A DNA stretch of 64,000 nucleotides, from NCBI GenBank assembly GCA_964572275.1, contig CAZNED010000001.1, positions 5,513-69,512 on the forward strand. Reading direction: 5' to 3'. The DNA is from an uncultured Candidatus Saccharibacteria bacterium (lineage in GTDB: Bacteria > Patescibacteriota > Minisyncoccia > Minisyncoccales > UBA1441). Positions 1 through 64,000 of the stretch are shown here, piece by piece. Position numbers and translations under genes: made by a program. Each line of letters opens with the position of its first letter. Position 1 is the stretch's first letter. The notes below the pieces were generated by a model. The model saw only the letters and a program-made list of their open reading frames with translations, made no database searches and was not told the origin of the DNA.

Positions 1-1894
1 ACAAATTATTACTTTTGGAACAATGGCTGCCCGAGGATCTATTAGGGATGTCGGTCGAGCCCTCGGTTATAATTACAGTTTTTGCGATCAGATTGCCAAG
101 AGTGTTCCTTTTAATATGAATTTGTCTCAAGCAGTTAATTCTGTTAAGGAATTAAGGGATAAGTATGAAACAGATGAACAGGTTCATCGTCTGATCGATT
201 TAGCTAAAAAGATCGAAGGAACGGCCCGCCATGCCTCAACGCATGCATGCGGCGTAGTCGTCGCGGATCGGCCTCTTTCTGAAATAATTCCTTTACAATT
301 AGCTCCTCAGAAGAAAGAAAATATCGTCACTCAATACAGTATGGAATATGTTGAAGCCTTGGGGTTATTGAAGATGGACTTTTTAGGATTGCGTAACTTA
401 ACTATTATTGAAGAAACTTTGCGCCGAATTTACGCTATTCATAAAATAGATTTAGATATCGAATCGATCCCGTATGATGATAAAAAAACCTATCAATTAT
501 TGCAGAAGGCTGAAACAACTGGCGTCTTTCAATTAGAAAGTAGTGGTATGAAAAGCAATTTAAAACAATTAAAGCCAAATCTGTTTGAAGATATTATTGC
601 TATGGTCGCCTTATACCGCCCCGGCCCCATGCAATTCATTCCTCAATATATTGCTCGCAAGCACGGTCGCGAAAAATTTGAATATCTTCACCCTGATTTA
701 AAAGAAATTCTATCAAATACTTATGGGATTGCTGTTTATCAAGAACAAATTATCCAAATCGCTCATCGCATGGCTGGCTTTACTCTTTCAGAGGCTGATA
801 CTTTACGAAAAGCTATTGGTAAAAAGAAAAAAGATCTTATGGATAAACAACATGACAAATTTATCCAAGGAATGATTAATAATAAAATCTCAGAAAAAAT
901 AGCCAGTGAGATTTGGGATTGGATCATCCCTTTTGCCAGCTATAGTTTTAATTTGGCCCACGCTACCAGCTATGCTACTATCGCCTATCAGACTGCTTAT
1001 TTAAAAGCTCATTATCCCTTGGAATTCATGTCATCATTGCTTACTTCTCATTCTGGGAATAATGAAAAGATCTCCTTTTTAATCCAAGAATGCCGCCGGT
1101 CTGGCATTGATATTTTACCGCCCGACATCAATGAAAGTTTTTCTACTTTTTCCGTAGTGTCTAAAGAAAAATTCATCCGATTTGGATTATCAGCTATTAA
1201 AAATGTAAGTCAAAAAATAATTGAACAAATCATTAGTGAAAGAAAACAAAATGGATATTTCAAATCCGTAGAAGACTTTATAACGCGAACTTGCCATTAC
1301 GGGCTTGATAAGAAATCCCTTGAAAGCATGGCCAGGGCAGGCGTTTTCGATAGTTTAATCGAGCGGGGTAAAATAGTGAATAATATCAAAAATCTTATGG
1401 ACTGCGCCCAGGAAATCAAAAAACAGGGGTTGAACCAGCAGGCAAGCCTTTTCCAAAACATAACACTGAAACCATCTATTAATTTTCATCAAGGAGATGC
1501 TATTACCGTTTTAGATAAATTAAATTGGGAAAAAGAATTGCTCGGCTTATATATCAGTGCTCATCCTTTGAACCAATATGAAAAAATGTTGGCAAAGATA
1601 ACGACGCCTCTGAAAGATATTAATGAGTCATTAGTCGGTAAAATGATTCGAGTTGGCGGAATTATAAATAAAATCAATCGTATTATTACCAAAAATAATG
1701 AAAGAATGATGTTTGTTGAATTAGAAGATTTAACTGATAAAATGGAGATTGTTATATTTCCTCGCGTTCTAGATAGTTATGCTAAAATATTCATAGAGGG
1801 TAATATCGTCCTCATTAAAGGACGGGTTGATCATCGCAACGGATCCCTCCAAATGATCGGAGAATCAGCCGAAGAATTAATTGTTCGAGATTAA
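1..1894 (+). CDS. dnaE: DNA polymerase III alpha subunit, C-terminal ~630 aa (5' end outside window)
   Basis: Frame is open back to nt 2 (QIITFGTMAARGSIRDVGRALG). DnaE motifs LLKMDFLGLRNL, GVFQLESSGM, ALYRPGPM, plus a C-terminal OB-fold region. Confidence 0.93.
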   Translation, partial: QIITFGTMAARGSIRDVGRALGYNYSFCDQIAKSVPFNMNLSQAVNSVKELRDKYETDEQVHRLIDLAKKIEGTARHASTHACGVVVADRPLSEIIPLQLAPQKKENIVTQYSMEYVEALGLLKMDFLGLRNLTIIEETLRRIYAIHKIDLDIESIPYDDKKTYQLLQKAETTGVFQLESSGMKSNLKQLKPNLFEDIIAMVALYRPGPMQFIPQYIARKHGREKFEYLHPDLKEILSNTYGIAVYQEQIIQIAHRMAGFTLSEADTLRKAIGKKKKDLMDKQHDKFIQGMINNKISEKIASEIWDWIIPFASYSFNLAHATSYATIAYQTAYLKAHYPLEFMSSLLTSHSGNNEKISFLIQECRRSGIDILPPDINESFSTFSVVSKEKFIRFGLSAIKNVSQKIIEQIISERKQNGYFKSVEDFITRTCHYGLDKKSLESMARAGVFDSLIERGKIVNNIKNLMDCAQEIKKQGLNQQASLFQNITLKPSINFHQGDAITVLDKLNWEKELLGLYISAHPLNQYEKMLAKITTPLKDINESLVGKMIRVGGIINKINRIITKNNERMMFVELEDLTDKMEIVIFPRVLDSYAKIFIEGNIVLIKGRVDHRNGSLQMIGESAEELIVRD

Positions 1895-1897
1895 AGT

Positions 1898-3631
1898 ATG
1901 GATTTAGAGATAATAAGACATTCGCTTTCTCATATCATGGCTGCTGCACTTCAGGAACTTTATCCTGATATAAAATTTGGAATTGGACCAAGCATTGAAA
2001 ATGGATTTTATTATGATATCGATCTAAAACGAAGTATCGCACCAGATGACTTGCAGGTCATTACCGACAAGATGAAAAAGATCATTAAACAAGGCCTATT
2101 ATTTGAAAAAGAGACAGTAGATCGTAATCAAGCATTGAAAATTTTCAGCAATCAGCCTTATAAAATAGAATTAATAAATGAACTGCCTGATGAAGAAATT
2201 AATATTTATCGACTAGGTGATTTTGTGGATCTCTGCCGCGGACCGCATATATCATCCACAGCAGAGATAGATCCTCAATCGTTTCACCTCCATTCGATTG
2301 CCGGAGCTTATTGGCGAGGAGATGAAAAAAATTCTATGCTTCAGAGAATTTATGGTTACGCTATGGCCTCTAAAGAAAAACTCGATGTATTTCTTAATCA
2401 ATTGTCTGAAGCCCAAAAAAGAGATCATCGTTTGATCGGAAAAAAACTAGAATTATTCCAATTTGATGACAAGCTCGGCCCAGGTTTAGTTATTTGGCTT
2501 CCGCGAGGATCTATGCTGAAAAGAATTGTTCAAAATTTTGTATTTGAGAAATATTTAGAGAATGGATATCAATCGGTAGATACGCCTCATATTGCCCGTT
2601 TAAATTTATGGCAAACATCCGGACATGCTGATTTTTATCGCGAAAGTATGTTTCCTGCTATGCATTTACAGGAAATTTCTGAAGAAGAAAACGATGATTA
2701 TCAATTACGTCCGATGAATTGTCCATTTCATATTTTGGCTTATCAGAATAAGCCTCGCAGTTATAGAGATTTACCTATACGTTATGCTGAATTGGGTACA
2801 GTGTATCGATATGAGAAATCGGGTGTCCTGCATGGTCTAACTAGAGTCAGAGGATTCACTCAAGACGATGCTCATATATGGTGTACAATTGAGCAATTAC
2901 CAAGTGAGATCAAAAACACTCTAGATTTGGCTTTAGAAATATTGGGGGATTTTGGGTTTAAAGAATATGATATTTACCTTTCAACTTGTCCTGAAAAATA
3001 TATAGGGAGTAAAGAAATCTGGGATAAGGCCACTAATATCTTACGAGAGACCCTCGACAAACAGAAGATTAATTACCAGATTGACGAGGCTGGTGGCGCC
3101 TTTTATGGTCCAAAAATAGATATCAAAATTAAAGATTCTATCGGGCGCAGTTGGCAATGCACGACTATCCAAGTTGACTTTAATTTACCCGAAAAATTCG
3201 ATCTTTCTTTTACGAATAAAGATGGTAAATCTGAAAGACCAATTATGATCCATCGAGCATTACTTGGCGCCCTAGAGCGATTCATTGGTGTTTTGATTGA
3301 ACACTATGGAGGACAATTCCCTCTTTGGCTCAGCCCCACGCAAGTTATGATTATTCCTATCGCAGATCGTCATATTGAATATGCTCAAAAAATTTCTCAT
3401 GAACTTAGCAAGCAATCTTTTCGAGTTGCCATAGATAATGAAGCTAAAACAGTCAATAAAAAAATATTACAATCAGAAGAACAACAAATTCCGTTTATCG
3501 TAGTCGTTGGTAATAAAGAAATTCAAAATAATACAGTTAGTGTCCGCGAAAGGCATAAGCCAGATTTATCTGTCTTGAAGATAGAAGAATTCATAAAACT
3601 ACTCTCTAATAGAATCAAAGATAAAACTTAA
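1898..3631 (+). CDS. thrS: Threonyl-tRNA synthetase (no N-terminal TGS domain)
   Basis: Starts at the editing-domain HxxxH (RHSLSHIM). Class II motifs HRLIGKKLELF, RGFTQDDAHIW, RPIMIHRALLGALERF, then an anticodon-binding domain. Confidence 0.93.
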   Translation: MDLEIIRHSLSHIMAAALQELYPDIKFGIGPSIENGFYYDIDLKRSIAPDDLQVITDKMKKIIKQGLLFEKETVDRNQALKIFSNQPYKIELINELPDEEINIYRLGDFVDLCRGPHISSTAEIDPQSFHLHSIAGAYWRGDEKNSMLQRIYGYAMASKEKLDVFLNQLSEAQKRDHRLIGKKLELFQFDDKLGPGLVIWLPRGSMLKRIVQNFVFEKYLENGYQSVDTPHIARLNLWQTSGHADFYRESMFPAMHLQEISEEENDDYQLRPMNCPFHILAYQNKPRSYRDLPIRYAELGTVYRYEKSGVLHGLTRVRGFTQDDAHIWCTIEQLPSEIKNTLDLALEILGDFGFKEYDIYLSTCPEKYIGSKEIWDKATNILRETLDKQKINYQIDEAGGAFYGPKIDIKIKDSIGRSWQCTTIQVDFNLPEKFDLSFTNKDGKSERPIMIHRALLGALERFIGVLIEHYGGQFPLWLSPTQVMIIPIADRHIEYAQKISHELSKQSFRVAIDNEAKTVNKKILQSEEQQIPFIVVVGNKEIQNNTVSVRERHKPDLSVLKIEEFIKLLSNRIKDKT

Positions 3632-5035
3632 ATGATTTTAGAGAATAGATCAGATAATCCTCTATACTTTCTCGAAACTTTTGGTTGTCAGATGAACATA
3701 TCTGATTCTGAACGCATTGCAGGATTATTAGAAAAAAAAGGTTATGTCCACACAAATGAAATATGGAAAGCTGATTTGATACTGGTTAATATGTGTTCGA
3801 TCAGAAAATCAGCTGTGCACCGCGTGCATGGATTAGTGCAGATGATAATTAAATTAAAAAAAAATAAGCAAGAGTTAAAATCAATATTAACAGGTTGCTT
3901 CTTGAATCACCCAGAGCAAAAATCTTTTCTTAAAACTTTTGATATAGTTTGTAAGATAGATGAATTATTTGAAGCAAACGCACATTATTTGCTGTCAAAA
4001 CCAAAAAATCTGTCCCCATTCCAAGCATATGTTCCTATAATGACTGGGTGTAATAATTTTTGCACATATTGCGTAGTTCCCTATACTCGCGGAAGAGAAT
4101 ATAGCCGCCCCGCTCAAGAAATAATTGAAGAAATAAAATCATTAATTCAACGCGGATTTAAAGAAATTTGGCTTTTAGGGCAGAATGTGAACAGTTATCA
4201 GGATTTATCGAATGATTTTGTTATCGATTTTGCCCTCTTATTAAGCAAAATTAACAATCTACATGGAGATTTTTGGCTATACTTTACATCTTCCCATCCA
4301 AAAGATTTCTCAGATCGCGTTATCAAGGTTATGGCTAAATCTAAAAAAATAGCTCCATATCTCAATCTTCCCGTGCAATCAGGAGATAAACATATTCTGA
4401 ACAAGATGAACCGATCTTATACTCCAAATGATTATATGAAGAAAATAAAGAAAGTTCGTGATGCTTTTCAACAACATCGTATTGGGCTGGAATCAAAAAT
4501 AGCAATATCAACAGATATTATTGTTGGGTTTCCAGGAGAAAATAAATGGCGTTTTTTAAAAACCGGTTATTTAATGAAAAAAATTGGTTTTGATATGGCC
4601 TACATCTCTCGATATTCTCCCCGCCCATTTACAGTGGCAGGATCGTTGCATGATAATGTTTCAAATAAAGAAAAAGGGCGGCGTGAAAAAATATTAAATA
4701 ACATTCTAAAAAAGACAGCTCTAAAAAATAATCAATTTTATATTAATAGCATACTGCCTGTTTTAATTATTGAGATGCACAAATCAGAAAAATATCTAAT
4801 CGGAAGATCTCGAGCTCATAAGAAAGTTAAAGTCAAGAGTAATCATAGAGATTTGATTGGTCAAATAGTAAATGTTCATATAATCAATGCACATCCTTGG
4901 GGATTATTTGGCGATATATGGAGCAAGGGGCTTGTCTCTACCTCAGAACAAGCCCCCTCTACCCACTCATCAATCGGACGATTGTCACGATCGCCGTCAG
5001 GATGCCCACTTTCACGATTGCTCCGACAGAGATAG
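3632..5035 (+). CDS. miaB: tRNA methylthiotransferase MiaB-like (radical SAM); last ~38 codons read into a GC-rich island
   Basis: FGCQMNISDSE N-terminal motif, radical-SAM CNNFCTYCVVP, TRAM-like C-terminus, adjacent to miaA. From ~4921 the ORF runs antisense through the neighbour's terminator and 3' end. Confidence 0.8.
   Translation: MILENRSDNPLYFLETFGCQMNISDSERIAGLLEKKGYVHTNEIWKADLILVNMCSIRKSAVHRVHGLVQMIIKLKKNKQELKSILTGCFLNHPEQKSFLKTFDIVCKIDELFEANAHYLLSKPKNLSPFQAYVPIMTGCNNFCTYCVVPYTRGREYSRPAQEIIEEIKSLIQRGFKEIWLLGQNVNSYQDLSNDFVIDFALLLSKINNLHGDFWLYFTSSHPKDFSDRVIKVMAKSKKIAPYLNLPVQSGDKHILNKMNRSYTPNDYMKKIKKVRDAFQQHRIGLESKIAISTDIIVGFPGENKWRFLKTGYLMKKIGFDMAYISRYSPRPFTVAGSLHDNVSNKEKGRREKILNNILKKTALKNNQFYINSILPVLIIEMHKSEKYLIGRSRAHKKVKVKSNHRDLIGQIVNVHIINAHPWGLFGDIWSKGLVSTSEQAPSTHSSIGRLSRSPSGCPLSRLLRQR
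4927..4956 (-). terminator. Perfect 9-bp GC-rich hairpin directly after the stop of the 4959..5405 gene
   Basis: GGGGCTTGT (4927-4935) / ACAAGCCCC (4948-4956) with a 12-nt loop, 2 nt from the TAG stop. The downstream U-tract on the minus strand is weak (ttgctcc). Confidence 0.5.
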
Positions 5036-5405
5036 CGATCGACGCACGGACACTCTTCGTAGCGACCGCATAGAAGATCGTCCCGGCAGTCACATATGGG
5101 ACGAATGGTATCAGATTCAGTAAGAAGATAATCACATACTTGTATCGATATCTTCTCAAGTATTCTACCATTCGCCGCCCATTACCCTCCTGGTGTGCCA
5201 AAGCCATGTCGATGCGCTTCTTGATGACGGACGAGACTCCCAGTTTCTGGCTCATAAAGACCAAAAACGCGGAAATCACTATCGGTGCCACTGAGTTGAT
5301 TATGGCTGACCCGATGGTCAACAGCATTGGCTCCCACGATCCTCCCTGAGATACTTGGGAGCATAGCCACACATCTGGCACAAAGTACCAGGCAATCCAC
5401 CCCAT
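4959..5405 (-). CDS. GC-rich island A: 148-aa multi-pass membrane protein, possibly small multidrug-export (COG2426/PF06695)-like
   Basis: ATG is preceded by AAGGAGG (5412-5418) at 6-nt spacing. Hydrophobic segments are present, and IPFVPYVTAGTIFYAVATKSVRASIAISVGAIV resembles the IPLPGTGAWTG core of that family. The family assignment is weak. Confidence 0.6.
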   Translation of the reverse strand: MGWIAWYFVPDVWLCSQVSQGGSWEPMLLTIGSAIINSVAPIVISAFLVFMSQKLGVSSVIKKRIDMALAHQEGNGRRMVEYLRRYRYKYVIIFLLNLIPFVPYVTAGTIFYAVATKSVRASIAISVGAIVKVGILTAIVTIVRLMSG

Positions 5406-5440
5406 AGCTCGCCTCCTTATGCTGTCCCGATCCTAATTTT

Positions 5441-5468
5441 ATTCTATAATAAAAGATGATGTCGTCAA
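5441..5468 (-). promoter_or_regulatory. sigma70-like promoter for island A gene (TTGACG-16-TAGAAT)
   Basis: On the minus strand, TTGACG at 5468-5463 and TAGAAT at 5446-5441. The -35 overlaps the first codons of divergent miaA. Confidence 0.45.
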
Positions 5469-6355
5469 TAAGCAAAAAGAAAATAATAACTATCCTTGGC
5501 CCGACTGCTAGCGGGAAGAGTAATTTTGGTGTTAAGCTGGCCCTGAAATTTAATGGTGAAATTATTTCAGCCGATTCTCGGCAAGTTTATGAAGGACTAA
5601 ATATAGGATCTAATAAAATTACAAAACAGGAAATGTGCGGGATAGAACATCATTTAATAGACGTCGCATCTCCCCGAATTGACTTTAATATTTTTCGCTA
5701 TCAAAAATTAGCCTATATAGCGATTAATAAAATACTCAAAAAAGAGAAACTGCCATTTCTTGTCGGTGGATCGCCTTTATATATTTATGCTATTACTGAA
5801 GGATGGTGTTTTCCATCTGTTCCGAGAAATAGTTCCTTGAGAAAGGAATTATCTCAAAAAAAAACTGATGAACTCTTAGAAATATTACAAAATTTAGACC
5901 CAAGTTATATTTCAAAAATAGATCCCTTAAATCCACGGCGTTTAATCCGGGCTATTGAAATAGCTAAAGTATTAGGAAAAGTGCCAAAGTTGAAAAAAAA
6001 TCCTCGGTTTCAGACTCTGTTTATTGGATTAAATTCCTCTTTGGAGCAATTACGAAAAAATATTGAGGAAAGATTAGATTCCAGAATCAAAAAAGGTTTA
6101 ATTAATGAGATTAAGAATCTAAACAAACAAAGGATATCGTGGAAAAGGCTTGAGAGTTTCGGGCTAGAATATCGATGGGTTGCTTTCTATTTGCAGGGGA
6201 GAATCGATCAAATAGAAATGTCACAAGGGATCGTGAGCGATAGTATGAAATTAATCAAGCATCAGATGGCATGGTTTAAAAAAGACTCTCGGATTTCCTG
6301 GATTAATAATAAAGAAGAATCCGAGCAGATTATCAAAAAATTCCTAATGAATTAA
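5456..6355 (+). CDS. miaA: tRNA dimethylallyltransferase
   Basis: P-loop GPTASGKS, SADSRQVY, GGSPLYI motifs. Confidence 0.92.
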   Translation: MMSSISKKKIITILGPTASGKSNFGVKLALKFNGEIISADSRQVYEGLNIGSNKITKQEMCGIEHHLIDVASPRIDFNIFRYQKLAYIAINKILKKEKLPFLVGGSPLYIYAITEGWCFPSVPRNSSLRKELSQKKTDELLEILQNLDPSYISKIDPLNPRRLIRAIEIAKVLGKVPKLKKNPRFQTLFIGLNSSLEQLRKNIEERLDSRIKKGLINEIKNLNKQRISWKRLESFGLEYRWVAFYLQGRIDQIEMSQGIVSDSMKLIKHQMAWFKKDSRISWINNKEESEQIIKKFLMN

Positions 6356-7845
6356 GATTTATTCAATTCTTCTTCCGTTATCTTTCTAGCCAAGTCAGGC
6401 TCTATCGTTCCTCTTGTTTTCTTCATTAATTGCCCGATCAAAAATTGCATAACTGATAGTTTCCCTTTTTTGTAATCATCTTTTAATTTCGGATATTCTG
6501 ATAGAATCTCTGAAACAAGCGGTCTTATCGCTGATTCATCATTGATTTGAGCTAAATTTTTACTTTCAATAATATGTGAAGGATCTCGACCAGTATTGAA
6601 CATTTCTCTTAAAACATCTTTAGCGATGCGAGAAGATATCTTATTTTGAAATATCAATATGATCAATTCAGCAAAATTCTCTGGTGTGATTTTAATGTCA
6701 TTTATCGACACTCCATTGAGCATGCTCTTAAGATCTGTCGTTAAATAATTTAAAAGAAGCTTTATTAATATTCCTGATTTATCATGACTTATTTTTTCAT
6801 CTTTCATCCAAGATAAAAGTTCGCTAGCCGTTTTTTCAAAATAATAACCAAGATTAATATCACGAATCAACGATTCAAAATCACCGCTTTCAGAACGAAA
6901 TTCTGATGCAGAATCAACAAAAAAATATTCTTTAGCAAACCTTTGCCTCTTAATCTCTGGTAATTCTGGTAAATTATTTTTAATATCCTCAATTTCTTTT
7001 TCGCTTAACCTTATTGGAGGCAAATCAGGTTCAGGGAAATAACGATATTCTTGGGCAATCTCTTTTTTCCTCTGCAAAATAGTTATTTGACCATCCCATC
7101 CTCGTGTTTCCTGCGCAACCTTTTTCCCGCAATTAATTAGATCAGACTGTCTCGCGATCTCATAATCAATAGCATTTCGGACTGCATGAAAAGAATTTAT
7201 ATTTTTCAATTCGACCTTAGTGCCAGAAGCGTGAATGTCTTTTTCGGGTTGGACGGAAACATTGGCTTCAATGCGCATCTCTCCTTTTTCCATATCAGCA
7301 TCAGATGCATTAAGGTATCTTAAAATTAATTGAAGCTCTCGCGAAAATTCATCGACTTCTTTTCCGTCACAAAAATCCGGTTCTGTCACTAATTCCATTA
7401 AAGGCAATCCTGCTCTATTAAAATCAACCAATGATATCCCCTTTTCATGCGCAAGGCGACCAGTATCTTCCTCTAGATGTATCCTTTGTATTCTTATTTT
7501 TCGGTTAGATATATTTAAAAATCCGTTAGAACATAAGGGGTTATCTGATTGAGAAATCTGATATCCTTTAGGTAGGTCAGCATAAAAATAACTTTTGCGA
7601 GTAAATTCAGATTTACTGGAAATTTCGCAATTTAAAGCCAAACCTACTTGAACTACTTTTTTTACGGCTTCAGCATTAGCTGTTGGTAAAGTTCCAGGAT
7701 GTCCGAGACAAATAGGACATATATTTACATTGGGTGTTGTCTCATTTGGATCATTAGCGCAAGCACAGAACATTTTGCTCAATGTCCTTAATTGAACATG
7801 GATTTCAAGACCGATAACTGATTTCAATCTATCCGATTCATGCAT
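6352..7845 (-). CDS. gatB: Asp/Glu-tRNA amidotransferase subunit B
   Basis: VIGLEIHVQL, CPICLGHPGTLP, RIEANVS motifs and a C-terminal GatB/YqeY domain. Confidence 0.93.
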   Translation of the reverse strand: MHESDRLKSVIGLEIHVQLRTLSKMFCACANDPNETTPNVNICPICLGHPGTLPTANAEAVKKVVQVGLALNCEISSKSEFTRKSYFYADLPKGYQISQSDNPLCSNGFLNISNRKIRIQRIHLEEDTGRLAHEKGISLVDFNRAGLPLMELVTEPDFCDGKEVDEFSRELQLILRYLNASDADMEKGEMRIEANVSVQPEKDIHASGTKVELKNINSFHAVRNAIDYEIARQSDLINCGKKVAQETRGWDGQITILQRKKEIAQEYRYFPEPDLPPIRLSEKEIEDIKNNLPELPEIKRQRFAKEYFFVDSASEFRSESGDFESLIRDINLGYYFEKTASELLSWMKDEKISHDKSGILIKLLLNYLTTDLKSMLNGVSINDIKITPENFAELIILIFQNKISSRIAKDVLREMFNTGRDPSHIIESKNLAQINDESAIRPLVSEILSEYPKLKDDYKKGKLSVMQFLIGQLMKKTRGTIEPDLARKITEEELNKS

Positions 7846-7850
7846 ATTAA

Positions 7851-7924
7851 TGGAGCCGCCTGCAGGAATTGAACCCGCGTCTGTGGTTTACAAAACCACT
7901 GCTTTACCACTAAGCTAAGGCGGC
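7851..7924 (-). tRNA. tRNA-Thr (anticodon UGU), CCA encoded
   Basis: Hand-folded cloverleaf: acceptor GCCGCCT/AGGCGGC, anticodon stem GTGGT/ACCAC with loop TTTGTAA, T-arm GCGGG-TTCAATT-CCTGC, 3' TCCA. Confidence 0.9.
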
Positions 7925-7927
7925 TTT

Positions 7928-8137
7928 TTAATGATTCCTGTTTATTCTATCCCAAAAGTCTGCCCGTAATCTAGGTTCTTCTAGGAATTTTTTTGGAGAT
8001 AACATATTACTCTCCGATAATGATGATTTGGAAAAATCTTCGTTTTGATTGAACCGATAAAATTTATCCCACACTATAACAATTAAACCAACAATGCTGG
8101 AAATAACTATCAAATAAAGACCAATTTGATAATCCAT
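7928..8137 (-). CDS. Small single-TM membrane protein, unknown function
   Basis: 69-aa ORF with an N-terminal hydrophobic helix (IGLYLIVISSIVGLIVIVW). No recognisable family. Confidence 0.4.
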   Translation of the reverse strand: MDYQIGLYLIVISSIVGLIVIVWDKFYRFNQNEDFSKSSLSESNMLSPKKFLEEPRLRADFWDRINRNH

Positions 8138-8142
8138 AAAGA

Positions 8143-8724
8143 TTATATCTCAAAACGAGCAAAGTTACTCACTTCTATTTTTTCACCCAGCTGTGAAATC
8201 AATTCATCTATCAAATCTTGGATACGCTTGCTATCGTCTTTAATCCATTTTTGCTGCAATAATACTATTTCAGCATACCATTTTTCTAACTTCCCCAAAA
8301 CAATTTTATCAAACATTTCTGTTGGTTTACCAGAATCTTTCATTTGATCCAAATAAATTTCTTTCTCTTTCTTTAAAATTTGTTCAGGAATATCTCCTTG
8401 TGTGACATAAATAGGGTTCATAGCCGCAATTTGCATTGCTATTTCCTGGACTAAATTCTGAAATTTTTCAGATTTAGCAACAAAATCAGATTCGCATCTC
8501 ATTTCAAGCAGTACTCCCACTCTCCCGTTTGCATGAATATAGCTACTGACTAGGCCCTGATTGGTTTTCCGCATTGATTTACTAACTGCAATCTCCCTCC
8601 CTTTCTTCTTTAATATTTCTTTGGCTTTTTCTATATCACCTCCCGATTCTTCTAACGCTTCCTTGCATTCAGATACACCAATGCCTGTTTCTTCTCTTAA
8701 TTTTTTAATTTGGTCTAATGACAT
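8143..8724 (-). CDS. tsf: Elongation factor Ts
   Basis: The internal ATG at 8724 gives MSLDQIKKLREETGIGVSECKEAL (UBA-like EF-Ts N-terminus). It starts 1 nt after the rpsB stop. Confidence 0.92.
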   Translation of the reverse strand: MSLDQIKKLREETGIGVSECKEALEESGGDIEKAKEILKKKGREIAVSKSMRKTNQGLVSSYIHANGRVGVLLEMRCESDFVAKSEKFQNLVQEIAMQIAAMNPIYVTQGDIPEQILKKEKEIYLDQMKDSGKPTEMFDKIVLGKLEKWYAEIVLLQQKWIKDDSKRIQDLIDELISQLGEKIEVSNFARFEI

Positions 8725-8725
8725 A

Positions 8726-9409
8726 TTAATTAAATATCTTTTTAACTTCTTCCAGAATAAAAGCAACACTTGAAAGCGCATCATCATTGGCAGGAATAGG
8801 ATAATCAACAATGGTAGGATTGAGATTCGTATCTACAAGAGCAATTGATTTTATCCCTTTACGAAGTGCTTCTCGGGCAGCTAATTCATTTTTATCTAAA
8901 TCAAAAATAAAGACAGCTGCTGGCAATTCTTTCATCATCTTCAATCCTTGAAAATTTTTCCGTAACCTTTCAATCTCTTGGTCGATAACCAACCTTTCTT
9001 TCTTAGTATAATGATCGAATCCGCCTTTATCGCGCTTTTCCTCTTTCTCAATCAATTCTTTAACGCGGCGGGATATAACTTTAAAATTTGTCAAAGTTCC
9101 ACCTAACCAACGCTCATGCACATAAGGCATGTTACACTTCTGAGCTATTTCTGCGACAGATTTACGAATTTGAATTTTAGTGCCCACAAATAATACTTGT
9201 TTTCCTTCTTTTTTAATGCTTTGCAAAAACTCTAATGATGCTTTTAATTTTTCAGCTGTTTGTATTAAATCAATCAAGTAAATCCCCATTTTCATCCCTG
9301 AGATATAAGGTTTCATCTTAGGATGCAAACGCGCGCTACGGTGTCCATATTCCACCCCAGCATCCATCATGCTTTTTATTAGCTTTTCATCAATTTGATT
9401 ATTATTCAT
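8726..9409 (-). CDS. rpsB: 30S ribosomal protein S2
   Basis: GVEYGHRSARLHPKMKPYI, FVGTK, ERWLGGTLTNF motifs. Start is trimmed to the ATG at 9409. Confidence 0.93.
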   Translation of the reverse strand: MNNNQIDEKLIKSMMDAGVEYGHRSARLHPKMKPYISGMKMGIYLIDLIQTAEKLKASLEFLQSIKKEGKQVLFVGTKIQIRKSVAEIAQKCNMPYVHERWLGGTLTNFKVISRRVKELIEKEEKRDKGGFDHYTKKERLVIDQEIERLRKNFQGLKMMKELPAAVFIFDLDKNELAAREALRKGIKSIALVDTNLNPTIVDYPIPANDDALSSVAFILEEVKKIFN

Positions 9410-9584
9410 GCTTTTAAGAAATCTTAGAAAAATGAAGAACGGCCTCAAAAGAAGCCGGCCAGTCGCTTAATTACAACTTGGCGTTAATATTCCTCAGCTA
9501 AGATAGCATAAATTATCATAAGAATCAATAAGATATGTTTATAAAACTTGATTTTAAATAATATTTTGATAAGCTGAGAACATT

Positions 9585-9815
9585 ATGAAAAAGGATATCC
9601 ATCCTCAATATACATCAGAAGCACAAGTAACTTGTGCTTGCGGCAAGCGTTTCTCTATCGGATCTACGGCTAAAAATATTGAAACTGAAATATGCGGTTT
9701 TTGTCATCCATTTTATACTGGTGAACAGAAATTTATAGATGTCCAAGGACAGGTTCAGAAATTTCAAGCTCGCTTAGCAAAAAAAGGAGACAAATCTGGG
9801 CGTAGAAAAAAATGA
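9585..9815 (+). CDS. rpmE: 50S ribosomal protein L31 (Cys-containing form)
   Basis: MKKDIHPQY and CHPFYTG motifs. The TGA stop overlaps the prfA ATG (ATGA). Confidence 0.93.
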   Translation: MKKDIHPQYTSEAQVTCACGKRFSIGSTAKNIETEICGFCHPFYTGEQKFIDVQGQVQKFQARLAKKGDKSGRRKK

Positions 9816-10543
9816 AGGCTTCGGCCATTATTATCGAAATCCGCGCTGGCACTGGCGGCGAAGAAGCCGCTCTTTTTGCTAGAGATCTTTTCCATGCCTA
9901 TTATCGTTATTCCTTGAAAAATAAATGGCCTGTTGAGGTTTTCGATCAAAATGAAACAAGTCTTGGTGGATACAGAAAAGTAGGCTTTCGTATTATTAAT
10001 GAAGAAGCTTGGCATAAGATGCAATATGAAGGGGGAACACATCGCGTACAAAGGATTCCTAGTACTGAAAAGGCCGGCCGCGTTCAAACTTCGACCGTTA
10101 CCGTCGCTGTCTACTCACAGCAGAATACCTATTCTATCCAGCTCAATCAAAATGATATTAAAATTGATTTCTTTAGGTCTTCTGGCCCAGGTGGACAAAA
10201 TGTAAATAAAAGAGAAACTGCCGTTCGCTTATCACATATTCCATCCGGATTAACAGTAAGTTGCCAATCTAGCCGTAGTCAGCAAAAAAATAAGGACTTG
10301 GCTTTAGAAATTCTGAAGGCACAATTGGCCCATCAAGAATTAGAAAGGCAAGAAGAAAAAACTAGAAAAAATAAAAAGGATCAAATAGGATCAGGAAAAC
10401 GATCTGAAAAAATAAGAACTTATCATTTTCCGCGCAACCAAATTACTGATCATCGCGCTAAAAAGAGTTGGCAAAATTTAGAAGATGTAATGAAAGGAGA
10501 TTTCGACAAAATATTACAAGCCCTTATTCTAAAGAATCGCTAA
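9812..10543 (+). CDS. prfA: Peptide chain release factor 1, short form lacking domain 1
   Basis: GGQNVNK (GGQ) and RVQRIPSTEKAGRVQTS (PxT tripeptide = RF1 type). The protein begins at IEIRAGTGGEEAALFA, which is the start of domain 2. Confidence 0.85.
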   Translation: MKASAIIIEIRAGTGGEEAALFARDLFHAYYRYSLKNKWPVEVFDQNETSLGGYRKVGFRIINEEAWHKMQYEGGTHRVQRIPSTEKAGRVQTSTVTVAVYSQQNTYSIQLNQNDIKIDFFRSSGPGGQNVNKRETAVRLSHIPSGLTVSCQSSRSQQKNKDLALEILKAQLAHQELERQEEKTRKNKKDQIGSGKRSEKIRTYHFPRNQITDHRAKKSWQNLEDVMKGDFDKILQALILKNR

Positions 10544-10547
10544 AAAA

Positions 10548-11597
10548 TCATTTGGGCGGTTCTAATTCTTTCTCTTCAATTAAAACTTCTCTTAGTTCAT
10601 CGAGACTTTCTAGAATTGCCCCAGCTCCTCGAACCATGACTGTCAATGGATCTTCTATAATCTTGACAGGCATTTTAACTTCTTTCATGATCAATTGATC
10701 TAATCCTCTTAAGAAGGCTCCCCCGCCCGCCAGATGAATACCGTCACTCATGATATCTGCTAATAATTCCGGAGGAGTCATTTCGATAGTATCTTTAACG
10801 GCCATTACAATTTCTTCTACTGATTTTTTCAATGCTTGATATATATCTTTTGAAGAAATAATTATTTCTTCCGGCAATCCGGTTACTATATTTCTCCCTC
10901 GAATGGGCATTTCTTCATTCTGGCTAGGAAGAATGGCCGAACCAATTCTAATTTTAGTTTTTTCGGCGGATTGTTCTCCAATAATTAAACGATATTCTTC
11001 AAGAATGTAATCAATAATGTCTTGATTTAATTTATCGCCTGCTGTTTTCAAGCTGATTTTGGAAACAATGCCTCCTAATGAAATAACTGCCACTTCCGAT
11101 GTCCCTCCACCAATATCGACGATTAGATTGCCCGTTGCTTCTTGAATGGGCATCTTTGCTCCAATAGCTGAAGCAACTGGTTCGTCAACCAAAAAAACTT
11201 GATATGCTCCAGCATTACGAGCAGCATCGCGCACAGCTTTTTCTTCTACTTCTGTAATTCCAGAAGGGATCCCTATAATAACCCTCGGCCAAAAATGAGG
11301 AAACCATTTTTTGCCTCGAGCCTTTTGAATAAAATATCGAAGCATTTGTTCTGTGATCTCAAAGTCAGATACCACGCCTTTCACGAGAGGTCTTGAAGCA
11401 ATTATATAAGAAGGAGTGCGTCCAACCATTTTTTTGGCAGCTTGGCCGATCGCTAGAATCTGTCCAGTCTTCTCATTAAGTGCAACGACTGACGGTTCGT
11501 TAATAATGATCCCCTTTCCTCTTACGTAGACCAATGAATTGGCCGTACCCAGGTCAATGGCGATATCTTGATAAAAATAATTCAAATAATTTTTCAT
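10548..11597 (-). CDS. mreB: Rod shape-determining protein MreB (paralog 1)
   Basis: DLGTANSLVYV, NEPSVVA, DIGGGTSEVAVISLGG actin-fold motifs. Confidence 0.92.
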   Translation of the reverse strand: MKNYLNYFYQDIAIDLGTANSLVYVRGKGIIINEPSVVALNEKTGQILAIGQAAKKMVGRTPSYIIASRPLVKGVVSDFEITEQMLRYFIQKARGKKWFPHFWPRVIIGIPSGITEVEEKAVRDAARNAGAYQVFLVDEPVASAIGAKMPIQEATGNLIVDIGGGTSEVAVISLGGIVSKISLKTAGDKLNQDIIDYILEEYRLIIGEQSAEKTKIRIGSAILPSQNEEMPIRGRNIVTGLPEEIIISSKDIYQALKKSVEEIVMAVKDTIEMTPPELLADIMSDGIHLAGGGAFLRGLDQLIMKEVKMPVKIIEDPLTVMVRGAGAILESLDELREVLIEEKELEPPK

Positions 11598-11619
11598 GCT
11601 TATCTATTATATCATTCAA

Positions 11620-13044
11620 TTAATAAGATTGGGCAAAAATCCATTCATGCATAGCAGGTTTGCCACAATAAATACATTTTCCCCGTTTTTCCCCGGCATC
11701 TATCGGTAAACACCTTGTAGACGCCTTCGTCTCTTTTTTAATCATGATTTCGCAAGATTCATCCTCGCACCAGAAGGCTTTTATGAATCCTCTCTTGGTC
11801 TTCATAATTTCCTTGAATTCTCCATACGAATCTACAACATGAGTATTCTCCTCTGTAAATTTACGATGCCTAGATAGGGCAGCTATTTGCATTTCTTCCA
11901 ATATGTCCTTTATTTTTTGGATCATTTCAGAAGATTTAATCATCGCCTTTTTAGAATCATCTCGCCTTACTATGGTTATAGAATTATCTTTAACCTCTTT
12001 GATTCCAATCTCTACCCTAAGAGGAACTCCCTTCATTTCCCATTGATTAAATTTAAATCCGGCTGTTTCTCCGCTCTTTATATCAAGATTAACCCTAAAA
12101 TCAGATAACTTATCTCTAATTTGTTCAGCATATGCCATTACTTCTTTTTGATTATCGCTTTTGAATATAGGGATGATGACTACTTGAATTGGAGCAATAT
12201 TCGGAGGGAAAAAGAGTCCGTTATCATCGCCATGAGCCATAATTAATCCTCCAATACTGCGCGTTGATAAGCCCCAACTGTTCTGCCAAGGATGAAGATC
12301 ATTCCCCTCTTCATCCTGCACTGTCCAATTAAAGGCTTTTGCAAAATTCTGGCCTAAATCATGAGAAGTCCCTGCCTGCAGAGCTTTCCCATCTGGCATT
12401 AAGATTTCAACCGTGAGTGTTTTATTACCTCCTACAAATTTTTCAGCATCGCTTTTATAGCCTGCGATGCAATGAATCGCCATTAACTCTTGATACATAT
12501 TTTTATAGCATTCTAGAGCCCATAACACTGTTTTCATGCTTTCATCGTGATTGGCGTGTGCGCAATGGCCTTCTTGCCACAAGAACTCTGATGTCCTCAA
12601 GAATAGATATGTCCTTTTTTCCCAACGCACTACATTGCTCCATTGATTTATTTTAATAGGTAAATCACGCCATGATTTAATCCACTTCTGGTACATGGCA
12701 TACATAATCGTTTCAGATGTTGGTCGAATAATTAACCTTTCTGTTAACTCCTGGCCTCCTGCTATCGTAACTACTGCTGTATATGGAGTGAATCCCTTTA
12801 CATGCTCTTTCTCTTTTTCTAGATATGATTCTGGAATAAACAATGGGAAATAAGCATTCTGAACTTGTTGTAATTTAAATAATGGATCCAAAAACGACTG
12901 GACTGCCTCCCACAATGAGTATCCGTAAGGTCGAATCACCATGCACCCCTTAACGGGAGCGTAATCAGCTAATTCCGCTTTAATAATAACATCGGTATAC
13001 CATTGAGATAAATTTTGAGATTTTGGAATAAGTTCTTTCTTCAT
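11620..13044 (-). CDS. proS: Prolyl-tRNA synthetase, archaeal/eukaryote-like type
   Basis: 474 aa. LSQWYTDVI..AELADY..VKGCMVIRPYG N-terminus, class II core, C-terminal zinc-binding domain ending AQSY. Confidence 0.92.
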   Translation of the reverse strand: MKKELIPKSQNLSQWYTDVIIKAELADYAPVKGCMVIRPYGYSLWEAVQSFLDPLFKLQQVQNAYFPLFIPESYLEKEKEHVKGFTPYTAVVTIAGGQELTERLIIRPTSETIMYAMYQKWIKSWRDLPIKINQWSNVVRWEKRTYLFLRTSEFLWQEGHCAHANHDESMKTVLWALECYKNMYQELMAIHCIAGYKSDAEKFVGGNKTLTVEILMPDGKALQAGTSHDLGQNFAKAFNWTVQDEEGNDLHPWQNSWGLSTRSIGGLIMAHGDDNGLFFPPNIAPIQVVIIPIFKSDNQKEVMAYAEQIRDKLSDFRVNLDIKSGETAGFKFNQWEMKGVPLRVEIGIKEVKDNSITIVRRDDSKKAMIKSSEMIQKIKDILEEMQIAALSRHRKFTEENTHVVDSYGEFKEIMKTKRGFIKAFWCEDESCEIMIKKETKASTRCLPIDAGEKRGKCIYCGKPAMHEWIFAQSY

Positions 13045-13053
13045 AATATCGTC

Positions 13054-14130
13054 TTAAGAAGGATGAATAATATAAAGTATATCTCTAATGCTAACAAATA
13101 TAAGTAAACCTATTAATAAGAAAAAGAATGCTGTATTAATTCTATTCTCTAATGCGCGATTAGGTGATCGGCCCATTATCTTCTCAATTCCAAGAAATAA
13201 AATCCTGCCGCCATCTAAAGCCGGCAATGGCAAAAGATTGAATATTGAAAAATAGATTGCAATAACAGCTAATAATGACAGCAATTTATCCCAACCTATC
13301 GCTGCCTGTTGTCCCGCTACTTGGACAATACCAATTGGGCCGACCATGCGGGCTCCTGGTATTTTTTCGCCTTGGATTAAACGACTAATTATTTCTACCG
13401 TAAGAACAGGAATAGTAATAGTTTGTATAGCTGTTGCCTGCAAACCCGCCCAAGGAGCTTGATACCATTTATAATGTCTTTGATTAACAGCCGCAATTGC
13501 AACGCCCAGTGTTCCTCCATTTTCTATATCATCTTCATTTGAACGAAGCTCTGCTGAAAGAGCAAGTAATTCCGATCCTCTTTGTATTTGCAGCTCAACA
13601 TTATTTCCTTGATTATTTTTTAAAAAAGTTATTAATTGATCCATGTTCTGAAAATCCACACTGCCATTGCCTATAGCGCCTAAAATAAAATCGCCCATTT
13701 TAAGTCCGGCTTCTTCGGCTGGTGAATTTGGGCTGACACTCATGATTTGAACTCGCGCTGAAGCATTATCATCAGTAGCAAATGATAATCCCCAAATACC
13801 AGCTATTAGTGAAAATATGACAAAAGCTGCAATCCACGTTGCAATAACTCCTCCCAACATAATAGCCACTCGTTGATGAATCGGGATAGATTCTATCCTT
13901 TCTTCCGAAGACCCCTCTAATCCAGGAATCTTAACAAATGCCCCTAATGGCAATAAATTCAAAGAATAAAGAGTTGCTCCGATTTTAATGCCGAAAATAC
14001 GAGGCGGAAACCCTATACCAAACTCTTCAACTGGTACGCCGAACTTCTTGGCTAACAGAAAATGACCGAATTCATGTATGGTAACTAGGAGAACCAACCC
14101 TAATATGGCAATTAAAAAATAAAAAAACAT
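13054..14130 (-). CDS. rseP: RIP (site-2) zinc metalloprotease RseP, M50 family with PDZ
   Basis: HEFGHF, a PDZ segment (SPAEEAGLKMGDFI), and NLLPLPALDGG. Confidence 0.9.
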   Translation of the reverse strand: MFFYFLIAILGLVLLVTIHEFGHFLLAKKFGVPVEEFGIGFPPRIFGIKIGATLYSLNLLPLGAFVKIPGLEGSSEERIESIPIHQRVAIMLGGVIATWIAAFVIFSLIAGIWGLSFATDDNASARVQIMSVSPNSPAEEAGLKMGDFILGAIGNGSVDFQNMDQLITFLKNNQGNNVELQIQRGSELLALSAELRSNEDDIENGGTLGVAIAAVNQRHYKWYQAPWAGLQATAIQTITIPVLTVEIISRLIQGEKIPGARMVGPIGIVQVAGQQAAIGWDKLLSLLAVIAIYFSIFNLLPLPALDGGRILFLGIEKIMGRSPNRALENRINTAFFFLLIGLLIFVSIRDILYIIHPS

Positions 14131-14693
14131 TATCCTTTAATCTCTTCCTGTTTACTGTCTTTCATTTGATCTATCTTATCGTTGTAATCATTAATGATTT
14201 GTTGCAATTTCTCTTTTAATTTAAATTTCTCGTCTTCGCTTATCAGATTGTCTGAAAATGCTTTCTGAATTTCCTCCCAACCGTCATGCCACCAATGTCT
14301 AACAACGGCCTTAGCTTTATTTGCTTCGTCGTTGACCAAGACAGTCAGATTTTGTCGCCTTTCCTGAGAAAGTTCTGGCATCGTAATTCTAAGTAATTTT
14401 TGATCAACAATTACGCTAAGTCCCATATTAGCCTGGCGAACGGCTTGTTCAATAGGTTGAAGATAATCATCGCCCCAAGGCTGAACAACTAATTGGTTGC
14501 CACCACTGATGTTAATAGATCCTAATTGCTTTAAAAGCATGTCTTGGCCAGCAATAGAAACCTTTAAATCTTCAATTAAAGAAGGCGTTATGCGCGAAGC
14601 ATGTAATTTATTCAATTCTTGTTGGAAAAATACTATCGATTTTTCAAGATTATCTTTAATATTTTCAACAATTTGTAAATTAGGCATAATCAA
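14130..14693 (-). CDS. frr: Ribosome recycling factor
   Basis: Typical RRF length and motifs (ASRITPSLIEDLKV, ITMPELSQERRQNL). Confidence 0.9.
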   Translation of the reverse strand: MIMPNLQIVENIKDNLEKSIVFFQQELNKLHASRITPSLIEDLKVSIAGQDMLLKQLGSINISGGNQLVVQPWGDDYLQPIEQAVRQANMGLSVIVDQKLLRITMPELSQERRQNLTVLVNDEANKAKAVVRHWWHDGWEEIQKAFSDNLISEDEKFKLKEKLQQIINDYNDKIDQMKDSKQEEIKG

Positions 14694-15594
14694 AAGAAAT
14701 TAAAATTTGTTCTAACGCTAGACGTTTATTTAAGCTTGCACCTCTATACTTTGAACTTATCTCTTCAATTTGTTCAACAATATTAACTATTCTATTCAAG
14801 TCATATTGTGGAAATATATTCTGATAAATTTTTAATTTAAAAACATGGGTCAACAAGGCAGCCCGCCAATAGACTAACCATATTTCTAGAATGATTGATA
14901 TATCTTCTTGTTTGGCTAAACGTTCTGCAATTTGGAACCTGTCTCCTAAAGATCTTTCCTGCAATCCTTGAATGGATTGCCACTCTAGCATCTTATCTTT
15001 AATCATTTCCGGATGGTTTCTCAATTCTACCATATAATCAATGCACCCATGCCCGATTAAAGCAATTATTTCGGCGCTATTCTGATCACTACCCTGTCCT
15101 ATCAACCAATCAACTGACCCTTGAAAGCCCCATGCTGGAAAAGAAACTATCTGGCAACGAGAACTTATAGTTGACCTTAGGGAATTAAGATTATTACTCA
15201 ACAGAATAAAAATCGTTCTATTTTTTGGTTCTTCTAGCACCTTAAGCAAAGCATCCTGAGCATAAATATTCATTGTCTGGGCATTGTGAATAACAATAAC
15301 CTGATATTCTTGATTGCCTAATTTGAGATCCGTACGATGCTTAATATCTCGAATCTGATCAATGCTGATAATTTGTGATTTATTATCTTCGGAAACATTT
15401 GGATGGATCCGCCAAGAATAAAAGTTTTCTCCATTTTTTTGATTCTCCCGTAACTGCCCAATAAACCACTCGGAAATCTTCTCTTTCCCGGCACCAGGTT
15501 CTCCCGTAAATAAATAAGCATGCGATAATCGGTTGAGCGATATCTCTTGCCTTAAGAATTCTTGTTGTTTATCGAAAGGCATTAATTTATTCAT
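14680..15594 (-). CDS. holB: DNA polymerase III delta' subunit
   Basis: HAYLFTGEPGAGKE Walker A-like motif, LLKVLEEP, SRCQ motifs. Confidence 0.85.
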   Translation of the reverse strand: MNKLMPFDKQQEFLRQEISLNRLSHAYLFTGEPGAGKEKISEWFIGQLRENQKNGENFYSWRIHPNVSEDNKSQIISIDQIRDIKHRTDLKLGNQEYQVIVIHNAQTMNIYAQDALLKVLEEPKNRTIFILLSNNLNSLRSTISSRCQIVSFPAWGFQGSVDWLIGQGSDQNSAEIIALIGHGCIDYMVELRNHPEMIKDKMLEWQSIQGLQERSLGDRFQIAERLAKQEDISIILEIWLVYWRAALLTHVFKLKIYQNIFPQYDLNRIVNIVEQIEEISSKYRGASLNKRLALEQILISFDYA

Positions 15595-16598
15595 CTCCCT
15601 CCGACAATACTTTTTTTATAAAGATCTAAATTATCTAACACCATTCCTAATCCTTTAATTACGCACAATAATGGCTCTTCGGCAACAAAAGTTGGCACCT
15701 TTACTCTCTCAGCAATAAAACGATCAATATCTGTCAATAATGCGCCTCCGCCAGCCAAGATAATACCCTTATTCATTATATCAGCCGATAATTCAGGGGG
15801 AGTATCCCTTAAAACGCTTCTAATAGATCTAGCAATCTCTTCTAAAACCTCACTAATCGCTTCTTGTATTTCATTTGATGAAATCTTAATATCTCGAGGT
15901 AAGCCGCTGGCAATATCTCGACCACGAATATCTAGAAATCTTTCTTTCTTTTCTTTTTTCGCAATACCAATCTTTTTCTTTGCCTCTTCAGCCGTCTGAA
16001 TACCTGTAGCCAAATTATATTTATCCTTAATATATGCGATAATTGCTTCATCCATTTTATCTCCACCGACACGCGTCGAAGCACATGTAACAATTCCTCC
16101 TAAGGATATAACCGCCACCTCTGATGTTCCTCCGCCAATATCAACAATCATATGACCAGAACAAGAATCTATCGGAATACCAGCCCCTAAAGCCGATAAA
16201 ATCGGCTCCTTAGCGATATAAGCTCTTCTCGCGCCAACACTTAAAGCAGCTTCTACGACGGCTCTTCTCTCAGCCGATGATATGTCAGCTGGTACTGAAA
16301 TAACTAATTCTGGCTTTATGAAGCTAATAGATCCTCCTGATTTATCAATAAAATACTTTATCATTGATTGAGTCACTCTGTAATCAGCGATCACGCCATC
16401 GCGTAATGGACGATAAATACGAATGCTTCCCGGAGTTCGGCCAATCATTTGTTTGGCTTCTAATCCTACTGCCAATACTCTGTTATTTTCAGGAGTAACG
16501 GCGACAACCGATGGTTCATTAATAACAATACCCTTCTTTGGTACCAGAACTAATGAATTAGCCGTTCCTAGATCAATAGCAATTTTACGCGAAAACAT
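15591..16598 (-). CDS. mreB: Rod shape-determining protein MreB (paralog 2)
   Basis: DLGTANSLVLV, NEPSVVAV, DIGGGTSEVAVISLGG. Clearly paralogous to 10548..11597. Confidence 0.92.
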   Translation of the reverse strand: MFSRKIAIDLGTANSLVLVPKKGIVINEPSVVAVTPENNRVLAVGLEAKQMIGRTPGSIRIYRPLRDGVIADYRVTQSMIKYFIDKSGGSISFIKPELVISVPADISSAERRAVVEAALSVGARRAYIAKEPILSALGAGIPIDSCSGHMIVDIGGGTSEVAVISLGGIVTCASTRVGGDKMDEAIIAYIKDKYNLATGIQTAEEAKKKIGIAKKEKKERFLDIRGRDIASGLPRDIKISSNEIQEAISEVLEEIARSIRSVLRDTPPELSADIMNKGIILAGGGALLTDIDRFIAERVKVPTFVAEEPLLCVIKGLGMVLDNLDLYKKSIVGGR

Positions 16599-16608
16599 AT
16601 TTTTAATA

Positions 16609-17871
16609 TTATTCTTTAATACGCTGGATATCCGCCCCTAATTTATTCAAACGATCTTCTATCTTAAAATATCCTCGGTCAATTTGATTAACTCCTTCTA
16701 TCACAGTTGTACCTTCGGCCATAAGAGCCGCTACCACTAAAGCTGCGCCCGCTCTTATGTCGCTAGATTCGATAGTAACACCCACTAAAGGAGTCGGACC
16801 GAAAACAAAAGCTCTATGAGGATCGACCATTTCAATATCTCCTCCCATTTTGCGAAGTTCGTTCGTATACCTCAATCTATTCTCATAAAGAGGATCATGA
16901 ATCAAGCTTTTACCCGATGCTTGAGTTAAGAGGGGGACTGCTAATGGCAATAAATCCGTCGGAAATCCAGGATAGGGCAATGCCTGTAATTTCAATGATT
17001 TGAGATTAGGTGAATGTCTGACCAATAAAGAATCAGCCTCTACCTCAAAATCTACACCCAATTTCTCCATCTTAGCCAAGAATAAAGTCAAATGTTCCGG
17101 GATCACATCTTTTATAATAACTGTCCCTGGCGTGACAGCTGCCGCCGATAAGAACGTACCCGCCTCTAATGGATCAGGGATAATACGATGTTTGACTCCA
17201 TTTAATTTAGGAACACCCTTGATTTTAATGTCATGAGTCCCTACCCCCTCTATTTGCGCTCCCATATTCTGAAGCATTTTACCTAAATCTTGAACCTGCG
17301 GTTCAGCGGCAACTCCTTTTAAAATAGTTTCACCCGGTGTTAAAACTGCTGCTAGTATAAGATTTTCTGTAGCCGTAACGCTAAATTCCTGGAGAACAAC
17401 TCTCCCGCCTCTTAAATTATCTCCTTTGAAATAATAAAAATCACCTTCCTGTCTAAATTCAGCACCTAATTCTTCCAATGCCTCCAAATGCGTACTGATT
17501 GGTCTCAATCCGATACTGTCCCCGCCTGGTCTGATAATACGGAAAGATTTTAATCTAGCCAATAAAGCGCCAATAAATAGAACCGATAAACGCGTTCGAC
17601 GTGCTCTATCAAAATCCATTTTTTCAGGATCGAGAGAAATGTTTTTTGTTTTTAGAGTAGTAGAATCAAGCCATTCTGTTTTCAATCCTAATCCTTCCAA
17701 GACTCCGATAACATCTAGGATATCATCTATTAAGGGAATATTCTCTATAATGCACTCTTCATCTGTCAGCAATGTTGCCGTTAAAATTGCCCCTGCAGCA
17801 TTTTTATAACCATTAGTAATAATCTCTCCTTCTAAAGGCTTTCCGCCATGAATAATAAATTTATCAGGCAT
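16609..17871 (-). CDS. murA: UDP-N-acetylglucosamine 1-carboxyvinyltransferase
   Basis: 420 aa. FIIHGGKPLEGEI, KNAAGAIL, PGFPTDL motifs of the EPSP/MurA fold. Confidence 0.92.
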   Translation of the reverse strand: MPDKFIIHGGKPLEGEIITNGYKNAAGAILTATLLTDEECIIENIPLIDDILDVIGVLEGLGLKTEWLDSTTLKTKNISLDPEKMDFDRARRTRLSVLFIGALLARLKSFRIIRPGGDSIGLRPISTHLEALEELGAEFRQEGDFYYFKGDNLRGGRVVLQEFSVTATENLILAAVLTPGETILKGVAAEPQVQDLGKMLQNMGAQIEGVGTHDIKIKGVPKLNGVKHRIIPDPLEAGTFLSAAAVTPGTVIIKDVIPEHLTLFLAKMEKLGVDFEVEADSLLVRHSPNLKSLKLQALPYPGFPTDLLPLAVPLLTQASGKSLIHDPLYENRLRYTNELRKMGGDIEMVDPHRAFVFGPTPLVGVTIESSDIRAGAALVVAALMAEGTTVIEGVNQIDRGYFKIEDRLNKLGADIQRIKE

Positions 17872-17931
17872 ATTTTATTAAAATTAACTGTTTAATCTTA
17901 TCTTAAAATAAAGCTTTGCGCAAATAAAGAA

Positions 17932-17972
17932 GGGAGAGGCCAGGCGCAATTAAGCACCTTTAAGCCTCTCCC
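17932..17972 (-). terminator. GC-rich hairpin plus T-rich tract after island B gene
   Basis: GGGAGAGGC (17932-17940) / GCCTCTCCC (17964-17972) with a 23-nt loop. On the minus strand it is followed by TTCTTTATTT. Confidence 0.5.
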
Positions 17973-17991
17973 AGAACCCAACCCCTTTGTT

Positions 17992-18699
17992 TCAGAGGAG
18001 CCAGCCGGCCGCCATGAAGCGGCCCTCTTGACTGCCCTCTACAACAGATCGCCGATGCGAGAAGAAGAGCGGTCCACCAGCTTGCTCGTCTCGACCACAG
18101 CACGTACACACAGAAGACCATGCGATCTTCTCGATACCCGACCTTGCGAGCACCGATACGATATACGCATGCAAGTCAATCGAGACGAATTCCCCCCCTT
18201 GCGTATGCATGGCTGAAGACCATTCCCCTCTTGTTGCGAGAACTTCGATTTGAGGATGATTCATCGAGAATCGATAGCAGCACGGACGGATCCCCGGCCC
18301 GATCAAGGCTTGCATCTGGCTTGGCGCGAAGCCAAGCCGTTGCATTTCAAGCAGTCCCGCCTGCAATGCCCCCCTCCAGAGAGCATCGAGAGACCCATGG
18401 ACCATGACCAATGCCGGGATTGCTGCAATGTAGACTACCGGACAATCCCCCGGAAGCATCGTCAATGCATGTTGCCGCTCTGTGACAATGATCCCGTCGC
18501 CTCGTTCCATATTGCTCTCGTTGCCCATACAGATACTGGGCACCCCATCTCGACTCGGGAGAAGGTGAGTTCTCCTCCATGGCGCTCCCAGGGCGCGTAG
18601 AAACGCACTCTGCCCGCAGGAATCGTCCTTCATGTTTCCAGCATCGACTGTGCTGAATCCATGCGGAATCCCACTCTCCGGAACCCTGAACAGCCTCAT
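17992..18699 (-). CDS. GC-rich island B: divergent YfiH/PgeF/LACC1-family (DUF152, 'laccase-domain') protein
   Basis: Family motifs seen by eye: HGFSTVDAGNM, DGIIVTE..L..GDCPVV, VHGS...WRG, IGPGIRPCCY, FFSHRRS. The start at 18699 lies 6 nt after AAGGGGGA. About 58% GC (hand count of 18301-18360). Confidence 0.75.
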   Translation of the reverse strand: MRLFRVPESGIPHGFSTVDAGNMKDDSCGQSAFLRALGAPWRRTHLLPSRDGVPSICMGNESNMERGDGIIVTERQHALTMLPGDCPVVYIAAIPALVMVHGSLDALWRGALQAGLLEMQRLGFAPSQMQALIGPGIRPCCYRFSMNHPQIEVLATRGEWSSAMHTQGGEFVSIDLHAYIVSVLARSGIEKIAWSSVCTCCGRDEQAGGPLFFSHRRSVVEGSQEGRFMAAGWLL

Positions 18700-18735
18700 G
18701 CCCATTCCCCCTTACACAGCGAACTAAGATATCCA

Positions 18736-18764
18736 ATTATAAAACATTTGCAATATTTCGTCAA
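18736..18764 (-). promoter_or_regulatory. sigma70-like promoter for island B gene (TTGACG-17-TATAAT)
   Basis: On the minus strand, TTGACG at 18764-18759 and TATAAT at 18741-18736, located in AT-rich DNA. Confidence 0.55.
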
Positions 18765-18766
18765 TA

Positions 18767-18788
18767 CAAAAAATGGCCGTAAGGCCAT
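18767..18788 (-). terminator. Rho-independent terminator of the Cas4-like gene
   Basis: ATGGCC-GTAA/TTAC-GGCCAT hairpin (18773-18788) followed by TTTTTTG on the minus strand. Confidence 0.6.
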
Positions 18789-18808
18789 AATTAGAATATT
18801 TTGAAAAA

Positions 18809-19534
18809 TCAAGAAAAAAGTTGTTTTTTAGATTCACCGTTTTTAATACTTTCCTCGTAATTTCCAATCCTTTCCTTAAAGTCATCCCAACTTACTTGAG
18901 CAGCTCCCACCATGGAACAAACTTCTTTATACTGGCAATATCGGCATTGTGAATTACTTGGCCAATCATTTAAACGTTCTGGGACCTGGTTAGCTTGTAT
19001 CTTCAAACCCAATCTTTCTAGATCATCAAGCAATTTATGGCATAAATCTGTGTCGTATTCTATTAAAAATTCTTTCAGATCTTGAGTATCTTTATTTACG
19101 TAAAGCAGAATCCCCTGTTTTATTTGGAAAAAATGAAGATAGAGTTGAAGTTGATAAATATATTCTTCGGAGGGTTTATTCAAGGTTCTGAAACTCATAC
19201 TATTGATGCTTTTAATATCTACCACATAATCATGATCGTTAACTTGAATCAAGGCATCTGCTCGTCCCGAGATTAAATTATTAGCCGGAATATTAATTTC
19301 ATCTCCTCTTAAAACATTTTGACCGGATAATGCTTTAATAATTAATTCATGAATATAATTTCCGTGATCAAAAAGTCTAAGAATTCTTGGTTCTAAATCT
19401 CGACATGGTGCTTGTTTAAATTTAAAAAAAACGCTTCTGGGACATCGACCAGCATCTGTTACATAAAATCTTTTCTGAGCATAATTATCTCGATTATTTT
19501 CTAAATAGAAATTATCGATGATTTCTTTCAACAT
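18809..19534 (-). CDS. Stand-alone Cas4-like PD-(D/E)XK nuclease with 4-Cys (Fe-S) signature
   Basis: N-terminal Cys (GRCPRSVFF), HGNYIHE, SGRADAL, VVDIKS (D..K), QLQLYL (QxxxY), C-terminal CRYCQYKEVC. Confidence 0.75.
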   Translation of the reverse strand: MLKEIIDNFYLENNRDNYAQKRFYVTDAGRCPRSVFFKFKQAPCRDLEPRILRLFDHGNYIHELIIKALSGQNVLRGDEINIPANNLISGRADALIQVNDHDYVVDIKSINSMSFRTLNKPSEEYIYQLQLYLHFFQIKQGILLYVNKDTQDLKEFLIEYDTDLCHKLLDDLERLGLKIQANQVPERLNDWPSNSQCRYCQYKEVCSMVGAAQVSWDDFKERIGNYEESIKNGESKKQLFS

Positions 19535-19553
19535 CGCATTATTCCAAAATAGT

Positions 19554-19988
19554 TTAACGCTTGCGCCATTGTGGAGCGCGACGAGCTCTTTTTAATCCAA
19601 ATTTCTTACGCTCACGCATTCGCGGATCACGAGCTAAATAACCAGATTTTTTTAGAGTTAACCTTAGGTCCTTATCTAATTCAACCAAGGCTTGAGCCAA
19701 TCCATGTCTTATTGCTTCTGCTTGCGCGGCTAATCCACCACCCTTTACCACGATAGTTGTTGGGAACTCATCTCCCAAATTTGATTTCTTCAATGGAGAC
19801 ATTATCTTTTCGCGATAAGCAAGAACCGAAAAATATTCCTCTATTTTTTTACCGTTTACTGATATTCCTTTCTTTTTAAGACCAGGATAGATACGGACTT
19901 GCGCTATGGCCGTTTTACGCCTTCCCACTGATTGGATGTATTCTATCTTATCCTTTTTAATCTTTGTATTTTTTAAAGTTTCAACCAT
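19554..19988 (-). CDS. rpsI: 30S ribosomal protein S9
   Basis: VGRRKTAIAQVRI, GGGLAAQAEAIRHGLAQAL, C-terminal RRAPQWRKR. Confidence 0.93.
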   Translation of the reverse strand: MVETLKNTKIKKDKIEYIQSVGRRKTAIAQVRIYPGLKKKGISVNGKKIEEYFSVLAYREKIMSPLKKSNLGDEFPTTIVVKGGGLAAQAEAIRHGLAQALVELDKDLRLTLKKSGYLARDPRMRERKKFGLKRARRAPQWRKR

Positions 19989-20370
19989 TTTGAACGAATT
20001 TAAGTCGTTTAATTCTTTCTTTGCGTAAACGATTTTTAGGCAACATTCCCCAGACAGCTAACCGTAAAATTTCTTCTGGTTTCTTTTTATGCATATCTTC
20101 GGCAATAGTTGCTTTTAACCCCCCCATGTAACCACTGTGATGATAATATGTTTTTTCTGACCATTTTTTACCGGTCAATTCTATCTTATCGGCATTCATA
20201 ACCTCAATAGAGGTATATCCCGCTTTATTAGGAGCATAATCAGCCCTATGTTTTCCTTGTAAATAATGAGCAATATCAGCAGCTATCCTGCCGACTATTT
20301 TACCTTCAGCATCCATTTTGATCACTTCCGTAGTATTTTTCTTCTTATCTTCAATCTTACTTTTAACCAT
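19981..20370 (-). CDS. rplM: 50S ribosomal protein L13
   Basis: GRIAADIAHYLQGKH, YYHHSGYMGGLK, MLPKN motifs. Confidence 0.93.
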   Translation of the reverse strand: MVKSKIEDKKKNTTEVIKMDAEGKIVGRIAADIAHYLQGKHRADYAPNKAGYTSIEVMNADKIELTGKKWSEKTYYHHSGYMGGLKATIAEDMHKKKPEEILRLAVWGMLPKNRLRKERIKRLKFVQNG

Positions 20371-20372
20371 GA

Positions 20373-20714
20373 TTATTTAACAAATTCTAAGAAAACAATC
20401 TCTGCTCCATCAGAAGAGCGACGACCCAACTTAACTAGCCTAGTATAGCCACCGTTTCTTTCTTTATATCGAGGAGCTAAATCTTTAATAACCTTTTTAG
20501 CTATCGATTCCGATAAATTCCGGCTTAATAATCTCTGAGCCGATAATGAATCACCTTTACCGACTGTAATTATTCTCTCAACCAAGCTCGATGCTTCTTT
20601 CCCGCGAGCATATGTTGTTTTAATCCTTTCTTTCATAATCAAAGACTGGGCCAAACCAAACAATAATGCTTTTTTAGGAGATTTTCTGGAAAATTTTTTA
20701 ACTGTTGTTTTCAT
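20373..20714 (-). CDS. rplQ: 50S ribosomal protein L17
   Basis: GGYTRLVKLGRRSSDGAEIVFLEFV, and its position after rpoA. Confidence 0.92.
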   Translation of the reverse strand: MKTTVKKFSRKSPKKALLFGLAQSLIMKERIKTTYARGKEASSLVERIITVGKGDSLSAQRLLSRNLSESIAKKVIKDLAPRYKERNGGYTRLVKLGRRSSDGAEIVFLEFVK

Positions 20715-21653
20715 TTATTCTTTTAATGATAAACCCATTTTTTTCAATGACTTCTTCAGCTCTATCAATCCTTTTTCACCCATGCCTTCTATCTCCATTA
20801 TTTTTTCAGGAGATTTACTAATTAATCCAGCAACCGTTTTAATCCCTCCAGCTTCAAGACTACTAATTACTCTCAAAGAAACATTCAAATCTTTTATTTT
20901 CATTTTCTTTGCGTCAGATTCTTTGCTCGTCTCTTTTACAGTTTTTTCTTTTTTAGGTTTTGACTCCATGAGCTGGAAAGATTGCCCTATCAATTTAAAA
21001 TGTTCTTCTAACAAATTGCTTGCCAAGACTAATGCTTGCTCGGGTGTTATAACTCCGCTTGTTTCAATTGTTAAGAAAATCTTATTGAAATTTGTTTTCT
21101 CCCCGACTCTCATATTTTCAACTCGATAAGAAACTCTCTCAATCGGTGAAAAAGCTGCATCTAAAACTATTTCATTTGCCACCGCTTTCCCCATCTGGCG
21201 AGCTTCCACTGTTTGATATCCTATACCATGCTCTATGGTCATGGTGATAGCCAATCTGGCCTTGGCATTGGTTAAGGTAGCAATATGTTCATTCGGATTC
21301 ACTAACTTGACCTGAGGGGTCAATTCAAAATCACGGCCAATAACTTTCTTTTCACCTTTCACTTCAAGCGAAACAACTTGTGGCTGATTGTCAGGTAAGA
21401 CAAATTTCAATTTCTTGAGATTGAGCAAAATCTGAATAACATCCTCTTTAACATGATTAATCGTTGAAAATTCGTGAGATACGCCATCTATTGAGACTTT
21501 TGTCACTGCCGTTCCGGGTAGCGAAGAAAGGAGAACTCGGCGTAAACTATTGGCAATTGTCAATCCGTATCCAGGATAGAGACCTGCTATTTCAAAAACC
21601 GCTTTATTTTCTTCTCTCGAAATTGTTTTAAATGCAGAAGGTAAGGAAATCAT
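20715..21653 (-). CDS. rpoA: DNA-directed RNA polymerase alpha subunit
   Basis: GYGLTIANSLRRVLLSSLPG N-terminal domain and a C-terminal HhH domain (LNVSLRVISSLEAGGIKTVAGL). Confidence 0.93.
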   Translation of the reverse strand: MISLPSAFKTISREENKAVFEIAGLYPGYGLTIANSLRRVLLSSLPGTAVTKVSIDGVSHEFSTINHVKEDVIQILLNLKKLKFVLPDNQPQVVSLEVKGEKKVIGRDFELTPQVKLVNPNEHIATLTNAKARLAITMTIEHGIGYQTVEARQMGKAVANEIVLDAAFSPIERVSYRVENMRVGEKTNFNKIFLTIETSGVITPEQALVLASNLLEEHFKLIGQSFQLMESKPKKEKTVKETSKESDAKKMKIKDLNVSLRVISSLEAGGIKTVAGLISKSPEKIMEIEGMGEKGLIELKKSLKKMGLSLKE

Positions 21654-21673
21654 AAAAAAACAATTAATTAAAA

Positions 21674-22318
21674 TTATCTAGTATAAAATTCTAAAATCGT
21701 AGATACTTGAGCCGGTGGATTAACTTCATCTATTAAAGGCATTCTTATAAGCACAGACTCCATTTTACCATGATCCATTTTTAACCAGGGACAAGTAACG
21801 TTTTTCTCCTTGTCTTTTCCCTTGGCTTCAAATGATTTAAATAGTGTCAAGCTACGATGATTATCTTTGATACCAATTACATCATCCTGCGCTACAGAAA
21901 AAGATGGTCTATCAACTGAACGATTATTAACCTTAAAATGCCCATGCACTACCAATTGCCTGGCTTGAATACGAGATTCAGCCCAACCGCTTCGATATAT
22001 TATATTATCTAGACGGCACTCCAATTTTTGAATTAAATTTTCAACTGGATTTTTAAATTTTTTTGGCTTATTTAAAACCTCTGAAATATATCTTCTAAAT
22101 TGCTTTTCGGAAAGATTATACCAAAAGCGTAATTTTTGTTTCTCTGCCAACTGTCGACCGTAATCGGACAATTTGCTCTTATTGACTGATCGACCTTGTT
22201 TTCCCGGAGCATATGGACGCTTGATCATTGCACATTTAGCCGAAAAACAGCGTTCTCCTTTCAAGAAAAGTTTTTGGTTAAATCGTCTACAAATTTTGCA
22301 TTGTGAGTTTTGTATCAT
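21674..22318 (-). CDS. rpsD: 30S ribosomal protein S4 (zinc-ribbon form)
   Basis: CKICRR..GERCFSAKC, and an S4 domain (RLDNIIYRSGWAESRIQARQLVVHGHFKVN). Start is trimmed to the ATG at 22318, downstream of the rpsK stop. Confidence 0.92.
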   Translation of the reverse strand: MIQNSQCKICRRFNQKLFLKGERCFSAKCAMIKRPYAPGKQGRSVNKSKLSDYGRQLAEKQKLRFWYNLSEKQFRRYISEVLNKPKKFKNPVENLIQKLECRLDNIIYRSGWAESRIQARQLVVHGHFKVNNRSVDRPSFSVAQDDVIGIKDNHRSLTLFKSFEAKGKDKEKNVTCPWLKMDHGKMESVLIRMPLIDEVNPPAQVSTILEFYTR

Positions 22319-22323
22319 GATAA

Positions 22324-22776
22324 TTATGCTCGACGTGGTTTCTTCGGACGACAACCGCCATGCGGGATAGGCGTACGGTCTTTAACTTTTGTAATATTAA
22401 TTCCTTGCGTTGACAATGAGCGTAAAGCAGATTCTCGCCCCGCACCAACTCCTTTAACTATTATTTCTACTTCCTTTGCATTTAAAGCAACTATTGCCTC
22501 ACCAATTGCTTGAGCTACTTTTGACGCGGCAAAAGATGTTCCTTTTTTACTTCCTTTAAATCCTACTCGACCAGCGCTTTGTGCAAGCAAAACATTTCCT
22601 TGCATATCAGTTAATGTCATTTTCGTATTATTATAAGAAGAAAGAATATGAATAGCAGCCGTATTAACTGATTTCTTCTTCAAAGATGGTGCTATTTGCG
22701 CTAATGTTTTTTCGACCTTACTTCCTTCGGCTAATACTTCTTCTGCCGATTTTTCAACAATATGTTTTTTCCCCAT
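22324..22776 (-). CDS. rpsK: 30S ribosomal protein S11
   Basis: GFKGSKKGTSFAA, DRTPIPHGGCRPKKPRR. Confidence 0.93.
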   Translation of the reverse strand: MGKKHIVEKSAEEVLAEGSKVEKTLAQIAPSLKKKSVNTAAIHILSSYNNTKMTLTDMQGNVLLAQSAGRVGFKGSKKGTSFAASKVAQAIGEAIVALNAKEVEIIVKGVGAGRESALRSLSTQGINITKVKDRTPIPHGGCRPKKPRRA

Positions 22777-22782
22777 GTTATT

Positions 22783-23172
22783 TTATTTAGGTGACGGAGC
22801 TGCTTTACGTCCGGATCCGGCTGACTGACGCACATTACCCCGTACTGTCCTTGAATTTGTCCTAGTTTGTTGACCGCGAACAGGCAATCTTTTTTTATGC
22901 CTTTCTCCGCGCCAACAACTGATATCTCTTAATCGACGTATATTCAAATTAACCTGCTGTCTTAACCCTCCTTCTATTTTATAATGATCGTCAATATACT
23001 GCTTCAATTGATTTATCTCTTCAGTCGTCAAACTATTGGCCTTTCTGCCCTCATCAATCTTAAGTTCCGACAAAAGTTTACGGCTGGTATGTCGGCCGAT
23101 ACCATGAATATATGTTAGACTAATCTCAATATTTTTATTATCGGGAATATTAATTCCACTAATTCTGGGCAT
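22783..23172 (-). CDS. rpsM: 30S ribosomal protein S13
   Basis: MPRISGINIPDNK, YIHGIGR, RGERHKKRLPVRGQQTRTN. Confidence 0.93.
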   Translation of the reverse strand: MPRISGINIPDNKNIEISLTYIHGIGRHTSRKLLSELKIDEGRKANSLTTEEINQLKQYIDDHYKIEGGLRQQVNLNIRRLRDISCWRGERHKKRLPVRGQQTRTNSRTVRGNVRQSAGSGRKAAPSPK

Positions 23173-23173
23173 A

Positions 23174-23287
23174 TTAACCTTGTCGTTGTTTATGTTTTGG
23201 TATTCGACAAACTATTCTCAGTCGTCCTTTCCGACGCACTAACTTACATTCTCGACATAATTTTTTTATCGATGCCTTAACTCTCAT
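23174..23287 (-). CDS. rpmJ: 50S ribosomal protein L36 (not in ORF track, 37 aa)
   Basis: Hand translation gives [37 protein letters not shown], between infA and rpsM. Confidence 0.9.
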
Positions 23288-23289
23288 AG

Positions 23290-23505
23290 CTATTTACGAT
23301 AAATAATTCGACCACGACTACGATCGTATGGACTAGTTTCTACTGTTACCCTATCGCCAACTAAAATACGAATATGAAATCGGCGTAAACGTCCAGATAA
23401 GTGCGCCATAACCTCACGACTATCGTCCATTTTAACCTTAAAATTCGTACTGGGCAAGCTTTCGATAATTGTACCTTCTTCTTTCTGTTGTGAATTATTT
23501 TTCAT
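23290..23505 (-). CDS. infA: Translation initiation factor IF-1
   Basis: S1-like fold: [50 protein letters not shown]. Confidence 0.93.
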
Positions 23506-23624
23506 TCAAAAAAAATAAGAACGAGGCATGTGGCCTACTAGCCGCGTTTTCATAATGGGAAAATATAAATTATCTCGGCTTTTCTTAACAAGAATAACAA
23601 AATCATGAAAATTAGTCAAGAAGA

Positions 23625-24860
23625 TCATTTTTCCTGAAATTGCAATTCTATATTTATCCTATCAGGTTGAGGGATTTTTCTTAGCCAGAAAGGTGTTATG
23701 CGATATTGAAAAGCGGCCAAGCGATCATCCTCCAATAATCTATCTTTTAGTTGTGTGCGATTTAATCCCGATAATTCATTATTCCATTCATTTTGGAATA
23801 ACTCTTCATATATCTCTGCCGAAAATTTAAGATTAACATGCAAAAGCTTATTCTCTGCGTTGAAAGATAATATCCGATAGTCTAAATATAAGCTATCAGG
23901 AACAATTCGAGCATTTTCCCCGAATTTATTTTGAACTACTTTTGCTAAAAATTGCTCTAAATCAGAATTCAAGAATGATAACGCTTCACCTTTAGTCTTG
24001 AGAGTATAATCAAAACTTTCATTTGTGTCACCAACCCGATAAGAAGACTCGCTGGCAATTGTCTCCACTGCAACAGCATCAGATAATACTATAGTATCGG
24101 TATTCTCAGATTTAATTTCATCGATTAAGCCGTTGATTAAAGCAAGCTTTAAATCCTCTTCAGCTTCGCGTAAATCCGATTGCGTTATCTCTGGCAATCG
24201 ACTCATTTCCCCACCAGACATTGCTTCAAAAGATTCACCATAAATTTTGTCATACATGTCTGTTCCTAATAATCCAGGAACAGAGAATTTCGTTGGATTA
24301 ATATTCGAATTAGGCCCTGAATCCATAGCCTCAACAGGAACATCTACCCAGGATGATGTTAACCGCCCGTTTTCAATTTTTGCTGGGGGTAAATAAATGC
24401 TATCCGGAGCCCTAAAATATTCTCCACTACTAGCTAAAAATCTTGTTGTCGCACGCAGATTAATCCCTTGCGGAGGATTAATATTGTTATAAACTCGGAT
24501 CACTCCCTGCGCTAATTTTTCTTCTATTTTTTCTCCAGTTGCTGAAAAAGTTCTTGTCTCTTCCTGTTCTCGAGAAATAATATATCCCGGCAGGATACCT
24601 TCCTCAAAATTTATCTCTTGCACCTCTCCCCAAACCCTGAACTCAGTCTCGCTAGAAACAATCCGCGTTGCTGGTTCAAGATAGAGAATAAATTTTGCTC
24701 CCAGGATCTGATAAAGCAAAGCTGCTAAAAATAAAATAATAATTCCCCCAAGCAATATGTATCTCGAATTAATCTTGAATTTATTATCCATCATCGCGGG
24801 ATGAATTTCATTTTTACCTGAATGATGAGGCGGTAAAATGTCAAATATTTTTTTGTCCAT
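23625..24860 (-). CDS. Single-pass membrane protein of unknown function (411 aa)
   Basis: One N-terminal TM (YILLGGIIILFLAALLYQIL) followed by a large extracytoplasmic domain. No family recognised. Overlaps the alaS 3' end by 20 nt. Confidence 0.6.
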   Translation of the reverse strand: MDKKIFDILPPHHSGKNEIHPAMMDNKFKINSRYILLGGIIILFLAALLYQILGAKFILYLEPATRIVSSETEFRVWGEVQEINFEEGILPGYIISREQEETRTFSATGEKIEEKLAQGVIRVYNNINPPQGINLRATTRFLASSGEYFRAPDSIYLPPAKIENGRLTSSWVDVPVEAMDSGPNSNINPTKFSVPGLLGTDMYDKIYGESFEAMSGGEMSRLPEITQSDLREAEEDLKLALINGLIDEIKSENTDTIVLSDAVAVETIASESSYRVGDTNESFDYTLKTKGEALSFLNSDLEQFLAKVVQNKFGENARIVPDSLYLDYRILSFNAENKLLHVNLKFSAEIYEELFQNEWNNELSGLNRTQLKDRLLEDDRLAAFQYRITPFWLRKIPQPDRINIELQFQEK

Positions 24861-26622
24861 TTTCTAAAACTGCTTTAATGCGGCGCACTCCTGCGCTAGA
24901 AGATTCTTCTTTAATAATCTGAAATTGACCAATTTCACCAGTATTATTTACGTGGGGACCAGCACAAACTTCTCGAGAGATGATTGTTCCGTCACCATTA
25001 ATAATAGCATAGACGTCAACTTCTTCAGGATAATTTTTTCCTTCAATTATGATATCTCCACGTGATAATGCTTTTTTAAAACTGATGCTTTCCTTTTCAA
25101 TCCGTAAATCATCATTGATCCAATGATTTATTAAAGCCGAAACTTGATTTAATTCATTTTTACTTAAAGCACGATCAAAGGAAAAATCAAATCGCAATCT
25201 CTGTGTCGTAATATCAGATCCTTTTTGGCTAATCTTTGTACTTAATATCTGATTCAAAGCAGATTGTAAAAGATGCGTAGCCGTATGAAGCCTTGCTTTT
25301 ATTTGTCGTTCTTCTGCTGACGTTTCTTCAATTACCCCGTGTCCACCGAATTTATTTTCAGCTCCTCTACGAGATATCTCTTTATGCTCTTCAATGGCAT
25401 TAATTAACTCTGATTCATCGAATTGATAACCCCTGTTTTTTAATTCCTGTGGAGAGAGGCCATATGTGGAATAAAGACGAAAAGCCTCGCGCCCATCGAT
25501 AGTCATATTCTGTCTTGATATCTTGGCCATGCCCCGTTTTACAGCTAAACTCATACGTTTATCCTCTTGAGCGATTATCTTCCCTAGCATTGACGATGCT
25601 CCTATTAATTCTGGATAGATTTCAGCATATTGATTCTCGAGTAATTGTGTTGCTGATTCAATCTGATTAAAATCTAATTTCAATATCGAAGCTGATTCCA
25701 ATAGACGACGAATAATACGCCTCATAACATAACCTCTTTCGACATTACTTGGTTTTATCCCTTCAATCGTTAAAAAAAGCAAGCCCCTAAGATGATCAGC
25801 TATTATTCGATATGGCTTTGAGTTGTCATTATATTCTTTTAGATCAGAGAACAATCGTTCTATAACTGGCCAAAAAAGATCCGTTTCAAAGATAGACGAT
25901 TTCCCCTGCACAGCCAAGGATAAACGTTCTAGTCCCATGCCAGTATCAATCCCTCCTTGAATTAATTCCGTCATCTGACCATCTTTATCCCGATGGTATT
26001 GATTAAAAACTATATTCCATAATTCGACAAAACGCCCGCAAGAACATCCCGGATAACAATTCTCTGCCCGGTTACAAGCTTGCCCGGTTAAATCATAATG
26101 AATTTCTGCCGTTGGTCCGCATGGCCCAGAATCTCCAGTCGGCCCCCAAAAATTATCTTCCCGACCATAAGCTAGAATATGATTTGGTTCGGCTCCTAAT
26201 TTTATCCAAATTTCTTTAGCCTCTGAATCAGCTGGAGAAATTTCGTCTCCTTTAAAATAGGTAAAATATAATCGATTTAATGGAATATTATAATCATGAG
26301 TTATCAATTCCACAGCCCAGCTCATAGCCTCTTCTTTAAAATAATCTCCGAAACTAAAATTACCTAGCATTTCTAAGAAGGTTAAATGAGTGGCGTCTCC
26401 GACCTGATCAATATCTGATGTACGAAAACATTTTTGACAAGAAGTTACTCGAGAACCAAACAATGACGGTGATCCTAAAAAATATTTTTTAAATGGTTGC
26501 ATCCCTGCCGTTGTCAGTAGCACGCTTGAATCTTCTGGGATTAACGAAGCCGACGGAACTATTTTATGTCCTTGGGCTTGAAAAAACATCAAAAAATTTT
26601 GACGAACCTCCTTTGAATTCAT
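24841..26622 (-). CDS. alaS: Alanyl-tRNA synthetase, short form (no C-Ala domain)
   Basis: The start at ATG 26622 gives MNSKEVRQNFLMFFQAQGHKIVPSASLIP. TTAGMQPFK, and editing-domain HTATHLL / CAGPHV motifs. Confidence 0.92.
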   Translation of the reverse strand: MNSKEVRQNFLMFFQAQGHKIVPSASLIPEDSSVLLTTAGMQPFKKYFLGSPSLFGSRVTSCQKCFRTSDIDQVGDATHLTFLEMLGNFSFGDYFKEEAMSWAVELITHDYNIPLNRLYFTYFKGDEISPADSEAKEIWIKLGAEPNHILAYGREDNFWGPTGDSGPCGPTAEIHYDLTGQACNRAENCYPGCSCGRFVELWNIVFNQYHRDKDGQMTELIQGGIDTGMGLERLSLAVQGKSSIFETDLFWPVIERLFSDLKEYNDNSKPYRIIADHLRGLLFLTIEGIKPSNVERGYVMRRIIRRLLESASILKLDFNQIESATQLLENQYAEIYPELIGASSMLGKIIAQEDKRMSLAVKRGMAKISRQNMTIDGREAFRLYSTYGLSPQELKNRGYQFDESELINAIEEHKEISRRGAENKFGGHGVIEETSAEERQIKARLHTATHLLQSALNQILSTKISQKGSDITTQRLRFDFSFDRALSKNELNQVSALINHWINDDLRIEKESISFKKALSRGDIIIEGKNYPEEVDVYAIINGDGTIISREVCAGPHVNNTGEIGQFQIIKEESSSAGVRRIKAVLENGQKNI

Positions 26623-26626
26623 GATT

Positions 26627-27133
26627 CTAGGTAAAACGATCCGCGACCACTGATGCCGCATATGAATCTGGTTTAATTTTGGCCTCAAATCCATTTCCGT
26701 TAATAACTCCGACAACTTCATGAATCATCGTGCGAGTTTGGCCTCGCTCGCCAACATCAGCATGAATATAGCGAAATTGATATCGAGGCTTAATCTCTAG
26801 TTTTTCAATTCTTTGAGTAATCATTTCTCTTAATTCTAGAGCCATTTCACATGATAACATAACCTCTTGGATAATTCGTTGATGAGGATGAATAAAACGG
26901 CCAGGGTTTGGCTCAAATCTCACTTTTTTGACGAAAAAACGACCGCCAGCGCCAACTCTCAGTATCACTAAAACAATTGGGAAGATTGGGTTATCTTCTG
27001 ATGAAGAATCACAACCGACTATGATATCATAAAAACACTCTGGTTTCTGATTAATGTAAGACACAATCTCTTCAACCATTTCATGGCGACTCAGATCTCC
27101 CTTATTAATATTATAGAATTCCAACCTATTCAT
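26627..27133 (-). CDS. YkuK/DUF458-like RNase H-fold protein
   Basis: The C-terminal GFEAKIKPDSYAASVVADRFT and IIVGCDSS...RVGAGGRFF pattern resemble B. subtilis YkuK, as I recall that family. Confidence 0.5.
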   Translation of the reverse strand: MNRLEFYNINKGDLSRHEMVEEIVSYINQKPECFYDIIVGCDSSSEDNPIFPIVLVILRVGAGGRFFVKKVRFEPNPGRFIHPHQRIIQEVMLSCEMALELREMITQRIEKLEIKPRYQFRYIHADVGERGQTRTMIHEVVGVINGNGFEAKIKPDSYAASVVADRFT

Positions 27134-27134
27134 A

Positions 27135-27875
27135 TTACGTTAGTATTTCCACTCTCATATCAGTAACTGCCACTGTATGCTCAAAATGTGCAGATCGAGA
27201 TCCATCCTCTGTAACATAACTTAACTTGTCGTCAGATAAGCGTACTTTACCTCGACCGATAGTAGCAATCGGTTCAATGCAAAAAACCATTCCTGGCCTG
27301 ATCATCAGTCCTTCGCCTTTTTTGCCAAAATTCAATATATCCGGATCTTCATGTATAGATTTTCCAATACCATGTCCACATAACTCACGCACAACATCAA
27401 AACCTGCACCCCAGATATAATGACTAATCGCATAACCCACGTCTCCCAAATATCCTCCAGCTCGTACCGCTTCAATCCCTTTCATTAAAGCTTCTTCCGT
27501 AATACAAATCAAGCGACGCGAAGAATCATCAATAGGGTCAATTGGGATAGTTATGGCCATATCAGCATGGAATCCTTTGTAAAAAACACCCAAGTCAAGC
27601 GAGACGATATCCCCTTGTTTAATTTTCTTATCATCTGGCAATCCGTGCACTACGGTTTCATTAATCGAAACACAGAGAGCTGCCGGAAAATCACGATAGT
27701 TTTTAAAACTAGGTTGTGCTCCTTTGGACCGAATCATCTCTTCAGCTATTTGATTGAGTTCTTCTGTAGAAATGCCCGGCCGAACCAACATTCGCAATTC
27801 TTTCATAATTCCCGAAAGAATCCGAGCTGATTTTTTAATCTTAATAATTTCTGAAGAAGTCTTAATCAGGCTCAT
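27135..27875 (-). CDS. map: Methionine aminopeptidase type I
   Basis: VVHGLP, DIVSLDLG, FHADMA, GHGIG, EPI, FEHTV metal-ligand motifs. Confidence 0.93.
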   Translation of the reverse strand: MSLIKTSSEIIKIKKSARILSGIMKELRMLVRPGISTEELNQIAEEMIRSKGAQPSFKNYRDFPAALCVSINETVVHGLPDDKKIKQGDIVSLDLGVFYKGFHADMAITIPIDPIDDSSRRLICITEEALMKGIEAVRAGGYLGDVGYAISHYIWGAGFDVVRELCGHGIGKSIHEDPDILNFGKKGEGLMIRPGMVFCIEPIATIGRGKVRLSDDKLSYVTEDGSRSAHFEHTVAVTDMRVEILT

Positions 27876-28476
27876 GCAGCCCTAAAGCATTAAGAATATC
27901 CGAAAAGACCGATTCTCGGCTTTGTTCTCCATTAATCTCAATCAATTCTCCTTTTTCTCTCAAATCTGCCAGCGTGGGTTTCACTTCATTTTGAAAACAT
28001 TGCCAACGGACTTTCAGGGCTTCATCCACATCATCGCTCCGAGCTCTTCCTTGATTTTCAGCTAAAAGGCGTTTTTTAGATTCTTGTTCTGAAATATTCA
28101 GATAGAGAACATGATACTCTTTATCCCAGCCATACCAAGATAATGCACCTTTTATTAATTCTGTTTCGATAACACGACGAGGGCTGCCGTCAATAACCAG
28201 TCCAGGGAAAATATCATTCTGTTGCTTAATCTCTTCCATGCGATCAGACCATAAGTTAGCTATTACCAGAGTTGGAACCAATACTCCTTTATTGATTTCT
28301 TCTCTAATTTTAAGGCCAGTATAATCATTTACCATTTGCCGCTTTCTCAATAAATCCCCGCTCCCCATATGGATAAAACCAAAACGCTCAGACAAAAAAC
28401 CTGCTTGCGTTCCTTTACCAGAGCCAGGCGGACCTATAAGAGAAATCACCGGTTTAGAAACTTCAGAAGCTTTCAT
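27862..28476 (-). CDS. adk: Adenylate kinase
   Basis: GPPGSGKGTQA P-loop, GDLLR, DGSPR. Confidence 0.9.
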   Translation of the reverse strand: MKASEVSKPVISLIGPPGSGKGTQAGFLSERFGFIHMGSGDLLRKRQMVNDYTGLKIREEINKGVLVPTLVIANLWSDRMEEIKQQNDIFPGLVIDGSPRRVIETELIKGALSWYGWDKEYHVLYLNISEQESKKRLLAENQGRARSDDVDEALKVRWQCFQNEVKPTLADLREKGELIEINGEQSRESVFSDILNALGLHEPD

Positions 28477-29752
28477 AATCTCTGACTTTCATCTGAGCTT
28501 GAATTTGTCTCAATGTATCCATAATGACTGAAACAATAATTAAAAGAGAAGTTCCCCCGATCATGAATTGAAAAGCTTGGATACCTGTAATGCCCTGAAT
28601 AACTGAAGGAACCAAAGCAATGAATCCTAAAAATAGGGCTCCAACAAATAAACATCTCTTTAGAATATAATTTAAATGATGGCTCGTCGGGTGGCCTGGT
28701 CGAATACCGGGGACAAAAGCTCCTGATTTTTGTAAATTTTCAGAAATTTTATCCGGCTCAAAAGTAACAGCCGTATAGAAATAAGTAAATCCAATAATAA
28801 GCAAGAAATAAACCGCGCCGTACAGCCAAGTATTGGCCATAAACCAATTAATACCCGAGGCTATACCTGCAAGGATCACATTAGATGATTCGACCCAAAA
28901 CTGCGAAAGCATCTGGGGGAAACTCATGGCGGCTAAAGCGAAAATGATAGGCAGGACTCCAGCCGGATTAACATTCAACGGTAAATATGTAGACGATCCC
29001 CCATACATCTTCATGCCCCTCACTCTTTTTGTATAAGAAACTGGAATATTCCGCTTCCCTTCATTGATTAAAACGACTAAGGCGATAATAAAAAGACTTA
29101 CAACAAGGAAGATAAGCAAAAACGGAAGCATTTCTATCGTCCAATTAGCAACTAATTGAGCAACAGACATCGGAATTCCTGCAATAATACCAGCAAAAAT
29201 CATAAGCGAGACACCATTGCCTATGCCTCTTTCCGTTATCATCTCTCCAAGCCACATCAATACGACAGCTCCCGCAGTTACAGTAATCAAAAAATTAGCT
29301 GTCATGGCTGGAGTAAAATCAGCAATAACACCTTGCCCTTTTAAAAGAGCTATCATAGCATATCCTTGAATTACAGCTAACGGAATAGTAAATAGGCGTC
29401 CATATTGATTAAATTTCCTACGCCCTTCTTCACCTTCATCGCGATAAAGTCTTTCTAGGGCTGGAAAAATCATTGTACCCAACTGAAGGATAATGACCGC
29501 CGTAATATAAGGGCCCATTCCTAACATCACAATTGAGAAATTACTTAATGCTCCCCCGGTTAAGAGATTAAAAAATCCCATAAATTCACTCTGTGTAAAA
29601 AATGTCTGTAATTTCTCTAAATCAGCCCCTGGAATCGGGATGACTGCCATAGCCCGAAAAACGGCAAAAATAAAAAAGACAAATAATATTTTCCTTCTCA
29701 GATCCTTGTTCTTCCAAACATCTGCTAGTTTTTGATACCAAGGAGTTTTCAT
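28463..29752 (-). CDS. secY: Preprotein translocase subunit SecY
   Basis: About 10 TM segments, LGMGPYITA, ITERGIGNGVSL motifs, and its position after rplO. Confidence 0.93.
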   Translation of the reverse strand: MKTPWYQKLADVWKNKDLRRKILFVFFIFAVFRAMAVIPIPGADLEKLQTFFTQSEFMGFFNLLTGGALSNFSIVMLGMGPYITAVIILQLGTMIFPALERLYRDEGEEGRRKFNQYGRLFTIPLAVIQGYAMIALLKGQGVIADFTPAMTANFLITVTAGAVVLMWLGEMITERGIGNGVSLMIFAGIIAGIPMSVAQLVANWTIEMLPFLLIFLVVSLFIIALVVLINEGKRNIPVSYTKRVRGMKMYGGSSTYLPLNVNPAGVLPIIFALAAMSFPQMLSQFWVESSNVILAGIASGINWFMANTWLYGAVYFLLIIGFTYFYTAVTFEPDKISENLQKSGAFVPGIRPGHPTSHHLNYILKRCLFVGALFLGFIALVPSVIQGITGIQAFQFMIGGTSLLIIVSVIMDTLRQIQAQMKVRDYESF

Positions 29753-30351
29753 TTCTTTTTATCCTTATTTTTTTGAGCTTCTTTCCTTCTTTTTTCAGAA
29801 GACTTTTTCTTACTCGCTTTCCGTTTATCAGCCTGTTTGCGAGCAGCCTCCTGTCTTACCTTAATCTGTTCTGGAGTTAACTGCTTCTTACCCTTTTTAC
29901 CTCTCTTAATTTTTTCCTCAGAAATTTTACCCCCAGCGGCTATTATTTTTTCTCTAGCTACTTCCGAAAATGAACATTTTTCAAAATGTAAAGATTTGCT
30001 CAATTCGCCCTTACTTAAAATTTTAACTTTAGGTAATCTTTTTTTATAACCATGTATTAAATACTTCGCTTTCAAGCTTGAAGGTGAGACAATCTCTTCC
30101 GCTTGATAATTCTTTTCCAACGTCATCAAATTAACCGACTCTGTCACTTGCGATGATGAGCTGATATAGGCGGCTCCTTTTAACTTATGATAGCGCTTAA
30201 TTAATGGTCGAATAATCGGCTCGAAGCGAGCTCCTGCTCTTGATTTCTGGCCCTTCATACCGCGGCCAGAATAAGTTCCGCGTTTTCCTCCACGACCGAT
30301 TCTTTTTTTATCTTTTAATCCTCTCTTAACTTGCAATTGATGTAATTCCAT
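29749..30351 (-). CDS. rplO: 50S ribosomal protein L15 with ~55-aa Lys-rich C-terminal extension
   Basis: RIGRGGKRGTYSGRGMKGQKSR. The tail is ..KRKASKKKSSEKRRKEAQKNKDKKK. Confidence 0.9.
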   Translation of the reverse strand: MELHQLQVKRGLKDKKRIGRGGKRGTYSGRGMKGQKSRAGARFEPIIRPLIKRYHKLKGAAYISSSSQVTESVNLMTLEKNYQAEEIVSPSSLKAKYLIHGYKKRLPKVKILSKGELSKSLHFEKCSFSEVAREKIIAAGGKISEEKIKRGKKGKKQLTPEQIKVRQEAARKQADKRKASKKKSSEKRRKEAQKNKDKKK

Positions 30352-30354
30352 GTT

Positions 30355-30873
30355 TTAAGATAATTTTTGAAATGCATTAATCGTTGCCCGAGCAATATTT
30401 AACTTATTGCTAGAACGAGAAATAACCCTAGCTGAAGCATCTGTGATTCCGACCAGTTCACATAAAATTCTTACCGCGCTCCCTGCTGTCAATCCACTTC
30501 CTTTTGCTTTGTATTTTAATAAAATTTCTGAAGCCCCTGATTTACCATTGACCGAATAAGGAATAAGGCCATCTTTCAAGGGAATAGTTATCATTGATTT
30601 TTCAGCCGATTTTGTTGCCTTCTCGATCGCTTGCTTCACACTACCACCTTTGGCAACTCCAATCCCGACACCCCCTTTGCGATCACCGATAGCAACAACT
30701 GCCTGAAAACGCATTCTCCTCCCGCCAGCAGTTACTCTTGTTACCCGATTGATCGTTAAGACATTGGAGTCAAACTTTTTCTCCACTTCAACGCGACGAA
30801 GACGTCCGCTTGACCTTCTATCCTTATTGAATGTCCCAGCTTCTTCTTTTATTTTTGGTTCTTTATTTTCCAT
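30355..30873 (-). CDS. rpsE: 30S ribosomal protein S5
   Basis: INRVTRVTAGGRRMRFQAVVAIGD, GSGLTAGSAVR. It is followed after 3 nt by rplO, so no rpmD. Confidence 0.93.
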   Translation of the reverse strand: MENKEPKIKEEAGTFNKDRRSSGRLRRVEVEKKFDSNVLTINRVTRVTAGGRRMRFQAVVAIGDRKGGVGIGVAKGGSVKQAIEKATKSAEKSMITIPLKDGLIPYSVNGKSGASEILLKYKAKGSGLTAGSAVRILCELVGITDASARVISRSSNKLNIARATINAFQKLS

Positions 30874-30877
30874 AATA

Positions 30878-31231
30878 TTAAAATTCTAATCCTTCACCAC
30901 GCGCCCCCTCTGCCACTGCCTTGATATGACCATGATATTTATACCCACCTCTATCAAAGATAACTTTGGTAATACTGGCTGCTTTAGCTTTTTGAGCTAT
31001 ATCCTTCCCGACGGCAAAGCCAATATCTTTCTTATTCTTGAGATCAAGCTTAATATCTGAAGCCGAAGCTAAAACCTTTGCCTGATCATCATCTATCAAT
31101 TGAGCATAAATATGTTTGCTTGAACGAAAGACAAAGAGCCGCGGTCGTTCCGCTGTTCCTTGTATGCGGCCACGAATACGATGATGTCTAGATTTACGGC
31201 GATTAGTTATCTTAAAAGACCAAGATATCAT
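30878..31231 (-). CDS. rplR: 50S ribosomal protein L18
   Basis: [40 protein letters not shown]. Confidence 0.93.
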
Positions 31232-31241
31232 ATTTTTAAAT

Positions 31242-31787
31242 TTATGTTCCAGCTGCTACTTTCTTGCCTTCTTTTTGTCGAACTTCTTCTCCGGCATACC
31301 GAATGCCCTTACCTTTATATGGCTCAGGAGGCCTAATCTTTCGAATCATATGTGCTACCTGACCCACTCGATCTTTGCGCATACTCATGATGATTATTCT
31401 ATTGTTTTCCGGAACCTGAAACTCTATCCCCTCATCTGGTTGAATTTTAACCTCGTGGCTAAAGCCAACTTCTAAAATAAGATTTACTCCATCCATGCGA
31501 GCTCGATAACCCACCCCAACCAATTCAAGCTGTTTCTGGAATCCTTCTGAAACTCCTGTAATGTCATTAGCTAATAAGGAGCGAGACAGCCCCCATAAGG
31601 CATTGGCCTGACTTGTTCTTTTGGCTATGGAAGTTATAACCTGCCCGTCTTTGATTTCAGCTTTAATCTCATCTGGAAAATCCCTCTCTAAAATTCCCTT
31701 CGGTCCACGCACTTGAATATGTTGGCCGTCTATCTTCACTTCGACTCCTTCTATTATAATAATTGGTTTTCGTCCAATACGACTCAT
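31242..31787 (-). CDS. rplF: 50S ribosomal protein L6
   Basis: [27 protein letters not shown]. Confidence 0.93.
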
Positions 31788-31791
31788 GTTT

Positions 31792-32184
31792 TTACCAAAC
31801 TTCTCCTATTAATTCTCCGCCGACCTTTTGTTTCTTGGCATCTTTATCGCTCATCAATCCTTTCGAGGTAGAAATTATGCTCATCCCCCGACCTCGTTTA
31901 ACCGATCTGATCTCATTATTTTCAAGATAAATGCGCTGCCCCGGTTTAGATATGCGAGTTATTTCATGAATAACAGGTTGTCCATCTTTATAAATCAAGG
32001 TTAAATGAATAGATTTCTGTGCTTTATTACCCTTTTTATCAATATGACCTAAAAAACCATTATCAGCCATTAATTGGGCCAAACGCATTTTAAAGTCAGA
32101 ATACGGCACCTCTAACTCGCTCAAACCTGTGGCTTGGGCATTTCTAATTCTTGTAAATAAATCAGCAATTGGATCTGTATTCAT
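31792..32184 (-). CDS. rpsH: 30S ribosomal protein S8
   Basis: DPIADLFTRIRNA, ISKPG.RIY, GGELIGEVW. Confidence 0.93.
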   Translation of the reverse strand: MNTDPIADLFTRIRNAQATGLSELEVPYSDFKMRLAQLMADNGFLGHIDKKGNKAQKSIHLTLIYKDGQPVIHEITRISKPGQRIYLENNEIRSVKRGRGMSIISTSKGLMSDKDAKKQKVGGELIGEVW

Positions 32185-32193
32185 ATTAATATA

Positions 32194-32379
32194 TTACCAG
32201 CTACTCTTTTTTACTCCTGGAATTTTGCCTTGGTTGGCTAATTCTCTGAAACAAATACGACATAAGCCGAATTTTCTCATATAACCACGGCTCCGGCCAC
32301 AAGCAAAACAACGATTACGATGTTTCACCGCATATTTTGGCTGACGATTGCTTTTAGCTATTTGTGATTTTTTAGCCAT
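32194..32379 (-). CDS. rpsN: 30S ribosomal protein S14 type Z (zinc form, 61 aa)
   Basis: [25 protein letters not shown], ending in W. Confidence 0.93.
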
Positions 32380-32387
32380 AACTATGT

Positions 32388-32990
32388 TTAAATCTTCTCA
32401 TCTTTATTAGAATGAAAAGGCATGCCCAACAAAGCCAATAACCTTGCACCTTCTTGGTCAGTCTTAGCCGTCGTGACTATGACAGCTTCCAGGCCAAACA
32501 ACATTCTTTCTTCTTCGCTTGAAATCTCAGGGAAAACAGTCTGTTCCGGAAAACCAATAGTTAAATTACCACGTCCGTCCATTGATTTCAAATCAATTCC
32601 TCTGAAATCTCTGGTTCTGGGGAGCGTTAATTTAATGATTCTATCGAAAAAATCATTCATTCGATTACGCCTCAGAGTCACCGTGTAACCTACCGGATCT
32701 CCTTGTCTTAAATGAAAACCCGCTACTGATTTGCGCGCTTGTCTTAAGGCTGGTTTTTGACCAGAAATCAAAACTAGATCTCTCTCGATAGATCCTCGTA
32801 TCTTTTTCAATTGATCTTCTCCTTTAACTTTTTCCGCCATTTTCCCAAATCCAGTATTAATGACTATTTTTGATAAACGAGGGACGGCTAAATCATTCTT
32901 ATACCCAAACTCTTCCTTCAGCGCAGGCCTAACCTCGTCAATATATCTATCTTTTAATTTTTTATCGGAAAGATTAATCATGTTAATCAA
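32388..32990 (-). CDS. rplE: 50S ribosomal protein L5
   Basis: [34 protein letters not shown]. Confidence 0.92.
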
Positions 32991-33294
32991 TTATCTTTTG
33001 ACATTTTCGGCAAATTCTTTTTTTATCACCGGCCCCAACACCTCGATATCCGACCCTGACCTTTTCTCCACACTGAGGACAAACTAGGGCAACGTTGGAA
33101 ACATGCAAAGGCTGAGGAGATTCAATGGTTTGCCCCTTCTCTCCCTCTCTCTTCGGACGAACTCTTTTCTTAACAATATGGACAGCTTCAACTACTATCC
33201 TGTCTTGACTCGGTAAAACTTTTAAGACTTGCCCCTTATGTCCCCGATCCCGTCCACTTATAACTACTACTGTATCTCTTTTTTTAATTTTCAT
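32983..33294 (-). CDS. rplX: 50S ribosomal protein L24 (with CxxC..CxxC ribbon in C-terminal half)
   Basis: KOW motif [25 protein letters not shown], then [12 protein letters not shown]...RICRKCQ. Confidence 0.92.
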
Positions 33295-33659
33295 ACTACT
33301 TCTTGAGCTAAAGAATGAATACGAGTGAAGCCTTTCTCTTTCAATTCTCGGGGAATTGGGCCAAATATACGCTGCCCTCTTGGTTCTTGCCCCTTTGCTA
33401 ATACCACCGCTGCATTATCGCTGAATGAAACATATGTGCCGTCTTTTCGCCGATAAGCTTTCTTCTGCCTGACTATCACCACTTTAACCACTTCATGCAT
33501 CTTTGTTTCCTTGCGCGGTTCGGCTTTTTTAACTACGGCCACGATAATATCTCCGATTTGGGCATAACGTCGACGCGTCCCACCCAAAACCTTGATGCAT
33601 TGCACCTCTTTGGCACCACTATTATCAGCTACTGTTAATCTGGTCTGAACTTGAATCAT
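33291..33659 (-). CDS. rplN: 50S ribosomal protein L14
   Basis: The ATG at 33659 gives [27 protein letters not shown]. That ATG overlaps the rpsQ stop. Confidence 0.93.
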
Positions 33660-33892
33660 GCTATTTTTCTTATGATACGCCAACGCTTTCTTAAACTTAA
33701 CGGGCGGCACTCTTCAATAACTACCTTATCTCCCATCTTGTATTGATTTTCAGGATTATCGGCTAAATATTTCTTATGAGTATGATATCTCTTGCGATAA
33801 CGAATATGCTCCCTCAGGGTCTCCACTGAGACAGCTGCAGTTTTGTTCATTTTATCAGAAACTATTATTCCTATAAGATTCTTCTTAGGCAT
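33656..33892 (-). CDS. rpsQ: 30S ribosomal protein S17
   Basis: [48 protein letters not shown]. Confidence 0.92.
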
Positions 33893-34076
33893 GTCTTTTT
33901 TCTTTAAGAAAAGTCAAAATACGAGCAATATCTCTCTTAATTTTACAAATAGCTTTATTATCAGACAATCGACCACTTGTATTTTTAAACTTCAATTCAC
34001 GCAATTGAATGCGTTTTTCACTCAATAAAACTTGTAATTCTGACTCTTTTTTGCTTTTAATTTCCGTAACTTTCAT
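33885..34076 (-). CDS. rpmC: 50S ribosomal protein L29
   Basis: 63 aa. ELQVLLSEKRIQLRELKFK helical pattern, and its position between rplP and rpsQ. Confidence 0.9.
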   Translation of the reverse strand: MKVTEIKSKKESELQVLLSEKRIQLRELKFKNTSGRLSDNKAICKIKRDIARILTFLKEKRHA

Positions 34077-34483
34077 GATTCTTTTTTAATAAATCTAGTT
34101 TTTACAGGCAATTTATGAGCAGCCTTCAAAAGTGCTTCCTTGGCCATGGCTTCCTCTAATCCATCAAGTTCGAAAATCATGCGTCCAGGTTTCATTGGCA
34201 CGACATAATGATCAACATCTCCTTTTCCTCCGCCCATGCCGACTTCTATCCCTTTAAAGGTAACCGGTTTGTCTGGGAAAACTCTGATCCATAACTTTCC
34301 TCCCTTCTTTAAATAACGAATAATTGATCGCCTCGCTGCTTCTAATTGACGCGATGTAACCCAACAGGCACTCATTGATTTTAGTCCGTAAATACCAAAG
34401 TTCAACTCATTGCCTCGCTGAGCCACTCCTTTCGTCCTTCCTCTATGCCATTTACGATGTTTTACTTTTTTAGGAACAAGCAT
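34073..34483 (-). CDS. rplP: 50S ribosomal protein L16
   Basis: MLVPKKVKHRKWHRGR, RQLEAARRSI, RVFPDKPVT.K..EVGMGGGKG. Confidence 0.93.
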   Translation of the reverse strand: MLVPKKVKHRKWHRGRTKGVAQRGNELNFGIYGLKSMSACWVTSRQLEAARRSIIRYLKKGGKLWIRVFPDKPVTFKGIEVGMGGGKGDVDHYVVPMKPGRMIFELDGLEEAMAKEALLKAAHKLPVKTRFIKKES

Positions 34484-34485
34484 GA

Positions 34486-35151
34486 TTATTCTTCTATTTT
34501 TTCCTCAACTTTTTCTCCACGATAAATCCAAACCTTTATGCCTATCGCTCCATAGGTGCATCGTGCCTCCGATAATGCATAATCTATATCAGCCCGAATT
34601 GTCTGCCGAGGCATTTGCCCCTCTTGAAAAGTTTCCTCTCGCGCTATTTCAGCTCCATCTAATCTCCCGGAAATACGGACACGCACTCCATGTACTTCCC
34701 GACTCTCTATGACTTTACGCACAGCTTGAGTAACCGCCCGACGAAAACGTACTCTTTTCTCTAATTCTTGAGCAATCCACTGTCCGGTCAGAGCTGCCGA
34801 GGCCCAAGGGTTCTTTATTTCTTCAATTTGAATTTGAATCTTAACGTGTTCATCCGTAAATTTCTTCATAGTTTTCAAGATCTTCATCTTCAATTCTTCC
34901 ACTTTTTCTCCGCCACGACCAATAACTAACCCTGGACGAGCAGTACAAATGGTGATCTTTATTTCTTCTCTACCCGAACGATCTATTTTGATGCTATCAA
35001 CGCCGGCATGAACCAATTCTTTTTCCAAAAGCTTTCTCAAGAAAAATTCTTCTTTTAAAAACTTAGCATGATTTTTTTCATAAAAACCTCGACTTTCCCA
35101 GTCTTTCATCCAGCGTATTCTAAATGCTTTAGGGTGTACCTTATGTGACAT
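34486..35151 (-). CDS. rpsC: 30S ribosomal protein S3
   Basis: MSHKVHPKAFR, KH domain (RPGLVIGRGGEKVE), GRLDGAEIAR. Confidence 0.93.
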   Translation of the reverse strand: MSHKVHPKAFRIRWMKDWESRGFYEKNHAKFLKEEFFLRKLLEKELVHAGVDSIKIDRSGREEIKITICTARPGLVIGRGGEKVEELKMKILKTMKKFTDEHVKIQIQIEEIKNPWASAALTGQWIAQELEKRVRFRRAVTQAVRKVIESREVHGVRVRISGRLDGAEIAREETFQEGQMPRQTIRADIDYALSEARCTYGAIGIKVWIYRGEKVEEKIEE

Positions 35152-35152
35152 G

Positions 35153-35614
35153 TTATTTGATTTTTCTAGCTTGAACTTTTTTAGAAATTTTTACGGCCTT
35201 TTTCTCCACCTTTTTCTTACTTGCTTTCTTATTTGTCTTTTTAGAAAATTCAACAGCATTACTCTCTTCTGTCTTTTTAACAACAAGCACTAAATTAATA
35301 TGTGATGTTTTTTTATGGATAGGAGCAATTCTCCCTCTTGATTCAGGTCGAGATCTTTTAAGGATTGGACCTTCATCAACTGTAATGCTTTTTATCTGCA
35401 AATTATCGATATCTAACTTAAAGTTATGGCGCGCGTTAGCAACAGCCGACTCAAGCAATTTCTGCATTGGCTCGGCGGCAGCTTTGATTGTAAATTTTAA
35501 AATATGGCGCGCTTCTTCAACTGATTTCCCACGAATTAAATCCGCGACCAGTCTAACTTTTCTAGGCGCTATTCGCAAACGACTTAATTTAGCTGTAACT
35601 AATGTCTCGCTCAT
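35153..35614 (-). CDS. rplV: 50S ribosomal protein L22 with Lys-rich C-terminal extension
   Basis: [37 protein letters not shown], then a ~40-aa K-rich tail. Confidence 0.92.
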
Positions 35615-35907
35615 ACTGTTTTATTTTTATCACTCTCAATTTCTCTCTGAATACGGCCTCCATGTCGAACAAATTTAGTTGTAGGTGAAAATTCACCTAA
35701 TTTATGACCAACCATCGCTTCGCGAACAATTACTGGAATAAAGCTCTTGCCATTGTGAACTTCAAAAGTATAACCGATCATATCCGGGGTAATTGTAGAA
35801 TGACGCGACCAAGTTTTAATCTTCTCTTTCTCTTTATTTATTACTCGACCCATTTTTTTTAACACAGTCGGATCGACGTAAGGACCTTTTTTTAAACTAC
35901 GTGGCAT
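35611..35907 (-). CDS. rpsS: 30S ribosomal protein S19
   Basis: [45 protein letters not shown]. Confidence 0.93.
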
Positions 35908-35908
35908 A

Positions 35909-36739
35909 TTATCTCTTTGTCTTGCGACGTTTCAAGATTAATTTATTAGAAGTTTTTTTACTTACTCTTGTTCTAACTCCATAAGCTGGACGACCCCATT
36001 TCGTTTTAGGATGTTTCAACCCAATTCCCGTTCGCCCTTCTCCACCACCATGAGGATGATCCACGACTGCCATAGCCGTTCCTCTCACTATGGGCCGACG
36101 CCCCATATGACGCACCGTTCCTGCCTTTCCTAAATTCTCGAAACGATGTTGTGGATTTGAAACCTGACCAATAGTTGCTGAACATTCCTCTCTTACTTTG
36201 CGAATTTCTGTCGAGGGAAGTTTTATGTGAACATAACCTCCTTCCCTGGCTAAAACTTGAGCTGATGTACCGGCTGATCTGACTAATGTCCCGCCTTCTC
36301 CTATCTTTAATTCTATATTATAAACAGATGAACCTACAGGGATGCGGCTCAATGGCATGCGAGATCCTACCTTAAGTTCGGCTTTGTCGCTGGACATAAT
36401 CTGATCGCCTATCTTAAGTTGCTGTGGAGCCAATATATAAGCTACTTCTCCGTCTTGATATTTTATCAATGCAATATGGGCACTGCGATTAGGATCGTAT
36501 TCGAAAGCAACAATCTGTGCAGATATACCCACTTTGTGCTGGCGGAAATCAATCAATCGATATTTACGTTTAGCCCCGCCTCCACGATGTCGTATTCTGA
36601 TCTTCCCACTACTACGTCCCGCATTCTTTTTAAGTGGCTTAAGAAGCTTTCTGAGAGTGGGCTTTGTAAGCTCCCTTCTGTCAACTCGTTTCATGTTTCT
36701 GCGTCCGGGACTAGTTGGTTTGTAAATTTTCATTTCCAT
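35909..36739 (-). CDS. rplB: 50S ribosomal protein L2
   Basis: [27 protein letters not shown]. The start is ambiguous (ATG at 36739 or 36733); the ORF-track start overlaps rplW. Confidence 0.92.
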
Positions 36740-36758
36740 AGGTTCTATCCTAACTGGT

Positions 36759-37202
36759 TTATACGGCAATTTCAATCTTATCGCCGGTCTTTAAAGCAAT
36801 TATTGCTTTTTTATAACCACTACGATAACCCGGCCTTCCATGCCAAGATTTCGGATAAACCGGCTGATTAATAATATTTACCGATTCTACTTTTACTTTA
36901 TAAAGTGCTTCTATCGCCTTCTTAACCTCTGACCTATTAGCTCGCGGAGCAACTCGAAATACATACTGATTTTGCCCATTCAAAAAAGTGCCTTTCTCTG
37001 AAATATGAGGATTCTCTAAAACCAATGAAGCTAATTCGTTTTTCCTAATACTGGATGATTTTAAATGTGGATTTATGGATGTTCCTTTCTCTGCCGATTT
37101 CTCAATATCCTTATTTCCCAATCTCGGCTCCGATGATTGTGTTTTAACATCAGATTTTTTAGGATCCTGATCTTCTTTTTTAAAATAATTTAATACACTC
37201 AT
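36759..37202 (-). CDS. rplW: 50S ribosomal protein L23 with ~55-aa N-terminal extension
   Basis: The core YVFRVAPRANRSEVKKAIEALYKVKVESVN is preceded by a low-complexity polar extension. Confidence 0.88.
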   Translation of the reverse strand: MSVLNYFKKEDQDPKKSDVKTQSSEPRLGNKDIEKSAEKGTSINPHLKSSSIRKNELASLVLENPHISEKGTFLNGQNQYVFRVAPRANRSEVKKAIEALYKVKVESVNIINQPVYPKSWHGRPGYRSGYKKAIIALKTGDKIEIAV

Positions 37203-37828
37203 GATTTAGAAAATTTTGCTTTCAATTCTGACAATGCTCCTTCTGTTATCAATAAATATCGACATTTCAGAACATTTAAGGCTGTCAATTGGTCCATTTT
37301 TGCAACTATTAACCTTGATATGTTCCGAGCCGCCATTTTTGTCACATCATCTTTCATATCAATCACCAGTAAAACTGTACCGTCTAAAGAAATCTTATCT
37401 ATAATCGTAGCTACTTTTTTGGTCTTAGGATGATCCAGTTTAAAATTTTCTATGATGATAATCTGCCCATCTTTTGCTTTCCCAGCCAATGTTCCTTCCA
37501 GGGCTCGTCGGGCCATCCGACGATTGAGTTTTTGATTAAAATTACGTTCTCTGGTTGGACCAAAAGTTACACCTCCGCCAACCCAGAGCGGAGAACGGAT
37601 AGATCCATGCCGAGCGCGGCCTGTACCTTTTTGACGCCAAGGTTTTCTTCCGCCACCGCTGACCTCGGATCTATCTTTAGTTGAAGCACGAGCTAAACGT
37701 TGATTGGCTTGTTGAGCTACAACTGCCTGATGTATCAATTCCGGTTTCGCCTCTAAACCAAAAACATCTTTCGGTAAAACAACTTCTTTCGCCTTTTCTC
37801 CATTTTGATTATAAAAAGGTGCTTTCAT
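37199..37828 (-). CDS. rplD: 50S ribosomal protein L4
   Basis: SGGGRKPWRQKGTGRARHGSIRSPLWVGGG. Confidence 0.93.
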   Translation of the reverse strand: MKAPFYNQNGEKAKEVVLPKDVFGLEAKPELIHQAVVAQQANQRLARASTKDRSEVSGGGRKPWRQKGTGRARHGSIRSPLWVGGGVTFGPTRERNFNQKLNRRMARRALEGTLAGKAKDGQIIIIENFKLDHPKTKKVATIIDKISLDGTVLLVIDMKDDVTKMAARNISRLIVAKMDQLTALNVLKCRYLLITEGALSELKAKFSKS

Positions 37829-38388
37829 GATTCTCTGATTACCAATAATGAATGTTTGGGTCCAGGGATTGCTCCTTTCAATATTAATAAATTATTCGCT
37901 GGATCAATTTCTATCACTGATAAATTTTTGACCGTCACTTGATCATATCCCATACGACCAGGCATATGCCGCCCTTTGATCACTCTTTGCGGAAAACGAG
38001 ATCCCGTTGATCCTAATGTCCTTACCTGTCCTTTACCGCCATGGCTGCTATTCCTTCCAGAGAAACCCCAACGCTTGACTACTCCTTGGAACCCCTTTCC
38101 TTTAGATCGTCCAGAAACCTGGACCATCTCACCGGGATTAAAAGAGCTTGCTAATATTTCATCTCCCACCTTCATCCCTTCAATATTTTGCAACTTAAAT
38201 TCTTTTAAAACGCGAAACTTATCTTTTCTCTTCTGAAAACCAACTTGGACTGCCATATAACCATCTTTACCCTCGGTTTTAAGTTGCGTAATATAGCATG
38301 GGCCCGCTTCAACCAAAGTCACGGGGATAAGTTGATTATCCTTGAATACCTGACTCATGCCTACTTTTTTACCTAAGATAAATTTCAT
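37825..38388 (-). CDS. rplC: 50S ribosomal protein L3 (short, 187 aa)
   Basis: GKKVGMSQVF, GKGFQGVVKRWGF, IKGRHMPGRMG. Confidence 0.92.
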   Translation of the reverse strand: MKFILGKKVGMSQVFKDNQLIPVTLVEAGPCYITQLKTEGKDGYMAVQVGFQKRKDKFRVLKEFKLQNIEGMKVGDEILASSFNPGEMVQVSGRSKGKGFQGVVKRWGFSGRNSSHGGKGQVRTLGSTGSRFPQRVIKGRHMPGRMGYDQVTVKNLSVIEIDPANNLLILKGAIPGPKHSLLVIRES

Positions 38389-38400
38389 AATCTTAATCGA

Positions 38401-38421
38401 AAACCGGGCTTAGCCCGGCTT
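38401..38421 (-). terminator. Hairpin plus U-tract between rpsJ and rplC (terminator/attenuator-like)
   Basis: Minus strand reads AAAGCCGGGC-TAA-GCCCGGTTTTCG, ending 13 nt before the rplC ATG. Confidence 0.5.
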
Positions 38422-38473
38422 TCATAGAGAGACCTTAGTCTAATTGACTTTTGGTCACTCGCCCGAACAATGC

Positions 38474-38806
38474 CTAGCTAGCTTCAATCTTAATGTCCAC
38501 ACCAGCCGGAAGATTTAAATCTCTCAATGCCTCCACAATATCAGCACTTGGCTCGAGTATATCAATCAAGCGTTTATGAACTCTTGTTTCAAATTGTTCG
38601 TGCGAATCTGCGTGCACGAACACTGAACGATGGACTGAATATTTATGGATTCGGGTCGGCAAAGGAACCGGACCAACAATGTCAACGCCATAACGTTGAG
38701 CGATTTTAACAATCTGGCGTGTACTACTATCAAGTATCCTGTGATCATATCCTCTCAACTTGATTCTGATTCTTCTTTTAAAAGTGCTTGGTTCCTTGGC
38801 CATCAA
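38474..38806 (-). CDS. rpsJ: 30S ribosomal protein S10
   Basis: [28 protein letters not shown]. Confidence 0.93.
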
Positions 38807-38811
38807 CTGAA

Positions 38812-40008
38812 TTACTTAATGATCTTTGTCACCACTCCGGCTCCGACTGTTCGCCCGCCCTCTCTAATAGCGAGTTTTTGACGCTCCTCCAAGGCAATTG
38901 GTGCTTGTAAAATTATTTTTACTGACACGGTATCTCCTGGCATGACCATTTCAGTCCCTTCTGGCAAAGTCACCTCGCCGGTAATATCCGTTGTGCGAAT
39001 GTAGAATTGAGGTTTATAACCGGTGAAGAATGGTGTATGTCTTCCACCTTCATCTTTGGTTAAGATATAGACTTCCGCTTCGAATTCAGTATGAGGAGTA
39101 ATCGTACCCGTTGCAGCTAAAACCTGACCGCGCTCAATCTCTTCCTTTTTGATCCCTCTCAATAGAACTCCGACATTATCTCCAGCCTGTGCGTCCTCTA
39201 ATGTTTTATTGAACATTTCCAGAGAAACAACCGTTACCTTCTGAGTCGGTTTAATTCCGACTAATTCCACCTCTTGGCCAGCTTTAACAACACCACGATC
39301 AACTTTACCAGTAGCTACGGTTCCTCTTCCTTCAATCGAGAAAACATCTTCTACCGGCATCAAGAATGGTTTATCCATTTCTCGAGCTGGATCGGCAAAA
39401 TAATTATCAACTGAATCGAGCAAGGCCAAAATAGGTTTCACTGCTTCGTCATCAATAGAATTAGCATCTAATGCTTTTAGAGCTGAACCTCTTATGATTG
39501 GAGTTTCGTCTCCTGGAAATTCGTATTTTTTAAGCAAACTTCTTATTTCTTCTTCAACTAACTTGATCATCTCTTCGTCATCAACTTGATCAACTTTATT
39601 CAAGAAAACAATAATCGATGGTAAGCCGACTTGCCGAGCTAACAAAATATGTTCTCTAGTCTGAGGCATCGGACCTTCGGCAGCCGAAACTACCAAAATT
39701 GCACCATCCATTTGGGCTGCTCCCGTAATCATATTTTTAATATAATCAGCGTGCCCCGGACAATCAATAAATGCATAATGACGCTTATCAGTTTCAAACT
39801 CGTTATGGGAAATCGAGATAGTCAAACCTCGCTCTCTTTCCTCTGGAGCTGAATCAATTTCTGCCACTCCTTTCTGGCTTCCTTTCAAGCCTTTCAAAGA
39901 AGTCGCCTTAAGGATAGCTGCCGTTAACGTGGTTTTACCATGATCAACATGACCGATGGTTCCGATATTAAGGTGAGGCTTTCCTCGAACAAATGCTTCT
40001 TTAGCCAT
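38812..40008 (-). CDS. tuf: Elongation factor Tu
   Basis: [28 protein letters not shown] and the full three-domain length. Confidence 0.96.
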
Positions 40009-40049
40009 TTTTAAACTTAAAATTTAATTTTATTTTAAACAATATTAAT

Positions 40050-40095
40050 CCCCTCCTCCAAGCGAAATAATAGCAGATTGCCGACAAACCGTCAA
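40050..40095 (-). promoter_or_regulatory. tuf promoter (TTGACG-17-TATTAT) with GGAGGAGGGG at the predicted 5' end of the leader
   Basis: On the minus strand, TTGACG at 40095-40090 and TATTAT at 40072-40067. GGAGGAGGGG at 40059-40050 lies ~40 nt upstream of the tuf ATG. Confidence 0.45.
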
Positions 40096-40102
40096 CAATC
40101 AA

Positions 40103-40315
40103 TCATAATGGCAGATCATCGATAAACAATCCGTTTATTTTTTCTACCATTCTGTTATTGCCAGTCTTTTTGGAGATCATCGGTGACTTTGCGCATTCAT
40201 TCATCTCTTGATAATCCCGATAAGACATCACCACGAAAGCCGGCTCATCGTTTACCGCAATCATGGCTCGACCCCCGCTTTCTTCGATAAATTTAGCAAT
40301 CTCTACCCAATCCAT
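40103..40315 (-). CDS. 70-aa protein inserted between fusA and tuf; weak Phd/YefM-antitoxin-like pattern
   Basis: The ATG is 3 nt after the fusA TGA. GGRAMIAVNDEPAFVVMSYRDYQEM resembles the beta-strand/YE-motif core of Phd/YefM. The assignment is weak. Confidence 0.45.
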   Translation of the reverse strand: MDWVEIAKFIEESGGRAMIAVNDEPAFVVMSYRDYQEMNECAKSPMISKKTGNNRMVEKINGLFIDDLPL

Positions 40316-40318
40316 ACT

Positions 40319-42412
40319 TCATCTTTTCCTCCCAACTACAACTTCTTCACTGATATGACGCGGTACTTCAAAATATTCCTTAAATTCCATCGTGAAGTTA
40401 GCTCGCCCTTTAGTCAATGATCTTAGAGACGTCGCATAACCAAACATCTCAGCTAACGGCACTTCGGCATCAATCACTTTAGTTTTCTCTCGACTGGTCG
40501 TATCGACTATTTTACCTCGCCGAGAGCTTAGGTCTCCCATAACATCACCGAAGAATTCTTCCGGCACAATAACCTCCACTTTCATAATTGGTTCCAATAA
40601 AACTGGTTGTGCTTGGCGACTCACCTCTTGAAATGCTTTTGCGCCGGCAATTTTAAAAGCCATCTCCGAAGAGTCTACTTCATGAAAAGAACCATCATAA
40701 ACCGTAGCTTCTACATCAATCACTGGATATCCAGCCACCACCCCTTCGCACATTGCCTCTTTCACTCCTTTCTCTATGGCTGGAATGTATTCCTGAGGAA
40801 TAGCTCCGCCCTTGATTACATTATTAAATTTAAAGCCTTCTCCGCGTTGTCTCGGTGTTAATCTTAAACAAACATCACCATATTGACCGCGACCGCCAGA
40901 TTGATGAATATATTGCCCTCGTCCTTCTGCTTCAATTAAAATCGTCTCCCTATAAGAAACTTCAGGTCGGCCAACATTGCTTTCAACATTAAATTCTCGC
41001 TTAATTCGGTCAACAATAATATCCAAATGCAACTCTCCCATGCCTGAAAGAATCATTTCGCTCGTATCCGGATCTCGTGAGACGCGCAAAGTAGGATCTT
41101 CTTCCGAAAGTCTTTTTAAAGCATCATCTAATTTATCTTGATCAGCTTTAACTCGAGGCTCTACCCTAATTGAGATAACCGGTTCTGGGAATTCAATATT
41201 TTCAAGAATAATCGGATTATTTTCATCGCATAAAGTATCGCCGGTCCGCGTATCTTTTAATCCTACCGTTGCGGCAATCCCTCCGGCATATACGGCGCTT
41301 ATCTCTTCTCGATCATTAGAATGCATTCTTAAAATACGGCCAATCCTTTCTTTTTTGCCAGTGCGCGGATTCAAAACATAGGAACCTTGCTGTAAGACAC
41401 CTGAATAAACTCGGAAATAAGCCAAGGTGCCAACATAAGGATCAGCAGCAATCTTAAAAACTAAGGCGGCAAAAGGTGATTCATCGCTAGTATCACGCTG
41501 AATCGTTTCTTCCTTTAAGCTCTTGCCCTCCACGGGAGGCAAATCCAACGGGTTAGGTAAATAATAATAAACAGCATCAAGAAGCAATTGCACCCCTTTA
41601 TTCTTTAAAGCTGAACCACACATAATGGGTACTAATTTATAGTTCAAAACAGCTTGTCTTAAACCGCTTCTCAATTCATCAAGCGTCAAATCTTCATTAT
41701 CTAAATATTTCTCCAACAATTCGCTTTTTTCTGCGGCTATCTTCTCAATTAATATATCTTGATAATCTTTCGCTTCAGCCAAGAGTTCTTCTGGAACATC
41801 TTCCTCTTTCAAAGGAGCTTTAAGGTCTTCAGAAAAATAATACGCCTTCATCTTGAGCAGATCTATCACTCCGCGGAAATCGTCCTCTTGACCAATTGGC
41901 AATTGAATAGGAATTGCTTTTTGAGTGAGCTTTTTTTGGATTGAAGCGACGCCATCTTTAAAATTAGCGCCGGTTCGATCCAATTTATTGATGAAACAGA
42001 AACGAGGCATATCAAATTTATCAGCTTGTCGCCAAACTGTTTCAGACTGCGGTTCGACGCCGGCTACTCCATCAAAAACAATCACCGCGCCATCAAGAAC
42101 GCGTAATGATCTCTGTACCTCAACTGTAAAATCTATATGACCAGGAGTGTCAATAATATTTATGCGACATTCTTCTTCTGGTTTATCAGTTGGATGCCAA
42201 TAGCAAGTTGTTGCTGCTGAAGTTATTGTAATTCCTCTCTCTCTTTCCTGAGCCATCCAATCCATAATAGCTTCCCCTTCGTGGACTTCTCCAATTTTAT
42301 GCGAAACACCTGTAAAGAAAAGAATGCGCTCACTGACCGTTGTCTTCCCGGCATCAATATGAGCAATGATGCCGATATTTCTTATTTTATCTAAAGGATA
42401 GTCTCGTTCCAT
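40319..42412 (-). CDS. fusA: Elongation factor G
   Basis: [21 protein letters not shown], five-domain length (697 aa). Confidence 0.96.
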
Positions 42413-42456
42413 AACAAAAATATAAGGGATTAATCTATTTTAGCCCTCTCCATAAA

Positions 42457-42918
42457 TCAGCGGGCAAAATGAGCAAAGGCCTGATTAGCCTTAGCCATTT
42501 TATGAGTATTAATTTTCTTTTGAATGGCTCCCCCCTCTCCTTTCACGGCAGCCATTAATTCATCAGCTAATTTTTCTGACATTGGTCGCCCCTTGCTTGA
42601 ACGAGCCGCGGCAATCATCCATCTAAAAGCCAAAGTCTGCTGTCTCTTACCTTTAACTTCATGAGGCACTTGATAGGTCGCCCCACCGACTCTCTTTGAC
42701 TTGACTTCTAATAACGGCGAAACTTGCCGGATTGCCTCTTGAAAAATGAGTGTGGGATCCTGCTTAGTCTTTGTTTTAATAATGTCTAAGGCGCGGTAAA
42801 CAACTCGTCGGGCAGTTTCCTTTTGCCCATTGCGCATAATAGCGTTAATAAATTTAGATAATTCAACGCTTTGATAAATCGGATCGGGTAATATTTTTCT
42901 GAATTTAGTCGTAGCCAT
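42457..42918 (-). CDS. rpsG: 30S ribosomal protein S7
   Basis: The ATG at 42918 gives MATTKFRKILPDPIYQS. VGGATYQVP, and a C-terminal AFAHFAR. Confidence 0.93.
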   Translation of the reverse strand: MATTKFRKILPDPIYQSVELSKFINAIMRNGQKETARRVVYRALDIIKTKTKQDPTLIFQEAIRQVSPLLEVKSKRVGGATYQVPHEVKGKRQQTLAFRWMIAAARSSKGRPMSEKLADELMAAVKGEGGAIQKKINTHKMAKANQAFAHFAR

Positions 42919-42919
42919 A

Positions 42920-43330
42920 TTATTTCTCTTGTTTGGTTCCGTATTTCGAACGGCTGCGTTTGCGTTTTTCCACACCAGCTGTATCAAGTGTGCCTCTAAT
43001 AATATGATAACGCACGCCCGGTAAATCTCTCACCTTTCCTCCTCTGATTAAGACGACTGCATGTTCCTCTAAGTTATGACCTTCACCTGGAATATAAGCA
43101 GTTACTTCTTTTCCATTAGACAATCTAACGCGAGCAACTTTACGTAAGGCTGAATTTGGCTTTTTGGGAGTTACGGTAAAAACCTTAACACAGGTTCCTC
43201 TTTTAAATGGCGACACATAATGAGACGGTTTGTTTTTGAGATGATCAAATCCAAACTCCAGAGCTCCCTTTTTCTTTAGCTCTCCCACGCTCTTTCTCTT
43301 GTGACGGATTAATTGATTTATTGTAGGCAT
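42920..43330 (-). CDS. rpsL: 30S ribosomal protein S12
   Basis: [45 protein letters not shown]. Confidence 0.95.
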
Positions 43331-43375
43331 AATAGTTAATCAATTCGGCAATAATAACAAAAGCAATATAAACTG

Positions 43376-44023
43376 TCAATAAAAAACACCCAGACCCGGC
43401 GTGCCGGTTATCAGGCGAAATAATCCTGTTACTATTGGTACGATGAATCTAAATAAAAATAACACAAAAAACAGAAGAATCAATAAGCTATTTTGCATTA
43501 TGAAAATTTTTATTTTTGCAAAGCGAGCAGGTAAGAAAGTAAATAAAATATGGGAGCCATCTAATGGCGGTACCGGCATTAGATTAAAGATGGCTAATAA
43601 GATATTGACTTGAACGATAATTTGAAAGAGAAAAAGAAGATTACTAAAAAATATCATTTGAGGACCAAGGCTTATTACGATTCTTAATAACAAACCAAAG
43701 AATAATGCAATGATCAAATTTGTGGCTGGCCCGGCAAAAGAAACCTTGGCCTCTCCATAGCGCTGATCTTTGAAATTATTCGGATTTACTGGTACTGGTT
43801 TGGCCCAGCCGATAATGAACCCTGCTCCGGATATAATCAATAATCCCGGAACAATTATAGAGCCGATGAGATCAATATGTTTAATCGGATTCAAACTGAG
43901 CCGTCCCATTAATCTGGCGGTGGAATCACCTAAATAATCGGCCATTAATCCATGGCTGATTTCATGAGCAATAACTGAAAGAATCAGAATGATTAAAAAT
44001 ATTAAATAGAAAAATAAATCCAT
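43376..44023 (-). CDS. M50-family (site-2 protease-like) membrane zinc metalloprotease
   Basis: HEISHG, LSLNPIKHIDLIGS, NLMPVPPLDGS. Polytopic. Confidence 0.8.
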   Translation of the reverse strand: MDLFFYLIFLIILILSVIAHEISHGLMADYLGDSTARLMGRLSLNPIKHIDLIGSIIVPGLLIISGAGFIIGWAKPVPVNPNNFKDQRYGEAKVSFAGPATNLIIALFFGLLLRIVISLGPQMIFFSNLLFLFQIIVQVNILLAIFNLMPVPPLDGSHILFTFLPARFAKIKIFIMQNSLLILLFFVLFLFRFIVPIVTGLFRLITGTPGLGVFY

Positions 44024-44060
44024 TGCATTATTAGGAATAATGTTTTATCATTGTATCATT

Positions 44061-44246
44061 ATGATTAAAGAATGCCAAATTTGTCAGAAAGAAGCCAAAA
44101 ATGCCGGCAAATGGGTTAAGCTGCGCGGAAAGTATAATCCTGGAGGGGCTAGAAGACATAAACCTAATTTGACTTGGATGAAATTAGGCGGACAAAAAAT
44201 AAGAGTTTGCGTTCGTTGTTTAAAAAAATATTCGTCGGGTGAATAA
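44061..44246 (+). CDS. rpmB: 50S ribosomal protein L28 (Cys-containing form), probable
   Basis: MIKECQICQKEAKNAG...RRHKPNLTWMKL..QKIRVCVRCLKK matches the L28 C.I.GK...PNL pattern. Confidence 0.6.
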   Translation: MIKECQICQKEAKNAGKWVKLRGKYNPGGARRHKPNLTWMKLGGQKIRVCVRCLKKYSSGE

Positions 44247-44258
44247 ATCTACCGACGG

Positions 44259-44333
44259 CGGGGTGTCGTATAATGGTTATTATTCAGGGCTGGGGGTCCT
44301 GTAACCCGGGTTCGATTCCCGGCACCCCGACCA
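44259..44333 (+). tRNA. tRNA-Pro (anticodon GGG), CCA encoded
   Basis: Acceptor CGGGGTG/CACCCCG, anticodon stem CAGGG/TCCTG with loop CTGGGGG, T-arm CCGGG-TTCGATT-CCCGG, 3' ACCA. Confidence 0.88.
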
Positions 44334-44344
44334 GATTAAACATC

Positions 44345-45499
44345 TTAGAATTTACTCATCGCGATTCTTTTCCGTATCTCTTCTAACCGGTTTTCTAGGA
44401 AAAATAAATTATGGATCGTTAGAAGCTTTCCAGCCAATTGTTCTTGAGCCCGAAACAAGAAATTAATTTGAGCGATTGTATAGTTTTGGCAAGCCGGACA
44501 TTGACATTTCTCTTCAATCGATTGAAAGGTATTTTTGTATTTACCTGATTTGAGATCGATCCCTCCTTTAGATGTCAATGCTTGACCATGTCTGGCAATT
44601 CTAGTTGGTAAAGCACAATCAAACAAATCTATCCCCAATCTGATTATTTTCTCTAAAACATCCATATCTCCGATTCCCAGAAGGTGTCTTGGTTTTAATG
44701 GGTCGGCTAAACCTTGAACCCAAGAGATTGTTTTATACATCTCTTTTTTGTTTTTACCAAGTGCGCCACCGATAGCAATTCCAAAAACATTAAGATTATT
44801 GACAAAATTAACCGATTCTTCTCTCAAATCTTTATAAATGCCTCCCTGTACAATGGCAAAAATAGCTTGATCTTTTTTTACCTTATCCTGATAATGCGTT
44901 GTTAAAAAACGTTCGAACCATTGATGGCTCAACCTTGTTTCTGTTCCGGCCGTAGCGTGATTATCTAAGGGAGTTCCGCAAATATCTAGAAGATAAATAA
45001 AATCAGCTCCTAATTTCTTTTGAATTTTATAAGAAAGTTCAGGAGTAAGTAAAATCTTTCGACCATCTCGAGGAGAAGAAAAAATAGCCCCTTCGGCACT
45101 TATTTTTAAAAGATTATTACCCTTTTTCTCTTCTTTTTGATTTTCATTAAAAATAGAATTTATTTTGCCTAATCCATATTCTCTGCCTTTTCCTAAAGAA
45201 AAAATCTGAAATCCTCCCGAATCAGTAAAAATTGGTTTACTGAAATTAAAAAAATGATGCAATCCACCCATTTTTTCCACCTGATCAGCCCTGTCAAGAT
45301 CGAGAAAGTGGAAAGTATTTGTTATTTGGCATTGAACCTTACTTTGTATTGTTTCAAATGGACTTAAGCCAGATTTGATAACGCCTAAGGTTGCTACGGG
45401 AATAAATGCTGGTGTTTGTATTTTACCGTGAGGAGTTATAATTTCACCAATTCTTGCTTTACTTTTTAAAGATTTTTTTAAAATATTAAATTGAAACAT
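44345..45499 (-). CDS. tgt: Queuine tRNA-ribosyltransferase
   Basis: TPAFIPVAT, FTDSGGFQ, and the zinc motif CQCPACQNY. Start taken at ATG 45499 (MFQFNILKK). Confidence 0.9.
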   Translation of the reverse strand: MFQFNILKKSLKSKARIGEIITPHGKIQTPAFIPVATLGVIKSGLSPFETIQSKVQCQITNTFHFLDLDRADQVEKMGGLHHFFNFSKPIFTDSGGFQIFSLGKGREYGLGKINSIFNENQKEEKKGNNLLKISAEGAIFSSPRDGRKILLTPELSYKIQKKLGADFIYLLDICGTPLDNHATAGTETRLSHQWFERFLTTHYQDKVKKDQAIFAIVQGGIYKDLREESVNFVNNLNVFGIAIGGALGKNKKEMYKTISWVQGLADPLKPRHLLGIGDMDVLEKIIRLGIDLFDCALPTRIARHGQALTSKGGIDLKSGKYKNTFQSIEEKCQCPACQNYTIAQINFLFRAQEQLAGKLLTIHNLFFLENRLEEIRKRIAMSKF

Positions 45500-46568
45500 C
45501 TTGGTCTGACATAATGATCCCACCGCCCAGCAATCTTGATCGACGATAAAAAACCACTGATTGTCCTGGTGTAATCGCTGATTGTTTTACTTTGAATATG
45601 ACATCATAAATATCATCTCCTTTTTCATCTATAATTGCTTTAGCCGGTTTATGGGAGTATCTGATTTTGGCTCTGACTCTAATCGGACATTTTATTGTCC
45701 GGATATTAATCAAATTAGTTTGATGGCACAGAAAATCTTTTCTTTCTAAAGATTTCTTGTCTTTAGTAACGATAAGTAAATTATGATTAATATCTTTATT
45801 GCGGACATAGTATGGTCCTCCGGACAATCCGATTCTTTTTCTTTGTCCGATTGTATAAAAAAATAAACCATTGTGTTGAGCTATTATTTTACCAGAATTT
45901 TCTTCCATAATATTGCCAGGCATCATATTTAAATATTTTTTCAAGAAATCAGTTATATATTTTGGAATAAAACAAATTTCCATCGACTCGCGCTTATTAT
46001 CAACTAGTAATTTCCATTTTTTTGCCAATCTTCTTACATTCTTCTTATAATGATTTCCTAAAGGGAAAATAACCCTACTCAGTTGTTCCTGATTCATCCG
46101 CCACAAGAAATAAGATTGGTCTTTTTTGGGATCCACTCCCTTATATAAAATAAAAATATTTTTTCTTTTTTTGATTCGAACATAATGACCGGTAGCCATT
46201 AGATCAGCTCCAAATTTATGAGCTTCCCGCCAAAATAAGTCAAATTTGATCTTCTGATTGCAATCAACACAAGGATTGGGAGTTAATCCCTTTCTATATC
46301 CTTCTATAAAAGAATCAACTATGTTTTTTCTAAATTCATCCTTGAAGTCAAAGACGTAGAAAGGGATGCCTATAATTTCAGCTATTTTACGGGCCTCTTC
46401 TTCTTTATAATTATCTGACTTCGGCTCATCCACCCAAAGTTTCATATAGGCCCCAGACACAAGATATCCTTTCTTTTTCAATAAACCAGCTGCTACAGCA
46501 CTATCTAATCCTCCCGACAAGGCCACAAAAACTTTTTGAGGTTTTTTCTTGATAATCATGATTAACAA
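45486..46568 (-). CDS. mnmA: tRNA 2-thiouridylase
   Basis: PP-loop ALSGGLDSAV, NPCVDCN, ATGHY. Confidence 0.92.
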   Translation of the reverse strand: MLIMIIKKKPQKVFVALSGGLDSAVAAGLLKKKGYLVSGAYMKLWVDEPKSDNYKEEEARKIAEIIGIPFYVFDFKDEFRKNIVDSFIEGYRKGLTPNPCVDCNQKIKFDLFWREAHKFGADLMATGHYVRIKKRKNIFILYKGVDPKKDQSYFLWRMNQEQLSRVIFPLGNHYKKNVRRLAKKWKLLVDNKRESMEICFIPKYITDFLKKYLNMMPGNIMEENSGKIIAQHNGLFFYTIGQRKRIGLSGGPYYVRNKDINHNLLIVTKDKKSLERKDFLCHQTNLINIRTIKCPIRVRAKIRYSHKPAKAIIDEKGDDIYDVIFKVKQSAITPGQSVVFYRRSRLLGGGIIMSDQDVSI

Positions 46569-46644
46569 TTTTACAACAGCACGCCTGGATTTTTATCTAA
46601 ATAAAAGATTCTTAATAATATTCTACCTCATAACAATCCTTGTA

Positions 46645-47292
46645 TTATCTTCGAGGGCAATTATTACCAGATTTATTGTATTGTATAATTAAATTCTCAA
46701 TTTCAGCCTTGACTTCGGGGCGACCGATCCCTGCTTTCAATTGCTCCTGGATTTCTTCTAAGTTCTTAGCTCCCGAACGAATAGCATTGATGATATCATT
46801 TTCCGTAATATTAAGATCTGGATCGACCATGCGAGATCCATCGGAAATGATTCGATCGTATTCTTTCCTTGAACGAAAATAATTATTCAAAGCTTGACGA
46901 AAAGCTTTATCGGCTAAAACTGAACAATGAACTTTTCTGGCCGGTAATCCGCCCAACGCTTCCATAATATCTTGAGGTGTTATTCTAACAGCGTTTTCGA
47001 TTGTAGTTCCTCCATTACGCAATATCATTTCTGAGAAGACAGACGTAGCCGCAATAGCTGAAGCACAACCGAAAGTGCGCCATTTCAAATCAATAATTTT
47101 GTCTTCAATTGAATTAATTTTAATCCACATAGCCATGATATCCCCGCACTGTACATTTCCAACCTGACCGAAGGCATTAAACTCACCTTTTTTGGGATTA
47201 TCTGCCATAAAATTCCGTGGGTGGAAAAAATGGTCTCTCACTTTTTCAGAATAAATCCAACTGGAATTTTGACCTTGAACATCTTTATTCAT
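46645..47292 (-). CDS. nifU: NifU/IscU-type Fe-S cluster scaffold protein
   Basis: GNVQCGDIM, TFGCASAIA, VHCSVLA Cys ligands. The C-terminal BFD-like segment lacks its cysteines. Confidence 0.85.
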   Translation of the reverse strand: MNKDVQGQNSSWIYSEKVRDHFFHPRNFMADNPKKGEFNAFGQVGNVQCGDIMAMWIKINSIEDKIIDLKWRTFGCASAIAATSVFSEMILRNGGTTIENAVRITPQDIMEALGGLPARKVHCSVLADKAFRQALNNYFRSRKEYDRIISDGSRMVDPDLNITENDIINAIRSGAKNLEEIQEQLKAGIGRPEVKAEIENLIIQYNKSGNNCPRR

Positions 47293-48487
47293 GTTTTATC
47301 GTTGAAATTTTCCTTAATTGCCTGACAATTTTAGGAAAAACGTTCATAAAATAATCAATTTCTCTCTTAGTTGTCTTGCGCCCCAAGGTTAATCTTAGGC
47401 TTCCATGCGCATATTCATGAGATTTTCCTAAAGCTAAAATAACATGAGATGGTTCCAGGTGACGAGAATCACATGCTGAGCCAGTAGAAGCTGCTATACC
47501 ATATTTATCTAACCATAAAAGCATGGCTTCGCCTTCAATGCCTAATACTGAAATATTGATATTATTCGGGAGTCTTTTAGTGGCATGACCATTCAAAACT
47601 ACACCTGGTATCTCATCGATTAATCTTCTGATAAAATAATCCCGTAAAGATTTTTCTCGATTTGATTCTTCCTGACGAATTTTCTGAGCGATATCTAGGG
47701 CTATCCCCAAACCTACCGTTCCGGGTATATTTTCCGTCCCTGGGCGCACTCCGCCTTCTTGATCTCCTCCCAATATTATTGGTTCAAGCATTATCCCCTT
47801 CCGAACATATAAAACTCCCACACCCTTTGGTCCATATATTTTGCTACCGTTTAATGTTAAAAGATCAACGCCAAGATTATTAACATCCAAGGATAAATAG
47901 CCCGCAGCCTGACAGGCGTCAATATGAAAAATCAAAGGAACATCAATAGCATTTTCTTTGCGTTTAGCTCTAATTTCTTTGATCATCTTCCCAATCTCAG
48001 CTATCGGTTGGATTACTCCGATCTCATTACTGGCATAAATTACTGAGACTAAAGTTGTTTTGTTGTTTATAGCTTGTTGGATTTGATCAACAGCTAGTAA
48101 ACCCTCATAATCAACCTTCAAAAAATCAACTTCAAATCCCTCTTGGGACAATTTCTTCATGGGATTGAGCACGGCTTTATGTTCGATATTAGAAGTGATC
48201 AAATGTTGACCTTTCTGCTTGTAAGCTTTAGCCGCTCCCAAAATAGCCAAGTTATCACTTTCTGTTCCCGAACCGGTAAATATTATTTCGTCGGTCGCGG
48301 CTCCTATAAGATCAGCTACCTGTTGACGCGCTTTCTCTAAAGCAAGCTTAGCCTTCCGCCCAAATTGATGCAAAGAACCGGCGTTGCCAAAGATATGACT
48401 AAAATAAGGCTTCATAGCATGAACAACCCTCCGATCAGTATAAGTAGTTGCAGCGTAATCAAAATATATTGTTTTTTTAAAATTCAT
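47285..48487 (-). CDS. nifS: Cysteine desulfurase (NifS/IscS)
   Basis: YFDYAATT, HIDACQA, LNGSKIYGPKGVG (PLP Lys), STGSACDS. Start at ATG 48487. Confidence 0.92.
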   Translation of the reverse strand: MNFKKTIYFDYAATTYTDRRVVHAMKPYFSHIFGNAGSLHQFGRKAKLALEKARQQVADLIGAATDEIIFTGSGTESDNLAILGAAKAYKQKGQHLITSNIEHKAVLNPMKKLSQEGFEVDFLKVDYEGLLAVDQIQQAINNKTTLVSVIYASNEIGVIQPIAEIGKMIKEIRAKRKENAIDVPLIFHIDACQAAGYLSLDVNNLGVDLLTLNGSKIYGPKGVGVLYVRKGIMLEPIILGGDQEGGVRPGTENIPGTVGLGIALDIAQKIRQEESNREKSLRDYFIRRLIDEIPGVVLNGHATKRLPNNINISVLGIEGEAMLLWLDKYGIAASTGSACDSRHLEPSHVILALGKSHEYAHGSLRLTLGRKTTKREIDYFMNVFPKIVRQLRKISTIKHE

Positions 48488-48559
48488 TAGAAAATAACGC
48501 TCCGGAGAGCTCTCCTGAAAGAAATTCAAAGAAATAACATACTAAGGTGGGTGTCCGCA

Positions 48560-48645
48560 GACTGAGCCCACGGGCTAAGTCAATTAGGGCTCCCAAAAAG
48601 CAAGTTTGCTTTGAAATACAATCGAAGAGTTCACGGAGCAAACTT
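48560..48645 (-). other. Structured intergenic segment (two strong hairpins) between ndk and nifS
   Basis: On the minus strand, AAGTTTGCT...AGCAAACTT (48645-48602) is followed by GCTTTTTGG. Next comes GACTTAGCCCGTGGGCTCAGTC (48581-48560). GC is locally raised. Confidence 0.4.
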
Positions 48646-48719
48646 ATTTTAAGGCACCCAAGAACCAATGTCAAAGAGATTTTTAATACTCTATCCAAAC
48701 AAATTCCTATCAAAGGACA

Positions 48720-49298
48720 TTACATAATTTCCTCATCAGGTAGATGATAATCAAATACCTCTTCAGCCGAAGTCCATAGATTTAGTTCATTTTCAGCTTC
48801 AGTCTGATTCTCAGAAGCATGAATAATATTTCGGATTGCTCTTTTCTCACGATTGGCCCGAGCGGCATCATCAATCGAGAAATCACCTCGAATCGTTCCC
48901 GCCTGAGCTTGGGCCGGAGCTGTGTCGCCCACTATCTTCCTAACCATATCAATAGCATGATTGCCACTAACAACCACCTTAACCATTGGTCCGGAAGTTA
49001 AATAATCCAATAGCCAATTACGAGTTAATTGACCAATTTCATAAGGATCATCTAGGTTTAATTCTTTTTTGATATCTAGGCCATATTTTTCATAATTAGC
49101 CGTAGCCTTCTGACCAATCCGCTCCAACCATTCTTTATCCTTGGGATAATGTCGATCAACTTGATCTTTCCGAGCCCAAACCATTTCTAATGAAACAATT
49201 TTTAGGCCTCTTTTTTCAATGCGAGAGATTATTTCTCCGACTAAACCACGTTTAACCCCATCGGGTTTAATTAATACAAGAGTTTTTTCTTCATTCAT
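48720..49298 (-). CDS. ndk: Nucleoside diphosphate kinase (long form with insertion)
   Basis: TLVLIKPDGV, GTIRGDF, NIIHASE (catalytic His). Confidence 0.85.
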   Translation of the reverse strand: MNEEKTLVLIKPDGVKRGLVGEIISRIEKRGLKIVSLEMVWARKDQVDRHYPKDKEWLERIGQKATANYEKYGLDIKKELNLDDPYEIGQLTRNWLLDYLTSGPMVKVVVSGNHAIDMVRKIVGDTAPAQAQAGTIRGDFSIDDAARANREKRAIRNIIHASENQTEAENELNLWTSAEEVFDYHLPDEEIM

Positions 49299-50154
49299 AA
49301 TAATTTAAACCATTACTTATAATTTTAATATCTCCATCTTCATCAGTGCGATGAATAATAATAGAGCGACTAATTAATTTGTCTATCGTTTCCTGCGCCG
49401 GATGACCATATTTATTGTTGGCACCAACTTGAATAATGGCTATTTCTGGGTGAACTATATCCAGAAAATCTTCTTGACTAGAAGAAATACTTCCGTGGTG
49501 AGCTACTTTCATAATGTTACTCGATAGATAATTGCCCCAAGCCAGAATTATTTCTTTTTCACCTTTATCGGTAATATCGCCGGTGAATAAGAAAGCATGA
49601 TTCCCATAACTTAATTTAGTCACGACCGAAATATCATTATGATCCTTTGGGAGATAGCGATAATATGATGTCAATGGATATAATACATCCAATACCATTG
49701 AATCAGATCTAATCCTCTGTCCGGCTTGAGCAATAATAATCTCGCTATCGCCTTTAGCCAACTCATTTTTCCAGAGCTGACAAACAGAATCCAGGCATTC
49801 CACGCCACTCCAAAGAATATAATCTACTTGATATCTATCTAATATTTGAATCAGACCATAAAGATGATCGGCATGAGGATGAGTCAATACTACTAGATCA
49901 ATATGTTGACGCCAAAACGGAATAATCTGGCCTATTTTCCCTAAAATGGTATCATCTGGTCCACCATCTATCAAGATCAAATGTCTTTCGGGAGTTTTAA
50001 CCATAATTGCATCACCCTGCCCTACATCAAAGAATGTTACCTCTAATGACTGCCGATAGAATCCCGAAATTTCCGCCCAAACAAACCAATTGGCAATAGC
50101 CAATAATAAACACCAAAAGACGAAGGAACGGTTCGATATTCTTAAATTAAGCAT
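49291..50154 (-). CDS. ComEC/Rec2-related metallo-beta-lactamase domain protein
   Basis: N-terminal TM, FFDVGQGDAIMV, LTHPHADH, VAHHGS. Confidence 0.8.
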   Translation of the reverse strand: MLNLRISNRSFVFWCLLLAIANWFVWAEISGFYRQSLEVTFFDVGQGDAIMVKTPERHLILIDGGPDDTILGKIGQIIPFWRQHIDLVVLTHPHADHLYGLIQILDRYQVDYILWSGVECLDSVCQLWKNELAKGDSEIIIAQAGQRIRSDSMVLDVLYPLTSYYRYLPKDHNDISVVTKLSYGNHAFLFTGDITDKGEKEIILAWGNYLSSNIMKVAHHGSISSSQEDFLDIVHPEIAIIQVGANNKYGHPAQETIDKLISRSIIIHRTDEDGDIKIISNGLNYYE

Positions 50155-50156
50155 AT

Positions 50157-50768
50157 TTATCTACCTCCTGTCGCTAAAGCTCCAAGCAAAGCAGCTAAAC
50201 GTTTAACGCTCTGCTCTAAATCATCAGGTTTAATGAATTTGATTCCTTCTACTGCTTTCATGTATTCATCCCAACTTATCTTCATCTGATTCAGACCCAA
50301 TAAATAGTAAAGATTCTCTTGTTTCTCACGCTTTTCTTCTTCGCGACAGGCATCGTCGAAAAATCCACCATATCCGATTAAACCGCCTAGAGTTTTTCCG
50401 GTTATACAAATAGGCATCCAGAAAACAATTAATCCATAGTCGCCCTCCATAAAAAAAGATTCTCCTCGAGAAATGATTAATTGTTGAATTTCTAACCATT
50501 CTTGATTAAATTTTTCCTTGATTTTATTATTCAAAGCGATTAAGGAGCCTAAACCAGTAGAACTCATACCCTCACTAACAATCTTATTTTGCTGATCCAA
50601 CACAATCACTCGCCCGCCATATTTATCAGCCAGTTTGACAATTTCTTCTTTGAGTTTGGCTGCAAGAGCTTCTTGCTCAAACAAGGTGCTTATACTCTCC
50701 ATAGTAAATATTATTTTATCATAGCCATCTTCTTTTTCCAACTCATAATCAATGCTATACTGAGCCAA
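50157..50768 (-). CDS. Hypothetical 203-aa protein (possible PocR-like sensory fold, weak)
   Basis: Long ORF in native composition. MPICITGKTLGGLIGYGGFF is faintly PocR-like. No firm family. Confidence 0.5.
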   Translation of the reverse strand: MAQYSIDYELEKEDGYDKIIFTMESISTLFEQEALAAKLKEEIVKLADKYGGRVIVLDQQNKIVSEGMSSTGLGSLIALNNKIKEKFNQEWLEIQQLIISRGESFFMEGDYGLIVFWMPICITGKTLGGLIGYGGFFDDACREEEKREKQENLYYLLGLNQMKISWDEYMKAVEGIKFIKPDDLEQSVKRLAALLGALATGGR

Positions 50769-50786
50769 TAAATTATTATTAATACT

Positions 50787-51122
50787 ATGTCAGAAAACAA
50801 AGTTAACGTTATTAATGAAGAAAATTTTGAGAAGGAAGTAATAAATAATTCCAAGCCCGCTCTCGTTGATTTTTGGGCTCCTTGGTGCCAACCATGCCAA
50901 ATGATGACACCTATTCTGGAAACCGTTGCCGAAGAATTGGGAGATAAAATTAAAATTATCAAGATTGATATCACAGAAAATGAATCTTTGGCTGAGAAAT
51001 TCAATATTTTAAGTATCCCCACCTTAATCGTCTTTCATAAAGGCGAAGAAAAGAAAAGGATTAATGGGTTACAGAACGCTGAGCAGCTTAAAGATTCACT
51101 AAGAGAATTCCTTTTAGTTTGA
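50787..51122 (+). CDS. trxA: Thioredoxin
   Basis: WAPWCQPC active site, 111 aa. Confidence 0.93.
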   Translation: MSENKVNVINEENFEKEVINNSKPALVDFWAPWCQPCQMMTPILETVAEELGDKIKIIKIDITENESLAEKFNILSIPTLIVFHKGEEKKRINGLQNAEQLKDSLREFLLV

Positions 51123-52045
51123 ATATGCCCGAATATCAATTAATTATTATCGGAGGAGGCCCAGCTGGATTAACAGCTGCTACTTACGCTGGTCGGAGCG
51201 GATTAAAGACTTTGCTAATATCAACGCAATTAGGAGGGGGCCTCAATCTGGCGCATAAAGTTCAGAATTTCCCTGGTCAAATCGAGATTGCTGGTCCGGA
51301 ATTGGCTGAAAAAATGTTAGCTCAGGCGAAGAAATGGTCAGCTGAAATTATTACGGCCGAGGTTGTTGATTTAAAGAAAAATGATGATTATTTTGTTATT
51401 CAAACTAAAGAAAATAAGATATATAAGAGTCAAAAATTACTTTTAGCACTAGGAACTCAAAAGAGGAAGTTAAATTTGCCAAATGAAGAAAAATATATTG
51501 GACGAGGCATATCTTACTGCGCTCTCTGTGATGGTCATTTTTTCAAAAATAAAAATGTAGCCGTCTGCGGTTCTGGAGATGCTGCCACCACCACGGCTAT
51601 TTATCTTTCAGATTTAGCAAAAAAAGTTTACCTTATTGCCAGAGGAGAGAATTTGAAATGTAATCCGGATTGGCAAAAAACTGTTCAATCTAAAAAAAAT
51701 ATAGATATTATTTGCGGATATGGAATCAAAGAATTGATTGGCCAAGAAAATTTAACCAATCTAAGATTACAAAATATTCAAGGATCGGTTCAGGAATTAT
51801 CAATTAGCGGACTTTTCGTAGAAATCGGGTCCATGCCCTCATCTTTATTAGCCCAGAAAATTGATCTCGAGCTAGATTCGGAAGGATTTATTAAGATTGA
51901 TCAATCTGGAAAAACCAGTCAACTCAACGTTTGGGCGGCTGGAGATATTACCTCTGGATCAAATAAGCTCTGGCAAGCCATAACAGCGGCAGCAGAAGGA
52001 GCTATTGCGGCTGATAGTATTTATAAGAACTTCAAGGGAAATTAA
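51119..52045 (+). CDS. trxB: Thioredoxin reductase
   Basis: IIGGGPAGLTAA, redox-active CALCDG, GSGDAA, AAGD. Confidence 0.92.
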   Translation: MNMPEYQLIIIGGGPAGLTAATYAGRSGLKTLLISTQLGGGLNLAHKVQNFPGQIEIAGPELAEKMLAQAKKWSAEIITAEVVDLKKNDDYFVIQTKENKIYKSQKLLLALGTQKRKLNLPNEEKYIGRGISYCALCDGHFFKNKNVAVCGSGDAATTTAIYLSDLAKKVYLIARGENLKCNPDWQKTVQSKKNIDIICGYGIKELIGQENLTNLRLQNIQGSVQELSISGLFVEIGSMPSSLLAQKIDLELDSEGFIKIDQSGKTSQLNVWAAGDITSGSNKLWQAITAAAEGAIAADSIYKNFKGN

Positions 52046-52653
52046 TCAGATAAAGATTGTATTATAATCCGATAATCTTTAATTAACGTCGGCTTGAGAT
52101 TGATATTATAAGTAGCCACCGCAGGATGATAGAGCGGAATTATTTTCAGTGAAGATCCATCAAGATTACTAATTTTAAAAACACGAGCTTTCAATAGCGT
52201 AATGCCAGGAATTTTTCCATTTTGGATGGCTTGGTCTTCTAAATGATATTTCCTAATTAAGTAATTCGCTGCGAAATTACCCATGGGGCAAATAATACTT
52301 GGATTTATTATTTCAATTTGACGATCTAAATACGGAACACAGGCAGTAATTTCCTGAGATAGAGGGTTGCGATTATTAGGGGGACGGCATTTGAGAATAT
52401 TTGCGATATAAACATCTGCCCTTTTTAAGCCGATTGCTTCTAAAATTTCAGTTAGGATATTCCCTGCCGCTCCACAAAAAGGACGACCTGTCGCATCTTC
52501 TTGGCGTCCGGGGGCTTCACCAATAAACATAATTTTCGCTCGATGATTACCCTCCCCAATCACCGGGCATTTTCTCGTTTGGCTAAGAGAACATTTGCGA
52601 CAAACGATTACCTCATCTTTGATTTTTTTGAGATTTTGATCACAAAGGTCCAT
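52042..52653 (-). CDS. udg: Uracil-DNA glycosylase, family 4
   Basis: CRKCSL, FIGEAPG..ED, GRPFCGAAG, LYHPA motifs. Overlaps the AMPpase 3' end by 14 nt. Confidence 0.88.
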   Translation of the reverse strand: MDLCDQNLKKIKDEVIVCRKCSLSQTRKCPVIGEGNHRAKIMFIGEAPGRQEDATGRPFCGAAGNILTEILEAIGLKRADVYIANILKCRPPNNRNPLSQEITACVPYLDRQIEIINPSIICPMGNFAANYLIRKYHLEDQAIQNGKIPGITLLKARVFKISNLDGSSLKIIPLYHPAVATYNINLKPTLIKDYRIIIQSLSD

Positions 52654-54157
52654 TACCTTTGTAAATATGATAAATCTTATTTTTCCCTAAGGCTTTTAAA
52701 GCAAAATCCAAGCGAGATTGACTAGTGGCGTAAATAGTGAATAGGACATCTCCTTTTTCTACCGACTCACCCACTAATTTATTCAGATAAGTTCCGGCTT
52801 GTTTAATTGTCGGATTACCAAGAGATCGATTAACCCAGCCCAATGCCTTGTTGTCTATCATGCGGACTGAACCAGTTTCTTCTGCCTTAACTTCATGCAC
52901 GATTCCCCCGATCTTGATAGCCTCTGAATCAATCTTGGGATTACCTCCCTGCGCTTCAATAATTCTTTGCATCTTTTTCCACGCTTTCCCGCTGGATAAA
53001 CATTCTAATGCTTGGCGATGCGCCTCGCTCCCCTTTGCTTTTCCTGTCAATTTTAGCATTTCTGCACAATAGTAAACCGCTTTTTTCTGAAGGTCCATAG
53101 GACGATTCTCTTTTTGTTGTAGAACCCTAAGCACATCTCGAGCTTCCAAAGCCGGACCAATTCCCCGACCTATCGGTCCAAAAGAGGCATAGAAGATAAC
53201 TTTAATCTTCATGTCAAACAATTTGCCAAGGGTCAGGAAGAGTTTTTCTATCTCGTATGCTTCTTCCAAAGACTTGACTTTGGCTGTTGGATTAATAGGA
53301 ATATCGACTAATAAATATTTGACATGCATGGCTGCCTTCTTAGCCATGATACTTGTTACCAATTTACTGAATGGTTCAACTGGTAATTCATTTGCGATCT
53401 CAATAATGCGATCATCTGCCGGAGCAATACCATCCGCTCCCCAAACTAAAAATGCGTTATTCTTAGCTAACAATTGCTTTAATTCTGAAGGTGAAAAACT
53501 AACTGGAGCTAATACTTCAAAGGTATCAGCTGTTCCGGCCGGTGAAGTAACTGCCCGCGAAGATGTCTTGGGTATTGTCAATCCTAGGGCGCTTACAATC
53601 GCAACTATGATGGGCGTAATTCTGTTCCCGGCCAATCCTCCAGTCGAATGTTTATCAACGATCATCTGATCACCAAAATCAAATTGATCACCTGTTTCAA
53701 CCATAGCCTTAGTAAGATGGTACAATTCTTTATCGGAAATGCTACTGAAAAATACTTTTGACAAATAGAAAGCTATAACAGCATCGTCTAAGCGCGAATT
53801 GACTATATCTCGTATGATTGACAAAGTTTCCTCATAATCTAACTCTTCACCCTGAAGTCTTTTAGCAATATATTTTACTGATTCTGGTGTTCCTAACAAT
53901 TGAATTTTAATTAATTCAGCATTTTTAATCTTGGTCTTCTTTTTGAAATCATTACATAGCCCAATTTGACCAGGTTTAATAAGCGTACTCGTTAAATTGA
54001 CTGAAACTACTATCGGAGCACCTCCTTTCCAACCCAAGATGAGGCGATCTTTATCGCGAATATCATGGTCATTGGCATCACGTCGATGCAAATAAACAGC
54101 CAATTCGTCGCCTGTTTGGACATCTACGAATTCCGATCTTAATTTAAAAATAATCAT
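52640..54157 (-). CDS. deoA: AMP phosphorylase (archaeal-type thymidine phosphorylase family with N-terminal extension)
   Basis: 505 aa. KHSTGGLAGN, TSSRAVTSPAGTAD, plus the ~85-aa N-terminal domain typical of AMPpase. Context: next to RuBisCO and R15P isomerase. Confidence 0.85.
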   Translation of the reverse strand: MIIFKLRSEFVDVQTGDELAVYLHRRDANDHDIRDKDRLILGWKGGAPIVVSVNLTSTLIKPGQIGLCNDFKKKTKIKNAELIKIQLLGTPESVKYIAKRLQGEELDYEETLSIIRDIVNSRLDDAVIAFYLSKVFFSSISDKELYHLTKAMVETGDQFDFGDQMIVDKHSTGGLAGNRITPIIVAIVSALGLTIPKTSSRAVTSPAGTADTFEVLAPVSFSPSELKQLLAKNNAFLVWGADGIAPADDRIIEIANELPVEPFSKLVTSIMAKKAAMHVKYLLVDIPINPTAKVKSLEEAYEIEKLFLTLGKLFDMKIKVIFYASFGPIGRGIGPALEARDVLRVLQQKENRPMDLQKKAVYYCAEMLKLTGKAKGSEAHRQALECLSSGKAWKKMQRIIEAQGGNPKIDSEAIKIGGIVHEVKAEETGSVRMIDNKALGWVNRSLGNPTIKQAGTYLNKLVGESVEKGDVLFTIYATSQSRLDFALKALGKNKIYHIYKGNGPL

Positions 54158-54169
54158 TATTTAAAAGTA

Positions 54170-55405
54170 TTAATTAGACCAATAAGTCAATGCGCGAGCT
54201 AAAGCTGGACAGCGTTGTGCAGCTTGTGTCAATGGTTCACCAGAAACTGCGGCATCGATAGCCGCTCTCGCTGCTTCTGCTCCAGCCCGAGACCCGTCGG
54301 GATGACCGTGTATTCCTCCTCCAAAATTAATAATCAGATCTGAGCCAAGAATTTTAATTAGGTCTGGCATTAGACCAGGATGGAGTCCCCCTGAAGCAAT
54401 AGGCATTACTGGTTTTAAATTACCCCATTTCGATCTTAAAAAATTATTAATGGGTAGAACATCCGATGCCTCTCCTTCCATTTTACCGACCACTGTTCCA
54501 GTATGCAACTGATCTATGCCAGCCAACCTGGCCATTTTAGCGACAATAAGCATTGTTTGACCATGTTCGGGTGACCGGCTAAACATTGCGTGCCCGGCTC
54601 GATGTCCATGGATAGACATCTGCGGGAATCTGTCCGTTATTTCTTGTACCCCTGCCCAACCTACTGGAGTGATATCAACCATAATACAGCGACCCCCTTG
54701 ATCGGCAACTAATTCTCCGCGTTTGATCATAAGATCAATTGGGCCAGTAATGTTGAAGGCGTATAATTTTGTTTGTCCGGTCTCTTCTTCAACTTTGTGT
54801 TTTACTTCCATAATTTCGGCCACTCTTTGAGCAAAAGGAGAAATGGATAAATCCGTTAAATTTTCATCATCCTTTATCAAATCAACCCCTCCCATCCAAA
54901 CCTGATATGCCAGCTCCGCATTTTGCTTGGGATTTAATCCTATTTTCGGTTTCATAATAGACCCGACAATCGGACGATCATGAATTCCCATCATTTCTCT
55001 CACTCCTGACAATCCCAGAGTTGGTCCATTAAAATTATTAATATAGTCCGTCGGAAATTCTATATCAAGCGCCCTCAATGCTTTTATCTCTTTCATTGAA
55101 AAGATATTTCCCAAAACGCTTGATGCTAATTGCGGCAGATTGCCCATTTCAAAAAGGTTTAAAGGATAAGCTATTTTAACAATTCTTGTTTCATCATTGA
55201 TTTCATAAACATAAGCCGCCAACTCATCAAATATTTTGGAAGACAATCCACCAACAGGAGTCCACGTCCCAACTGATGATTCAGCTGCAATGTTTTCAGC
55301 CGCTTTAATTAAACTCCCTCCATCTTGAGGAGTAACTAAATAAGTAACCAAAACTTCCTTTTCGAGATTCGGTTTTCTATCAAGATGAATATATGAACAA
55401 TTCAT
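54170..55405 (-). CDS. rbcL: RuBisCO large subunit, short form III-like (411 aa)
   Basis: Catalytic motifs are intact: GTWT, IMKPKIGL, GGVDLIKDDENL, HGHRAGHA, HTGTVVGKMEG, ASGGLHPG, FGGGIHGHP. Confidence 0.92.
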   Translation of the reverse strand: MNCSYIHLDRKPNLEKEVLVTYLVTPQDGGSLIKAAENIAAESSVGTWTPVGGLSSKIFDELAAYVYEINDETRIVKIAYPLNLFEMGNLPQLASSVLGNIFSMKEIKALRALDIEFPTDYINNFNGPTLGLSGVREMMGIHDRPIVGSIMKPKIGLNPKQNAELAYQVWMGGVDLIKDDENLTDLSISPFAQRVAEIMEVKHKVEEETGQTKLYAFNITGPIDLMIKRGELVADQGGRCIMVDITPVGWAGVQEITDRFPQMSIHGHRAGHAMFSRSPEHGQTMLIVAKMARLAGIDQLHTGTVVGKMEGEASDVLPINNFLRSKWGNLKPVMPIASGGLHPGLMPDLIKILGSDLIINFGGGIHGHPDGSRAGAEAARAAIDAAVSGEPLTQAAQRCPALARALTYWSN

Positions 55406-55407
55406 GA

Positions 55408-56352
55408 TTAATCAATTTTAGAATTTACCAGCCAAGGAAAGTGATTTTTTGCTCTATCGCTCAATTCGTTTGGTTTGATAATTCCAAATTCCGTAATATA
55501 GCCGGTCAATAACTGAGCTGGAACCCGATCGAAAGCATAATTAATGATTTTCAATCCTTTAGGCGGATAATCCCATACTTCCGATGGTTTGCGATATTCT
55601 ATCTCAATCTCGGTATGTGGATGATACTTCAACAAGGAAGCGGCCGAATAAAAAGGAACTTTCGCTTCCTGCGCAGCCAGAGCCATGCCATAGCTCCCTA
55701 TCTTATTAACAACCGAACCGTCCGATAAAATCGCATCGGCTCCAATAAGGAATAAATCCATTTCGTATTCTTCACCTGATGCTGAAGAAATGAAAAATCC
55801 TGCTGCTGAATCTGTAACCATTGTTACCGGAATGCCCGCCTTTAAAAGTCGGCTTGATGTTATTCTTCCCTGGAAAAGAGGCCTTGTCTCAGTATTGAAT
55901 ACCTCAAAACTCAAACCTGATTCTTTACCCCTGATTAAAATATCGACTACTGTTGCAGAGTGGCAGTGTAGAAATATTTTCTTTTTATCTTTGATCACTT
56001 CTTGGCCAAAAGCCACTATTTCTTCTCGCGCTCGACTAAGTGCATAAAGAAAATCTACTATTGCTATTTCTAATTGATTGCGTAATTCTGCTATATTATC
56101 GGTATTTTTAAAATTTTCATCCCACAACACGCGACGGACAGCATTGTCCGCCAAAGCTTCTGTTGGCCGCGCTGAACGAAGTTTCTGCGCCGCTTGATTT
56201 ATTTTTTTCAGCCAATCTTCTTTGTTTTTACTGGGTACAGCTAATCCATATCTTTTTAATTCCAACAAAGTCGCCTCAGCTACAGCTGTGGCTCCTTGAA
56301 TTTCAATATTTTTAATCTTCTGATAAGTTTTTTCCAAACTAGCTCGAAACAT
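55408..56352 (-). CDS. Ribose-1,5-bisphosphate isomerase (eIF-2B alpha/beta/delta-like, e2b2)
   Basis: eIF-2B family pattern (IQGATAVA, HCHSATV, ETRPLFQGR, IGADAI..DGSVVNKIGS) and operon context. Confidence 0.85.
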   Translation of the reverse strand: MFRASLEKTYQKIKNIEIQGATAVAEATLLELKRYGLAVPSKNKEDWLKKINQAAQKLRSARPTEALADNAVRRVLWDENFKNTDNIAELRNQLEIAIVDFLYALSRAREEIVAFGQEVIKDKKKIFLHCHSATVVDILIRGKESGLSFEVFNTETRPLFQGRITSSRLLKAGIPVTMVTDSAAGFFISSASGEEYEMDLFLIGADAILSDGSVVNKIGSYGMALAAQEAKVPFYSAASLLKYHPHTEIEIEYRKPSEVWDYPPKGLKIINYAFDRVPAQLLTGYITEFGIIKPNELSDRAKNHFPWLVNSKID

Positions 56353-56373
56353 TTATCTGATTATCGTCATTAT

Positions 56374-56610
56374 TTAATCGTTATGCTTGGAATCTACAGC
56401 AAAAGCTCCGCCCAATAAGAGAATTCCTCCTAAGAACATTCCGACTAAAAAGAACCAAAATAGCCATTGCGGAAATATTCCACTCGCGCCTAAAGAAAGA
56501 ATGGCGAAAGGAACGCCAAAAACAATTAAGAAAAAAGCACCCAATGATGAAAGCTGTTTGCGCGCTCCTATAATTCCAGTATATTTAAAATCAATTTTTT
56601 CTTTTGACAT
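56374..56610 (-). CDS. Small two-TM membrane protein, unknown function
   Basis: 78 aa with two hydrophobic helices, native composition, at the head of the AMP-pathway gene string. Confidence 0.45.
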   Translation of the reverse strand: MSKEKIDFKYTGIIGARKQLSSLGAFFLIVFGVPFAILSLGASGIFPQWLFWFFLVGMFLGGILLLGGAFAVDSKHND

Positions 56611-56673
56611 GATTTTATTAAAAATTAATTAAACTAAGATTAATATAGCATAGAATATATCCTTCAGCCAATC

Positions 56674-59457
56674 TTATTTTCGAAAAGAACAGATTGTCCG
56701 ATAATCGCAAAAGCGGCAATTAAATCCAGGTGTAGCATTAAATTCGCTCTCTTTGACCCGAGTAATAACCTGACTCAAATTCTCTTCTGATTTCAATAAA
56801 TCTTTTGCCAATCCCTTAAAAGACACCTTTTGACCCTCAATGACATAATCTAATGTTAGGCGTACAGGCTTGATGCCTAAAATCCTCTCAGCTACCAATT
56901 GATAGATAAATAATTGCTCTTTATGTTCGTGAAGTATTTTCTTCGGCATTCGTCCGGTTTTATAATCAATTAACTCCAATCCATCATCTGTTATATCAAC
57001 CCTATCTATTTTTCCTCGGAAAGGATGGCCTGCTAATTTTCCCCGAAATTCCTTCTCCAGCCATAAATTGCCATCTGTCTCATAAATTTGAGGCATTTCT
57101 TTTTTCACCCTTTGATAGAATTTCCTCAATCCCTGATGACCATCTTCCTTATATTGACGACGTTGATTATCATCGTAATACCAATCATCGAGCCAACACT
57201 CTTTATAAATCTGCTTCAGCTCTGACCAATTGATTTTTCCATTAGATCGCATCCATTTCTCTGCGAATATCGCTAAAGTTTGATGTAATGTCGTGCCGAA
57301 GCTTCTTTCTGGCCCTCCTTTAGTTGAAACCTTTAGGATATGAGCTAATTTGTACTGATAAGGACAATTTTCGAAACTCGCTAATTGAGTATATGAAAAA
57401 TAATCAGGCAAAGGATAAGATTCTTTAAGATTTATTTTGTTTTTAATTTTCCTGGCACTTATCCTCCTTACTTCTGCTTTATTGTCAAGCCCAAGTTCTA
57501 TAAGAAAGCGAGATGGTTTGCGCAGGCGCTGTCCTCCATGATCCTCAGCCCAAGTAAAATAGAGCCCTTGGCGTGCTCGTGTCATGGCTACAAAAAATAA
57601 TCTTCTCTCTTCTTCAAGATGACGTTCATTATCTTTATCTTCATCGAACCAAGAAATAATGCTATGTTGTCTCTTAGACGGAAAAACTTGATCTACTAGA
57701 TTAACTAAAAAAACGTAATCAAATTCTAATCCTTTAGCCCCATGAATTGTCATAATACGAACCATTCCGGGAATATTCTCTTCTATTATTGACCCTCCCG
57801 AATCTCTCTCCCATTCTATTTGCTCTAAAAAGTAATTTAATCCGAGATCAGGATGATTTCGGGAAAATTCATTTAACTTATCTAAAAAATAATTCAACGA
57901 TTCTGCTTCGGATTGATTGGGAGAAGAACGAAGCCATGTTTTTAAATATCCCGAAGTCTCTAAAAAATCTAAAGTATCTTGCATAGGTGAAATCATCTTT
58001 TGATCCAAATACTCCATCATCCGGTTGGCAGACATTATGCCTTTATCGGATAATCCATTTCTTAAATCAACTCTACTAAAAATCTCTGCTAGAGAATAAC
58101 CTCGTCGCCGGCTTTGGTTCATCAACCATCCTTTTTCTGTTTCTTCCATTTGCCAACAAGGAAAATTAAGATAACGATAAAAAGCTACATCATCATAACG
58201 ATTAATGCGCAGGGTTAGATATGCCATTAAATCCAAGATGATGGACTGTCGATAAAACTCACCAGAAGCCATTGCCTGGACCGGTATTTTCATAAGACGC
58301 AATGATTCTACGAAAGCAGAAACATTATCGTTCGTACGAGTCAAAATGGCGATTTGACTCGGATCGATTTTACGTTTCTGAATCAAATTAACAATTTCCT
58401 CGGCAATTCCTCGAAACTCAGATTCTTTATTATTAAATCGCCAAACTTCTATAATCCCTCTCTCTTTTCGTACTGCTTTTAAACCAATTTCTTTAGATGA
58501 CTTCATCTTTTCACCCCGATTCATAAATGATTGACTCAAATCAATTAAATTCTGAGTCGAACGATAATTATTTTTTAAGACAATTTTTTTAGTATCTGGA
58601 TAATCACTCAAAAATTGATCAACATTTCCATAGTAAGCCCCACGCCACTGGTAAATTGTCTGATCAATGCTTGCACAAACGGTAATATTGCGATCTGTTC
58701 CGAGAAGTAATCGAATTAATTCATATTGAATCTTATTGGTATCTTGAAATTCATCGACTAAAAGATACTTTATTTTATTTTGATAGTAATCTCGCCAATG
58801 TGATTTTTGTTTCAATAATTCATGCATATAGTAAAGCAAATCTCCAAAATCAAACACTCCTTTTTCTAACAATAATTCTTGATAGGCCTTATAGGCACTC
58901 GCCAACTCTTTTCTTCTACTATTCTCTTCTTTATCATTTGACTTATTTTTAAAACTTTTTAGATAGTCTTCAGGGCCTATGGCTTCATCTTTACATCGTC
59001 CAAAATGAGCAATCAGAGCTGAGATCAATGCGTTATTATTTCCCCGAGGACGGTAATAATCGAATTTAAAGCGAGACCAGTTTTGGCGCAACAAGATACG
59101 CAGATCCTGATCTGTCGCAATTTGACATGGACTTGGTAATCCGATTTCTAATCCATGCCTTTCAATTATTTGTTGAGCGAAACTATGGAAAGTATGGATG
59201 GGCAAATCCAAATATTGATTAAGAAAAAGATCATCAGTTCTGGCAATCATTTCTTGTGCTGCTTTTTGGGTAAAAGTTAAGGCTAAAATTTCTTCAGGCT
59301 GGCAAAATTTATTTTTAACCAAATAAGCCAGATGTCTTGTCAAAACTGTCGTTTTGCCGGTCCCAGGGCCGGCGATGACCAATAATGGCCCATTTTCATA
59401 CCTTACAACCTTCGCCTGCTCTATATTTAAATCTCTACATAGATTAACCATATTCAT
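56674..59457 (-). CDS. UvrD/PcrA-family SF1 helicase fused to C-terminal Cas4/AddB-type PD-(D/E)XK nuclease
   Basis: AGPGTGKTT, LVDEFQDT, TIHGAKGLEF, VAMTRA. C-terminus: ENCPYQY, IDRVD..ELIDYKTG, IYQL, CRFCDYRTIC. Confidence 0.88.
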   Translation of the reverse strand: MNMVNLCRDLNIEQAKVVRYENGPLLVIAGPGTGKTTVLTRHLAYLVKNKFCQPEEILALTFTQKAAQEMIARTDDLFLNQYLDLPIHTFHSFAQQIIERHGLEIGLPSPCQIATDQDLRILLRQNWSRFKFDYYRPRGNNNALISALIAHFGRCKDEAIGPEDYLKSFKNKSNDKEENSRRKELASAYKAYQELLLEKGVFDFGDLLYYMHELLKQKSHWRDYYQNKIKYLLVDEFQDTNKIQYELIRLLLGTDRNITVCASIDQTIYQWRGAYYGNVDQFLSDYPDTKKIVLKNNYRSTQNLIDLSQSFMNRGEKMKSSKEIGLKAVRKERGIIEVWRFNNKESEFRGIAEEIVNLIQKRKIDPSQIAILTRTNDNVSAFVESLRLMKIPVQAMASGEFYRQSIILDLMAYLTLRINRYDDVAFYRYLNFPCWQMEETEKGWLMNQSRRRGYSLAEIFSRVDLRNGLSDKGIMSANRMMEYLDQKMISPMQDTLDFLETSGYLKTWLRSSPNQSEAESLNYFLDKLNEFSRNHPDLGLNYFLEQIEWERDSGGSIIEENIPGMVRIMTIHGAKGLEFDYVFLVNLVDQVFPSKRQHSIISWFDEDKDNERHLEEERRLFFVAMTRARQGLYFTWAEDHGGQRLRKPSRFLIELGLDNKAEVRRISARKIKNKINLKESYPLPDYFSYTQLASFENCPYQYKLAHILKVSTKGGPERSFGTTLHQTLAIFAEKWMRSNGKINWSELKQIYKECWLDDWYYDDNQRRQYKEDGHQGLRKFYQRVKKEMPQIYETDGNLWLEKEFRGKLAGHPFRGKIDRVDITDDGLELIDYKTGRMPKKILHEHKEQLFIYQLVAERILGIKPVRLTLDYVIEGQKVSFKGLAKDLLKSEENLSQVITRVKESEFNATPGFNCRFCDYRTICSFRK

Positions 59458-59485
59458 ATAATATTCTAAAATATTAAAATAATAA

Positions 59486-59513
59486 TTGACAAATATAAAT
59501 TATGATTTATAAT
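59486..59513 (+). promoter_or_regulatory. Consensus sigma70-like promoter for island C gene (TTGACA-16-TATAAT)
   Basis: TTGACA at 59486-59491, TATAAT at 59508-59513. AAGGAGG at 59535-59541 sits 6 nt before the ATG. Confidence 0.6.
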
Positions 59514-59547
59514 AAGGACATTTCGACAGCATCAAAGGAGGGTATCA

Positions 59548-59769
59548 ATGGTGTGCAGGAAATGTCCTCAGTGTGGGTACATCGCGAGTAGTGCCGATAC
59601 GCGACCATGGACATGCTCAAAGTGCGGGGCGAAGATCTCGGAGCGAGACGATCTCCCTCCGAGCAAAACTCCGGGATGGGTTCCGAGTCGGCGAGGGGGA
59701 GGGCCCGCTAAGCCACCCGTACGGAAGGGTCATCCTTCTCACAAGTGGAATCCGCCATCGCGTCGATAA
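59548..59769 (+). CDS. GC-rich island C: 73-aa zinc-ribbon protein with Pro/Arg-rich tail
   Basis: CRKCPQCG...CSKCG (CxxCxxC...CxxC), a strong SD, GC-rich codons, and a hairpin after the stop. Confidence 0.6.
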   Translation: MVCRKCPQCGYIASSADTRPWTCSKCGAKISERDDLPPSKTPGWVPSRRGGGPAKPPVRKGHPSHKWNPPSRR

Positions 59770-59779
59770 GAAGGTTCCG

Positions 59780-59809
59780 GGAGGGGCGAGCCGTTGGCTC
59801 GCTCCTTTT
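59780..59809 (+). terminator. Rho-independent terminator of island C gene
   Basis: GGAG(GG)GCGAGCC-GTT-GGCTCGCTCC followed by TTTTCC. Confidence 0.65.
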
Positions 59810-59813
59810 CCAT

Positions 59814-60104
59814 TTAATTGCTTGTTTGAAAACCAATTTCTTGATTTTTTTCGGCAATATCATCTATTTTACCGAATTTCTCCTCGTACAATTTCAAACT
59901 ATTTTGAAAAGCAATAATCATCTGTTTAAGATGCTTCGGAGAAGTGATAATTCGAGCCGTAACAATACCTTGGGGTGGTGTAATATGAGCAAAGTCCAAG
60001 ACAAAAGCCTCTTGATTATAAGAGACTTTCATGGCATTGGCATAAGATCCTTTTAATTGATCATCATTAATTTTAAGCCTAATTTCTTGAGGTTGTTGAT
60101 TCAT
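59814..60104 (-). CDS. DUF3467-family protein
   Basis: GSYANAMKVSYNQEAFVLDFAHI....ARIITSPKHLKQMIIAFQNSLKLYEEKFGKI matches my recollection of the DUF3467 consensus. Confidence 0.65.
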   Translation of the reverse strand: MNQQPQEIRLKINDDQLKGSYANAMKVSYNQEAFVLDFAHITPPQGIVTARIITSPKHLKQMIIAFQNSLKLYEEKFGKIDDIAEKNQEIGFQTSN

Positions 60105-60115
60105 TTTTTATTAAA

Positions 60116-60964
60116 TTAATTATCTCCAATCCCAAATAGAATCTTTGCTTCAGATTGCATTTCAGTCAATAAACGATTACTGATCATAAGTTTCTTCGAA
60201 TCAGCTTCTAAAACATCTTTAGCCAACATTAATTTATTCTGGCAAAATACATCTACTAAACGAGATGAACGAAAAGAAGGCAGAATGGTAATAGGATATA
60301 TTCCTTCTTCATCAATCATGCGCTCAATCCCCCGATGAGTAGGATATTTCCATCCCCAAAGGGTTTTCCCGATGCAATTGAAATACTTGATTGCCTCTTG
60401 AGTGAATTCCGTATTAGTTACCATAATTGATTTTACTCGGCTTCCCTGCTTGATCTTATTTTGAACAAAATTCCCTCGTTCCAAATCATCAAATCTGGCA
60501 GCATAAAGCAGAGCTGTAGGTAAATCAACTTTAATCCCTCGCCTATTGTGGTATTTACATTCACCGATATAGACTAACTCATTATTCCAAGCCAAGAAAT
60601 CAACCTCATGACTGACACAATGGCCTTTCATGCGGCATCCCACTTTCACTTGAAATCCCTGGCTTTCAAAAATACGGCCAACATAATTTTCAAAAGGAAA
60701 ACCTGTCGGACCGAGACGTCTCATAGCTTCTGGCAGATTAAAGCGCATCGCCGATCCGGCATCGCTTTTTTTCAATAATTGTTCAACGCGGCGACCAATT
60801 TGAGCCGTATTAACTTGTTCTTTCGTTTCCGATTTTATCTGGTCAGCAACTTCTACGGCAATTTCTCTCGTTGCTCCTGCCTTTCGAGCTGAATCATAGA
60901 TTCTTTGCCAAGAAAACGGTTCGGTTTCACCACTTGATTTAATAACAATCATATTTTTATTCAT
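60116..60964 (-). CDS. ATP-cone domain fused to Mrr-type (PD-(D/E)XK) restriction-endonuclease domain
   Basis: N-terminal ATP-cone pattern (VIKSSGETEPFSWQRI...). Then FENYVGRIFESQGFQV....HEVDFLAW..LVYIGECKY...IMVTNTEFT, a Mrr_cat-like D..ExK core. Confidence 0.7.
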   Translation of the reverse strand: MNKNMIVIKSSGETEPFSWQRIYDSARKAGATREIAVEVADQIKSETKEQVNTAQIGRRVEQLLKKSDAGSAMRFNLPEAMRRLGPTGFPFENYVGRIFESQGFQVKVGCRMKGHCVSHEVDFLAWNNELVYIGECKYHNRRGIKVDLPTALLYAARFDDLERGNFVQNKIKQGSRVKSIMVTNTEFTQEAIKYFNCIGKTLWGWKYPTHRGIERMIDEEGIYPITILPSFRSSRLVDVFCQNKLMLAKDVLEADSKKLMISNRLLTEMQSEAKILFGIGDN

Positions 60965-61701
60965 AATGCCAAATAATTAATAAAAGCACCTAGAAAACAA
61001 AGAATTGAAAATAGAAAAGCCCAAAAAGCAAAACTAATCCGTTGACTTATTTTTAATAATAGACGTAAAGAAATAAGACCTACGATAAAACTCGTGATTA
61101 GAGCCGGCCAACTTGTCCAAATTAAAACTGGTTCTTGCCAAATCAAATAGAGACTTGAGGTTAAAACAACAGGAAGAGACATCAGATAAGAAATTTTCAA
61201 TATTTCAGTTGAATTAAGATTCGCGAAAGACAATCCAAATATAGTTGACCCTGATCTTGAAAATCCGGGAATAGCTGATAATCCTTGTAAAAAACCGACT
61301 AAATAAGGCATTTTATCTAACCTCCATCCTTTATTCCGGTGCATCTTATGCATCCACGCAGTTATCATTAGACCAATTCCTGTTATAAACAACAATAAAG
61401 GTCCGATAACCATGTTCCTGACAAATCGATAAATTGGGAATCCAATAATCAATGAAATGATTGTTGCTATAATCAAGAATTTTAATAATCTGGGATTTTC
61501 TAATTTTAATAATGAAATCCAATCTTTACGAAAATAGACCAGTACCGCTATCATTGTTCCTAAATGCAGAAAAAGGGCAATATCTATCTCATTCACTCCC
61601 AACTCCATAAATCGACTTGTAAGCGCCACTATTCCCTGGCTAGATATAGGAAGCCACTCTGTAATGCCTTGGATGACTCCTAATAATAAATAAGACCACA
61701 T
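60961..61701 (-). CDS. uppP: Undecaprenyl-diphosphatase
   Basis: GITEWLPISSQG, SRSGSTI motifs, polytopic. The ORF-track start at 61752 is a TTG; the ATG at 61701 fits the family N-terminus better. Confidence 0.88.
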   Translation of the reverse strand: MWSYLLLGVIQGITEWLPISSQGIVALTSRFMELGVNEIDIALFLHLGTMIAVLVYFRKDWISLLKLENPRLLKFLIIATIISLIIGFPIYRFVRNMVIGPLLLFITGIGLMITAWMHKMHRNKGWRLDKMPYLVGFLQGLSAIPGFSRSGSTIFGLSFANLNSTEILKISYLMSLPVVLTSSLYLIWQEPVLIWTSWPALITSFIVGLISLRLLLKISQRISFAFWAFLFSILCFLGAFINYLAL

Positions 61702-61791
61702 ATGCGCATTATAGCCCAAAGCAGAAACGGCGTCTAACAAAATGTCCTCCAAGGAAAGTATCCGAAGATAAAATCCACAGAGGACACTGTT

Positions 61792-61819
61792 AGTATAACT
61801 GACTATGTTTTTTTGTCAA
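61792..61819 (-). promoter_or_regulatory. uppP promoter (TTGACA-16-TATACT)
   Basis: On the minus strand, TTGACA at 61819-61814 and TATACT at 61797-61792. Confidence 0.5.
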
Positions 61820-61836
61820 GTATCTTAATTCATCTT

Positions 61837-61883
61837 AAAAGAATCTTCCCCCACCTAGCCAGGAACACCCGACCAGATGGGGG
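61837..61883 (-). terminator. Strand-specific GC-rich hairpin after island D gene
   Basis: 13-bp stem, 61848-61860 with 61871-61883. Its three non-Watson-Crick positions are G-U on the minus-strand RNA but C-A on the plus strand. A UUUU tract follows after 7 nt. Confidence 0.45.
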
Positions 61884-61903
61884 AAACACGGTGCACCCAG
61901 TTC

Positions 61904-62095
61904 CTACTGGGGTCGCAGAGGATTTTCGTCATCCTCGAGCTTCTCCTTGGGGATGATCGTCTCCTCGAACACCTCGAGACGATAATCTCCGCTCGGAGCA
62001 TATCCGACGACTCGCGCCTTGAACTTCTGGACGCAGATGCCGTCAGCTTCGTCCTTTTGGACCAGAACTGTCCCCACCGGATACTTCCACGTCAT
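61904..62095 (-). CDS. GC-rich island D: 63-aa soluble protein, unknown function
   Basis: The ATG at 62095 lies 5 nt after GAGGTGA (62107-62101). Beta-rich sequence MTWKYPVGTVLVQKDEADGICVQKFKARVVGY... No family recognised. Confidence 0.5.
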   Translation of the reverse strand: MTWKYPVGTVLVQKDEADGICVQKFKARVVGYAPSGDYRLEVFEETIIPKEKLEDDENPLRPQ

Positions 62096-62114
62096 GATCA
62101 TCACCTCAAGATTT

Positions 62115-62142
62115 ATATTACAATATCTGCATAATTTGTCAA
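62115..62142 (-). promoter_or_regulatory. sigma70-like promoter for island D gene (TTGACA-16-TAATAT)
   Basis: On the minus strand, TTGACA at 62142-62137 and TAATAT at 62120-62115. Confidence 0.5.
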
Positions 62143-62204
62143 TAGGATTAGTACAACAAAAACACTGGTCTTCATCCTTTATTGAGATATATTATCCAAA
62201 AAAA

Positions 62205-62648
62205 TTAAGATTCGTTTAAAATAAAAGTAGCTGGACCGTTATTAACTAAAGCTACTCTCATCATCGCTCCAAATCTCCCTTCTTGTATATTCAACCCGCT
62301 CAAACTTCTTAACTTTAAACAAAAGAATTTATACAACTTTTCAGCCTGATCCGGAGAAGCAGCTCCAATATAGCTTGGGCGATGCCCTTTATCCATATTG
62401 GCACAGAGAGTGAATTGAGAAACAACTAATATTTCCCCTTTCTGGTCCATAACGCTTATATTACTTTCTTTATATTGATCAGAAAAAATACGTAAATGTA
62501 TTATTCGCTCAATCAATCGAACGGCGTTTTCTTCGCTGTCCTCCGGTTCAATCCCTAAGAATACCAATAATCCGACACCAATTTTACCTACAACATCATC
62601 TCTTATTACTACCTCTGCTTTTTCAACTCTTTGTATAATTGCTTTCAT
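62205..62648 (-). CDS. dtd: D-aminoacyl-tRNA deacylase
   Basis: MKAIIQRV, GLLVFLGI, SQFTL, GHRPS, NNGPATF motifs. Confidence 0.92.
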   Translation of the reverse strand: MKAIIQRVEKAEVVIRDDVVGKIGVGLLVFLGIEPEDSEENAVRLIERIIHLRIFSDQYKESNISVMDQKGEILVVSQFTLCANMDKGHRPSYIGAASPDQAEKLYKFFCLKLRSLSGLNIQEGRFGAMMRVALVNNGPATFILNES

Positions 62649-62704
62649 ATTGAATTAACAATGACTTCAGTTTAATATTTCTAAAGTTTTAATCAAGTTA
62701 TATT

Positions 62705-62751
62705 AAAAAGCTCCCCGTGAAAAACACCAAAAGATGAAATCCACGAGGAGC
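62705..62751 (-). terminator. Rho-independent terminator of the histidine kinase gene
   Basis: 10-bp stem, 62710-62719 with 62742-62751. One pair is G-U only on the minus-strand RNA. Followed by TTTTT on the minus strand. Confidence 0.5.
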
Positions 62752-62792
62752 ATCTTCATGATACCAAAGTGTATCTGTCTGTCAACTCATAT

Positions 62793-63947
62793 TTATATCG
62801 TTGTCTTCTTCTCTGATATTCCTGATTTCCGACAAGGTAATTCTACGAAGAAAGATGAACCCTTCCCCCGGCCAGAGCTTTCGGCCCAAAGGCGACCATT
62901 ATGTTGGCTGATAAACTTGTGAGCAATATAAAGCCCTAATCCGCTTCCCGCCGAATAAAGACTATTGCCGGCCCTACCTCTGAAAAAACTACTGAATAAA
63001 CCATCAATGTCTGCTTGATCCAGCCCCATGCCAGTATCTTTGATTGTGATTAAAATATATTTTTCTTGCAAGGGTTCTATGCAGACATTTATTCCACCCT
63101 GTTCGGTATATTTAATGGCATTGTCGATAATATTAGACAATGCTTGCTTAATTTTATCCGGATCGATTTCTATTAGTGGTAATTTTCCACGAATTTCAAC
63201 TCTAAGAAATAAATTCTTCTCTTCTAATGCTATCTTCATTTCCTTGGCAATTTTATGAATGAGCCTGCTGATAGAAACCTTCTTATAAGTTAATGGCATT
63301 TCTCCAGATTCAAGTTTTGAAACATTCAATAAATCATTTGAGAGTTTTAATAATCTTAGAGATGCCTGATAGGCCGTATTTGTCGCATCTTTAATCGTCG
63401 GAGGCAATAAACCAAAATCGCCCTGAATCATCATTGATAGATATCCCCTAATGACTCCTATCGGTGTTCGTAATTGATGAGAAGCGATTGAAATAAATTC
63501 TGTTTTTGCCTTATCTAAAACTTGTAATTCTTTGTAGGCTTGCTTGAGCGCTTCTGTACGATGTTTCACTCTTTGCTCAAGATTTCGATTTAACACTTTT
63601 AAAGCTCTTTCACTTTTCATCTGCGCGAAATTCGCTTCGATTATTCTCTCGGTACTTTTATTGAAATAATAACCATAGATAATAATCGTTGTGAAAACAA
63701 AAATTGTGCCGAATATTGAAATTTCTCCTTCAAACCAGAGGGAAAGCAATAAAAAGAAAGCAATCAAGGCGACGCTGATTATCTGATAATGCAAAAACAG
63801 ACAATTGCAAAAATGCAATTCACAATAGCGACATCGCTCATAAGGAGGATAATTCAGTGCTTTAACCAACCAACAATTTTGGTTAAGATACCCGTATCTC
63901 CCCAATGGCACTTCCTTTTGTCCGGATGATTGCTCAATATTGCTCAT
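62793..63947 (-). CDS. Sensor histidine kinase with N-terminal Cys cluster
   Basis: H-box SIASHQLRTPI, N-box IIDNAIKYT, DTGMGL, GSGLGLYIA. Two TM helices. N-terminal CRYCELHFCNC. Confidence 0.88.
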   Translation of the reverse strand: MSNIEQSSGQKEVPLGRYGYLNQNCWLVKALNYPPYERCRYCELHFCNCLFLHYQIISVALIAFFLLLSLWFEGEISIFGTIFVFTTIIIYGYYFNKSTERIIEANFAQMKSERALKVLNRNLEQRVKHRTEALKQAYKELQVLDKAKTEFISIASHQLRTPIGVIRGYLSMMIQGDFGLLPPTIKDATNTAYQASLRLLKLSNDLLNVSKLESGEMPLTYKKVSISRLIHKIAKEMKIALEEKNLFLRVEIRGKLPLIEIDPDKIKQALSNIIDNAIKYTEQGGINVCIEPLQEKYILITIKDTGMGLDQADIDGLFSSFFRGRAGNSLYSAGSGLGLYIAHKFISQHNGRLWAESSGRGKGSSFFVELPCRKSGISEKKTTI

Positions 63948-64000
63948 CTTTGCTTTCTAAAAATCTTTTTAAAGAAAATATACATTAATGTTGCTATGCA

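Follow-up and report, generated by a model that had tools for sequence, protein, structure and literature searches.

In Firmicutes, ylmD/yfiH-type genes sit in a division/cell-wall cluster. Editing by E. coli PgeF (YfiH), which binds its substrate through R235 and R228, requires each of D89, D106, C107 and H124 (PMC12280929; PMC8844914). His71 is also essential for editing in E. coli (PMC12280929), and the current description of the YfiH/PgeF site is an Asp-Cys-His catalytic triad together with His71 (PMC8844914, PMC12280929). Gln69 is the determinant of L-Ser recognition in E. coli PgeF, and Trp127 and Arg128 are its contacts to the UDP diphosphate. The C-terminal domain of human LACC1/FAMIN belongs to the same Pfam family (PF02578) and has a conserved catalytic Cys (C284). 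LACC1/FAMIN is a vertebrate multidomain protein, unlike the protein described here; it is reported to act on purine nucleosides (PMC6978800), and it has no peptidoglycan editing activity (PMC12280929).

The window, meaning the whole stretch of 64,000 nucleotides analysed, contains a GC-rich YfiH-like gene between a PD-(D/E)XK nuclease gene and murA. A search of the window for a further YfiH-family copy found none. The features of the locus are as follows.

15591-16598: mreB, confirmed by Pfam.
16609..17871, minus strand: murA (UDP-GlcNAc 1-carboxyvinyltransferase; PF00275, 271 bits), downstream neighbour of the YfiH-like gene.
17922..17972, minus strand: intrinsic terminator of the YfiH-like gene, a 16-bp GC-rich hairpin followed by UUCUUUAUUU, forming the 3′ edge of the GC island.
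17992..18705, minus strand: YfiH-like CDS (YfiH/PgeF family), based on the ORF, PF02578, an AlphaFold2 model, residue mapping and dN/dS.
18706..18713, minus strand: Shine-Dalgarno sequence AAGGGGGA of the YfiH-like gene, read from the sequence; relatives have AAGGAGG or GAGGGG at the aligned position.
18736..18764, minus strand: sigma-70-like promoter of the YfiH-like gene (TTGACG, 17 nt spacer, TATAAT), from a consensus scan.
18767..18788, minus strand: terminator of the PD-(D/E)XK (Cas4-like) gene (AUGGCC-UUAC-GGCCAU and a U-run), from a terminator scan.
18809..19534, minus strand: PD-(D/E)XK/Cas4-like nuclease gene (PF12705 and PF01930 matches), upstream neighbour and syntenic anchor of the analysis.

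The YfiH-like ORF encodes 237 aa counted from the first ATG (18705) and 235 aa from the second (18699). As AAGGGGGA directly abuts the first ATG but stands 7 nt upstream of the second, the true start is probably the second ATG, which gives the 235-aa protein described earlier from the sequence alone; the protein starting at 18699 is also found in a public database (P0001). The promoter matched 11 of 12 consensus positions, and the −35/−10 pair and the following ATATCTTAGTTCG 5′UTR block kept their position in most of the eight lineages aligning there, next to an ORF that has diverged to 27–52% identity. The terminator folded with a centroid energy of −30.8 kcal/mol (z = −3.1; 0 of 200 shuffles folded equally well), and all relatives have a hairpin of differing sequence and a T-run at this site. 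The nuclease gene is set apart from the YfiH-like transcription unit by its own terminator (fold z = −2.75), the stem of which survives sequence changes in relatives, and murA has its own conserved promoter region with the upstream block TTTATTTGCG...TTTTAAGATAAGATTA. These predicted signals show the GC island to be a self-contained transcription unit of promoter, Shine-Dalgarno sequence, 235-aa CDS and terminator.

The assignment to the YfiH/DUF152 family made in the sequence-only reading was borne out by a match of 77.4 bits (cut-off 22.9, E = 1.5e-21) to PF02578, a family previously named DUF152 or Cu-oxidase_4, in which the profile aligned to aa 63–233 only. All motif strings listed there were present in the ORF (HGFST, GDGIIVT, GDCPV, HGSLDALWRG, IGPGIRPCCY, FFSHRR, SRDG). 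In a Foldseek search with the AlphaFold2 model of the protein (pLDDT 96.4, pTM 0.92), the top 18 PDB matches were all YfiH/YlmD/PgeF chains (E 6e-16 to 4e-14, TM 0.74–0.81); the structural comparison with E. coli YfiH/PgeF (PDB 1Z9T, 7F3V, 7W1G) gave TM 0.77–0.79 at E ~1e-15. The best sequence-level PDB matches were YlmD and YfiH of Bacillus/Geobacillus (PDB 1T8H, 6T0Y/6T1B, 6DZD, 7FBG; E 3e-8 to 1.5e-5), which have the fold and the motifs GPxIxxCCY, CTxC and FFSHRR in common with the window protein but lack the rapid evolution and compositional anomaly of its gene. Identity to E. coli PgeF was only ~18–20%, and the CCY and CTCC cysteines of the window protein are not found in the E. coli enzyme. 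The window protein also failed the PgeF equivalog model TIGR00726 (57.3 bits versus a cut-off of 141.15), on which its clade relatives scored 45–76 and more distant Patescibacteria-type homologs 66–147. The profile matches and the predicted structure show that the gene encodes a protein of the YfiH/PgeF/LACC1 fold that has diverged very far.

Asp70, Cys88 (in GDCP) and His103 of the window protein correspond to the catalytic triad Asp89, Cys107 and His124 of E. coli PgeF, Asp87 of the Asp-Cys turn to Asp106, Arg218 to Arg228 (uracil/ribose contact), and Arg229 to Arg235 (carboxylate binding). Just 25 columns were invariant across the ten syntenic orthologs described below, D70, C88, H103 and R229 among them. 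R218 was also listed among the invariant columns, yet the ortholog at locus L010 was scored as having lost the R228 equivalent along with that of D106, which was changed in L010 only among the ten orthologs. The position of E. coli H71 is occupied by Arg52/Asp53, and the His-Cys-His triad of the family (H71, C107, H124) is thus incomplete; across the clade this position reads R, V, N, V, N, H, P, V, N and V, with His in L009 only. Gln69 is replaced by Pro50, Trp127/Arg128 by Leu106/Asp107, and Tyr227 by His217. In a gap-free alignment, L106/D107 lie opposite W127/R128, and W110-R111-G112 opposite C131-A132-G133. Both the QVHG and HAGWRG motifs had been thought altered: the QVHG histidine is indeed missing, but in this alignment the WRG of HGSLDALWRG does not correspond to the canonical HAGWRG, and the aligned Bacillus sequences keep an AGWKG form of the motif that the window protein does not. 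The related suggestion that the metal site may differ uses a framing that is dated, given the triad and His71 of the current description (PMC8844914, PMC12280929). Arg111 is a conserved basic residue on the same helix as Leu106/Asp107, one helical turn on, and the conserved Arg/Lys at the E. coli Ala132 position may substitute for Arg128.

The gene order rpsI, PD-(D/E)XK nuclease, YfiH-like gene, murA, mreB was identical in nine other loci (L001, L003, L007, L008, L009, L010, L011, L012 and L013) from eight distinct lineages, which together with the window make up ten clade loci. The adjacency to murA and mreB pointed out in the sequence-only reading, with both genes confirmed by Pfam, therefore extends over the clade. 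All ten loci carried the YfiH-like gene with its reading frame intact, and the positions of the promoter, 5′UTR, Shine-Dalgarno sequence and terminators were conserved across them. Identity across the clade was 77–99% for MurA and 74–97% for the nuclease, which scored 49 bits on TIGR00372, under the cut-off of 65. The gene was absent only from outgroups with the same backbone and ~65% identical MurA: L022 has an empty slot, and L021 has other, unrelated genes there. In an outgroup, this slot is occupied by a GC-rich gene. An exhaustive HMMER search returned only the self-match and the syntenic orthologs at E < 1e-25, and a metagenome scan with the nuclease as anchor added only L012-type duplicates and truncated loci. 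In a neighbour-joining tree built with capped, near-saturated distances, the orthologs formed one group in 146 of 200 bootstrap replicates (73%). The subgroups window + L001, L007 + L013 and L008 + L010 were also present in the MurA tree; L003 and L009, which grouped together, lie inside the MurA group of the window but are not sisters in the MurA tree. More distant homologs lie beside PBP1A (L005) or MraY/MurL/MurD (L014), and an association with cell-wall precursor genes is shared with E. coli PgeF.

The sequence-only reading had taken the island for foreign DNA adding a function to a reduced genome, a view that would make it a recent horizontal acquisition from a GC-rich donor, not yet ameliorated. 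The island does have sharp borders and a base composition that stands out strongly at every codon position, and the gene is an insertion relative to the outgroups, L022 having the same slot without it. A sharp compositional break and a lineage-variable slot are also features of classical genomic islands. Unlike these, however, the island comprises one gene and lacks mobility genes, repeats or a tRNA in its vicinity, it is present in every clade locus examined with conserved, native-looking regulatory signals, and its composition is un-ameliorated despite saturated synonymous divergence: pS was at least 0.73 between the window and each of L003, L007 and L009 in all three genes. Outside the clade, the best match among 1.84 billion representatives was only ~35% identical, and the nearest outgroup proteins mostly had a low-to-moderate-GC amino-acid composition. 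A mobile-element origin was not supported either, as the flanks held short repeats only at chance level, no plasmid match was obtained, and the one phage match was weak (30% identity). The protein clusters with orthologs of the same AT-rich lineage, so the part of the claim that survives is the insertion and not its recency; recent acquisition is already contradicted by the clade evidence and is extremely unlikely. Because the slot and regulatory flanks are shared, synonymous sites are saturated, the ortholog grouping largely tracks MurA, and the outgroup slots are empty or otherwise filled, the evidence points to one ancient insertion with vertical descent since. By these comparisons the gene has long been resident in this Patescibacteria lineage, passed down vertically, and is not a recent import. 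The insertion, into the variable slot that separates murA from the PD-(D/E)XK gene, took place once, in the clade's ancestor, either through horizontal transfer or because the lineage's own pgeF was relocated.

The YfiH-like protein evolves ~5–7 times faster than MurA (27–52% versus 77–91% identity). One conceivable cause is decay, in which PgeF function was lost with His71 and a non-catalytic remnant now drifts. The loss of His71 and other groove residues and the score far under the equivalog cut-off fit such a remnant, as does the L010 ortholog, which lacks the D106 and R228 equivalents and also has no GC excess. Drift is nevertheless at odds with dN/dS values of 0.108 (window versus the 86%-identical L001 ortholog) and 0.095 (L007 versus L013) in two independent pairs, with the intact frame at every locus and the invariant catalytic triad, and with the conserved promoter and Shine-Dalgarno sequence and the confidently predicted fold. 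We consider decay very unlikely; the substitution ratios show a fast-evolving protein under purifying selection.

Since the family includes enzymes active on purine nucleosides, the sequence-only reading also offered a salvage role. A FAMIN/YlmD-type purine nucleoside phosphorylase or deaminase could serve the nucleoside/AMP salvage of a reduced genome: such activities have been seen in vitro in members of the family (PMC6978800), and the window also encodes an AMP/pyrimidine-nucleoside-phosphorylase-like protein (52640-54157) and NDK. The purine nucleoside phosphorylase activity of bacterial homologs is, however, weak and without physiological relevance, and it is unaffected by loss of H71, C107, H124, D89 or D106 (PMC12280929). 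As the counterparts of residues dispensable for it, D70, C88 and H103 of the window protein, are invariant amid the divergence of the clade, the selected function points to Cys-dependent chemistry. The adjoining genes are also concerned with the cell wall, not salvage, and the purine role is unlikely.

Most likely, the YfiH-like protein is a cysteine amidase whose substrates are amino acids linked to MurNAc and whose groove has been remodelled. It would be a cytoplasmic Cys-His-Asp amidohydrolase cleaving an amino acid or short peptide off the lactyl group of MurNAc, either to proofread the MurC step or in some variant of that role. Selection has kept exactly the residues on which the cysteine-amidase chemistry of E. 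coli PgeF depends (Asp70, Cys88 and His103, the Asp87-Cys88 turn, Arg218 and Arg229), while the substrate groove would have been remodelled through the loss of His71, the change of Gln69 to Pro and of Trp127/Arg128 to Leu/Asp, and the placement of Arg111 on the same helix. With these groove residues altered, the enzyme probably departs from canonical PgeF in substrate preference and perhaps in its reliance on the UDP moiety. Several observations speak against the amidase reading: the equivalent of H71, essential in E. coli, is replaced, Gln69 and Trp127/Arg128 are not kept, and the TIGR00726 score is far below the cut-off. The fast evolution and GC excess could also signal a different biological role.

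The GC-rich island is real, as had been claimed from the sequence alone. The YfiH-like ORF was the top compositional outlier among 78 non-overlapping ORFs of the window, with a GC of 0.569 (window ORF mean 0.386, sd 0.043) and a GC3 of 0.61 (mean 0.318, sd 0.064). GC climbed from 0.24–0.29 to 0.51–0.63 and dropped back within ~50–100 nt at both ends, near 17935 and 18725. An assembly chimera was rejected, as independent assemblies also contain the island (99.85% and 89% nucleotide identity). Structured RNA was rejected too, as Rfam gave no match at gathering score and one chance-level match (E = 0.87), and no tRNA lies near the gene, the closest being 10 kb off. Amino-acid composition alone could not be the cause, since GC at four-fold degenerate sites was also raised (0.60 versus 0.25–0.31 in the flanking genes). 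Codon choice clearly differed, TTA accounting for 0 of 21 Leu codons versus 50 of 108; the enriched codons include GGG, CTC, CGG and AGG, which makes translational selection an unlikely cause. Relaxed constraint was rejected because holB evolves as fast (40–50% identity) yet has a GC of 0.34–0.36 and is among the most AT-rich genes. Other orphan GC islands similar in kind are present elsewhere in the window; a homolog search with the island-A ORF returned identical copies only, and the remaining islands were therefore unusable as comparators.

In most lineages the YfiH-like gene had elevated GC at each of the three codon positions, and its four-fold-site GC was clearly above the flanks in seven of nine tabulated lineages. 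The excess was ~+0.3 in the window, ~+0.2 in L001 and L003, and ~+0.05 to +0.1 in L007, L008, L009 and L013; it was marginal in L011 and absent in L010. Given the saturation of synonymous sites between lineages, the excess is a gene-specific equilibrium and not an un-ameliorated relic of transfer. The biased gene conversion hypothesis links recombination with GC3 in bacteria. The gene could be a hypervariable cassette at a recombination hot spot, swapped whole or in part among relatives between conserved flanks, with GC-biased gene conversion raising both GC and protein divergence. Bearing on this is one segment of the CDS.

18226..18585, minus strand: central CDS segment, codons 41–160, with excess synonymous divergence versus the sister lineage L001.

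In the comparison of the window with L001, this segment had a pS of ~0.60 (50 of 84 synonymous sites), as opposed to 0.365 for the flanking genes and 0.29 for the gene ends (Fisher p = 9e-5), and four-fold sites differed at 23 of 49 positions in the centre, 11 of 55 at the ends, and 17 of 61 and 38 of 143 in the flanks. This mosaic synonymous divergence hints at recombination, seen in the sole pair close enough to test. The swapping of cassettes would also fit the comparison of L010 with L008/L012, which are 91–93% identical in MurA and 32% in the YfiH-like protein, the lower identity of the YfiH-like proteins of the window and L009 (39%) than of L003 and L009 (49%) although the window is closer to L009 in MurA, and the variable slot content in outgroups. 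Against it, the GC excess ends sharply at the ORF and terminator without decaying into the flanks, the gene tree is largely congruent with MurA, and the synonymous GC excess ranges widely by lineage, from ~+0.3 to none. Cassette swapping is a possible but less likely explanation; it is compatible with an amidase function and competes over composition and rate.

Taken together, a divergent gene of the YfiH/PgeF fold, inserted once in the ancestor of the clade, inherited vertically and evolving fast under purifying selection, with a cysteine-amidase function, a remodelled groove and a gene-specific GC content, is the joint explanation we regard as fairly probable. Going further, a gene-specific GC-raising force (from biased gene conversion where recombination is frequent, or from codon or mRNA selection) may keep a single-gene GC island past synonymous saturation, while a PgeF homolog without His71 and the UDP contacts shifts to a new substrate (MurNAc-peptides without UDP, or another first-position amino acid of the Patescibacteria cell wall). 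Given the similar islands elsewhere in the window and the GC-rich gene in the outgroup slot, this would be a general, undescribed feature of these reduced genomes; this extension is speculative and rather doubtful.

For annotation, recent transfer should not be read from a compositional island of a reduced genome alone; in this case comparative synteny overturned that inference. For genome evolution, synonymous GC held above the neighbours (by 0.05–0.3 in most lineages) past saturation, together with a 5–7-fold protein rate, makes the gene a compact test case for biased gene conversion versus selection. For cell-wall biology, a clade-wide PgeF-like enzyme that has kept the cysteine-amidase core and lost a residue essential in E. 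coli bears on how much change the editing mechanism tolerates and on whether Patescibacteria may proofread another precursor.

The mean GC content of the window is 38%, and it climbs to 51-63% at approximately 17935-18725, returning within 50-100 nt on either side. This peak coincides with an ORF on the minus strand (17992..18705) encoding a YfiH-like protein, which was the top compositional outlier among 78 non-overlapping window ORFs (GC, 0.569 vs a mean of 0.386, sd 0.043; GC3, 0.61 vs 0.318, sd 0.064). GC at four-fold degenerate sites was 0.60 vs 0.25-0.31 in the flanking genes, from which the codon repertoire also differed, and no tRNA or Rfam family accounted for the peak. As the island recurred in independent assemblies (99.85% and 89% nucleotide identity), an assembly chimera was ruled out. 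As the Shine-Dalgarno sequence, AAGGGGGA, lies directly against the first ATG and 7 nt ahead of the second ATG (18699), translation probably starts at the latter, yielding a 235-aa product; database protein P0001, identical to the window product, is also called as 235 aa. The GC-rich island with a 235-aa ORF noticed in the sequence-only reading was thus confirmed, and its interval (17932-18764) nearly equals the span from the terminator-hairpin base to the -35 box in the following layout:

18788-18767 (-), terminator of the upstream PD-(D/E)XK (Cas4-like) nuclease gene, hairpin and U-run
18764-18736 (-), promoter of the YfiH-like gene, near-consensus TTGACG-17-TATAAT
downstream of 18736 (-), short 5′UTR, then Shine-Dalgarno sequence, then CDS
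17972-17922, after the stop codon, terminator of the YfiH-like gene, 16-bp GC-rich hairpin and U-run (-30.8 kcal/mol, z = -3.1)
beyond this terminator, murA promoter region, then murA

A word-index search retrieved one 86%-identical protein, all others being ≤34% identical, and among 1.84 billion representatives, searched exhaustively with HMMER, just three matches fell below 1e-30. The genes of database proteins P0002, P0006, P0007, and P0008 all occupy the corresponding position, flanked by this nuclease gene and murA. A nuclease-anchored scan of GTDB species representatives added five further genomes (named Candidatus Saccharibacteria, Patescibacteria group bacterium UBA1441, or bacterium), all with the gene order rpsI, nuclease, YfiH-like gene, murA, mreB, holB. 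Across lineages, nuclease, MurA, and MreB were 74-91% identical, vs 27-52% for the YfiH-like protein. Between the window and its relative L001, identity was 86% for the YfiH-like protein and 99% for MurA; loci L007 and L013 showed 70% against 94%, the same ratio as wider lineages. The nuclease terminator, -35/-10 pair, 5′UTR block, Shine-Dalgarno sequence, YfiH-like terminator position, and murA promoter were alignable in most lineages, whereas the ORF they enclose was nearly unrecognizable at the nucleotide level.

In an NJ tree of the syntenic orthologs and 60 of the best outside matches, the syntenic orthologs formed one group in 146 of 200 bootstraps, with database proteins P0010, P0011, and P0044 inside it. 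The pairs window-L001 and L007-L013 (200/200 each) and L008-L010 (102/200) also appeared in the MurA tree. L003 and L009 paired in 182/200, and in the MurA tree fell within the window's group, not as sisters; L011 joined L007 and L013 in 196/200 and was placed elsewhere in the MurA tree (its MurA is partial). The two outgroup loci (MurA 64-65% identical) retain the entire rpoA-to-proS backbone, with the nuclease-to-murA slot empty in L022 (149-nt spacer) and occupied by three unrelated genes in L021. Neither repeats at the flanks of the YfiH-like gene nor mobility genes or plasmid-borne relatives were found. The simplest history suggested by these comparisons is that the gene entered a variable slot once, at the base of the clade, and was vertically inherited thereafter; it may originally have been transferred in or have been the lineage's own pgeF, relocated. 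Of the earlier proposal of foreign DNA, an ancient insertion is therefore supported, given that the outgroup slot is empty or otherwise filled, and a recent import is not, given the same slot in relatives and saturated synonymous sites (see below). More distant homologs, of ordinary GC, occur on AT-rich contigs, adjoining PBP1A, or MraY, MurL, and MurD.

MurA homologs were at least 77% identical inside the clade, with an abrupt fall to ≤65% outside; the nearest outside matches bear Parcubacteria-type names (Staskawiczbacteria, Gribaldobacteria, Nealsonbacteria), whereas three clade genomes are named Candidatus Saccharibacteria. The nuclease gene (18809-19534) directly follows the rpoA-rplQ-rplM-rpsI block, and its product (74-97% identical within the clade, 54-63% in the outgroups) scored 49 bits for TIGR00372 (cut-off 65); no CRISPR context was seen for it.

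The nuclease-murA slot is apparently a hot spot of insertion, and islands consisting of one GC-rich gene recur in these genomes. The L021 slot (GCA_041643235.1, JBGGGZ010000012.1) carries a gene for a 207-aa Trp-rich membrane protein without a Pfam match (3727-4350), itself a sharp GC island (GC 0.51, GC3 0.62; locus GC 0.378), next to genes for a methylpurine-DNA glycosylase and a beta-propeller-like protein. A second island of the window (4850-5450, GC 0.45-0.54), between miaB and miaA, contains a membrane-like 148-aa ORF (4959-5405, minus strand) overlapping the called 3′ end of miaB; it had no Pfam match, and its sole matches in a collection of 5.8 billion proteins were identical copies, which came from this organism in several metagenomes. 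A third (59550-59850, GC up to 0.63) contains a 73-aa plus-strand ORF (59548-59769) that carries two CxxC pairs and gave weak zinc-ribbon matches, all below cut-off; it has a helicase-nuclease-like ORF of 927 aa on one side and a DUF3467 gene on the other. An 86-aa ORF (61877-62134, plus strand; GC 0.52) has the second-highest GC3 in the window, 0.59.

The proportion of synonymous differences between the window and L003, L007, or L009 was 0.73 or higher for each of the three genes, i.e., saturated, and dS between the window and L001 was ~0.5 despite 99% MurA identity. With sites this saturated, any base composition brought in from outside would be expected to have been lost long since; the GC island is therefore no relic of import. 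The overall GC of the YfiH-like gene exceeded that of the flanks in 9 of 10 loci (0.475-0.579 vs 0.32-0.50); the excess at four-fold sites was ~+0.3 in the window, ~+0.2 in L001 and L003, and ~+0.05 to +0.1 in L007, L008, L009, and L013; L011 had a marginal excess and L010 none. Relaxed constraint was rejected as the cause, as holB evolves equally fast yet is AT-rich, and so was amino-acid composition alone, as the excess extends to synonymous sites. Thus, the YfiH-like gene is at its own compositional equilibrium. Synonymous divergence between the window and L001 was mosaic, with pS of 0.60 in codons 41-160 vs 0.29 at the gene ends and 0.365 in both flanking genes (Fisher p = 9e-5), and four-fold sites agreed. 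This pattern fits what recombinational import of a divergent allele segment would produce, and is consistent with a recombination hot spot with biased gene conversion, which would fit the GC excess; however, the mosaic is known from this one pair only, and the sharp GC borders speak against a purely recombinational cause. The L010 ortholog (1373-2176, JAKQBO010000007.1) diverges most, its identity to every other ortholog being 27-33%. It lacks the GC excess and has lost the equivalents of Asp106 and Arg228 of E. coli YfiH (PgeF), and may have been replaced or be in decay; L010 MurA is 91-93% identical to that of L008 and L012.

Assignment to the YfiH/PgeF/LACC1 family was borne out by a PF02578 match of 77.4 bits (cut-off 22.9), the aligned part covering only residues 63-233. 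Sequence matches to solved structures were weak (E 3e-8 to 4e-3). An AlphaFold2 model built with 73 relatives was confident (pLDDT 96.4, pTM 0.92), and its best 18 PDB matches were all YfiH/YlmD/PgeF chains (E 6e-16 to 4e-14, TM 0.74-0.81, identity 18-22%), so that membership in the YfiH fold, as modelled, is secure. The protein resembles canonical PgeF in its PF02578 fold and PgeF-like catalytic core, but differs in the His of the H-C-H triad and in scoring far below the cut-off of the PgeF equivalog TIGR00726 (57 vs 141 bits). Residues were mapped onto E. coli YfiH, with roles according to PMC8844914 and PMC12280929:

Asp89-Cys107-His124 triad, window Asp70-Cys88-His103
Asp106, window Asp87
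Arg228 (uracil and ribose contact), window Arg218
Arg235 (carboxylate of the first amino acid), window Arg229
His71, window Arg52/Asp53
Gln69, window Pro50
Trp127/Arg128, window Leu106/Asp107
Tyr227, window His217

The WRG previously read as part of the HAGWRG motif lies opposite Cys131-Ala132-Gly133, four residues past that position on the helix. At the Ala132 position, nearly the whole clade keeps a basic residue, which may be a relocated phosphate contact.

Non-synonymous changes accumulated 5-7 times faster in the YfiH-like protein than in MurA (dN vs L003, L007, and L009, 0.64-0.66 and 0.09-0.12, respectively), with dN/dS of ~0.1 in both measurable pairs. Only 25 columns were invariant across ten orthologs, among them those of the Asp-Cys-His triad and the two substrate arginines. 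According to PMC12280929, peptidoglycan editing needs each of these residues, and the weak PNP activity can dispense with them. The selected function is thus most probably the cysteine-amidase reaction. The purine-salvage role also proposed from sequence would suit the AMP phosphorylase/pyrimidine-nucleoside phosphorylase-like protein (52640-54157, Glycos_transf_3 and PYNP_C domains) and NDK gene (48720-49298) elsewhere in the window, salvage genes which that reading had noted, but is unlikely given this dispensability. With His71, Gln69, and Trp127/Arg128 lost, the enzyme would retain the cysteine-amidase core and recognize its substrate unlike E. coli PgeF. As E. coli YfiH cleaves MurNAc-L-Ser also without UDP (PMC8844914), lower UDP dependence is one plausible shift. 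Taken together, the protein is a variant within the known PF02578 family, with a probably ordinary function; its unusual side is evolutionary, a lasting single-gene GC island changing fast amid a very conserved neighbourhood, and the main points of note are its compositional persistence and His71-less active site.

Follow-up and report, generated by a model that had tools for sequence, protein, structure and literature searches.

Current understanding of the ATP-cone derives almost wholly from ribonucleotide reductases and from NrdR, in the latter of which mutation of V48, K50, E56, or K62 abolishes nucleotide binding (PMC9110341). In CPR bacteria, a nucleotide pathway consisting of R15P isomerase, type III RuBisCO, and AMP phosphorylase is known (PMC5113843, PMC6389311), and neither of these papers names a nuclease or an ATP-cone protein in it. 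Elsewhere among bacteria, Bradyrhizobium responds to microoxia by inducing an MBL-PRS-TP gene trio (PMC6515984).

In the window (the whole stretch of 64,000 nucleotides that was analysed), a 282-aa protein consisting of an ATP-cone, an AF1548-type PD-(D/E)XK nuclease, and a C-terminal helical domain is encoded at positions 60116..60964 on the minus strand. The start of its gene is overlapped by 4 nt (ATGA) by the stop of uppP/bacA (undecaprenyl-diphosphatase; 60961..61752, minus strand), an arrangement also kept in the relatives L081–L085 and L087. Exactly 11 nt downstream of the nuclease ORF lies a gene for a 96-aa DUF3467 protein (59814..60104; PF11950, 59.1 bits against a cut-off of 25). 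The initial annotation had placed this gene at the same distance and on the same strand as the nuclease gene, leaving unstated that this is the minus strand. A sigma-70-like promoter (TTGACA-16-TATACT; 61792..61819, minus strand), recognized by consensus match only, is located upstream of uppP as the putative start of a three-gene operon, and a G+C-rich hairpin (59779..59809, no strand assigned) is located between the DUF3467 gene and a convergent small zinc-ribbon gene. The hairpin, the stem of which is preserved via compensatory changes in L081, is likely the terminator for both genes. The uppP/nuclease overlap, the promoter-like site, and the hairpin after the DUF3467 gene together suggest that uppP, the nuclease gene, and the DUF3467 gene probably form one transcript. 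The G+C-rich island at 59535–59810 was also considered as a structured RNA, a candidate that was rejected: it yielded no Rfam match at gathering or E-value thresholds and is better explained by the small zinc-ribbon protein gene, which is conserved in L081. Both the nuclease gene and the DUF3467 gene are under purifying selection (dN/dS of ~0.10–0.17, with synonymous sites saturated), and the nuclease gene is chromosomal and vertically inherited.

Further downstream, a gene for a 927-aa UvrD-family helicase with a C-terminal PDDEXK_1 nuclease (56674..59457, minus strand) is conserved within the clade. The GajB matches returned by PADLOC for this helicase reflect generic UvrD similarity, and GajA is absent. 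Beyond it are three consecutive genes on the minus strand (52640..56352), which encode, in order, R15P isomerase (55408–56352), type III RuBisCO (54170–55405), and an AMP-phosphorylase-type enzyme (52640–54157) and thus make up the CPR nucleotide pathway named above.

The motifs quoted in the initial annotation (FENYVGRIFESQGF, HEVDFLAW, and IGECKY) are all present in the 282-aa ORF, and the fusion of an ATP-cone to a PD-(D/E)XK domain that it described is real. The N-terminus is occupied by the ATP-cone (aa 5–74; 60743..60952, minus strand), which was detected with the Pfam HMM PF03477 at 37.9 bits (cut-off, 25.8; E = 2.7e-9) and in 29 of 30 aligned family members; Mrr_N or any other modified-DNA reader domain is absent. 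In Foldseek comparisons, ~80 residues of this region align to the ATP-cones of NrdR and ribonucleotide reductases with an rmsd of 1.6–2.2 Å, so that the expected fold, a beta-hairpin with four helices, is present in the model. The nuclease core (aa 88–200; 60365..60703, minus strand) scored 20.1 bits with PF04471 (Mrr_cat), just below the cut-off of 21, and the C-terminal helical domain (aa 223–274; 60143..60298, minus strand), which is preceded by an invariant YPxTxLP linker, scored 19.4 bits with PF22357 (AF1548-like_C; cut-off, 23.9). Both calls are nevertheless secured at the level of the family, because all 30 homologues match both models (Mrr_cat at E ≤ 0.1, with a best E-value of 1.4e-7), and by the homology of aa 93–278 to AF1548 (PDB 1Y88), for which E-values of 2.4e-26 (single sequence) and 2.4e-40 (profile) were obtained at 34% identity. 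The AlphaFold model (pLDDT 93.9) likewise resembles 1Y88, with a Foldseek TM score of 0.83. Of the two domains named in the initial annotation, the ATP-cone thus exceeds its HMM cut-off in the window protein itself, and Mrr_cat falls just short of its own there and is matched more strongly by relatives. Its term 'Mrr-type' holds at the level of the PD-(D/E)XK/Mrr_cat fold and for nothing beyond that fold: there is no Mrr_N reader domain, and AF1548-like is the more exact description of the core.

The C-terminal domain of orthologues contains a helix-hairpin-helix-like motif, 'L..(L/I)G(I/L)S', which is degenerate in the window protein. From this motif and from the SCOP classification, the domain may be a helix-hairpin-helix; it probably binds the nucleic-acid backbone. 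When the profile of this domain alone was searched against the PDB, 1Y88 was the sole match, and a BFVD structural search of the protein returned generic PD-(D/E)XK and ribonucleotide reductase ATP-cone matches only. Similarity to PF01870 (Hjc) is under threshold (16.3 bits against 21.1; E = 0.0097) and weak in 4 of 30 members.

Residue conservation was scored in 143 full-length representatives of 50%-identity clusters. Among the catalytic positions, E92 is kept in 142 of the 143 representatives, and D122 (60599–60601), E135 (60560–60562), and K137 (60554–60556) are kept in every one, so that the catalytic D/E/K residues anticipated in the initial annotation are in place on the alignment. The last three align with the triad predicted for AF1548, D38/E51/K53 (PMC1821046). 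E92, the first catalytic acidic residue, ends an invariant LGPTGFPFE motif (aa 84–92; 60689..60715, minus strand), in which G85, G88, and F91 are each found in 143/143. As judged from these residues, the protein is an AF1548-family PD-(D/E)XK nuclease with an intact, active-looking catalytic site. The predicted nucleotide-pocket residues of the ATP-cone (K9, E15, F17, R21, and T53 in the window protein) are conserved as well: K9 in 130, E15 in 119, phenylalanine at position 17 in 126 with tyrosine in a further 14, lysine or arginine at position 21 in all 143, and T53 in 126. The equivalents of NrdR V48, K50, E56, F58, and K62, namely V7, K9, E15, F17, and K/R21, are thereby kept in 119–143 of the 143 representatives. 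Of the K-R pair of canonical ATP-cones, the arginine (equivalent to NrdR R51) is lost, with alanine or serine at position 10, a difference that weighs against the adenylate-gated role proposed below. On the basis of the conserved pocket, the ATP-cone of the window protein likely binds nucleotide.

When 1.84 billion representatives were searched with a profile, 530 clusters (50% identity) passed E ≤ 1e-30 and 1508 passed E ≤ 1e-3; of the best 150 clusters, nearly all comprise proteins of 270–290 aa in which both domains are covered. At least 594 loci were confirmed in a scan of species-representative genomes. Among the matches listed, most belong to Patescibacteria, and others were found in Bacteroidota, Kapaibacteriota, Acidobacteriota (a Thermoanaerobaculia genome), a Pseudomonadota MAG, and an archaeon; a member from Chlamydiota (on a Criblamydia plasmid) is also present. 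NCBI labels family members 'ATP cone domain-containing protein', 'restriction endonuclease', or 'ATPase'. The architecture is therefore already catalogued under generic names and is functionally undescribed: in agreement with the initial annotation, no function for the fusion of an ATP-cone and a PD-(D/E)XK domain was found in the searchable literature. The family is conserved, non-mobile, and non-defence, and joins an intact ATP-cone to an intact nuclease.

The nuclease and the DUF3467 protein had been proposed in the initial annotation to form a module, a proposal that the co-occurrence surveys contradict. A jackhmmer survey of 80 diverse nuclease loci located a neighbouring DUF3467 gene in just two of them (L003 and L022), and the reverse survey found the nuclease in 6 of 80 DUF3467 loci. 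The nuclease-then-DUF3467 order is kept in relatives sharing at least 47% identity (P0003, P0009, P0017, P0019, and P0023), with one relative at 53% identity lacking it, and in an NJ tree the loci with this order form a single clade with one loss. These counts and the tree speak against an obligate module, which was rejected. The main context of DUF3467 genes is hrcA-grpE-dnaK-DUF3467-(379-aa unknown)-dnaJ; in 33 of 82 loci a chaperone gene is no more than three genes away from DUF3467, and FtsZ is the second commonest neighbour. DUF3467 is thus not a dedicated partner of the nuclease, and the pairing is lineage-specific, an accident of local gene order. Juxtapositions in the opposite order arose separately twice (L097/L098 and L022), and the three separate juxtapositions amount at most to a slight indication that the two genes are functionally connected.

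A different set of genes accompanies the nuclease across phyla. The plasmids of Pontibacter (Bacteroidota) and Criblamydia (Chlamydiota) carry the same tight cassette, consisting of genes for the nuclease, a beta-CASP MBL hydrolase, a member of the thymidine/AMP-phosphorylase family, and ribose-phosphate pyrophosphokinase; the Criblamydia cassette is bordered by genes for glycogen phosphorylase, phosphoketolase, and acetate kinase. In Kapaibacteriota (L057), the nuclease is followed by the phosphorylase and then the pyrophosphokinase. The nuclease is followed by a beta-CASP gene in five Bacteroidota loci (L047, L055, L067, L069, and L074) and in the metagenomic L180 (contigs L179 and L180 are short and add one more case of this order). 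Gaps between the cross-phylum partners (beta-CASP, phosphorylase, and PRS) are 0–15 nt. The beta-CASP proteins are akin to aCPSF1/Cas14-type ribonucleases, and the phosphorylases of the cassettes belong to the archaeal-type subfamily NF003338/TIGR02645, which is next to AMP phosphorylase TIGR03327; with the AMP-phosphorylase model they score 437–506 bits against a cut-off of 535, and the product of the window gene at 52640–54157 behaves alike. In the window, the nuclease gene lies upstream of e2b2-RuBisCO III-deoA, as it does in L081, L082, and L088. Usp genes flank the flavobacterial copies of the nuclease gene and are often found beside nuclease-beta-CASP loci, and on proteobacterial plasmids the MBL-PRS-TP trio resides, mostly without the nuclease, in stress islands containing Usp, ADH, and P-type ATPase genes. 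To judge from the searchable literature, this gene-context link to nucleotide catabolism is new.

Several features bear on the weight of these associations. In the window clade, the 2.8-kb helicase-nuclease gene intervenes between the nuclease and the pathway genes, and the link may therefore be plain synteny. The two annotated cassettes are located on plasmids and may have been disseminated as one unit, which reduces the number of independent observations. A salvage gene within 6 kb is absent from more than 70 of 80 loci (Patescibacteria), in which MnmA, YceG, YchF, AlaRS, and comparable genes are the neighbours instead. Overall, the nuclease gene is surrounded in more than 90 loci by housekeeping or metabolic genes, including those for MnmA, YceG, YchF, AlaRS, MgtC, PPDK, enolase, HD proteins, Ogt, UDG, and a PDDEXK_1 nuclease.

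From the conserved neighbourhoods, we tentatively propose that the protein is an adenylate-gated nuclease that feeds nucleotide salvage or catabolism under energy limitation, a reading that is possible and somewhat short of probable. Nucleic-acid turnover in a nucleotide-scavenging organism, one of the roles suggested in the initial annotation, fits these neighbourhoods. By analogy with ribonucleotide reductases and NrdR, adenine nucleotides on the ATP-cone would alter the oligomeric state of the protein, and this change could switch the nuclease on or off according to the cellular ATP/dATP status. Regulated cleavage of the cell's own or of imported nucleic acid would then constitute the entry step to nucleotide salvage and catabolism. 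The resulting fragments would be trimmed down to NMPs, which AMP-phosphorylase-type enzymes would turn into ribose-1,5-bisphosphate, and in the window organism this product would pass to R15P isomerase and type III RuBisCO. A bolder form of the proposal, which we hold to be rather doubtful, is that nucleic-acid catabolism has a missing entry enzyme, gated by energy charge, and that the ATP-cone nuclease is this enzyme: it would open RNA or DNA on falling adenylate status, and beta-CASP trimming and AMP-phosphorylase-type cleavage would follow, leading in CPR bacteria into the ribose-1,5-bisphosphate/RuBisCO route and elsewhere into the MBL-TP-PRS stress cassette.

DNA-repair genes (PDDEXK_1, Ogt, UDG, Fpg, and UvrD) also recur near the nuclease gene. 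The stand-alone PDDEXK_1 nuclease in 12 of 80 loci and in L097, Ogt in five loci, UDG in four, Fpg immediately downstream in L085 and L087, and the UvrD-PDDEXK_1 helicase-nuclease of the window clade would all suit a structure-specific (Hjc/XPF-like) endonuclease of DNA repair or recombination, the ATP-cone of which would tie DNA processing to dATP/ATP supply, i.e. to resynthesis precursors being at hand. The weak Pfam similarity to Hjc and the helix-hairpin-helix-like motif of the orthologues point in the same direction, but the Hjc score is under threshold. Moreover, the repair neighbours come from two or three syntenic blocks of Patescibacteria, which amount to few independent events and in which tRNA and cell-wall genes are interspersed among them, whereas the partners that recur across phyla (beta-CASP, phosphorylase, and PRS) are catabolic. 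We consider a role in repair or recombination, the main rival to the salvage reading, unlikely. A non-catalytic, nucleotide-responsive DNA-binding regulator, in which the nuclease fold would serve as a DNA-binding module under ATP-cone control, has a precedent in NrdR, where the ATP-cone controls DNA binding (PMC9110341); inactive restriction-endonuclease folds are known, and one weak NA-iREase1 match was obtained among 30 members. However, the retention of E92, D122, E135, and K137 in 142–143 of 143 representatives is a pattern typical of active enzymes, and no conserved target operon is found nearby, making a purely regulatory role the least credible of the readings considered here.

Anti-phage defence was the other role suggested in the initial annotation. 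In that case, the perturbation of ATP/dNTP pools during infection would set off a nuclease of the Mrr-like or abortive-infection kind, and the PD-(D/E)XK Mrr_cat fold of the protein and its sensor-plus-nuclease logic, which is like that of CARF/SAVED effectors, are compatible with such a role. Weak Foldseek matches to Cdn1 and Can2 were obtained, as was a PADLOC match to CARF_PDDEXK (E = 0.0024) over 55 residues of the nuclease part only, and toxin-antitoxin pairs are located two genes upstream in the relatives L081 and L083. These toxin-antitoxin insertions, however, lie outside the uppP-nuclease unit and vary between relatives. PADLOC gave no significant match for the nuclease and none for the DUF3467 protein, no restriction-modification, CRISPR, or other defence gene was identified as a neighbour in more than 90 loci, and a DNA-modification reader domain is lacking. 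The synteny is stable, with one copy per locus and a dN/dS of ~0.1. By tblastn, the nuclease was found in 0 of 50,697 phage records and in 2 of 72,556 plasmids, both copies residing inside metabolic cassettes, and it is absent from IMG/VR. The homologues occupy stable surroundings of housekeeping or metabolic genes, the kind of setting that the initial annotation had itself named as counting against defence. This interpretation is therefore not supported, and it was rejected as the main reading on the negative PADLOC, IMG/VR, and tblastn results and the neighbourhood census. The protein is very unlikely to be an immune nuclease. On this result, the nuclease-DUF3467 pair should not be catalogued among defence systems.

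If the bolder form of the proposal is correct, this would be the first known ATP-cone controlling a nuclease, and it would explain how self-digestion is metered in minimal-genome symbionts and starving bacteria. With a conserved family of ~500 clusters in which an ATP-cone is joined to an active-looking nuclease, ATP/dATP allostery would reach as far as nucleic-acid cleavage. The links to beta-CASP, AMP-phosphorylase-type, and RuBisCO pathway genes also offer a concrete, testable idea for the entry of nucleic acid into the CPR pathway, a step left open in PMC5113843 and PMC6389311, and the existence of cultivable carriers (Pontibacter, Salinimicrobium, and Gaetbulibacter) makes the idea directly testable.

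Among characterized or structurally known proteins, AF1548 of Archaeoglobus fulgidus (PDB 1Y88) shares with the window protein the nuclease core, the C-terminal domain, and the same D/E/K triad as predicted for it. AF1548 (199 aa) lacks an ATP-cone and is a structural-genomics protein without an experimentally determined function. NrdR shares the ATP-cone fold together with the equivalents of V48, K50, E56, F58, and K62, and nucleotide-dependent oligomerization is, by analogy, the likely common regulatory principle. The output domain of NrdR is a Zn-ribbon DNA binder, whereas that of the window protein is a nuclease and no Zn-ribbon is present; the window protein scores only 13 bits with the NrdR model TIGR00244 (cut-off, 124.65), the equivalent of R51 is lost in the nuclease family, and the family shows no consistent link to nrd genes.

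Mrr and other type IV restriction endonucleases have the PD-(D/E)XK catalytic fold in common with the window family, which differs from them in lacking both an Mrr_N reader domain and a defence context. Can2/Card1, Cap4, and Cdn1 of CBASS and type III CRISPR systems follow the same logic, in that a nucleotide sensor is fused to a nuclease of the restriction-endonuclease fold. These effectors sense a second messenger via CARF or SAVED domains, whereas the window protein carries an ATP-cone, the presumed ligand of which, ATP or dATP, is a primary metabolite; unlike in CBASS and type III CRISPR loci, no cyclase or CRISPR genes are found near the nuclease. Finally, the nuclease gene is physically linked to two metabolic systems, being located upstream of the genes for the AMP/pentose-bisphosphate pathway of archaea and CPR bacteria (deoA-e2b2-RuBisCO III) in the window clade and directly upstream of the beta-CASP, phosphorylase, and PRS genes of the bacterial MBL-TP-PRS stress cassette in three other phyla.

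The family to which the gene following the ATP-cone nuclease belongs (DUF3467) is uncharacterised, and a chaperone-related role is suggested by its most frequent setting, a heat-shock operon. Among the loci surveyed (L102–L173), the commonest setting was the order hrcA-grpE-dnaK-DUF3467-(conserved protein of 320–380 aa)-dnaJ (e.g. positions 490–5600 of L111; also L160 and L162), and a chaperone gene was located no more than three genes from DUF3467 in 33 of 82 loci. In approximately nine further loci, ftsZ lies immediately downstream. The DUF3467 structure comprises four to five strands and one long helix, and a PDB search with DUF3467 returned no match.

Next to the DUF3467 gene lies a G+C-rich island (59486–59809, + strand; ∼60% G+C compared with ∼37% for the window), an Rfam search of which gave no match. 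It contains a 73-aa zinc-ribbon ORF (59548–59769, + strand) with a CxxC...CxxC arrangement followed by a Pro/Arg/Gly-rich tail ending in HKWNPP. This ORF is preceded by a putative promoter that perfectly matches the consensus (TTGACA-16-TATAAT; 59486–59513, + strand) and is followed by a predicted terminator hairpin (59779–59809). In L081, a locus of a relative, the CxxC motifs and an HKW.PP tail are retained, although the nucleotides differ.

The dtd-uppP interval is a small variable spot among the relatives, occupied by a RelB-YafQ pair in L081 (3529–4061) and L082 and by a nucleotidyltransferase-HEPN pair in L083 (795–1815) and L084; in the window (61753–62204), a 66-aa ORF and a long hairpin (61845–61886) are all that it contains. 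In a single relative (L089, 1–2213), an anaerobic ribonucleotide reductase is encoded upstream of the ATP-cone nuclease, at a distance of ∼3 kb; it comprises NrdG and an NrdD that carries an ATP-cone of its own as well as a LAGLIDADG insertion.

Consecutive genes for R15P isomerase (e2b2), type III RuBisCO (503.9 bits; cut-off, 497.45), and an AMP-phosphorylase-type protein (52640–56352, − strand) constitute the CPR/archaeal nucleotide (AMP) pathway in a compact gene order. On proteobacterial plasmids, a cassette encoding a β-CASP MBL hydrolase, an archaeal-type thymidine/AMP phosphorylase, and a PRPP-synthetase-like protein is common (L176, 5619–9393; L177, 5628–9378; L178, 7049–9384; also L174 and L175), its phosphorylase being present in 126 plasmid records. 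The islands housing it also contain Usp, alcohol dehydrogenase, GNAT, and P-type ATPase genes. In Bradyrhizobium, microoxia induces the corresponding genes, bll3115-3117 (PMC6515984). The biochemical role of the cassette appears not to have been described so far.

A 927-aa fusion of a UvrD/PcrA-type helicase and a C-terminal PDDEXK_1 (RecB/Cas4-like) nuclease is encoded at 56674–59457 (− strand); elsewhere among the Patescibacteria, PDDEXK_1 is found at a comparable position downstream of the ATP-cone nuclease as a stand-alone protein (∼260 aa). The PADLOC GajB models matched the fusion strongly (E = 4.6e-101), but generic UvrD similarity explains the score, and no GajA was found near the gene. 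The fusion resembles a single-chain AddA.
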